Assembly (NCBI GenBank): GCA_964510585.1
Contig: CAZECW010000008.1
Coordinates: 1 to 17,126, forward strand
DNA from: an uncultured archaeon
GTDB lineage: Archaea > Asgardarchaeota > Jordiarchaeia > Jordiarchaeales > Jordiarchaeaceae
Length of the DNA: 17,126 nucleotides
Direction of reading: 5' to 3'
The position numbers and the translations under genes are program-made. The notes under the pieces were generated by a model. The model was not told where the DNA came from. It was given only the letters and a program-made list of their open reading frames with translations, and ran no database searches. The number at the start of each line of letters is the position of its first letter. Positions within the stretch are counted from its first letter, which is position 1. Below, piece after piece: positions 1 to 17,126 of this stretch.

Positions 1-366
1 GGACATTCGGGCGAACGCCAAAGGGGGGAGGAAGCTAAACAAGATGGTGCACAATTTCTGGAGCCACCACTATCTCTTGAAGCGCATCCGAGAGGTCTCT
101 GAAGAATATGGTATTCGAGTCGAGGTGGTGAACGAGCGTGGAACGTCGAGCCAGTGTCCCTGGTGTGGGAGCGGTGAAGTGATAAAGCGGGGCAGACTGC
201 TTAAGTGCAAGCAATGTGGGATTGAGGCGCACCGAGATGTGGCAGGGGCATTAAACATAGGTGCCGTCTATAACGGAGGGCACGTTAACTGGGCGATGGC
301 ACACCCATTGGAGGTTCAAATATGAGCTTCCAAGAATCCCCCGACTTTAGTCGCGGAGAGTGTCAA
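1..366 (+). mobile_element. IS200/IS605-family element, right part with right end
   Basis: After tnpB come GAAT (334-337), the hairpin TCCCCCGAC-TTTA-GTCGCGGAGA and terminal TCAA (363-366). This is the GAAT guide / TCAA cleavage-site layout known from IS608-type right ends. Confidence 0.9.
2..325 (+). CDS. tnpB: TnpB (IS200/IS605 OrfB) RNA-guided nuclease, 3' part; runs off the left edge
   Basis: The frame is open from base 2 (DIRANAKGGRKLNKMVHNFW...). It has VNERGTSSQCPWCG...LLKCKQCG (zinc ribbon) and HRDVAGALNI (RuvC-III Asp), and stops at TGA 323-325. Confidence 0.93.
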   Translation, partial: DIRANAKGGRKLNKMVHNFWSHHYLLKRIREVSEEYGIRVEVVNERGTSSQCPWCGSGEVIKRGRLLKCKQCGIEAHRDVAGALNIGAVYNGGHVNWAMAHPLEVQI

Positions 367-386
367 AGAAGGGCAACCTTACCATT
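255..386 (+). ncRNA. Predicted TnpB omegaRNA (scaffold to 366, guide about 367-386); 5' end uncertain
   Basis: It overlaps the tnpB 3' end and right end. Stems are 261-265/279-283, 290-293/304-307 and 310-318/323-331, plus the right-end hairpin. The pseudoknot pairs TGGCAC (297-302) with GTGTCA (360-365). Structure covaries with the copy at 16990-17110. Confidence 0.7.
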
Positions 387-845
387 ATTGACTGCTTAAA
401 CGTAAAAGGTGGTAAAGAAGGGCTGGAAGGCAACATCTATCCTGTTTCTAACCCCTTTGATGTAGATAAAGTTTTGTCAGAAATGACAAAGGTGAGAAAT
501 AGTATCCCTGAAGGTAAATCAGTCTTCTGGATATTCTCCACACTAACCGACATGAGCGTCGGCCTCCCTGAAGCTGATGTAATTAGATTTTGTAGAAAAG
601 TTTTCCGTTACCATAAATATTGCGGAGATCTAGCTCTCTACACACTCACAGAACAAGCCCATCCCAAAAGATTCCAAACAATGCTCTACCAATTATCTGA
701 CGTCTTCATAAAGTTTATAGGAGAGGACACTCCCGAAGGGATAGATTCCAAAATACAAATTTTAAAAGGAGTTTTCAACTTTAGCTTGAAAAAAACGAGA
801 TACATAATTAATGAAAAGAAACAAATCCAATTTTTAGAAGACTAA
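367..845 (+). pseudogene. C-terminal fragment of a RAD55/KaiC-like (RecA-fold) protein, abutting the IS right end
   Basis: KGNLTIIDC...NPFDVDKV...LSDVFIKF...IQILK matches the C-terminal half of RAD55-like proteins. There is no Walker A. The ORF-track GTG at 360 lies inside the IS end. Confidence 0.7.
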
Positions 846-960
846 AAAGTAAATACGCAAACTTACATGAGCTACGCTTCTTAGACAAAGAACGAAAACA
901 TGTTTTTATAGCAAAAATAAAAAATATTGAAACCCTCGGAACCTAACTCATTACTCTTTC

Positions 961-2607
961 CTACTCCCTTAGCTGCCTCTTTAGAACCTTCCCTGTTAAA
1001 CTCATAGGAAGTTCCTTACGGAACTCAATAATTTTTGGCACCTTATACTTGGCTAAATTATTTCTTAGAAAATTCATAATGTCCTCTTTTAATTCTGGAC
1101 TTTCCTGGTAGCCTTCCTTTAGCACTATGAATACCTTCACTCTTTCACTACCCGGACGTTCAGGATCCGGAACACCAACAGTTGCAGCCAGAGCCACTGC
1201 GGGATGCTGGTGAACAACCTCATCCACTTCCCTAGAGAAGACCTTGTATCCTGAAACATTAATCATATCCTTTGTACGGTCTACTATGTAGAAGTAGCCA
1301 TCTTCATCCATATAGCCCACATCTCCTGTAAATAGCCAACCGTCCTTGAGGGCGTGGGCGGTTTCCTCAGGCTTGTTCCAGTAGCCCTTGTAGAATACCT
1401 GTGGACCGTACACTGCTAATTCGCCTTTTTCACCCACAGGCAAAGCTTCTCTTGTGTTGATGTCCACGACCTTAACTATGGTGTCTGCAACGGGTAAACC
1501 CACGGAGCCGACCTTTTTCTTTCCTTTGAAGGGCATAATTGTTGCACAGGGGCTTGCTTCTGTGAGTCCCCAGATCTCCACCACCACGCCTTTGGTTTTG
1601 GATTGCAACTCCTTAATGATTTCTACCGGCATTGGGGCTGCAGCGCTCAAAAATTGTTCAGCGTTGACCACTTTGGATTCAAAGAATTTGGGATTCTTTA
1701 GTAGCATCATGTATAGGGTGGGCACGTTCACTATCCATTTGGGATTATAATCGTTTATTAGTTGAATTATGTTGTCTGTGTCTCGTGGGTTCCATACTAG
1801 GCACTGAGCGCCTCCAATGGTTACCGCCACCAGGCAAACTATCAGTCCTGCTACGTGGAACATGGGGAAAGCTGAGCAGAAGGTGTCTGTTCCAAAGGTG
1901 GGATTAAACCAAGTGTAAACCTGGTATATGTTGCACACCATGTTGCGGTGGGTGAGAACCACACCCTTGGGAAGGCCGGTGGTGCCTCCTGTATACTGTA
2001 GGATTGCCTCATCCTCTTCAGGGTCAATTTTTATTTTTGGAGGTTGAGGCGGATGAGTTCTAATTAGGGTGAGGAACTGTTTGGCTCCTTCCACCTCTTT
2101 AGGCTCAGCTAGGGGTCCTGGCTGCTGGGGAAAGTCGCCTAAGCCAGCAATGATTATGTTTTTCAGTTTGGTGTTGGGCTTGACTTCATTTACTCGGGAG
2201 AGGAATAGGTCTAGGGATATTATTGTTTCTGCTCCTGAGTCGTTTAGGATGAATTCTATTTCTCGGGGTGAGAGTAGGGGGTTTATTCCTACCACTGTCC
2301 CTCCGGCTTTAAGTATTCCGTATATGCTTATTACGTATTGTGGGACGTTAAGCATAAGGAGGGCTACTCTACTGCCCTTTTTAACTCCCATATCTGCCAG
2401 TGCATTGGCAAAACGATCTACATATTCTCCCAATTCTTTGTAAGTTACTGTTCTTTTGCCCCAGAAAAGTGCTGGCTTATCTGGAAAATTTTTCACCGAC
2501 TCGTTGAGGGTATCATAAACTGGTATTTTTGGATAATTTATGGTCTTTGGAACATCTTTATCATAGTTTTTTAACCATGGTTTTGAGAGGTACACTTTTT
2601 CGGCCAA
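961..2607 (-). CDS. fadD: Long-chain fatty-acid--CoA ligase (AMP-dependent synthetase)
   Basis: Motifs QYTGGTTGLPKG, WGLTEASP, GWLFTGDVG, DRTKDMINVSGYKV and TGKVLKR. The TTG start is preceded by GGAGG. Confidence 0.92.
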   Translation of the reverse strand: MAEKVYLSKPWLKNYDKDVPKTINYPKIPVYDTLNESVKNFPDKPALFWGKRTVTYKELGEYVDRFANALADMGVKKGSRVALLMLNVPQYVISIYGILKAGGTVVGINPLLSPREIEFILNDSGAETIISLDLFLSRVNEVKPNTKLKNIIIAGLGDFPQQPGPLAEPKEVEGAKQFLTLIRTHPPQPPKIKIDPEEDEAILQYTGGTTGLPKGVVLTHRNMVCNIYQVYTWFNPTFGTDTFCSAFPMFHVAGLIVCLVAVTIGGAQCLVWNPRDTDNIIQLINDYNPKWIVNVPTLYMMLLKNPKFFESKVVNAEQFLSAAAPMPVEIIKELQSKTKGVVVEIWGLTEASPCATIMPFKGKKKVGSVGLPVADTIVKVVDINTREALPVGEKGELAVYGPQVFYKGYWNKPEETAHALKDGWLFTGDVGYMDEDGYFYIVDRTKDMINVSGYKVFSREVDEVVHQHPAVALAATVGVPDPERPGSERVKVFIVLKEGYQESPELKEDIMNFLRNNLAKYKVPKIIEFRKELPMSLTGKVLKRQLRE

Positions 2608-2638
2608 TTATACTGCCTCCATCTCCTCCGGTAATTAG

Positions 2639-2644
2639 TATAAA
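2639..2644 (-). promoter_or_regulatory. Candidate archaeal TATA box for fadD
   Basis: TTTATA on the minus strand with an A-rich upstream element, about 32 nt before the start. Confidence 0.35.
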
Positions 2645-2803
2645 TGTGCTTTTTGAATTTTAAGCATTTTCGGATTTAAAAATATTATTTTTTTTCAATA
2701 TTAAATTTTTAATATCAATAAAAATGGGTGGACGAGTAACTTTTTAGAAACTAAATCTCATCTGATACCTAAACGGATTTTCGTGTAAGAATAACTATTT
2801 ATT

Positions 2804-4201
2804 TTATGTGAGTTTCTTTTTTGTTCCTATTAGATACTCTGGTTGGAAGATTTTCTCTATTGTTTTTTCGTCCATCAATCCCTTTTCTAAAACCAACTGC
2901 CTAACTGATACTCCTTTGCTGAGTGCTTCTTTTGCGATTTCAGCCGCCTTAAGGTATCCGATATGTGGTGAGAGAAGGGTAACAAGCGAAGGGTTCTTTT
3001 CAAGGTACTCTTTACACCTTTCACGGTTAGCTTTTATCTCCAATACACATTTTGTGGTAAAAACGGGAAGATAATTTACTAGGATGTCTATGGATTGGAG
3101 GAGGTTGTGGATTATTACGGGCATCATCACGTTAAGTTCTAGTTGTCCCGCCTGCACCGCTAAGGATATGGTGAGGTCGTTTCCCACAATTTGGAAACCT
3201 ATCATATCTAAACACTCACACATTACGGGATTCACTTTTCCGGGCATCATTGATGAGCCTGGTTGAACCGCTGGTAGTACAATCTCTGAGAGGCCAGTGG
3301 TTGGCCCAGAGTTGAGGAGGCGTAGGTCATTTGCTATGCGAATTAGTTCCAAGGCAAGTTCTTTTAGTCCACTTGACACTGCGGCTATTTTGAGTTGGCT
3401 CTGCTGTGCTTCAAAGGGATCAGATGCTGGTTTAAGGTTAAGAGAACTTATTTCAGAGAGCTTTTTCACCGCTGTTTCTCTATATTTTGGGTGCGTGTTA
3501 ACGCCTGTTCCAGTTGCTGTGCCACCCAAAGCTACCTCCTCTATCTCTTGTTTTCTAATTTTTAGTTGTCTTAGGGCTCGGTCTATTGCTGACGCGTAAG
3601 CATTGAATTCCTGTCCTAGGGTAACTGGTAAGGCGTCATTAAGATGGGTTCTCCCAGATTTTATCACATCGGCAAACTCTTCTCCCTTCTTGCGAAAAGC
3701 GTCTCTGAGATTTTCCAGTACAATAAACAGTTTTTGCAGACCTAGAATTGTGGCTACATGCATAGCGGTGGGGAAGGTATCATTAGTTGATTGTGCCATG
3801 TTAACGTGATCGTTTGGGCTTATTGTTTTGTATTCACCTTTGGGTCTGCCAATTATTTCTAAGGCGCGGTTGGCTAGTACCTCATTTACATTCATGTTAA
3901 AGGAGGTGCCCGCCCCTGCTTGGAAAACATCTACCACAAATTGATCCATTAGTTTGCCTCCCAGAACTTCATCACAAGCCTGAACTATGGCCTCCCCTAT
4001 TTTGGGATCTAGAAAACCCACCTCCATATTGGTCAGGGCGGCAGCCTTCTTTACCATAACGTAAGCCTTTACAAAAAGGGGATGTTCCCTCAACCCACTA
4101 ACGGGAAAATTTTCTAGTGCTCTTTGAGTCTGAATTCCATAATAAGCCTCAAATGGCACCTCCTTCTCTCCTAACGAATCCAGCTCTCTCCGCATTCTCA
4201 T
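2804..4201 (-). CDS. aspA: Aspartate ammonia-lyase / class II fumarase family, aspartase-like; likely start ATG 4201 or 4195
   Basis: Motifs DSLGEKEVP..AYYGIQTQRALENF, GAGTSFNMNVNEV, QSTNDTFPT, KSGRTH, GSSMMPGKVNP and GQLELNV. EIVLPAVQPG resembles AspA more than FumC (ENEPG). Confidence 0.85.
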   Translation of the reverse strand: MRMRRELDSLGEKEVPFEAYYGIQTQRALENFPVSGLREHPLFVKAYVMVKKAAALTNMEVGFLDPKIGEAIVQACDEVLGGKLMDQFVVDVFQAGAGTSFNMNVNEVLANRALEIIGRPKGEYKTISPNDHVNMAQSTNDTFPTAMHVATILGLQKLFIVLENLRDAFRKKGEEFADVIKSGRTHLNDALPVTLGQEFNAYASAIDRALRQLKIRKQEIEEVALGGTATGTGVNTHPKYRETAVKKLSEISSLNLKPASDPFEAQQSQLKIAAVSSGLKELALELIRIANDLRLLNSGPTTGLSEIVLPAVQPGSSMMPGKVNPVMCECLDMIGFQIVGNDLTISLAVQAGQLELNVMMPVIIHNLLQSIDILVNYLPVFTTKCVLEIKANRERCKEYLEKNPSLVTLLSPHIGYLKAAEIAKEALSKGVSVRQLVLEKGLMDEKTIEKIFQPEYLIGTKKKLT

Positions 4202-4417
4202 AACTATCCAACCAGCGTCAATTACAGACTGTTGACTACAGAAAAAGTTTACTCTCACTATAAAAATTTAATTCCCGTAAGTTAAGAGAATAGGAGAGGG
4301 AAACAAAAAATATTAATGTTTACTCCGAATCGAAGAAATAAGTTAGGAATTGTGGGTTCACCCATTTTAACATTTCTAATAAAAAGGAAAGCCCACATCC
4401 CCAAAGAATTAAGTCTT

Positions 4418-4978
4418 TTAGAATAATTCAGGTTTCTTCAGATGGAAATGGTACACGAATTGGCATACCGGATCTCCTCGGGATCGGCAGAGCACCTCAT
4501 TGCAGGTAACTGAATCTGCACCCCAATCCTCTAATCTGTGTTCTTCAATCCATTCCATGATTCCGGACAGTGTATTACACATAAACAATTGGGGTGATGG
4601 AGAAATCAAATCTTTACAGAGGGGACAGTCCGCTATAGTGTAGGTTATATGTACATCGCTTCCTTCTTTCTTAAATTCGGTTTTATCAAAAGTTGTTCCC
4701 GTGAAGAATTTGAATCCAAGATTATAAGCGGACTTGGGGTCAGCCAATTCTTCTAGACTTTTTGCGGGTCTCTGAGTTGCAGCTAGATATCTGGTATAGA
4801 TAAATTCACCCATGTCTCTCCCTATTTTTTTTAACTCTTGGTTAACTATTGCTGGATCCCTATGAATTTTCATAAAATAGCTAATTAGAGCTTGTACCAA
4901 GGATCTATAGACGAGTATGTTAATTTTTTCGGCTTTTATTCTCCAGGCTAGTACTCCTTTTACACCCAAATTTTTCAC
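4418..4978 (-). CDS. V4R-domain protein with Bet3/TRAPP-like features
   Basis: It has a V4R Cys pattern (DCPLC, MCN, EVLCRSRGDPVCQF) and the N-terminal helices VNQELKKIGRDMG. The GTG start overlaps the upstream stop (GTGA). Confidence 0.8.
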   Translation of the reverse strand: MKNLGVKGVLAWRIKAEKINILVYRSLVQALISYFMKIHRDPAIVNQELKKIGRDMGEFIYTRYLAATQRPAKSLEELADPKSAYNLGFKFFTGTTFDKTEFKKEGSDVHITYTIADCPLCKDLISPSPQLFMCNTLSGIMEWIEEHRLEDWGADSVTCNEVLCRSRGDPVCQFVYHFHLKKPELF

Positions 4979-5733
4979 CTCTTTATTTTTCTAAATCCTG
5001 AAACATATTTTATCGCTCCCTTTGCTCCAAAATCGCCGGTTGTTATCATTACTCGCGCTTTAGATATGCCAAGCTCCTCTGCTATATCATCAACAGTATG
5101 GTCGCCGTCACAGAGCTGGAGAATAGCTATCGCCATTGGTTCCTTTACCTTTTTCAAAATATTTTTGTCGACAAGTACGGGATAACTCACAGTTATGGTT
5201 ACTTCGGCTCCTCCTTCTTGGGAGGAGGACGCTAAAACTGGCTCGCTGGGTTTTTCTACCTCTATTTCCTCAGCGTAAGCCTCCTCTGGAATAGACTTGG
5301 CTATTTCAAGTTCTTCTGCTGCAGAAACTGCTTGCACAACTTTAAGAGGCGCCTCAGGAACTTTTTCGGCTACTGCTTTGACCTGCGGGGCGGGGAGCTC
5401 TTTTTCCAGCTCTTTGAACAAGTCCGTGTAATTCTCTTCTATGCGTTTACCAGCGACAATTAGAACCCCTTCCTTTTCATAGCTCTCTATAGCAAGGATT
5501 ATACGGGGAGAAGCCTTATAAATCAGTAGATTGCTTTTTGGCAACTTTTTAAGCTGGTAATCCCCCGGACTCCAAACTGGGAAAACTCTACTTAGCTGTT
5601 TGACGGCGGCCACAGATTCTGCCATAAGTGAAGAGTAGAGTATATTGCCACTATCATCTAGAAACGCCAAGTAACATTTCTTGGGCATAAACTTCGCAAT
5701 ATTTTCGGCGATTTCTTTAAATCTCTTCTCCAT
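4975..5733 (-). CDS. Roadblock/longin-like N-terminal domain, acidic linker and C-terminal winged helix
   Basis: Residues 1-110 show an alpha-beta-beta-alpha-beta-beta-beta-alpha hydrophobic pattern, followed by an E/A/P-rich linker. The C-terminus YPVL...ILQLCDGDHTVDDIAEELGISKARV is a wHTH. Confidence 0.65.
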   Translation of the reverse strand: MEKRFKEIAENIAKFMPKKCYLAFLDDSGNILYSSLMAESVAAVKQLSRVFPVWSPGDYQLKKLPKSNLLIYKASPRIILAIESYEKEGVLIVAGKRIEENYTDLFKELEKELPAPQVKAVAEKVPEAPLKVVQAVSAAEELEIAKSIPEEAYAEEIEVEKPSEPVLASSSQEGGAEVTITVSYPVLVDKNILKKVKEPMAIAILQLCDGDHTVDDIAEELGISKARVMITTGDFGAKGAIKYVSGFRKIKR

Positions 5734-5866
5734 GGTTACTGCCTGTCCAAATTTATGCTTTAGTATATATTAAAAATATTTAACATATTAAATCTTTTTG
5801 GAGCGCAAAATTCATAAAAAGACTCCAAAAAAGCAAAACCCCCAGCCTTCAGAAGTTCCCAACCTT

Positions 5867-6625
5867 TTAGCCGAAACCGTCCAGGAACGCCTTTACATTT
5901 TTACCCAAATCTCGATGATAGTATCCGCCTTCCAAGATTGCGAAGCGTCTCCCCGAACAAACTTTTTCTGAAAACTCCTTCACCATGGCGCCAATGGTTT
6001 TATAATCCTCGGTTTTCAATCGGCCTCCCCAGTCCAACTCATACTCATCAAAACCAGCGGAACATGCAACAATGTCACATCCTCGGGCAGCTTCAACCTT
6101 CAATTGCTCCGAAATTTCCTCCAAGTACTCTTTTCTACCGCCGTGATTCGGGTTAAGGATGGAAATTCCGGGTAGACCGCCAAGAATGTTCACTGTTCCA
6201 TCTCCAAAGTGTAAATCGAAGTCCAGAATAAACACTTTCTCAGCCTTACCCTCACTCCTAAGCTTCAAAATGGCAATAGCCATATTGTTAAAAAAGCAGA
6301 ACCCCCAGCAAGAGTCGCTAGAAGCGTGGTGACCGGGAGGACGAATCAAACCAAAAGCAGGCTCCCCACCATAACCGATTTCGGCAGCCATAATAGCGCC
6401 GCCAGCTGAAAGAGCTGCCACCTCATAAAGCCTCTTGTCACTTTTAATGGAATCAATGTGTCTCTGGGTATGAGCCCTCCTTATATCCTCCTCAGTGGCT
6501 GGTTTAGGCTCCACAAACTCAAAGTGCTTATAAAGGGCGTCATAAATACTCTCAATCCGCCCTGCCTTAGCCGCTGGGTCAGAAGCGTAAACAATTTTGT
6601 ACATTTCGTGGTAAACAATCTTCAA
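5867..6625 (-). CDS. Zn-dependent histone deacetylase-family (Rpd3/Hda1/AcuC superfamily) protein, compact; start TTG 6625, 6631 or 6643
   Basis: Motifs RPPGHHA, GFCFFNNMAIA, ILDFDLHFGDGT, SAGFD and LEGGY. GGAGGT lies upstream of the TTG codons at 6631 and 6625. Confidence 0.92.
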   Translation of the reverse strand: MKIVYHEMYKIVYASDPAAKAGRIESIYDALYKHFEFVEPKPATEEDIRRAHTQRHIDSIKSDKRLYEVAALSAGGAIMAAEIGYGGEPAFGLIRPPGHHASSDSCWGFCFFNNMAIAILKLRSEGKAEKVFILDFDLHFGDGTVNILGGLPGISILNPNHGGRKEYLEEISEQLKVEAARGCDIVACSAGFDEYELDWGGRLKTEDYKTIGAMVKEFSEKVCSGRRFAILEGGYYHRDLGKNVKAFLDGFG

Positions 6626-6819
6626 AGCCAACCCAACCTCCAAACCAACAAGTAAGCTCCCTTATGAATAGGACTATGAAGGTATTAAATTTTTGCGCCT
6701 GTTGAAAACATCTTAAAAATAGTTTCACCTTTTTTGCACTAGTTTGGTTACAGTTAGAAGGCGGGGTAGACACGGAAGTTTTTAGGGAAGGGAAAAGGTT
6801 TTATTTTTGGAAGGTAGCC

Positions 6820-6969
6820 TTAATTATTCTTTTCTTTTTCGCCCTCTTCCCTGAAAAAGTCTTGGTCTTCTCTATAGTCGACATATCCTTCAGAAATTAT
6901 TCTTGCTCTGAATCTTTCTCTCCTCTTCTTTTCTATGGGACTAAAATCCTTATTGTCTTTTCTAGGCAA
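6820..6969 (-). CDS. Small charged hypothetical protein, 49 aa (52 aa from GTG 6978); not in the ORF track
   Basis: MPRKDNKDFSPIEKKRRERFRARIISEGYVDYREDQDFFREEGEKEKNN. GGTGA lies 4 nt before the TTG, and codons are purine-rich like neighbouring genes. Confidence 0.55.
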   Translation of the reverse strand: MPRKDNKDFSPIEKKRRERFRARIISEGYVDYREDQDFFREEGEKEKNN

Positions 6970-7230
6970 ATTTTTCACCCTAATAGGAACATTAAACTTT
7001 TACACAATTCACTCTATTTTTTTGTTTGTTCCCTTCACATGGTGATTTTACCCTAAATATTTAAACACCAATTAAATATTAAATGTTTTCTAAACAAGGC
7101 TTTTGGTATATTATAGGTCAAACAGGTTTAAAAATGTGCTAACAGCTATTACATATTTTTGAAAGCTAAATCGCAGATTTGAATCAAAAATTTTTAGACG
7201 CACAAGACTCATAGGAAAGACAGGGTACGC

Positions 7231-7395
7231 CTATTTTTTCCATTTAACTTTTTCTTTTTTGGACAAGTTTTCCAGTTCTTCCGAGTCCAGCTCGGGTTCC
7301 ACTTGGGCTAATTTTTTAAGTTCTTCCAGGTTATAGTTTTCAATTTCTCCTTTTTTTCCAACCTTGGGGGCGCAAACTTTACAGTCTTTATCCAC
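7231..7395 (-). CDS. Small CxxC-containing hypothetical protein, 54 aa; not in the ORF track
   Basis: MDKDCKVCAPKVGKKGEIENYNLEELKKLAQVEPELDSEELENLSKKEKVKWKK. GGAGG lies 7 nt before the GTG, with a TATA-like box upstream. Confidence 0.7.
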   Translation of the reverse strand: MDKDCKVCAPKVGKKGEIENYNLEELKKLAQVEPELDSEELENLSKKEKVKWKK

Positions 7396-7442
7396 AGTTT
7401 CTCCTCCAAAAACACTACCTACTTTTACTCAAATAGCCAAAT

Positions 7443-7450
7443 CTTATAAA
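7443..7450 (-). promoter_or_regulatory. Candidate TATA box for the 54-aa ORF
   Basis: TTTATAAG on the minus strand, about 48 nt upstream of GTG 7395. Confidence 0.4.
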
Positions 7451-7458
7451 CATTTAGT

Positions 7459-7998
7459 TTATAGGAACCCCCAAACACCATAGGTTCCAGTAATAGGATC
7501 CCTAAAAAGATCTAAATGTGGGGGATAAAAGGTAAAGACCACAAAAACCACAAGTAACACAATAATCGCGGCAAGCGCCATTTTGGAGAATATTGGGGAA
7601 AGCGGAGATTTAGTTAAGAATTTGTAACTTGCAAGTTGTCCAATTATTATGGCGACGTAAAAAATCAGGATATCCATAATTAAGTTTCCATGGCCGAGGA
7701 TAAACGTATATGAATAAAATAGAACAACGATGGAAACAGGTATAGAATAGATGCAGATGGCCTTTGCCACAATAAAATTGTTAGTAGACTGTTTCAAGTA
7801 GCGGTACTCGATAAGCGAATAGAACAGAGCAGGCCAAACACCCAATTTTAAATGTTCCCACACACTTTCATTAACAGCGGCAACTAGGGCTACGGGCAAA
7901 AAACCACCAGACCAATCGAATACAAAATGCAGCAAAGAACCCAAAAAAGAAATAAATAAGACTCCCAATAATTCCCAAACCAAAACCTCATTCCTCAT
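7459..7998 (-). CDS. Multi-pass membrane protein, DUF6512-like; start ATG 7998 (ORF extends to 8022)
   Basis: About five hydrophobic segments, with the motifs GSLLHFVFDWSG and VNESVWEHLKL that I recall from this family. Confidence 0.75.
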   Translation of the reverse strand: MRNEVLVWELLGVLFISFLGSLLHFVFDWSGGFLPVALVAAVNESVWEHLKLGVWPALFYSLIEYRYLKQSTNNFIVAKAICIYSIPVSIVVLFYSYTFILGHGNLIMDILIFYVAIIIGQLASYKFLTKSPLSPIFSKMALAAIIVLLVVFVVFTFYPPHLDLFRDPITGTYGVWGFL

Positions 7999-8351
7999 AA
8001 ACCAAAACCCACACAGAACCAATTCAAATAACAGTTTAACCCTAAAACCTCTTAAGGTTAACTAAAAGATATTTTTCCAAGTGGTAAAAAACTAGAACAC
8101 TATTTTTGCTACCCTTTCCGACTTTAAATACTCCCATCCTCTAAAGGTCTCCCCCTCTTTAACAACCACCACATTTTCGGGTTGGGGATTGAGAAGCCTA
8201 ACTTGGCAATTAGCATTTTATAGCTCTTTTCTGAAGCGGAGAAATGAGGTGTAGAAACTTTTAATTTTCGAAACATAATTTTGGTTTGGTGGCGCAAGAT
8301 TTATTTCAGTAATTTTTTATGTTTTTTCTCAAAAATGGGAGGCTTGCCGGA

Positions 8352-9161
8352 ATGTGTCAATGGTGTATTCAGCATGGTGAAGGTAAGAAATGGTACCTTA
8401 ATATTAAGAATTATGCCCGGAAAATGTATAAGCCGAGGCCTACCACTCCCGAGGCGGAGGCAGACCTTGCCAGATTGATGGCGGAAACTGTAAGAAACGC
8501 AATTATGAAGAGAGGTAGTCCAGAATGGTCTCAGTACAAGTCTCAGATTGAAAAACTGTCACACTCTGTTCACTTCGGCCAAGTTGTCCCACTTGAGGAC
8601 ATGAAACTAATAATGGATATTGCTTGGCCCCTGGCCATTATGACCTGTGCCTGTAGAAGATCAGTTAGAGGTTTGGAGAATGAGAAAAACTATCTATGCA
8701 TGGGTTTGGGTGTAGGAATGTACCGGTGGGAGAAGTTTCCAGACACATATTTTGGCGGTGTAGAATTCGTGGATCAGAATGATGCGAAGAAGTGGCTTGA
8801 AGAACTGGACAAAAGAGGCTTGGTACATACTATATGGGTTTTTGGAACCCCCTACATTGGAGGGGTGTGCAACTGTGAGTACCCAGTTTGCCTAGGCATT
8901 CGTAACACTCTGGACTTCGATTTGAAATTCCTGTTCAAGAGCGAGTACGTTGCAGTTTTTGAACCGGAAAAGTGTAAGGGCTGTAAGACTTGCCTGTCGC
9001 GTTGCCAGTTTAGAGCCATAAACTGGGAGGTTTCAGAGGAAAGGCCCTATATTAACATGTATAACTGCTTTGGCTGCGGACTCTGCGTCACAGCTTGCAA
9101 GAATGGTGCGATACACCTAGAGGAAAGGACGAAATTTCCCGCTCTAAGAAACAATTGGTAA
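8352..9161 (+). CDS. Multi-Cys Fe-S protein with C-terminal 2x[4Fe-4S] ferredoxin domain
   Basis: The ATG at 8352 follows GGGAGG. It contains MCQWCIQHGEGKKWY, TCACRR, YLCMG and VCNCEYPVC, then CKGCKTCLSRCQ and CFGCGLCVTACK. Confidence 0.85.
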   Translation: MCQWCIQHGEGKKWYLNIKNYARKMYKPRPTTPEAEADLARLMAETVRNAIMKRGSPEWSQYKSQIEKLSHSVHFGQVVPLEDMKLIMDIAWPLAIMTCACRRSVRGLENEKNYLCMGLGVGMYRWEKFPDTYFGGVEFVDQNDAKKWLEELDKRGLVHTIWVFGTPYIGGVCNCEYPVCLGIRNTLDFDLKFLFKSEYVAVFEPEKCKGCKTCLSRCQFRAINWEVSEERPYINMYNCFGCGLCVTACKNGAIHLEERTKFPALRNNW

Positions 9162-9174
9162 AGGAGGCTCAAAT

Positions 9175-9414
9175 TTGAAGGTCTCTGTGGATATGAGTAA
9201 GTGTGTGGGAGCTATGAAGTGCGCCAAGTGCTTGAACATTTGCCCCGCAACTGTTTTCGCCATGTATCCCAAAGAGGTTAAAATGTTTGAACCAAGCAAG
9301 GAGTGGGAAATCATTCCGGACCTTGAACCCCTCTGCATTGGCTGCATGAAGTGTGTTAATATCTGTCCCGGTAAGGCAATCATAGTCTTGGAGAGTGAGG
9401 TGGAAGCAAAATGA
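9175..9414 (+). CDS. Ferredoxin, 2x[4Fe-4S] type
   Basis: Motifs CVGAMKCAKCLNICP and CIGCMKCVNICP. The TTG start follows GGAGG. Confidence 0.9.
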   Translation: MKVSVDMSKCVGAMKCAKCLNICPATVFAMYPKEVKMFEPSKEWEIIPDLEPLCIGCMKCVNICPGKAIIVLESEVEAK

Positions 9415-9956
9415 GTTACGATTACTACATTGCAGATGAGGCGTTGAAAACACTAAACGAGGAGTTCTCCCTAGAAAAAGCCATCAAGGAATTCGCCTCG
9501 AAAGCAAAGGAGAGTGGAGAAGACTCGCTTAAGCTGGGAGAACATTTCTTCGGAGATTATGGGGAGAAAGCTATAAGGAGAGCCATAGAACTAGGAGACA
9601 AATACATGGATCGCCAGGGAGAAATACTAAAACAGGTCGCGGAAAAAACAGGACACATATTTCCCCACGTCCCCCAGCGCTATTTGGAAATAATGCTTAT
9701 GGGAACCAGGCCCACAGCCAAATTCTACGTTTACGGAAACAACACCCAAGTAATAGATTTTACACTGCCAAAATGTCCCGGACACGAATTGCTTAAACAA
9801 AATCTGGATCAGAAAATAGCAGATGCCCTGCCTTGCCAACATGCCTGCCTCTCAGCACTTAACACTCTCTACAAAGAGCTTAAACTATCCGTAGAAGTAA
9901 GAATTATCGAGAAAATGCCAGAAAAACCATGCCACTTCACATGTTTAAAGAAATAG
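9411..9956 (+). CDS. Hypothetical protein, possibly V4R/ATC-hydrolase-like fold with Cys/His ligands
   Basis: ATGA overlap with the ferredoxin stop. A helical N-terminal half is followed by KCPGH, PCQHAC and PCHFTC. Confidence 0.6.
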   Translation: MSYDYYIADEALKTLNEEFSLEKAIKEFASKAKESGEDSLKLGEHFFGDYGEKAIRRAIELGDKYMDRQGEILKQVAEKTGHIFPHVPQRYLEIMLMGTRPTAKFYVYGNNTQVIDFTLPKCPGHELLKQNLDQKIADALPCQHACLSALNTLYKELKLSVEVRIIEKMPEKPCHFTCLKK

Positions 9957-10098
9957 TAAAAAGTACTCTGGGATAGACTCCGCGAAGAAACTACGTAGGA
10001 TAGCTCTTGGAGCTAGTCATATTGAGGGTAAGCTCATTAAAGAAGATTTATTAAAGTGAATAATGAATTTTCATAGAAACTTGTTTGTGGTGGGTTTT

Positions 10099-10602
10099 AT
10101 GGATGTACTAAAAGCTATCGAAGAGAGAAGAAGCATAAGGGAGTATACGGGAAAAGTTCCCAGCGAAGAGACCATACGCTCAATAATTGAGGCGGGGAGG
10201 CTTGCTCCCTCAGCGGGAAATAGGCAACCTTGCAGGTTTGTGGTTGTTTGGGATAGGGATAAAATTTTGAAGATCGCCAAGGCTTCAATGAAATTCCTCA
10301 ATAAAGCTGGAGTAGTGATAGTGGCCACTGCGGATCCCAAACTTGATCCCAAATGGTATCCTGTGGACACAGGAATAGCTGTGGAACATATGGTTCTCGC
10401 AGCCCAGTCTCTGGGACTTGGAACATGTTGGGTGGGTGCCTTCGACGAGGAGGAAATTAAAAGAATACTGGAAATACCCAAGGAGGTAACAGTAGTGGCC
10501 ATGTTGGGAGTCGGGTACCCGAAACAGGTACCAAGCCCCACCTCAAGAAAAAAGCTAGAGGAAATTTTCTTTAGGGATCGCTGGAAACATCCCTACTCTT
10601 AG
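10099..10602 (+). CDS. Nitroreductase-family flavoprotein; likely start ATG 10099
   Basis: Motifs AIEERRSIREY, RLAPSAGNRQP, DTGIAVEHMVLAAQSLGLGTCWVGAF and LGVGYP. Confidence 0.93.
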   Translation: MDVLKAIEERRSIREYTGKVPSEETIRSIIEAGRLAPSAGNRQPCRFVVVWDRDKILKIAKASMKFLNKAGVVIVATADPKLDPKWYPVDTGIAVEHMVLAAQSLGLGTCWVGAFDEEEIKRILEIPKEVTVVAMLGVGYPKQVPSPTSRKKLEEIFFRDRWKHPYS

Positions 10603-10831
10603 AACGGACGAGCGTAATACTCCTCTTCATAATTTTTATTTCGTAATGTATGATTGTGTTTTCGAATAGGAATTTGGAAAGTGCACTCGTCATTTTTTTT
10701 CAGAGTTTCTATTTTTGACTTTATTTTTATGGTTGGTTAAATATGGATTCTCCTTAGGTGTCTTGAGCTTTATTTATATGGTTCCTAATCACCATATGGG
10801 GAAAAAAGGGAGTAAAATAGGTGGTTGTGGT

Positions 10832-11623
10832 TTACATTTCTTTTCTGGTTCTTTGTATCATTTGTTCAACTTTTTCCCTGGTGATAGTTAATTCAGAGAA
10901 CATTTTGATTATTTCTTGTTCGACTTTTAGGTTTGATGAAATATTTGAGGCTAACGCCCTGTTTATGGTCATCTTGCCTAAGTATAGGAGGAAGGGATTC
11001 TTGCTAGCCAGTTTCTTGGCAAAGTCCATAACCACATCCATGAGTTTATCATTTGGTACTACGTCTAGAACGAATCCTATTTCTTTAGCGTATTTGGCGT
11101 CGAATCTCTCACCGAGCAGAATTGTTTTCTTCGCTATTTGTGGCCCCAATATTCGGGGCATAAAAGTCATGCCAGAAGCCACTGGAAGTAGGCCCACATC
11201 AATTTCTATGGGACCCATAATTGCATCTTCAGTGCAGAATCGGAAATCGCAGGAGGCAGCAAACTCGTATCCTCCTCCCAGAGCGTACTTGTGTATTGCA
11301 GCTATTACGGGAGGCCTCAGAGTTTTCAGTAGGAAATTGATTTGTTGAACCTTACATATAGTGTCGTAAACTGCTTGGGGGCCGAAATCAATACTCTTTG
11401 AAAACTGTTTTACATCTGCTCCGGCGCAGAAGGCTCTACCTGCCCCTCGGAGAATGACGACGCGTACATCCCAATCATTATCAATCTCGATCAGAGTGTC
11501 GTAGAAGAGGTCTGCCAGCTCCCTATTTATGGCGTTTAAGGATTCTGGCCTATTTAGAGTGATGGTTGCAATTCCATCCTTCTTTTCCCAAAACACTACT
11601 TTATCCATAAGCACTCCATCCAT
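10832..11623 (-). CDS. Enoyl-CoA hydratase/isomerase (crotonase family)
   Basis: Motifs ITLNRPESLNA, AFCAGAD, PVIAAIHKYALGGGYEFAASCDFR and IEIDVGLLP. Both catalytic Glu positions appear to be present. Confidence 0.92.
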   Translation of the reverse strand: MDGVLMDKVVFWEKKDGIATITLNRPESLNAINRELADLFYDTLIEIDNDWDVRVVILRGAGRAFCAGADVKQFSKSIDFGPQAVYDTICKVQQINFLLKTLRPPVIAAIHKYALGGGYEFAASCDFRFCTEDAIMGPIEIDVGLLPVASGMTFMPRILGPQIAKKTILLGERFDAKYAKEIGFVLDVVPNDKLMDVVMDFAKKLASKNPFLLYLGKMTINRALASNISSNLKVEQEIIKMFSELTITREKVEQMIQRTRKEM

Positions 11624-12026
11624 TTAACCTGTTTACCTTTTTGGCACATTTAAGCCCTTACTATATTTTTTTCATAAGTGTGAGGCAGTACATTAAACTT
11701 GGTTAAGTTCAAGCGTGCACCAAACTATAACTTTTCATCGCGTCTCCTTTTTAAGAGTATTTCTGTATCTCTGCCCTTGTTCCGGTGCTTTATTTTGTAA
11801 TAGTTAAAATTATTTTTGACTTTTCCACACTAATTTTTTGGATTTATGGGAAAAAAGGATTGAAGATAGCAGATTTTTGAATAATAGTCAAAATTTTTAC
11901 TTTATTTTTGAAAAAGAGTTAAAAATTGATTAATGCCTAAAAAGTATAGGGATGCGGATTTGAAATAGGTCTTCAGTAAATATTTATTAGGGTCGGTTTA
12001 AACCTTAATTTAAAAGGGAGATTGCA

Positions 12027-15000
12027 ATGGAGAACGGTAAATCTCTGGAGGAAAATTTTCAGAAGCCCCTCAGGGACTTCGGCCCAGCCCCATTCTGGTT
12101 TTTAAACAATGATCTTCCAGATGAAGAGATAGACTGGTTTCTCCAAGAATTAAGTGACAAACACAACTCTGGGGTTTTCTTACATCCCAGAACCGGAATG
12201 GAGGTTGAATATTTAACCCCCAAATTTTGGGAAAAAATTGTTTATTGTGTGGAGGCCTGTAGAAAGTATGGTCTTAGAGCTTGGCTCTATGATGAGTATA
12301 ATTGGCCCAGCGGAGTCTTGGGTGGAAAACTTTTAAGGGAACACCCAGAGTACACTCAAGTTTATCTGGATTATAAAAGAGGGAGATTTGAGAGGGGAAA
12401 ACTCATCAGGATGCCCGTAGAAGGCAAAGTTGTGAACGCCATTGCGGTAAATGATTCGGGAACCAAGGTTCTTTATCTTAAGGACAAGATTTCGAATTCT
12501 GTCTTGGAGTTCCAGCCCGAGTATGGTGATTGGAACGTAGCTGTGTTCACTGAGAAAACAAACAGTGACACGTTCTTTTGCACAACCTGCGCCCCTTGGA
12601 CTGGGAACGAGAAGGGCTACCTTGACCTTTTAAGCAAGGAAGCTGCAAAATTTTTTATTGACCACACCCACGAGGAGTACAAAAAGTTATTCCGAAAAGA
12701 TTTCGGCGGTTTAATACCCGGCATATTCACTGATGAACCAGCAAATTATAGGGGACTGCCCTGGACCAAGAATTTCTTGGAGGAGTTTAAGAAGAGGAAG
12801 AATTATGATTTGGAGCAAAAAATGCACGAATTAGCCTTCAATGTGGGAACATACGTTAAGACACGTTGCGACTACTTCTCTGTTGTGTCCGAACTCTTCT
12901 CTGAGGCCTTTTACGGCCAGATTGGAAGATGGTGTAGGGAGAACAACCTGATTTTCACGGGACACCTATTCATGGAGGAAGCTCTGGAAACCGTTCCCTG
13001 CTATCACGGTAACATCTACTCTGCTCTTAAAGAAATGGATATGCCGGGAATAGATTGGCTAGGGGTTAAAACCGGTTATGATGAAATCCCCCTAGTAGGC
13101 GCTCCAGATTTGGCTCCCAAGATTGCCAGCAGCATTGCTCACGCTAAAGGCAAAAGATTTGTCTTATGCGAATATGGTGGGGGTAGCGGCTGGAACACCA
13201 CCCTAATGTCCTTAAAAAATCTGGTGAATTATCTGCAGGCTACCGGTATTAATTTTATGAATACTCATGCGGCGCACCTTTCGCTTAAGGGACTACGTAA
13301 GAGGGACTTTCCCCCCTCACACTTCGTTCAGCAGCCCTGGTGGAAGTACTACGCATCTTTTGCGGATTACATTTCGAGATTATGCCATATAAATAGTTCA
13401 GGTACGCATGTCGCCGACATATTGCTGCTTTATCCTCTCAGATCTTTATGGGCGGAGTACACTCTTAGAGGGAAAAGCGAGGTTTTTGAAAAAATTGTGA
13501 AGTTGTTTGGAATGATTAGTAACGCTCTTCTGAGAATCCAGAGAGACTATGATATTCTCTTTGAGGATGAGGCGCTTGAAAATTTAGTAGTTCTGGAGGG
13601 TAATTGTCTAAAAGTTGCAGATGAAAAATTCCGGGTCCTCATACTTCCTCCGATGACTACTATGCCTACTTGGATTGTTAAACTGGTGAGGGAATTCTTT
13701 GAGAATGGGGGAATTGTGCTTAGCCTAGGATTCCTTCCCACAAATTCTGAGGAGCGGCAAAACGACTCAATCATTGACTCTAATATTAGGAACATTTTTT
13801 CAGAGGCAGCCTATCAGAAAAAGAAAACCATTAATAAAAATGATAAGGGAGGGCAAGCAATTTTCATACCGCTTCCTGAAGAAGTGAGTAGGGAAGAGTT
13901 GGAAAAAATTCTTCAGGAAACGCTGGACAGCCTTCTAGATAGCGACCTTAAGATAATTTCCCCTGAGAGGCGAAACCTAATATATTTACATAGAAGGATA
14001 AAAACTGATGAGTTCTATTTTATAGCTAACTTGTCAGATAAAACCATTGAGGGGGAAATCATATTAAACGCCGTGGGAAGGCTTGAGAAGTGGAACCCAG
14101 AAAATGGAGAAATAACTCCGGTATACACTTATCGTAGAGAAGAGGGAAAAACCATAATCCCATATGTGTTTGAAGCCTATGAGGGAGTATACTTCGTTGT
14201 GAAAAAGGGGAAAGAACAGAAACATGTAACATCTTCCAATGTTATAATTACTGGAATTTATGAAACCGCCCAAAGAATCACGGGACACTCCAGAACAGCC
14301 GAGCCCAAAATAGTTTTTGAGGGAAGAAAACTTACGGCGGAAACGCAGAAGATTATAGAGCCAGTAACCATCTCTAAGTGGAGCGTGGAAATTCCCATCA
14401 ACTATTATGTTTTAGAGCCGTGGAGAATAGAAATAGGAAAAGCTTCGGAAACCAAGGATAAAAAGGAGAAGGAATCTAAACAGTTAAACATTTCCAGATA
14501 CAGACCCATTGATGAACTCTTTGCAGGAATCCCCTCAGTATGCAAAAGCCTAGGAATCGATATGAAAGAGTATGGCTTCTATGAGATTCTAGATATTCTG
14601 GACTCAAAAATGAAGGAGGCAGGAATCGAGATTGCACCCCAACCCGTACCCCTTGGAGCCGAGTATGAAATAACCGCGGAGTTTGAGGCAAAACATATTC
14701 CAGAACAAATTCTTCTAGTGTACGAAGACCTCGGAGAACCATTAGAAATTTATGTCAACAAGACGAGGGTTGAAGAACCCGCCCAAAAGTTTTTCCTGTG
14801 GGACCGAAGCAACCGCGCCCTAGACATTAAGAATTACTTGAAAAAGGGCGGAAACCAAATCACCATTAGAACCAAGTACCCAGACTTCAAGGACAAGGTT
14901 CCTAGCACCCACGGCATAGAGCCAGTAGTGCTTGTGGGAAAATTTGCTGTTAAGGAGAAAAAAATTGAGGAACCAAAATTCAAAGACCTTGAAAAGGGTG

Positions 15001-15326
15001 AACCGGATAGAGGATTCCCCTACTACATTGGAGACATTACACTGAGACAAAAATTTAACCTTGGAGAAGAATACTTGGACAAGAAACTAATTTTGGATTG
15101 CTCCGGCTTCAAAAACGCTATTGAGATTAAAGTAAACGGAAAAGTAGCTGGTACCAGACTTTGGGCACCATACAGATTAGAGATAACGGAACTGGTACAA
15201 AAGGGAGAAAATACTCTGGAAATAATCATCTCAAACACTGCTGAGAACCTCCTTGGTACACCCATACCACTCGTGGAGAAACAAGCAAGCATAATACCAT
15301 ACAACAAACACCTATTCAACTACTAA
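12027..15326 (+). CDS. Large glycoside hydrolase, GH106 (alpha-L-rhamnosidase)-like, with C-terminal beta-sandwich domain
   Basis: Motifs PAPFWFLN, LHPRTG, WLYDEYNWPSG, IFTDEP, MPGIDWL, KIASSIAH...VLCEYGG and QQPWWKYY. The C-terminal IEIKVNGKVAG..LWAPYRLEI..GEN.LEI resembles GH2/GH106 sugar-binding domains. Confidence 0.75.
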   Translation: MENGKSLEENFQKPLRDFGPAPFWFLNNDLPDEEIDWFLQELSDKHNSGVFLHPRTGMEVEYLTPKFWEKIVYCVEACRKYGLRAWLYDEYNWPSGVLGGKLLREHPEYTQVYLDYKRGRFERGKLIRMPVEGKVVNAIAVNDSGTKVLYLKDKISNSVLEFQPEYGDWNVAVFTEKTNSDTFFCTTCAPWTGNEKGYLDLLSKEAAKFFIDHTHEEYKKLFRKDFGGLIPGIFTDEPANYRGLPWTKNFLEEFKKRKNYDLEQKMHELAFNVGTYVKTRCDYFSVVSELFSEAFYGQIGRWCRENNLIFTGHLFMEEALETVPCYHGNIYSALKEMDMPGIDWLGVKTGYDEIPLVGAPDLAPKIASSIAHAKGKRFVLCEYGGGSGWNTTLMSLKNLVNYLQATGINFMNTHAAHLSLKGLRKRDFPPSHFVQQPWWKYYASFADYISRLCHINSSGTHVADILLLYPLRSLWAEYTLRGKSEVFEKIVKLFGMISNALLRIQRDYDILFEDEALENLVVLEGNCLKVADEKFRVLILPPMTTMPTWIVKLVREFFENGGIVLSLGFLPTNSEERQNDSIIDSNIRNIFSEAAYQKKKTINKNDKGGQAIFIPLPEEVSREELEKILQETLDSLLDSDLKIISPERRNLIYLHRRIKTDEFYFIANLSDKTIEGEIILNAVGRLEKWNPENGEITPVYTYRREEGKTIIPYVFEAYEGVYFVVKKGKEQKHVTSSNVIITGIYETAQRITGHSRTAEPKIVFEGRKLTAETQKIIEPVTISKWSVEIPINYYVLEPWRIEIGKASETKDKKEKESKQLNISRYRPIDELFAGIPSVCKSLGIDMKEYGFYEILDILDSKMKEAGIEIAPQPVPLGAEYEITAEFEAKHIPEQILLVYEDLGEPLEIYVNKTRVEEPAQKFFLWDRSNRALDIKNYLKKGGNQITIRTKYPDFKDKVPSTHGIEPVVLVGKFAVKEKKIEEPKFKDLEKGEPDRGFPYYIGDITLRQKFNLGEEYLDKKLILDCSGFKNAIEIKVNGKVAGTRLWAPYRLEITELVQKGENTLEIIISNTAENLLGTPIPLVEKQASIIPYNKHLFNY

Positions 15327-15402
15327 ACACCTTCCCCCAGAAAATTTTTTAATAATTCCAAATGTTCTAAGAAGCAATTCATCTACTAGAGGTTGGCATT
15401 GA

Positions 15403-16377
15403 ATGAAGGTTGTTTGTTTGTGGAAATATTTTGGTGGGGACATAGAAGAATTCGTTAAGAAGAATCTGCCACCGGACACTGAACTAGTTTTCCCAGAGAC
15501 CGAGGAGGAAATACTTAGAGAAATCGAGGATGCGGACGTACTGCTTTCTCACTGGGCTCCAGCAAAGATTATTGAAAAGGCAAAAAGGCTCAAACTTATC
15601 CAGACGGCGGCTGCGGGTGGAGACAGCATAGATTTTTTAGCCGCAGCCAGAAAGGGAATAATAGCCGCCACCGCCTCTGGTTGTAACGCATCAGCCACGG
15701 CGGAACATGCCATTCTACTCATGTTAGCAGTGGTTCGAAGGCTACCCCAAGAAATCAATAGGCTGCTACAAGGCAAATGGAAAAGGTGGGAGGACAAATA
15801 CGAGGGATACGAACTCCTGAATAAAACCTTGGGAATTATAGGATTGGGCAAAATAGGAGTGGAATTAGCTAAAAGAGCCAAAGCCTTCGGAATGAGAATA
15901 CTCGCTATAAAGAAACACCCTCAATCCCTTGAGGGGGAGGAAAAGGAATTGGGACTTGATTTTTTGGGAGGTTTAGATAGCCTAGACTATGTTTTGGAGA
16001 ATTCTGATTTTGTTGTACTCTGTGTACCTTTGACTGAGGAGACCAAAGAAATGATTGGGGAAAGAGAAATTCAATTGATGAAAAAAACCGCCTATCTAAT
16101 CAATGTCTCCCGAGGCAAGGCTGTGGATGAGAAAGCCCTCGTTGAAGCCCTGAAAAATGGTAGAATAGCCGGAGCGGGACTTGACGTATTCTACGATTAC
16201 ATTCCCAGCCCCGACAATCCCCTTTTCAAACTTGACAATGTAGTCTTAACGCCCCACATGGGAGGATGGACTAAGGAGAGTAGAGAGCGATGCTTAAGAT
16301 TCGCCCTGGAAAACGTTTGGAGATTATACAGGGGAGAAACAGTCAAAAACCAACTGAGAGCAGAATTAGGATACTAG
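15403..16377 (+). CDS. D-isomer-specific 2-hydroxyacid dehydrogenase
   Basis: Motifs TAEHAILLML, LGIIGLGKIG, LCVPLTEET, LINVSRG, AGLDV and LTPHMGG. Confidence 0.92.
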   Translation: MKVVCLWKYFGGDIEEFVKKNLPPDTELVFPETEEEILREIEDADVLLSHWAPAKIIEKAKRLKLIQTAAAGGDSIDFLAAARKGIIAATASGCNASATAEHAILLMLAVVRRLPQEINRLLQGKWKRWEDKYEGYELLNKTLGIIGLGKIGVELAKRAKAFGMRILAIKKHPQSLEGEEKELGLDFLGGLDSLDYVLENSDFVVLCVPLTEETKEMIGEREIQLMKKTAYLINVSRGKAVDEKALVEALKNGRIAGAGLDVFYDYIPSPDNPLFKLDNVVLTPHMGGWTKESRERCLRFALENVWRLYRGETVKNQLRAELGY

Positions 16378-16421
16378 CTTTAAGCAAAAAATAAAAAAAT
16401 ACTTGGATTGGAGGGAAAAGA

Positions 16422-17009
16422 ATGAAACTTTTGGAAAATAAAATCGCCATAATAACTGGTGCTGGTAGAGGACTGGGGAGAGCACACGCTCTTTACTTTG
16501 CCGAGCAGGGAGCAAAAGTTATTGTAAATGACATCAAAGAGATAGAGGGTGAACATCTTGCAGACAGAGTAGTCAGGGAAATTGTTTCAAGGGGAGGAGA
16601 GGCTCAGAGCAATTATGAGGATGTGTCCAGTTTTAATGGAGCTCAAAGAATAATTGAACAAGCCATTGAAGCATTTGGAGGTTTAGATATTCTGGTTAAC
16701 AATGCGGGAATTCTTAGGGATAAAATGATATTTAATATGACGGAAAAGGAGTTTGATGAGGTAATAAACGTACACCTCAAGGGAACCTTCAACTGTACCA
16801 GACACGCCTGTGCATATTGGCGAGAACGTTTTAAGAAGGGCGATCAGAGAGGCGGTTCTATAGTTAACACCACTTCAGAGGCGGGAATGCAGGGAAACGT
16901 GGGCCAATCTAACTATGCTCCGGCGAAATCTGGAATAGCCACAATGACCATAGTTGTTGCCAGAGAAATGAGAAAGTATAACGTAAACTTTGACACTCTC
17001 CGCGACTAA
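16422..17009 (+). pseudogene. SDR oxidoreductase (3-oxoacyl-reductase / MFE-2 dehydrogenase-like) truncated by the IS; host sequence ends at 16989
   Basis: Motifs TGAGRGLG, LVNNAGILRD, VHLKG and NYAPAK. The expected NAIAP-type strand is replaced by IS-derived FDTLRD-stop. Confidence 0.85.
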
Positions 17010-17110
17010 AGTCGGGAGATTCTTGCTTCTGGCTCATCGGGAGCCTTCGAAGCAATGGGTGTGCCATCACCCAGTTAACACGCCCTTCCCTCAAGGGAAC
17101 GGCGTCTATG
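16970..17110 (-). ncRNA. Predicted omegaRNA of the second element (guide about 16989-16970); 5' end uncertain
   Basis: It has the same stem order and pseudoknot as 255-366, with compensatory substitutions. Confidence 0.65.
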
Positions 17111-17126
17111 TTGGCACCCTCATGGG
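16990..17126 (-). mobile_element. Right end of a second IS200/IS605-family element; runs off the right edge
   Basis: The minus strand reads ...GTTAACTGGGTGATGGCACACCCATTG...AAGAATCTCCCGACTTTAGTCGCGGAGAGTGTCAA, nearly identical to the left element's end. Confidence 0.9.

Follow-up and report, generated by a model that had tools for sequence, protein, structure and literature searches.

A predicted stand-alone TRAPPC3/Bet3-like protein with a V4R-type zinc motif and its Roadblock and winged-helix gene neighbour in a hot-spring Asgard archaeon

The window, which is the whole stretch of 17,126 nucleotides that was analysed, originates from a hot-spring Asgard archaeon of the Jord-/Freyarchaeial group and carries a TRAPPC3/Bet3-like gene in a single open frame on the minus strand (4418–4978; 186 aa when counted from the GTG at 4978). 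The motifs quoted in the first-pass annotation of this region (INILVYRSLVQAL, VNQELKKIGRDMGEFIYTRYLA, LGFKFFTG, CPLC at C118–C121, C164-x7-C172 and LFMCNTLSGIME) are all located in this one frame. The true start of the gene is probably the TTG at 4969, which gives a protein of 183 aa, because all 16 close homologues (183–192 aa) begin with an aligned MGVKG or LGVKG. This TTG is placed 5 nt 3′ of an AGGTGA, and the same AGGTGA includes the stop codon of the upstream gene. The 16 homologues exhibit 66–95% identity with 59 invariant columns and are all labelled Jord-/Freyarchaeial or Lokiarchaeia; the ORF is a real and conserved gene. No second copy was found in the genome by BLAST-level and Pfam-TRAPP searches. 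Within the same genus, a sister genome encodes three copies.

The gene directly upstream encodes a protein composed of a Roadblock/LC7 domain (residues 1–111), a disordered acidic linker (118–174) and a C-terminal winged helix (177–251), as predicted by AF2. Foldseek matches for this protein include a Loki Roadblock structure (8yql, 5.7e-5), MglB and LAMTOR, as well as whole-length matches to entries of the GATOR1/SEA complex, and Pfam returned weak matches to HTH_5, HTH_47 and DUF742. With at most 5 nt between the genes and a common Shine-Dalgarno/stop sequence, the Bet3-like gene and the Roadblock/winged-helix (NPRL2-like) gene read as a two-gene operon. A search for sequencing runs containing this DNA listed hot-spring metagenome DNA and no RNA run. 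The putative TATA-like box assigned to this operon partner falls within the 133-nt gap that follows a deacetylase gene. No gene for a GTPase, a longin protein or a further TRAPP-like protein was identified in the 17-kb window. The coordinates of all features are listed in Table 1.

Table 1. Features of the Bet3-like gene, its product and the adjoining operon partner
Feature	Position	Strand	Basis or remark
TRAPPC3/Bet3-like gene	4418..4969	minus	183 aa from TTG 4969; ORF as listed up to GTG 4978 (186 aa)
Upstream operon partner, 252 aa	4975..5733	minus	AF2 model; Foldseek; weak Pfam
AGGTGA, putative Shine-Dalgarno-like site of the Bet3-like gene, containing the TGA stop of the upstream gene	4975..4980	minus	Sequence reading
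Putative AT-rich TATA-like box, ~30–42 nt 5′ of the ATG of the upstream gene	5763..5775	minus	Sequence reading
T-rich run ~30 nt past the stop codon of the Bet3-like gene, possible archaeal terminator	4380..4390	minus	Sequence reading
Bet3-like part, residues 15–142	4553..4936	minus	HMMER alignment to Naegleria TRAPPC3 6aq3; Pfam TRAPP; AF2 secondary structure
Pfam TRAPP match, residues 26–141	4556–4903	minus	E 1.1e-4, 22.5 bits
V4R-like part, residues 112–176	4451..4645	minus	Pfam V4R E 3.6e-5, 24.2 bits
CPLC (C118, C121), CxxC pair typical of Asgard TRAPPC3-like proteins	4616..4627	minus	Invariant in family
C134, where helix 135–146 begins, counterpart of XylR C149 in the V4R zinc site	4577..4579	minus	Alignment and AF2 model
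E161-x2-C164-x7-C172 in the C-terminal beta-hairpin, V4R zinc motif	4463..4498	minus	Invariant in family and in all 10 V4R domains of the genome

The Bet3-like part of the protein covers the pair of long N-terminal helices together with helix 3 and the first beta-hairpin, and the residues that it has in common with eukaryotic Bet3 are K18, N20, N46, G53, G57, Y64-L65, A79, G88, K90, G94 and P119. The two Pfam matches split the protein between them, and both lie below the gathering cut-offs (27 bits for TRAPP and 31 bits for V4R). Six of the close homologues have a precomputed PF04051 match. Within this genome the Pfam TRAPP model touches only the Bet3-like locus. The V4R model has 13 other matches, which include KaiC-ATPase/XylR_N/V4R proteins, an ArsR-V4R protein and a plain V4R protein, and ten of these other loci pass the cut-off with 32.7–68.4 bits. 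Unlike the other V4R proteins of the genome, the Bet3-like protein stands alone: its chain lacks any AAA+, HTH or KaiC module. The Pfam bit scores are slightly higher for V4R than for TRAPP, and relatives of the protein are named “V4R domain-containing protein” or “predicted hydrocarbon binding protein”; both observations would suit an ordinary V4R protein whose likeness to Bet3 is nothing beyond the known superfamily fold.

The C-terminal third retains a complete V4R zinc motif together with an extra CxxC. Six residues (C118, C121, C134, E161, C164 and C172) are invariant within the family. C134 with E161, C164 and C172 matches the C/E/C/C site of XylR, PoxR, MopR and DmpR, a motif defined for these four proteins (bioRxiv 10.1101/2021.01.17.427014), and E161, C164 and C172 are the counterparts of XylR E172, C175 and C183. 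The five cysteines are also aligned to the zinc-binding cysteines of Thor-TRAPPC3. The CPLC column is present in Thor clades B and C, reads S/x in the V4R domains of this genome and is N-P-x-A in eukaryotic Bet3. The hairpin motif is Q-x2-C-x7-C in the Thor TRAPPC3 clades and is lost from eukaryotic Bet3, in which E161 is replaced by F, L or W, C164 by D, C172 by N, T or Y, and C118 by N. The first-pass annotation had described the CPLC and C-x7-C cysteines as V4R features that Bet3 lacks, and the alignments bear this out.

Over its N-terminal two thirds, the protein is recognisably Bet3-like in sequence. When the single protein was searched with phmmer against every sequence in the PDB, only TRAPPC3/Bet3 chains were matched, of which the best was Naegleria TRAPPC3 (6aq3, E 6.3e-6, residues 15–142). 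The colinear likeness to TRAPPC3 proposed from the sequence alone is confirmed and exceeds chance, but not with the human protein by itself (1sz7, E 0.36). In the PDB the family profile matched only TRAPPC3/Bet3 and Thor-TRAPPC3 (15 Bet3/TRAPPC3 sequences), with E-values of 1.5e-9 for Naegleria, 5e-5 for yeast, 6e-5 for fly and 2e-3 to 7e-3 for mammals. Neither the single-protein phmmer search nor the family profile search retrieved a V4R chain from the PDB, which argues against an ordinary V4R protein. The same is true of the profile comparison by hhalign, in which the family matched eukaryotic Bet3 at 97.6% (E 4.8e-12) as opposed to 76.8% (E 2.1e-5) for the V4R domains of this genome, and of the N-terminal motifs, which a site table places in Bet3 and not in V4R. 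Thor clades C and B were matched at 97.2% and 99.6%, and the crystallised Thor clade reached eukaryotic Bet3 at 3.4e-7, compared with 4.8e-12 for the present family. A profile search of 1.84 billion representatives found 40 proteins in all, two of them Bet3-like, and one of these two was confirmed through its relatives as a eukaryotic TRAPPC3. In NCBIfam, the V4R part of MsvR was matched weakly (E 7e-4). Proteins in which a longin-like and a TRAPPC3-like part are fused also exist (P0067 and P0074).

The AF2 model of the protein (pLDDT 83.5) exhibits the Bet3 fold, with two long N-terminal helices predicted to pack on a four-stranded sheet. The top 33 Foldseek matches in the PDB are all eukaryotic or Thorarchaeota Bet3/TRAPPC3 chains (E 1.5e-7 to 2.7e-4, TM at most 0.79), with E-values of 1.5e-7 to 1wc8 and 8.4e-7 to Thor-TRAPPC3. 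The VIA Z-scores of the model are 16.6 to 7yh3_D and 16.1 to 7yh2_A, both Thor-TRAPPC3, and 16.3–16.5 across the Bet3 structures 1wc9, 6aq3, 2j3w_E and 1sz7, with 16.5 to both 1wc9 and 6aq3. TPC6 follows at 14.2 and chain G of TRAPPII at ~12.6–12.9. The V4R structures give 10.1–10.6 for MopR, PoxR and DmpR and 8.9 for MJ1460, and this gap of ~6 units between Bet3 and V4R structures again speaks against an ordinary V4R protein. The fold is also similar to those of ligand-binding H-NOX and BcsD by both Foldseek and VIA.

In the phylogeny, the protein is placed inside a group of Asgard TRAPPC3-like proteins and eukaryotic Bet3, and support of 97/91 and 98/96 stands behind the separation of this group from the V4R domains of this genome; the V4R sampling of this tree consists of those domains only, with bacterial and euryarchaeal V4R proteins and TRAPPC5/C6 outside it. 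Eukaryotic Bet3 is nested among the Asgard TRAPPC3-like proteins, with P0071 and the Thor clades as its closest neighbours (93/90 and 90/72). The Jord-/Freyarchaeial subfamily was not recovered in this tree as the nearest sister of eukaryotic Bet3. Forcing the two into one clade cost 27.4 lnL with an AU p of 0.091, and a specific sister relationship is not favoured by the tree, yet the AU test does not reject it. The backbone of the tree is weak, and judging from the ~170 alignable columns, the order of the Asgard subfamilies is beyond its resolution. A position adjoining the V4R root has an AU p of 0.056 and is not quite rejected, which leaves a little room for an ordinary V4R protein; with the V4R domains set apart by a starred branch and the sequence, profile and fold comparisons given above, that explanation is largely refuted and very improbable.

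Taken together, the gene very probably encodes a stand-alone protein of ~21 kDa that belongs, in both identity and fold, to the Asgard TRAPPC3/Bet3-like branch within the V4R superfamily. The TRAPP complexes that activate Rab1 and Rab11 in eukaryotes are built around Bet3/TRAPPC3, and the descent of Bet3/TRAPPC3 from a prokaryotic V4R domain is a textbook case of a eukaryotic trafficking component with archaeal roots. The palmitoylated Cys of Bet3, which we take to lie at an “R-C” site, is not conserved in the archaeal protein, which has no Cys at the position aligned to that site in 7b6r_C. The likeness to eukaryotic Bet3/TRAPPC3 (PF04051; 1WC8, 1SZ7, 6AQ3 and 3CUE) otherwise includes the length, the fold (152–158 residues at 2.4–2.9 Å) and a colinear sequence over residues 15–142 with K-x-N, VN, G-x3-G, (Y/F)L, FK-x-F-x-G and P119 motifs. 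In contrast to Bet3, it keeps the zinc ligands, scores below the PF04051 cut-off and has none of the TRAPPC1, C4, C5 and C6 partners in view; its genomic partner is the Roadblock-winged-helix protein and not a longin subunit. With prokaryotic V4R proteins (PF02830; XylR/DmpR/MopR/PoxR, MsvR and MJ1460) it shares the superfamily fold and an identical C...E-x2-C-x7-C motif, but differs in its lower structural similarity and in its Bet3-like N-terminal helices.

The nearest described counterpart is Thor-TRAPPC3, which has been solved in zinc-bound form from SMTZ1-45 (7YH3) and AB25 (7YH2) (Tran, Akil, Senju and Robinson 2024, Commun Biol 7:273, PMC10933270). Thor-TRAPPC3 and the present protein are both stand-alone proteins of Asgard origin (159 aa and 183 aa, respectively) with the same fold (rmsd 2.6 Å over 151 residues), and they have the CxxC, helix Cys and C-x7-C cysteines in common. 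The family profile also reaches 7yh3 (E 6.9e-4) and 7yh2 (E 2.9e-3), and the Thor proteins and the present family fall in one large clade of the tree. The present protein nonetheless belongs to a separate subfamily: a single-sequence search with it missed 7YH3, at position 161 it keeps the Glu of the V4R type, which is Gln in both Thor clades, and it has ~14 additional N-terminal residues (MGVKGVLAWRIKAEK).

The first-pass annotation had called the protein intermediate between V4R and Bet3. This is a fair description, because the protein is closer to Bet3 at the four levels of sequence, profile, fold and tree and yet has the V4R zinc motif complete; at none of these levels did it group with the ordinary V4R proteins compared, which were those of this genome in the profile comparison and the tree. 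The accompanying suggestion of a proto-TRAPP subunit is supported as a statement about probable ancestry and modelled shape, and not as a demonstrated function.

The association with the upstream gene extends beyond this genome. In five MAGs, the locus tags of the partner homologues and of the Bet3-like homologues run consecutively. Among 30 loci sampled from several Asgard families, 25 have a directly upstream ORF on the same strand that matches either the winged-helix HMM of the partner (24 loci) or its Roadblock HMM (one locus), and within those 25 loci no other ORF matches the winged-helix HMM. A Thorarchaeia sister paralogue likewise lies directly downstream of a gene whose product has a C-terminus matching this HMM; the partner has one winged helix here, whereas the Thor versions appear to have two. 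This retained pairing across many Asgard families argues for a joint function. A complex prediction for the two proteins returned a score of 0.00 (mark 0.32), which counts neither for nor against binding. The partner resembles the NPRL2/NPRL3-like Asgard proteins (Liu et al. 2020 preprint, 10.1101/2020.10.19.343400) in its domain order, with a domain of Roadblock/longin type at the N-terminus and a small winged-helix-like domain at the C-terminus, but the topology of its N-terminal domain is that of Roadblock, with the helix first, and not that of longin. The text of that preprint makes no mention of a TRAPP or V4R neighbour, and no description of the gene pairing was found in the Asgard Roadblock, NPRL2 and TRAPPC3 papers searched, which cover the literature incompletely.

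By analogy with Thor-TRAPPC3 and PoxR/MopR, the Bet3-like protein would dimerise via its N-terminal helices and surround a hydrophobic pocket, and one structural Zn2+ would join the hairpin to the helix. Ligand cavities are described in Thor-TRAPPC3, in mouse TRAPPC3 (palmitate) and in PoxR (phenols), and Asgard proteins produced in HeLa cells showed no membrane targeting; the authors favour a ligand-binding role and speculate on ligand transport (Tran et al. 2024, PMC10933270). These cavities and that speculation, along with the fold likeness to ligand-binding H-NOX and BcsD, could point to an autonomous carrier of small molecules or lipids, a zinc-stabilised dimer with a hydrophobic cavity to which the neighbouring gene is unrelated or loosely linked. 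The tight pairing across many Asgard families and the fused longin-like and TRAPPC3-like forms count against this, and such a carrier is improbable.

A doubtful but somewhat better placed explanation is that the two genes encode a split ligand- or redox-sensing transcription regulator, in which the V4R-fold protein would respond to a small hydrophobic molecule or to a redox change at thiols or zinc, in the manner of the V4R domains of XylR/DmpR/MopR and MsvR, and pass the signal to a DNA-binding winged helix in the partner. The zinc motif is retained in full, down to the Glu for which the Thor TRAPPC3 clades have Gln, the weak NCBIfam match is to MsvR, the winged helix of the partner has weak ArsR/TrmB/MarR-type matches, and the genome encodes a true ArsR-HTH and V4R fusion; the case made by Tran et al. 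for ligand binding (PMC10933270) is also in keeping with a sensor. Against it, the fold and sequence are nearer to Bet3 than to sensor V4R domains, the Roadblock fold of the partner is typical of GTPase regulators within an overall NPRL2/3-like build, and across Asgard lineages HTH_47/DUF742/PqqD-type models fit the winged helix no worse than ArsR/TrmB/AsnC-type models do. To our knowledge, DNA binding is not established for winged helices of the HTH_47/DUF742/PqqD type.

The explanation that best accounts for the locus as a whole, and one that is likely to be correct, is an Asgard Bet3-like protein that forms an operon-encoded complex with its partner. As the gene order suggests, the Bet3-like protein would be co-produced with the Roadblock and winged-helix (NPRL2-like) protein from the two-gene operon, and together they would most likely act as a small complex with a scaffold or regulatory role. 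Ras-family matches number 24 in this genome, and it is plausible, though on balance doubtful, that the putative complex acts on one of these many GTPases. A broader and distinctly more speculative proposal is that the two proteins form an Asgard-wide complex regulating a Ras-superfamily GTPase, an archaeal forerunner that joins building blocks of TRAPP (the Bet3 fold) and of the GATOR1/Ragulator type, in which the V4R zinc/ligand site, still intact, might place GTPase control under a small-molecule or redox signal.

The idea of a relationship between V4R and Bet3 has already been published (Podar et al. 2008, as cited in PMC10933270). The protein class and its zinc site are likewise published (PMC10933270), so that the account of how V4R gave rise to Bet3 is refined and not changed, and the Jord-/Freyarchaeial subfamily is the addition made here. 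[quoted passage not shown] More useful as a lead than the protein class itself is the operon with the Roadblock-winged-helix protein, which puts forward a concrete two-protein complex.

The Bet3-like gene lies within a single open frame on the minus strand, and all of the motifs quoted for it in the first-pass annotation are present in this frame, which confirms that observation. A search of 5.8 billion proteins identified 16 relatives with 66–95% identity to the gene product, with source labels of Jordarchaeaceae, Freyarchaeota/Freyarchaeum or 'Lokiarchaeia'. These proteins are 183–192 aa in length, all 16 have the N-terminus MGVKG or LGVKG, and their alignment features 59 invariant columns. 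The window codon aligned with their start is a TTG at 4969, located 5 nt past an AGGTGA that also contains the TGA stop of the upstream partner gene, and the gene most likely begins at this codon. The source assembly is 3.78 Mb and 96% complete, and DNA near-identical to the window is present in hot-spring metagenomes. Another member of the genus, with a complete genome (G038), encodes three Bet3-like copies, two of them adjacent, versus one in the window's genome; such recent paralogue pairs could mimic eukaryotic TRAPP heterodimers.

Coordinates of the Bet3-like gene, its partner and other loci mentioned in the text
Feature	Sequence	Position	Strand	Remarks
Open frame of Bet3-like gene	window	4418–4978	−	186 aa if GTG start
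Bet3-like gene, most likely extent	window	4418–4969	−	183 aa
Partner gene	window	4975–5733	−	252 aa; directly upstream of Bet3-like gene
TnpB/Cas12f-like gene, 3' end	window	2–325	+	TNB domain, E 2.5e-18; gene cut by window edge
Possible omega-RNA folds	window	255–366; 16990–17110		noted in the first-pass annotation
V4R paralogues, four in tandem	window's genome, C76	17247–23057
V4R paralogues, two	window's genome, C150	21482–25950
V4R paralogues, remainder	window's genome, C79 and C105
ArsR-type HTH + V4R fusion (L042)	window's genome, C162	134–1081	+	316 aa
Short Roadblock paralogue (L056)	window's genome, C191	17115–17450		134-aa frame
Bet3-like copies, three	G038, C1	3195087–3196334; 3021652–3022200

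Two sub-threshold Pfam matches divide the protein between them: TRAPP on residues 26–141 (E 1.1e-4, 22.5 bits, cut-off 27) and V4R on residues 112–176 (E 3.6e-5, 24.2 bits, cut-off 31). When the single protein was searched against all PDB chains, the matches were to TRAPPC3/Bet3 only, the best being Naegleria 6aq3 (E 6.3e-6, residues 15–142) and human 1sz7 reaching just 0.36. A profile of the Jord/Frey family (the window protein and its close Jord- and Freyarchaeial homologues) matched 15 Bet3/TRAPPC3 sequences in the PDB, including 6aq3 (1.5e-9), yeast (5e-5), fly (6e-5), the crystallised Thorarchaeota TRAPPC3 7yh3 (7e-4) and mammals (2e-3 to 7e-3); at E values up to 10, the one other PDB match was an unrelated chain (0.78). 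Foldseek analysis of the AF2 model (pLDDT 83.5) against the PDB put mouse Bet3 at the top (1.5e-7), with eukaryotic or Thorarchaeota Bet3/TRAPPC3 chains filling all of the first 33 rows. VIA re-alignment of the model with 998 chains gave Z scores of 16.6 for 7yh3, 16.5 for mouse and Naegleria Bet3, 14.2 for TPC6 and 12.6–12.9 for TRAPPII chain G. The MopR, PoxR and DmpR V4R sensor domains scored 10.1–10.6, and MJ1460, a V4R protein from a euryarchaeon, 8.9. The hhalign comparison of the family gave 97.6% (E 4.8e-12) with 16 diverse eukaryotic Bet3 proteins and 76.8% (E 2.1e-5) with ten V4R domains of the window's genome. Taken over five tests, these four and the profile search described next, the protein is a better match to Bet3 than to ordinary V4R proteins.

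When 1.84 billion representatives were searched exhaustively with the profile, just 40 proteins were returned. Two of these are Bet3-like, with P0079 being a eukaryotic TRAPPC3 as judged by its apicomplexan, plant and fungal relatives, and two are fusions of a longin-like N-terminal domain with a TRAPPC3-like C-terminal domain. The family profile also matches five separate stretches of P0081 (1123 aa, named 'plastocyanin' at JGI; E 4e-5), each corresponding to the helix 27–78 region alone, and this protein may be built from repeated Bet3-like helices of the N-terminal type, or the matches may reflect a coiled-coil artefact.

In the window's genome, the V4R model touches 13 further loci. Eight of these are KaiC-ATPase/XylR_N/V4R-type paralogues; among the others are an ArsR-V4R fusion and a plain V4R protein of 179 aa. 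The eight paralogues (L003–L010) are 412–566 aa long, and their V4R fold sits at the C-terminus or close to it. Scanning of four of them gave additional matches to a KaiC-like ATPase in three and to XylR_N in one. V4R sensors coupled to an ATPase seem to have expanded as a family in this Asgard genome. The ArsR-V4R fusion has an MsvR-like architecture and contrasts usefully with the stand-alone Bet3-like protein.

A site table across the aligned groups reveals the window protein to be a mosaic of Bet3 and V4R features. The N-terminal motifs common to eukaryotic Bet3 and not V4R (K18, N20, N46, Y/F64-L65, A79, G88, K90, G94 and P119) are also found in most Asgard relatives. The zinc site of XylR, PoxR, MopR and DmpR is composed of a helix Cys and a hairpin Glu-x2-Cys-x7-Cys (bioRxiv 10.1101/2021.01.17.427014), and its counterparts in the window protein are C134, E161, C164 and C172. 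In the AF2 model, C134 begins helix 135–146 and the other three residues lie on the 154–164/171–180 hairpin. E161, C164 and C172 are invariant in the Jord/Frey family and in 10 of 10 same-genome V4R domains; C134 is likewise invariant in the family, and half of those domains have it. In both Thorarchaeial TRAPPC3-like clades, Gln replaces Glu161. The residues of eukaryotic Bet3 are F/L/W at position 161, D at 164, N/T/Y at 172 and N at 118. An Asgard feature is the CPLC pair (C118, C121), which is absent from most same-genome V4R domains and reads N-P-x-A in eukaryotes. The protein thus joins a Bet3-like N-terminal part to an unmodified V4R zinc motif, together with the Asgard CxxC, which supports its earlier interpretation as an intermediate between prokaryotic V4R and TRAPP Bet3.

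V4R was proposed as the ancestor of Bet3 by Podar et al. 2008, as cited by Tran et al. 2024 (PMC10933270). The latter study crystallised two Thorarchaeota TRAPPC3 proteins (7YH2, 7YH3), which it reports to hold Zn2+ by four cysteines, to form homodimers resembling TRAPPC3/C6 and to be structurally nearer to eukaryotic TRAPPC3 than to PoxR; in mouse TRAPPC3, according to the same authors, a hydrogen bond takes the place of the zinc site. Loki and Heimdall relatives were also modelled there, and one Heimdall longin-TRAPPC3 fusion was mentioned. One Thorarchaeial group in our trees is the crystallised protein (3.7e-78 to 7yh3), and a second is a related paralogue (6e-23). The window protein is of the same published kind but belongs to a different, sister subfamily, and a single-sequence search with it misses 7YH3.

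Maximum-likelihood trees (LG+C20+F+G4 by PMSF, ~170 columns) were built with 93 and 103 rows, comprising the Jord/Frey family, 57 other Asgard relatives, 16 eukaryotic Bet3 and 10 same-genome V4R domains as the V4R sample, with TRAPPC3-type proteins as the sole TRAPP subunits; the 103-row tree alone adds 10 copies of the crystallised Thorarchaeial type. The V4R domains separate from all other rows (support 97/91 and 98/96), and the Jord/Frey clade (100/99) has as its closest relatives a cluster labelled Baldrarchaeia (59% identity) and another Asgard family. Eukaryotic Bet3 nests inside the Asgard proteins, with P0071 nearest (93/90), followed by two Thorarchaeial clades (90/72). The Jord/Frey clade belongs to a grade that lies closer to the base and has weak support. 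AU tests did not reject placement of this clade with eukaryotes (p 0.091, 27.4 lnL lost) or beside the V4R root (p 0.056, 10.5 lnL lost). The window protein is thus a member of the Asgard TRAPPC3-like radiation, in which its branch is placed provisionally, as is the lineage that donated Bet3 to eukaryotes. P0071 is a metagenomic TRAPPC3-like protein of 161 aa on a 974-bp ENA contig, with CxxC and E-x2-C-x7-C intact. Its grouping with eukaryotic Bet3 (98/89 and 93/90) involves a long branch; P0071 may be the closest relative of Bet3 among prokaryotes, or else its position may be a long-branch artefact.

The partner gene product is predicted to fold into a Roadblock/LC7 domain (residues 1–111; helix, two strands, helix, three strands, helix), a disordered acidic linker (118–174) and a winged helix (177–251). 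Its best Foldseek matches are the Lokiarchaeota Roadblock domain 8yql (5.7e-5), MglB and LAMTOR subunits, and whole-length matches are GATOR1 and SEA complex entries containing NPRL2/NPRL3 subunits. A short paralogue of the Roadblock domain (L056, E 1.3e-26) is encoded elsewhere in the genome without a winged helix and matches the 181–183 aa short forms P0041–P0043 of other MAGs. When 301 Asgard genomes were scanned with the profile, the Bet3-like family turned up in 100; all sampled members of several Asgard families have it, and it was found in none of five others sampled at 11 or more genomes. In five MAGs, homologues of the two proteins carry consecutive locus tags. The immediately upstream same-strand ORF matches a partner HMM in 25 of 30 sampled Asgard loci (including L017–L040), through the winged helix in 24 and the Roadblock domain in one; the winged-helix HMM matches no further ORF in these loci. 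The pair is therefore an old unit that occurs widely among Asgard archaea. In several lineages the winged helix carries an HTH_47/DUF742-like Pfam label. An AT-rich TATA-like box before the partner gene and a T-run after the Bet3-like gene would fit a bicistronic operon. In their account of Asgard NPRL2-like proteins, Liu et al. (10.1101/2020.10.19.343400) do not mention TRAPP or V4R neighbours, and no description of the pairing was found in the literature searched.

By computation, the window protein has the fold of Bet3 and a sequence resembling it, retains the set of zinc ligands and is encoded in a conserved operon. By analogy with crystallised relatives, one structural zinc would link the C-terminal hairpin to the helix, two N-terminal helices would form a dimer, and a hydrophobic pocket may lie inside the protein; such a pocket would suit a plain ligand-binding protein, which we regard as improbable beside the conserved pairing. 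Gene order and fusions suggest that the protein works jointly with its Roadblock-winged-helix partner. The partner's winged helix and the V4R zinc motif could instead belong to a split V4R-sensor/winged-helix transcription regulator, an unlikely reading given the closer match to Bet3. The remaining window genes are metabolic or unrelated (acyl-CoA synthetase, aspartase/fumarase-class lyase, deacetylase, DUF6512, Fe-S proteins, nitroreductase, enoyl-CoA hydratase, a large glycoside hydrolase and dehydrogenases); no GTPase gene is among the window's genes, and the genome has 24 Ras-family loci. Because Roadblock and longin domains regulate GTPases in MglB, Ragulator, GATOR1 and TRAPP, the leading candidate, tentatively held, is a small GTPase-linked scaffold. 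Interest lies chiefly in the V4R-type zinc motif, which is kept intact, and in the pairing with an NPRL2-like protein, which is conserved and apparently has not been described before.

Follow-up and report, generated by a model that had tools for sequence, protein, structure and literature searches.

The window analysed here, a stretch of 17,126 nucleotides, comes from the genome of an Asgard archaeon (Jordarchaeia/Freyarchaeia) and carries on its minus strand an open reading frame of 252 amino acids, from an ATG at 5733 to a TGA at 4977-4975, whose product we call P0001. DNA of the locus was found in hot-spring metagenome runs; among the public runs carrying it, no RNA run is listed. Two strings quoted in the original prediction for the open reading frame at 4975-5733, YPVL... 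and ILQLCDGDHTVDDIAEELGISKARVMITTGDFGAKGAI, were both recovered in our translation. The gene, its domains and its surroundings are as follows.

5785..5799, minus strand: promoter-like BRE/TATA motif AAAAAGA-TTTAATAT, about 55 nt upstream of the P0001 ATG (sequence reading)
4975..5733, minus strand: whole gene P0001, Roadblock domain plus acidic linker plus NPRL-type winged helix (ORF list and translation, homologues)
5389..5733, minus strand: Roadblock domain, residues 1-115 (AlphaFold2 model and structural matches)
5209..5388, minus strand: disordered acidic E/A/P-rich linker, residues 116-175 (pLDDT, composition)
4978..5208, minus strand: winged helix, residues 176-252 (domain model, PDB structural matches)
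4975..4981, minus strand: Shine-Dalgarno-like GAGGTGA for the partner gene, overlapping the last codons and stop of P0001 (sequence reading)
4418..4969, minus strand: TRAPPC3/Bet3-like (V4R-fold) partner gene, 183 aa, with conserved cysteines (Pfam and profile searches)

All structural statements made here on P0001 rest on predicted models. Its AlphaFold2 model divides the protein into three parts, namely an alpha/beta module, a disordered stretch and a compact C-terminal domain, and this layout is common to all 25 homologues (44-91% identity), which are Asgard proteins wherever the source names an organism (Jordarchaeaceae, Freyarchaeota). Both folded domains are conserved in these homologues, while the linker varies in sequence as well as in length. 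Such a layout, judged from the aligned sequences, reflects more than chance. The protein itself passed no family threshold in Pfam.

Residues 1-115 are modelled with the element order a-bb-a-bbb-a (helix 2-13, strands 20-26 and 31-34, helix 38-53, strands 59-63, 68-73 and 78-84, helix 88-110) and a mean pLDDT of 90-96 per 10-residue block up to residue 110. This is the order of the Roadblock/LC7 fold (alpha-beta-beta-alpha-beta-beta-beta plus an N-terminal helix), and the best structural match was a Lokiarchaeal Roadblock domain, 8yql_A (VIA Z 13.7, rmsd 2.5 A, 105 of 107 residues). LAMTOR2, MglB and the Rag C-terminal domains, all of them GTPase platforms, matched at VIA Z of about 10-11. The N-terminal helix (residues 2-13), which superposes on helix alpha-1 of Roadblock domains, is an integral element of the fold, so that the topology is not that of a longin (beta-beta-alpha-beta-beta-beta-alpha-alpha, without an N-terminal helix). 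Hence, the Roadblock/longin-like domain of the original prediction is retained as a Roadblock fold, but its longin side was not borne out. A GAF/PAS or other fold, which the same prediction had named as the outcome that would count against it, was rejected because the 50 top matches of Foldseek and the 50 of VIA were all Roadblock/longin-type domains or NPRL2 chains.

Sequence searches with this domain (Pfam, NCBIfam, PDB sequences) returned nothing: Pfam Robl_LC7 (PF03259) did not match P0001 even at E up to 10, and the same profile, run over the entire genome, found 17 other places but missed the P0001 gene. GAP-type longins such as NPRL2, FLCN and SMCR8 are characterized by a GP motif immediately ahead of strand beta-2 and by a catalytic arginine finger (PMC12290439). 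In the alignment of the P0001 domain the GP motif is absent, the beta-1/beta-2 loop being D-x-G-N, with a near-invariant G29 followed by N and not by P. Moreover, no arginine finger of the GAP-longin kind could be identified in that alignment, where the sole conserved Arg is R97, in helix alpha-3.

The linker (residues 116-175) contains 13 Glu and has a net charge of -8 and a pI of 4.3, and a pLDDT below 50 at residues 119-175 indicates that it is disordered. An E/A/P-rich acidic linker of about 65 residues had been noted; it is present and acidic as described, but 60 residues long.

The C-terminal domain (residues 176-252) is modelled as a compact winged helix of the order b-h-H1-H2-H3-b, with block-mean pLDDT of about 94-98 up to residue 240 in the full-length model and a pLDDT of 90 when modelled alone. 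The wing is built from the first and last strands of the domain, which ends in a basic tail (FRKIKR) and is mildly basic as a whole (pI about 8-9). The conserved signature consists of PVL-x-D, LKK-x-K and L-C-D-G-x-H-T-x-D-D-I-A. In Foldseek, the six best matches of the isolated domain were chains of the GATOR1/SEA complex, mostly NPRL2 and Npr2; the Npr2/NPRL2 chains among these six showed TM 0.66-0.70 and rmsd 1.9-2.0 A, with 20-23% identity to human NPRL2. Whole P0001 was also aligned to NPRL2 chains by Foldseek. An exhaustive VIA search of 48,161 representative chains gave only NPRL3 (Z 8.5) and Npr2 (8.4) at Z of at least 8, followed by the HTH_47 structure 3k9t (Z 7.8 over 70 residues). 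Aligned to NPRL3 residues 258-334 and Npr2 residues 242-314, the domain reached VIA Z 8.4-9.2 over 70-71 of 81 residues, which are moderate values for so small a domain. The model has the whole NPRL fold including the leading strand, whereas ArsR/MarR/AsnC regulators, whose canonical wing is formed by beta-2 and beta-3, matched in the three-helix core alone (VIA Z 5.5-6.2, about 50-57 residues). A match to standard ArsR/MarR regulators, named beforehand as an outcome that would count against the prediction, was thus not the better one at the level of fold.

The sequence of the same domain leans in another direction. Pfam HTH_NPRL3 (PF24064, cut-off 27.2 bits) gave no match for P0001, and the genome scan with PF24064 missed it. 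The best Pfam match was ArsR HTH_5 (21.2 bits, just below the cut-off of 22), followed by TrmB and MarR, and a profile of the winged helix searched against PDB sequences found MJ223 (E 5e-5) and Lrp/AsnC (E 0.004-0.01) ahead of NPRL2 (E 0.16). The prediction of an NPRL2-like winged helix was therefore sustained at the level of fold, where NPRL3, Npr2 and NPRL2 come first, but the own sequence of P0001 is nearer to ArsR HTH_5, MJ223 and Lrp/AsnC. HTH_NPRL3 is passed by relatives with an alignable winged helix (P0042 with 36.7 bits, P0041 with 32.8 and P0038 with 29.2), suggesting that the sequence tie to this family runs only via more distant relatives. Searched against PDB sequences, P0042 returned designed helical repeat proteins and sirtuins only, and no NPRL. 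Pfam HTH_47 (PF16221) scored 17.2-18.7 bits with P0001, below its cut-off of 27.1, and was matched by nine relatives of P0001, several of them above the cut-off (P0041 with 42.9 bits, P0048 with 35.3, P0047 with 31.6). DUF742 (cut-off 27 bits) scored 13.9 bits (E 0.048). On the evidence of the models, the joining of a Roadblock domain to an NPRL-type winged helix in a single protein holds as an architecture.

Weak matches of a further kind, to PqqD (Pfam E 0.013; TIGR03859 E 0.005) and to the RRE domains of TruD, LynD and PbtF (Z 5.9-6.2), would suit a peptide-recognition winged helix of the RRE/PqqD type, with a partner enzyme receiving the peptide or protein tail that the domain presents, and HTH_47 was once proposed as a peptide-recognition module (PMC4000134). 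However, the RRE matches score below NPRL3, Npr2 and HTH_47, and no RiPP or modifying-enzyme genes were found in the neighborhoods examined; we consider such a role very improbable.

The partner gene begins with a TTG at 4969, 5 nt after the GAGGTGA and 5 nt downstream of P0001, and the two genes are, on this reading of the sequence, translationally coupled. As a single sequence, the partner matched Pfam V4R (E 3.6e-5) and TRAPP (PF04051; E 1e-4, 22.5 bits against 27), both below the cut-offs. A profile of 10 orthologues searched against the PDB found TRAPPC3 (E 2.1e-8), yeast Bet3 (4.6e-5) and Thor-TRAPPC3 (1.6e-3), and returned no bacterial V4R protein. The start MGVKG... is conserved among the orthologues, and C115, C118, C131, C161 and C169 are invariant. 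Taken together, the partner is probably a Zn-Cys protein whose nearest known counterpart is TRAPPC3/Bet3. The NCBIfam model for MsvR (NF053755, cut-off 220 bits) matched the partner in the V4R part only (19.4 bits, E 7e-4) and did not match P0001. A complex prediction for full P0001 with the partner gave a score of 0.00, to which we attach no weight either way.

The classical role of V4R domains is to sense ligands within transcription regulators, and the pair could be read as an MsvR-like regulator split in two, in which the winged helix would bind DNA, the Roadblock domain would only dimerize and the V4R-fold partner would sense a hydrophobic ligand or redox state via its Zn-Cys site and modulate the binding. 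The ranking of ArsR HTH_5, TrmB and MarR in Pfam, the precedence of MJ223 and Lrp/AsnC over NPRL2, the mildly basic domain with its basic tail and the partner's matches to V4R and, weakly, to the V4R part of MsvR are all consistent with such a regulator. Nevertheless, the structural matches that cover the full domain are winged helices that do not bind DNA (NPRL2/3, HTH_47), the partner profile leads to TRAPPC3/Bet3 and its MsvR score is a small fraction of the cut-off. We know of no transcription factor with a Roadblock domain.

The region upstream of P0001 bears on the same question. The motif at 5785..5799 is a putative promoter, and the block AAAAGATTTAWTAT is retained in diverged orthologous upstream regions. 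When operator-like palindromes were sought, the promoter of the window showed AT-rich, low-complexity inverted repeats only, and three of the four orthologous upstream regions had none, the fourth (L018) having a different, 9-nt AT-rich one. The lack of an inverted repeat shared by the orthologous promoters counts, if weakly, against a DNA-binding regulator, which is the strongest competing reading and receives rather less of our confidence than the one preferred below. A functional tie of P0001 to the histone-deacetylase-like gene upstream was discarded, for a promoter-like gap of its own separates the two genes, and neither the paralogous loci nor those further removed have this neighbor.

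At 24 of the 30 best Bet3-like loci, a co-directional gene ending in a P0001-type winged helix lies directly upstream, and the loci with this pair span seven Asgard families (f1, f4, f6, f14, f24, f25 and f31). Two paralogous loci of one complete genome share the pair and nothing else, and some genomes have Bet3-like paralogues in tandem. The upstream protein of family f14 keeps the winged helix and lacks the Roadblock domain, which is therefore not essential to the pairing; the winged helix is accordingly predicted to be the part that would bind the Bet3-like protein. A unit of winged helix and V4R-fold gene that crosses lineages in the domain order of MsvR, with f14 dispensing with the Roadblock domain, is also what the split regulator would lead one to expect. 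Look-alike clusters of P0001 in the ESM Atlas are labelled mostly Thorarchaeota. The predicted folds, the domain order and the tight coupling read from the sequences describe what appears to be a two-gene module conserved across Asgard families.

Many further Asgard proteins have a P0001-type winged helix together with Roadblock domains, and in P0082, found in two independent assemblies, such a winged helix is fused to a longin-like domain and an Arf-like GTPase. Such a fusion is not a general trait of long Asgard Arf-like GTPases, given that 2 of 123 carry it. No small-GTPase gene was found in the window or adjoining any orthologue examined.

TRAPPC3 binds palmitate and PoxR binds phenols, and it is conceivable that the pair forms a scaffold unrelated to GTPases, in which the Bet3-like subunit has a lipid or some other hydrophobic molecule as its ligand and is only oligomerized or localized by the Roadblock-winged-helix subunit, for instance at the membrane via the basic tail. 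The invariant cysteines of the partner and the lack of a GTPase gene next to any locus examined fit this reading, as do the cavities and Zn site of Thor-TRAPPC3, for which ligand binding was proposed (Tran et al., PMC10933270). In characterized systems, however, the Roadblock domain as well as the NPRL-type winged helix has a link to GTPase regulation, and P0082 joins the winged helix to an Arf-like GTPase directly, what makes a scaffold of this kind rather improbable.

The reading that we tentatively prefer, with slightly less than even confidence, is that P0001 and its Bet3-like partner are the two subunits of an assembly that scaffolds or regulates small GTPases. The Roadblock domain would dimerize, as members of its superfamily do through the beta-sheet edge and helix alpha-2 to give homo- or heterodimers, and offer a platform for a small GTPase, as MglB, Ragulator, the Rag C-terminal domains and the longin subunits of TRAPP do; the flexible acidic tether of about 60 residues would carry the NPRL2/NPRL3-type (HTH_47-like) winged helix; and the latter, serving to dock proteins and not to read DNA, would connect this platform with the Bet3-like protein. 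Acting as GAP, GEF or effector platform, the complex may then scaffold or regulate some member of the organism's large set of small GTPases. What we infer here is that the Roadblock domain dimerizes, that the Bet3-like subunit and a GTPase are bound, and that DNA is not. The reading is favored by the likeness of the Roadblock domain to known GTPase platforms, by the NPRL-type fold of the winged helix, whose counterpart in GATOR1 serves protein contacts, by the HTH_NPRL3 and HTH_47 scores of relatives, by the TRAPPC3/Bet3-like profile of the partner, by the recurrence of the gene pair and by the fusions. It is weakened by the classical sensor role of V4R domains and the MsvR-like order, by f14 without a Roadblock domain, by the lack of an adjacent GTPase gene, by the rarity of the GTPase fusion and by the missing GP motif and arginine finger, and likewise by the ArsR HTH_5 match, by closest solved sequence relatives that are DNA-binding archaeal regulators and by the basic tail. 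The original prediction had suggested a GTPase regulator whose winged helix binds protein, not DNA; P0001 may be one, and the context described here lends this support.

The presence of NPRL2-like and TRAPPC3-like proteins in Asgard archaea has been published, and an asCOG named "NPRL2-like longin domain" was described by Liu et al. (bioRxiv 10.1101/2020.10.19.343400). Our literature search found no paper describing the Roadblock-winged-helix/Bet3-like operon. New here are the coupled Bet3-like gene, its recurrence over seven Asgard families and the fusion of the winged helix to an Arf-like GTPase. Asgard genomes are rich in Roadblock, longin, small-GTPase and TRAPPC3-like genes. Such genes are rarely contained in operons (PMC10933270), and it is therefore hard to guess which of their proteins cooperate. 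The P0001-Bet3-like pair provides a specific candidate complex that is small and simple to express, with which one may ask whether TRAPP- or GATOR-like assemblies existed before eukaryotes, what the ligand of an NPRL-type winged helix is and which GTPase, if any, is involved. If the pair proved to be a transcription regulator instead, "eukaryotic signature" folds would be doing ordinary prokaryotic signaling in Asgard archaea, and catalogues of signature proteins would have to be read in that light.

In this small operon, which couples a Roadblock-NPRL winged helix to a Bet3-like gene, components of two machines that control GTPases in eukaryotes would be found side by side. It is tempting, if quite speculative and in our opinion improbable, to see in it the remnant of an ancestral Asgard module in which a Roadblock/longin platform, an NPRL-type winged helix and a Bet3-like subunit acted on a small GTPase. 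The TRAPP core (Bet3 and longin) and NPRL2/NPRL3 of GATOR1 (longin and winged helix) would be its two descendants, the winged helix being an adaptor lost in one and retained in the other.

Several known systems share parts of this arrangement. The Roadblock fold is common to P0001, MglB, the LAMTOR subunits of Ragulator and CvnB of the conservons. In the actinobacterial conservon, the Roadblock protein CvnB and the DUF742 protein CvnC stand beside a small GTPase. The likeness of P0001 to DUF742 does not go beyond the E-value given above, and no GTPase or histidine-kinase gene is adjacent to it. HTH_47, a circularly permuted winged helix (CA_C2195, 3k9t), resembles P0001 in using the N-terminal strand for the wing, but was defined on a bacterial peptidase-like protein and scores below its cut-off with P0001. 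MsvR, an archaeal redox regulator made up of a winged helix and V4R, has its domains in the order in which our locus has two separate genes, and it lacks the Roadblock domain and linker.

NPRL2 and NPRL3 (yeast Npr2 and Npr3; GATOR1/SEACIT) are built like P0001 of an N-domain of the Roadblock/longin superfamily followed by a winged helix. Their N-domain is a longin, whereas that of P0001 has Roadblock topology without the GAP-longin signatures; their C-terminal region contains at least two repeated winged helices (PMC3747258), against one in P0001; and the 60-residue disordered linker takes the place of their TINI/INT segments. NPRL2 and NPRL3 function as paired paralogues bound to DEPDC5, with GAP activity toward Rag GTPases. 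Their C-terminal domains provide an extensive surface for contacts between proteins within GATOR1 (PMC8534245). A single winged helix may likewise set the lineage of P0001 (Jordarchaeia/Freyarchaeia) apart from the Asgard "NPRL2-like" family of Liu et al.; their text draws no link to a Bet3-like gene and contains neither the word "TRAPP" nor "V4R". The f31 relatives (300-330 aa) aligned to P0001 with an hhalign probability of 96.5% by the winged helix alone and not by the N-domains, and the f31 family profile found no match among PDB sequences. Since the winged helix is common to both, these relatives and P0001 may form one superfamily with the asCOG NPRL2-like proteins.

TRAPP, to our knowledge, has no winged helix, and unlike it the partner keeps the Zn-cysteines of the V4R type. 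Even so, the locus pairs the genes of a Bet3-like protein and a member of the Roadblock/longin superfamily, two kinds of subunit that are combined in the TRAPP core, and the tandem Bet3-like paralogues of some Asgard genomes recall the Bet3, Trs31 and Trs33 of TRAPP.

The open reading frame of P0001, the protein under study, contains the sequence strings quoted in the original prediction. The gene and its signals are as follows.

5799-5785, minus strand: BRE/TATA-like motif AAAAAGA-TTTAATAT, in an AT-rich region upstream of the P0001 gene
4975-5733, minus strand: P0001 open reading frame, 252 aa
4977-4975, minus strand: P0001 stop codon TGA, inside a Shine-Dalgarno-like GAGGTGA

The BRE/TATA-like motif is also retained in diverged orthologues. 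A TTG at 4969, five bases past GAGGTGA and the P0001 stop, starts the gene for a Bet3-like protein of 183 aa, and this start matches the first residues, MGVKG, shared by Bet3-like orthologues. Upstream of P0001, a histone-deacetylase-family gene (5867-6643, minus strand) keeps its position in the orthologous loci of Jordarchaeia/Freyarchaeia; it is missing at paralogous and more distant loci and has its own promoter-like intergenic gap. A TnpB/Cas12f-like protein is represented at the start of the window by its C-terminal fragment (2-325, plus strand; Pfam Cas12f1-like_TNB, E 2.5e-18), which places an IS element at the window edge.

We found 25 homologues of P0001 (44-91% identity), whose named sources are Jordarchaeaceae, Freyarchaeota or Lokiarchaeia only and which are annotated as hypothetical proteins, bar one automatic RlmH label. 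They retain both folded parts and differ in the length and sequence of the linker; three short ones lack the C-terminal domain. The AlphaFold2 model of P0001, built from the homologue alignment (mean pLDDT 77.8, pTM 0.72), has three parts.

Residues 1-115: N-terminal domain, order a-bb-a-bbb-a
Residues 119-175: disordered
Residues 176-252: C-terminal domain; strand, short helix, three helices, strand

Between the folded domains, which are mildly basic, the linker (residues 116-175) holds 13 Glu (net charge -8, pI 4.3). Foldseek and VIA-align firmly placed the modelled N-terminal domain in the Roadblock-type fold. Its match to the Roadblock domain in 8yql, a Lokiarchaeal Roadblock-Longin protein, reached Z 13.7 over 105 aligned residues (rmsd 2.5 A); Z was about 10-11 for LAMTOR2, MglB, the C-terminal domains of Rag and Gtr proteins, and the domains of Roadblock type in Mon1-Ccz1, BLOC-3 and Fuzzy-Inturned. 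Because the match includes the N-terminal helix, the topology is Roadblock, not longin. None of the sequence profiles recognised this domain, and a Pfam Robl_LC7 scan of the genome matched 17 other places, not the P0001 gene. The same genome encodes a Roadblock-only paralogue (G000:C191:17115-17444; 132 aa, 40% identical), with a paralogous gene of about 170 aa on either side, and a second Roadblock-winged-helix protein (G000:C20:91011-91592; 253 aa, 25% identical).

In direct sequence searches the C-terminal domain resembles a generic winged helix: ArsR HTH_5 reached 21.2 bits (cut-off 22) and HTH_47 17 bits, with weak Pfam matches to PqqD, TrmB and DUF742. A profile of 30 such domains matched MJ223 (E 5e-5) and also Lrp/AsnC regulators, and human NPRL2, through its residues 190-237, at E 0.16. 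Structural comparison was more specific. With the domain modelled alone (pLDDT 90.3), the top six Foldseek matches in the PDB were chains of GATOR1/SEA complexes, including yeast Npr2 and human NPRL2 (TM 0.66-0.70, rmsd 1.9-2.0 A, identity up to 23%); next came 3k9t, on which HTH_47 was founded and whose winged helix is described as circularly permuted. In VIA-align, 70-71 of 81 residues superposed on NPRL3 (Z 9.2) and Npr2 (Z 8.4), whereas MarR, AsnC and ArsR proteins matched just the helical core, some 50-57 residues, at Z 5.5-6.2. Moreover, a Foldseek-independent search of 48,161 representative chains returned Z of at least 8 for NPRL3 and Npr2 only. What sets the predicted domain apart is that its first and last strands build the wing. 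Since these Z values are moderate, given the small size of the domain, we regard NPRL3 and Npr2 as the closest likeness of the model and not as proven homologues. A cysteine in the motif L-C-D-G (5110-5121, minus strand; residues 207-210), beside an invariant glycine, is conserved in at least 90% of the family and often has a histidine at +4; it may be structural, bind metal or sense redox. The Bet3-like partner also carries a Zn-Cys cluster.

An exhaustive phmmer search provided a sequence bridge through 33 more distant relatives, many of which carry one to three winged helices behind a Roadblock-like N-domain. The winged helices that align to that of P0001 passed the Pfam threshold of HTH_NPRL3 in P0042 (36.7 bits, E 4e-9), P0041 (32.8) and P0038 (29.2), and that of HTH_47 in P0041 (42.9), P0048 (35.3) and P0047 (31.6); P0001 itself lies below both. 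The observation behind the original prediction is confirmed; for its reading of the architecture, the fold and the relatives lend support, but direct sequence membership does not. Some other proteins have a double zinc ribbon besides a Roadblock domain and two winged helices. Three proteins of 560-615 aa (L055:1498-3342, L058:1213-2955 and L046:841-2517, all minus strand) carry one or two such winged helices, with a double zinc ribbon (Pfam DZR) at the C-terminus; two of them also have a weak Roadblock-like start. In the sister family f2 (L038:379-1347, plus strand; likewise L037 and L039), members of a second Roadblock-winged-helix subfamily (257-270 aa) adjoin a gene whose product has a sub-threshold gelsolin-like repeat (Pfam Gelsolin E 0.0023).

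The Bet3-like protein has invariant cysteines, namely CPLC and three more. Its lone sequence is below threshold for Pfam V4R and TRAPP; a profile of ten orthologues matched TRAPPC3 (E 2.1e-8), yeast Bet3 (4.6e-5) and the crystallised Thor-TRAPPC3 (1.6e-3), with no bacterial V4R protein among the matches. The pairing with a winged-helix gene is conserved well beyond the genus of P0001. In the complete genome of Freyarchaeum deiterrae, both paralogous loci carry the pair and otherwise share no neighbours; at one locus two Bet3-like genes stand in tandem (L014:6767-8017). The pair is also present in a metagenomic relative at 45% identity. A Bet3-like gene occurs in 113 of 400 Asgard genomes, and at 24 of the 30 best loci the gene directly upstream is co-directional and ends in a P0001-type winged helix, across families f1, f4, f6, f14, f24, f25 and f31. 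The f31 proteins (300-330 aa) have two winged helices, the last aligning with that of P0001 at an hhalign probability of 96.5%; the N-domains do not align in that comparison, and the secondary-structure elements of the f31 N-domain follow, as judged from sequence, a Roadblock-like pattern. The f14 protein P0084 (L064:1336-1815, plus strand; 160 aa) has the same winged helix, here behind a small N-domain that contains Cys and is not Roadblock. As the upstream gene differs by lineage, the constant elements are the winged helix and the Bet3-like gene, and f14 shows that the constant partner is the winged helix, not the Roadblock domain. The exceptions, with Bet3-like genes but no adjacent winged helix, are G005, G290 and f2.

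The most economical reading, which we favour tentatively, is a two-subunit module in which a Roadblock platform with an NPRL-type winged-helix adaptor is joined by a Bet3-like partner. As for the function of P0001, we infer that the Roadblock domain would form a dimeric platform of the kind serving small GTPases, that the tethered winged helix may be a protein adaptor, as are the C-terminal domains of NPRL2 and NPRL3 in GATOR1 (PMC8534245), and that the Bet3-like protein would be the partner of the whole. The main rival, a split MsvR-like transcription regulator, is held to be less likely. V4R domains in transcription factors are classically ligand sensors, the domain order of MsvR equals the gene order at this locus, and the winged helix is mildly basic with DNA-binding regulators as nearest sequence matches; but over the full domain the structure matches winged helices that do not bind DNA, the partner is like TRAPPC3 and not like bacterial V4R proteins, and, as weak evidence, no palindrome is conserved among orthologous promoters. 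An RRE-like peptide binder is a lesser candidate, as is a ligand or lipid scaffold without GTPase connection. No GTPase gene adjoined any locus examined. The Asgard protein P0082 (L056:1678-3744, minus strand; 689 aa) fuses an Arf-like GTPase (residues 141-268; Pfam Arf E 2.3e-21), preceded by a longin-like start, through a proline-rich linker to a P0001-type winged helix (497-557; E 2e-16 against the domain profile) and a C-terminal coiled coil; the fusion is present in two independent assemblies but is rare, at 2 of 123 related long GTPases.

Published work already covers the expansion of Roadblock and longin domains in Asgards, as well as NPRL2-like proteins from Thor and some Loki genomes, which join longin to an NPRL2 C-terminal domain (bioRxiv 10.1101/2020.10.19.343400); f31 and the ESM Atlas relatives labelled Thorarchaeota may well be this family. 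TRAPPC3-like proteins in Asgards are also known (PMC10933270). According to that paper, which does not mention the winged-helix/Bet3-like pair, GTPase genes of Asgards do not as a rule share operons with those for Roadblock, longin or TRAPPC3 proteins. In the literature searched, we found neither a description of Roadblock topology joined to an NPRL-type winged helix nor a report of such a protein in Jordarchaeia/Freyarchaeia; the conserved operon with a Bet3-like gene, likewise not found there, is the chief novelty. Tandem Bet3-like paralogues occur in several genomes (L014, L072, L078, L084) and at four of the six exceptional loci, which suggests heterodimers and recalls TRAPP, with its several Bet3-family subunits.

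Follow-up and report, generated by a model that had tools for sequence, protein, structure and literature searches.

A conserved Asgard archaeal gene pair encoding a roadblock–winged-helix protein and a Bet3/TRAPPC3-like protein: a candidate forerunner of TRAPP/GATOR-type GTPase regulators

The core of the eukaryotic TRAPP complex, a GEF for Rab1/Rab11, is assembled from Bet3/TRAPPC3, Trs31 and Trs33 together with the longin subunits Bet5, Trs23 and Trs20. Roadblock and longin domains are the usual platforms on which GTPases act, and in the conservons of actinobacteria a roadblock protein (CvnB) is encoded with a DUF742 protein (CvnC) and a GTPase (CvnD). We know of no Bet3-like partner for Roadblock/MglB-GTPase pairs or for conservons. 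In prokaryotes, V4R-type domains usually act as ligand sensors that feed into transcription.

Small GTPases are numerous in Asgard archaea, as are roadblock/longin and TRAPPC3-like proteins, and the only one of these TRAPPC3-like proteins with a crystal structure is Thor-TRAPPC3 (7yh2/7yh3; Tran et al. 2024, PMC10933270). That study considered “ligand binding” the likely role of Asgard TRAPPC3/V4R proteins, saw no membrane targeting, and pointed out that genome layout gives little help in matching Asgard regulators to their partners; the conserved gene partner of Thor-TRAPPC3 is absent from it. “NPRL2-like proteins” of Asgard archaea appear in a preprint (Liu et al. 2020, 10.1101/2020.10.19.343400), and a catalytic arginine finger and a GP motif have been described for NPRL2/NPRL3 (PMC12290439). 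Within a limited set of papers, we found the component families described and the gene pair reported below not mentioned.

Here, we studied a stretch of 17,126 nucleotides (the window) from an uncultured archaeon of the Jordiarchaeaceae (GCA_964510585.1, contig CAZECW010000008.1). Three sequencing runs that contain most of this stretch are hot-spring metagenomes, and one of these may be the source sample. Two adjacent genes of the window, whose open reading frames lie on the minus strand where a first-pass annotation had placed them, encode a roadblock–linker–winged-helix protein (P0001, gene 1) and a Bet3/TRAPPC3-like protein (P0002, gene 2; Table 1). Kept across at least seven Asgard families, the pair is a concrete, cloneable two-protein system and a candidate prokaryotic forerunner of eukaryotic TRAPP/GATOR-type GTPase regulators, and it offers a way to ask if TRAPP's pairing of Bet3 with longin, or the longin–winged-helix design of GATOR1, predates eukaryotes.

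Table 1. Features of the gene pair and its flanks, in window coordinates.
Feature	Coordinates	Strand	Basis
P0001, gene 1, 252 aa, roadblock–linker–winged helix	4975..5733	(-)	ORF, AF2, Foldseek
Roadblock-fold domain, aa 1-112	5398..5733	(-)	AF2 pLDDT 82-93, Foldseek
Acidic linker, predicted disordered, aa 113-176	5206..5397	(-)	pLDDT 28-35
C-terminal winged helix-turn-helix, aa 177-252	4978..5205	(-)	pLDDT 82-94
P0002, gene 2, 183 aa + stop from TTG, Bet3/TRAPPC3 fold	4418..4969	(-)	Orthologue starts, AF2
Shine-Dalgarno-like GAGGTGA including the gene 1 TGA stop	4975..4981	(-)	Invariant in four loci from three genomes
Putative promoter, AT-rich, TATA/BRE-like, ~30-55 nt 5' of gene 1 ATG	5760..5792	(-)	Sequence reading, inference
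T-runs after stop of upstream HDAC-like gene	5810-5835		Sequence reading
3' flank with T-rich run 4381-4390, possible archaeal terminator	4375..4417	(-)	Inference from sequence

The AF2 model of P0002 (pLDDT 83.5) has the two-layer alpha/beta fold of Bet3 and superposes on the references (mouse and human Bet3, Naegleria TRAPPC3 and Thor-TRAPPC3) with Z 16.3-16.6 and an rmsd of 2.4-2.9 A over 151-158 residues. The VIA Z score is highest for Thor-TRAPPC3 (16.6; rmsd 2.6 A over 151 residues) and reaches 16.5 for both mouse Bet3 and Naegleria TRAPPC3, the range for mouse and human Bet3 being 16.3-16.5 at ~20% identity; Foldseek TM scores to Bet3/TRAPPC3 structures run from 0.62 to 0.79. Homology is detectable in sequence as well: searched against PDB sequences, the profile of P0002 orthologues finds Naegleria TRAPPC3 with an E value of 1.5e-9, yeast Bet3 and Drosophila TRAPPC3 with ~5e-5, and the crystallised Thor protein, to which P0002 is also ~20% identical, with 7e-4; eukaryotic TRAPPC3 is thus the better match. 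The C-terminal half of P0002, compared on its own with PDB sequences, gives no match as a single sequence and only chance-level matches as a profile (E >0.5). P0002 stays below the Pfam cut-offs for both TRAPP (PF04051; 22.5 bits vs 27) and V4R (PF02830; 24.2 bits vs 31), although some of its orthologues carry the PF04051 annotation and two pass the V4R cut-off (L016 with 35.2 and L018 with 31.2). The Bet3-like assignment made in the first-pass annotation is upheld by the Z scores of about 16.5 and the profile E value of 1.5e-9.

Sensors with a V4R domain (MopR/PoxR/DmpR, MsvR and the stand-alone MJ1460) have a fold in common with P0002, at Z 8.9-10.6, and NCBIfam MsvR, a redox regulator that combines HTH and V4R, weakly matches P0002 residues 49-175. 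The residues E161, C164 and C172 fall within a sub-threshold Pfam V4R-matching stretch (residues 112-176), and we take their spacing to resemble a V4R metal site. Unlike the V4R sensors, P0002 has no AAA+ or HTH output domain fused to it and stands alone beside the roadblock–winged-helix gene. No V4R protein in the PDB was matched by the P0002 orthologue profile, even at E 1. We rejected an ordinary V4R sensor as the identity of P0002, its Z of ~16.5 with TRAPPC3/Bet3 standing against ~10.5 with MopR/PoxR; as modelled, P0002 clearly resembles TRAPPC3 more than it does the V4R sensors.

Six residues (C118, C121, C134, C164, C172 and H177) are invariant across 17 P0002 orthologues. Thor-TRAPPC3 contains only four Cys, which coordinate Zn in its crystal structure; since four of the invariant residues of P0002 (C118, C121, C134 and C172) align with these, P0002 has, at the level of sequence, a putative Cys-based Zn site that would tie the beta-sheet to a helix. 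In eukaryotic Bet3 such a site has been replaced (PMC10933270). What P0002 has beyond Thor-TRAPPC3 is an N-terminal extension with the conserved sequence MG(V/I)KG-x-x-AWR-x-x-AEK, together with the additional V4R-like E161/C164.

Residues 1-111 of the AF2 model of P0001 have the alpha-beta-beta-alpha-beta-beta-beta-alpha topology of a roadblock domain (H2-15, E20-26, E31-34, H38-53, E59-63, E68-73, E78-84, H88-111), and Foldseek returns matches at probability 1.0 to a Lokiarchaeota Roadblock (8yql; TM by target 0.70), MglB (6h5b), LAMTOR (5x6u/6ehr) and a Thor Roadblock (7f8m). The first-pass annotation had called the protein roadblock plus winged helix, and topology and Foldseek matches agree with it. 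Pfam Robl_LC7 (PF03259) gives no match to P0001 at E<=1, and a scan of the genome with PF03259 finds 17 places, none on the window's contig. The linker (net charge -8, pI 4.3) varies in length and sequence between homologues, of which we collected 25, all from Jord-/Freyarchaeia-type MAGs. The winged helix is mildly basic (pI 8.8, net charge +2; pI 8-9.5 and +1 to +5 in homologues) and carries the motif P-V-L-x-D...LKK...IL-x-L-C-D-G-x-x-T-I-x-E-I-A. Some relatives have two to four tandem winged helices and long low-complexity linkers, an arrangement more in keeping with a scaffold than with a classical repressor; others are short, roadblock-only forms that lack a Bet3-like neighbour.

Like NPRL2 and NPRL3, P0001 consists of an N-terminal domain of the longin/roadblock superfamily followed by a small winged helix, and Foldseek relates the whole protein to GATOR1 chains of about 365 residues, the length of NPRL2, at E 7e-5 to 1e-3, with poor global superposition. 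A winged-helix profile matches human NPRL2 (residues 192-238) at E 2.5e-3, not better than archaeal transcription factors (~1e-3) and behind MJ223 (E 7.6e-5); more generally, DNA-binding families (ArsR, TrmB, MarR, MJ223) fit the domain at least as well as NPRL2. In Pfam, the P0001 winged helix has sub-threshold matches only (HTH_5, HTH_47, DUF742, TrmB), NPR2/NPR3 does not match P0001, and the HTH_NPRL3 cut-off is passed solely by a relative with multiple winged helices (32.8 vs 27.2 bits). The N-terminal domain also departs from the longin of NPRL2: in P0001 a helix precedes beta1, which is the roadblock order, and its beta1-beta2 loop reads D-D-S-G-N-I-L, without G-P, whereas longin-type and Thor partners have G-x-P there. 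In GATOR1 the partner is an NPRL paralogue rather than a Bet3-like protein. Sequence and structure lend weak support to a “GATOR-type” label by way of NPRL2. Conservons offer another partial likeness, in that a roadblock domain occurs with a winged helix resembling DUF742. Of 15 winged helices of the family, nine match DUF742 weakly (best E 4e-4); all DUF742 matches stay below the cut-off of 27 bits, with scores of 13.9-17.6 bits recorded. Unlike in conservons, no GTPase or sensor kinase stands next to the pair, and the window as a whole has neither a GTPase nor a kinase.

Compared with TRAPP, the pair has the same two ingredients, Bet3-fold and longin/roadblock-superfamily subunits, but only two genes, where TRAPP has at least seven subunits. 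In the window, the partner is a roadblock rather than a longin protein and bears a winged helix, which TRAPP lacks, and the Bet3-like protein has a putative Cys/Zn site; in some Asgard lineages, however, the partner has a true longin domain, as do the TRAPP longin subunits. The example is P0072, which scores 31 bits on Pfam Longin (cut-off 26.2) and is followed by a Bet3-like gene (hhalign probability 99.3%). Depending on the lineage, the upstream partner begins with either a roadblock or a longin domain, and the conserved unit is therefore a roadblock/longin platform plus a Bet3-like protein.

The pairing itself is strongly conserved across Asgard lineages, though patchy; a lack of conserved adjacency, named in the first-pass annotation among the results that together would refute its proposal, is clearly not what the genomes show. 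At the threshold used, 34 of 400 Asgard genomes contain the Bet3-like family, and a protein with a homologous winged helix adjoins the Bet3-like gene in 29 of these 34, spanning seven families, or at 32 of 42 places when loci are counted. The roadblock–winged-helix/Bet3-like pair is present in all six genomes of the genus, and a closed Freyarchaeum genome has a paralogous pair locus among unrelated neighbours. Thor genomes have the arrangement without exception (16/16), the Thor-TRAPPC3 (7yh3) orthologue lying, like P0002, directly downstream of a roadblock-plus-winged-helix gene, so that the crystallised protein also belongs to such a pair, with a partner of 333 aa. When the roadblock domain of P0001 was compared with the Thor partner family by hhalign, the winged helix alone aligned; the likeness of the N-terminal domains is based on ESM-Atlas structural rows and a reading of secondary structure. 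The pair is split in f2, f5 and one Frey-type contig, gene 1 occurs without gene 2 at L008, and the distant P0001 relatives of Baldr-, Prometheo- and Frey-type lack Bet3-like and GTPase neighbours alike. Within the genus, the pair keeps its flanking genes, HDAC-like on the upstream side and class II fumarase/aspartase on the downstream side; elsewhere the neighbours are wholly different, for instance an M20 peptidase and NurA at the paralogous locus, a toxin-antitoxin pair at L021, and a PfkB kinase and a membrane protein beside the Thor pairs. Behind the first pair, each of the 16 Thor loci encodes a conserved protein of 171 aa that has several hydrophobic segments.

At the junction of the two genes, the first-pass annotation had described a 4-nt overlap, GTGA. 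Those letters are present on the minus strand (4978-4975), but gene 2 starts at the TTG at 4969. All 16 P0002 orthologues (183-192 aa) begin with M/L-GVKG, for which the window's equivalent is the TTG at 4969-4967, and in two of three aligned related loci the GTG is put out of frame by a 2-nt insertion; GTG 4978 was rejected on both counts and is very unlikely to be the start. The real junction is a gene 1 stop inside a Shine-Dalgarno-like site, 5 nt, and TTG, and the aligned related loci keep AAAGAGGTGAA, a spacer of 5-7 nt and TTG/ATG-GG(A/T)-GTA-AAA-GG in that order. GAGGTGA (4981-4975) is complementary to the usual archaeal 16S 3' end. With the stop within GAGGTGA and TTG 5 nt further on, there is therefore no 4-nt overlap, and coupling is still tight; judged by its sequence, a junction with this spacer is compatible with translational coupling. 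The two products are probably made together because the Shine-Dalgarno-like site of gene 2 overlaps the stop of gene 1. A gap of 133 nt separates the HDAC-like gene from gene 1 (138-156 nt in relatives), and the pair would form a two-gene operon under its own AT-rich putative promoter, with gene 2 translated from the TTG 5 nt past the gene 1 stop.

The absence of a GTPase gene from the window, noted in the first-pass annotation, is borne out: a Ras-type HMM made from GTPases of this same genome has no match in the window but matches 31 ORFs elsewhere in the genome, in which we count 24-31 Ras-superfamily genes. Loci with a roadblock/longin–winged-helix partner have no GTPase within ~8 kb of the pair, and over 305 kb of related loci the Ras HMM matches solely in two f2 loci. 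In this sister family (f2), the operon comprises, in this order, a KaiC-like gene, a KaiC-N domain fused to an Arf/Ras GTPase, Robl_LC7, a second KaiC-like gene and the Bet3-like gene; 0.5 kb downstream there is a Ras-family GTPase, with a further one close by, and two genera share this arrangement. In the window's own genome, Robl_LC7 genes adjoin Ras-like genes on C60, C196, C117 and C54.

The reading we prefer, with a probability of roughly 0.4, is that the two proteins form a platform complex of the TRAPP/GATOR kind whose GTPase is encoded outside the locus. The link to GTPases is indirect, by way of the platform folds, their exchange between lineages and the f2 operon. A roadblock dimer would probably dock on a Bet3-like dimer in the manner of the longin and Bet3 subunits of TRAPP; a small hydrophobic ligand would find a Zn-stabilised pocket in the Bet3-like subunit; the roadblock face would be the platform for a Ras-superfamily GTPase from elsewhere in the genome; and the winged helix would serve protein-protein contact, as in NPRL2/3, rather than DNA reading. 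Such an assembly, with its ligand pocket and GTPase platform, would therefore make a GTPase regulator or scaffold like TRAPP, GATOR or Ragulator. In a complex prediction with full-length P0001 and P0002, each with its alignment and run without controls, the best score was 0.27, short of the mark of 0.32, which speaks neither for nor against an interface. A stricter version, a minimal archaeal TRAPP/GATOR-like heteromer in which a roadblock/longin platform with an NPRL2-like winged helix is bound to a Zn-stabilised TRAPPC3-like dimer and the whole works on Asgard Rab/Rag/Arf-like GTPases as a GEF, a GAP or a scaffold, we consider unlikely. If it were true, the longin-plus-Bet3 partnership of the TRAPP core would predate eukaryotes as a co-expressed gene pair.

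The main rival of a GTPase platform is a split ligand- or redox-sensing transcription regulator, in which the Bet3/V4R protein controls DNA binding by the winged helix. A small molecule or the thiol/Zn redox state may be sensed through the Cys cluster, the roadblock would serve for dimerisation and docking only, and the targets could be neighbouring metabolic genes. The basic charge of the winged helix and its matches to ArsR, TrmB, MarR, MJ223 and archaeal transcription factors speak for this, as do the weak MsvR match, the five invariant Cys and one His of P0002, the likeness of its fold to the MopR/PoxR/DmpR sensor domains (Z ~10.5) and the HDAC-like and fumarase/aspartase neighbours kept in the genus. 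These neighbours, however, are entirely different at the paralogous locus and in other lineages, and the DNA-binding Pfam matches of P0001 all stay below their cut-offs. Tandem winged helices with long low-complexity linkers are unusual for repressors that bind operators, P0002 is closer in fold to TRAPPC3 than to V4R sensors, and the N-terminal domain swaps between roadblock and longin, both of which are GTPase-platform folds. We regard a regulator as doubtful, yet a serious competitor; were it correct, the pair would warn us not to take “eukaryotic signature” folds for trafficking machinery.

It is also conceivable, if improbable, that the complex works with neither GTPases nor DNA, for example as a carrier of, or scaffold for, hydrophobic small molecules or lipids, the ligand sitting in the Bet3-like cavity and possibly being handed to a membrane partner. 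Thor-TRAPPC3 has internal cavities for which ligand binding or transport was proposed, and eukaryotic Bet3 binds palmitate in the equivalent channel (Tran et al., PMC10933270); the 171-aa protein with hydrophobic segments behind the first pair of every Thor locus would suit such a role. Against it, the operon in the window has no membrane protein, no ligand is known, and the constant presence of a roadblock/longin domain and winged helix on the partner is left unexplained. That the two genes are simply co-transcribed neighbours with independent functions, whose products do not interact, is the least probable of the alternatives. The genes do occur apart, as at L008 and in f2 and f5, and the roadblock-only short forms do without a Bet3-like neighbour, but adjacency in the same order is maintained over seven families and two paralogous loci despite exchange of the N-terminal domain, and the junction is conserved down to its nucleotides.

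Within the window's genus, an HDAC-like gene, gene 1 (encoding P0001), gene 2 (encoding P0002; duplicated in one case) and a fumarase gene follow one another in that order in 6/6 genomes. In the closed Freyarchaeum genome the pair occurs a second time, surrounded by very different genes, and gene 2 has been lost from the syntenic contig of another MAG. At E<=1e-20 the Bet3-like family occurs in 34 of 400 genomes of the phylum, at 42 places; all of those outside the genus were retrieved and their ORFs scored with custom HMMs. The Bet3-like gene adjoins a gene with a P0001-homologous winged helix at 32 of the 42 places, a count that includes the closed-genome tandem, where the pair's first Bet3-like gene separates the second copy from the partner; the gene order is inverted at one locus (L037). 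The first-pass annotation had named synteny across Asgard MAGs as a check on the pair, and the adjacency is indeed conserved (29 genomes, seven families). The partner's N-domain is of roadblock type in families f1, f4 and f6 and, by ESM-Atlas structural rows and secondary-structure pattern, in the Thor family f31; it is a longin domain in f24, f25 and one ENA contig, and the f14 partner (L031, 160 aa) was matched through its winged helix alone. For instance, P0072, a longin-type partner from another lineage, passes the Pfam Longin cut-off (31 bits), and its downstream neighbour is Bet3-like (hhalign probability 99.3%).

A single cluster is common to the 16/16 Thor genomes with a Bet3-like match, identical in layout in L023, L024, L026, L028, L032, L033 and L042-L051. 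It opens with a PfkB-like kinase. Next come a partner whose roadblock-like N-domain is joined to two winged helices, a Bet3-like protein of 168 aa, a multi-pass membrane protein (171 aa) that is conserved, a paralogous partner, the Thor-TRAPPC3 orthologue of the crystallised protein (157 aa, E 4e-78) and, usually, a third V4R-like protein (~183 aa). In all, the cluster holds two platform subunits, two or three subunits of Bet3 fold and one membrane protein. Both component families are already known Asgard "eukaryotic signature" proteins; the literature searched makes no mention of a conserved operon joining roadblock/longin-wHTH and Bet3-like genes, of the roadblock/longin alternation of the partner, or of the crystallised Thor-TRAPPC3 as a member of such a pair.

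The two genes had been described as overlapping by GTGA, and those letters are present, but the GTG is not a conserved start of P0002. Orthologues begin with M/L-GVKG in 16/16 cases, which in the window corresponds to a TTG, and in four aligned loci AAAGAGGTGAA is unvarying at the junction, TTG or ATG comes 5-7 nt after it, and the GTG is put out of frame by a 2-nt insertion in two of the four. Because the gene 1 TGA stop lies inside a Shine-Dalgarno-like GAGGTGA, the genes are tightly coupled with a 5-nt spacer and no overlap. A TATA-like AT-rich stretch lies ~35 nt upstream of the gene 1 ATG, T-runs occur 3' of the HDAC-like gene and 3' of gene 2, and we read the two genes as a putative bicistronic unit.

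Coordinates of the features discussed (in the window unless a contig or locus is named)
Feature	Position	Strand	Remark
TnpB-like gene	2-325	+	truncated at contig start
Acyl-CoA synthetase gene	961-2607		downstream of pair
Class II fumarase/aspartase gene	2804-4258		downstream of pair
P0002 ORF	4418-4978	-	186 aa when read from GTG
TTG of P0002	4969-4967
GTGA	4975-4978
GAGGTGA	4981-4975
P0001 ORF	4975-5733	-	252 aa
HDAC-family gene	5867-6643	-	258 aa; upstream of pair
Roadblock paralogue (L003)	G000:C191:17115-17450		134 aa
V4R array, four genes	G000 C76:17359-22712
V4R array, two genes	G000 C150:22967-25569
Ras-like gene	C76:24454-24963
P0047/P0123	L010:5001-6281		Baldrarchaeia
f2 arrays	L027:2997-8160, L034:495-7071		two genera
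Thor cluster	L023:1893-8034

An AF2 model of P0001, built from a 23-sequence alignment, has a confident N-domain (residues 1-111, alpha-beta-beta-alpha-beta-beta-beta-alpha), an acidic disordered linker (118-174) and a confident winged helix (177-251). Its top Foldseek match is a Lokiarchaeota Roadblock domain, followed by MglB, LAMTOR subunits and Thor and MK-D1 Roadblock proteins; also among the top matches are GATOR1-complex chains of ~365 residues (266-287 columns aligned), and NPRL2 is present in the matched entries 7t3a, 9o5a, 9o5d and 9v0j. Pfam returned only HTH families for P0001, all sub-threshold. An exhaustive HMMER search gave 78 representative relatives with roadblock-like or longin N-domains, low-complexity linkers and between one and four winged helices; those bearing a name, which are few, come from Asgard MAGs, except for two labels resembling mis-binning, and one multi-repeat relative passes Pfam HTH_NPRL3. 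NPRL2-like proteins with a longin and a small C-terminal domain were described from most Thor and a few Loki MAGs (Liu et al. 2020 preprint, 10.1101/2020.10.19.343400), and the P0001-type architecture is therefore of an already known kind.

The AF2 model of P0002 (pLDDT 83.5) matches Thor-TRAPPC3 (Z 16.6), mouse/human Bet3 and Naegleria TRAPPC3 (Z 16.3-16.5), Trs33/TPC6 (Z ~14), MopR/PoxR/DmpR (Z ~10.5) and the M. jannaschii V4R protein (Z 8.9). Against PDB sequences its orthologue profile finds TRAPPC3 at E 1.5e-9 and no bacterial V4R protein; P0002 itself falls slightly under the cut-offs of both Pfam V4R and Pfam TRAPP. The orthologues share five invariant Cys and one invariant His, and E161 with C164 forms what we take to be an additional V4R-like position. 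The crystallised Thor-TRAPPC3 binds Zn through four Cys and encloses a cavity (Tran et al. 2024, PMC10933270); it has no Cys besides four, and their counterparts in the alignment are C118, C121, C134 and C172 of P0002. This alignment and the TRAPPC3 likeness thus mark P0002 as a TRAPPC3-like protein retaining a predicted prokaryotic metal site. In an alignment of Bet3-like proteins (A8), all five Cys are present in the roadblock-paired members, whereas the longin-paired ones (L013, L017, L021) have neither the CxxC nor an equivalent of C134 but retain C164 and C172; two metal-site designs may follow partner type.

Gene order strongly suggests that P0001 and P0002 would bind each other, and an absence of interaction is highly unlikely. 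As the pair's function we favour, at a probability of roughly 40%, a TRAPP/GATOR/Ragulator-like GTPase platform because roadblock and longin domains are usual GTPase platforms, the two replace one another while the Bet3-like partner remains, P0002 is close to TRAPPC3, and an operon in family f2, whose order also includes the window's genome, combines a Bet3-like gene with GTPases. There the roadblock-wHTH/Bet3-like pairing is dissolved, and an array identical in two genera runs from a KaiB/thioredoxin-like gene through a KaiC-like gene, a KaiC N-domain fused to an Arf/Ras-like GTPase, a Robl_LC7 gene (42.5 bits) and a second KaiC-like gene to a Bet3-like gene, with a Ras-family GTPase 0.5 kb further downstream and a second close by. 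The window has no GTPase, as the first-pass annotation stated, and none lies beside the pair at any examined locus carrying the wHTH partner; the genome holds 24-31 Ras-superfamily genes and 17 Robl_LC7 matches, with several Robl-Ras neighbours elsewhere.

The main rival, a split ligand- or redox-sensing transcription regulator, is somewhat unlikely. V4R domains are classical sensors, and a profile of just the P0001 winged helix matches DNA-binding families about as closely as NPRL2 (E 7.6e-5 for MJ223, ~1e-3 for archaeal transcription factors, 2.5e-3 for residues 192-238 of human NPRL2), but the pair's neighbourhoods vary and multi-wHTH relatives exist. A complex with some other function is unlikely.

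Several related genes were seen apart from the pair. The L003 paralogue corresponds to just the roadblock domain of P0001 (E 1e-26) and lacks both linker and winged helix; other Jordarchaeaceae MAGs have similar short roadblock forms (P0025-P0027, 181-183 aa) with no Bet3-like gene next to them. In Baldrarchaeia P0047/P0123, the winged helix is replaced by a C-terminal domain of ~250 aa that has no match in Pfam, fused to a P0001-type roadblock N-domain and a Pro-rich linker. Tandem arrays on C76 and C150 of the window's genome encode proteins of ~410-440 aa whose C-terminal V4R domain scores over the Pfam cut-off, and a Ras-like gene lies ~2 kb from the C76 array. In the window's genus, L004 and L005 carry KaiC-like/DUF7125 ATPase genes at a distance of a few kb from the pair.

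The short histone-deacetylase-family protein (252 aa in L004 and L005), whose Pfam match is partial and covers two stretches of the 298-position model, is encoded immediately upstream of the pair across the whole genus. More distant window genes encode a DUF6512 membrane protein, Fe-S proteins, a nitroreductase, an enoyl-CoA hydratase, a GH106-like protein and two dehydrogenases. The pair's nearest homologues are labelled Freyarchaeota or Jordarchaeaceae, and the sequencing runs with most of the window's DNA are hot-spring metagenomes. The product of the TnpB-like gene matches the Cas12f1-like/TnpB TNB domain at its C-terminus (PF07282, 66 bits). Synteny with L005 ends at this gene, and the break at the contig end is consistent with an IS element there.
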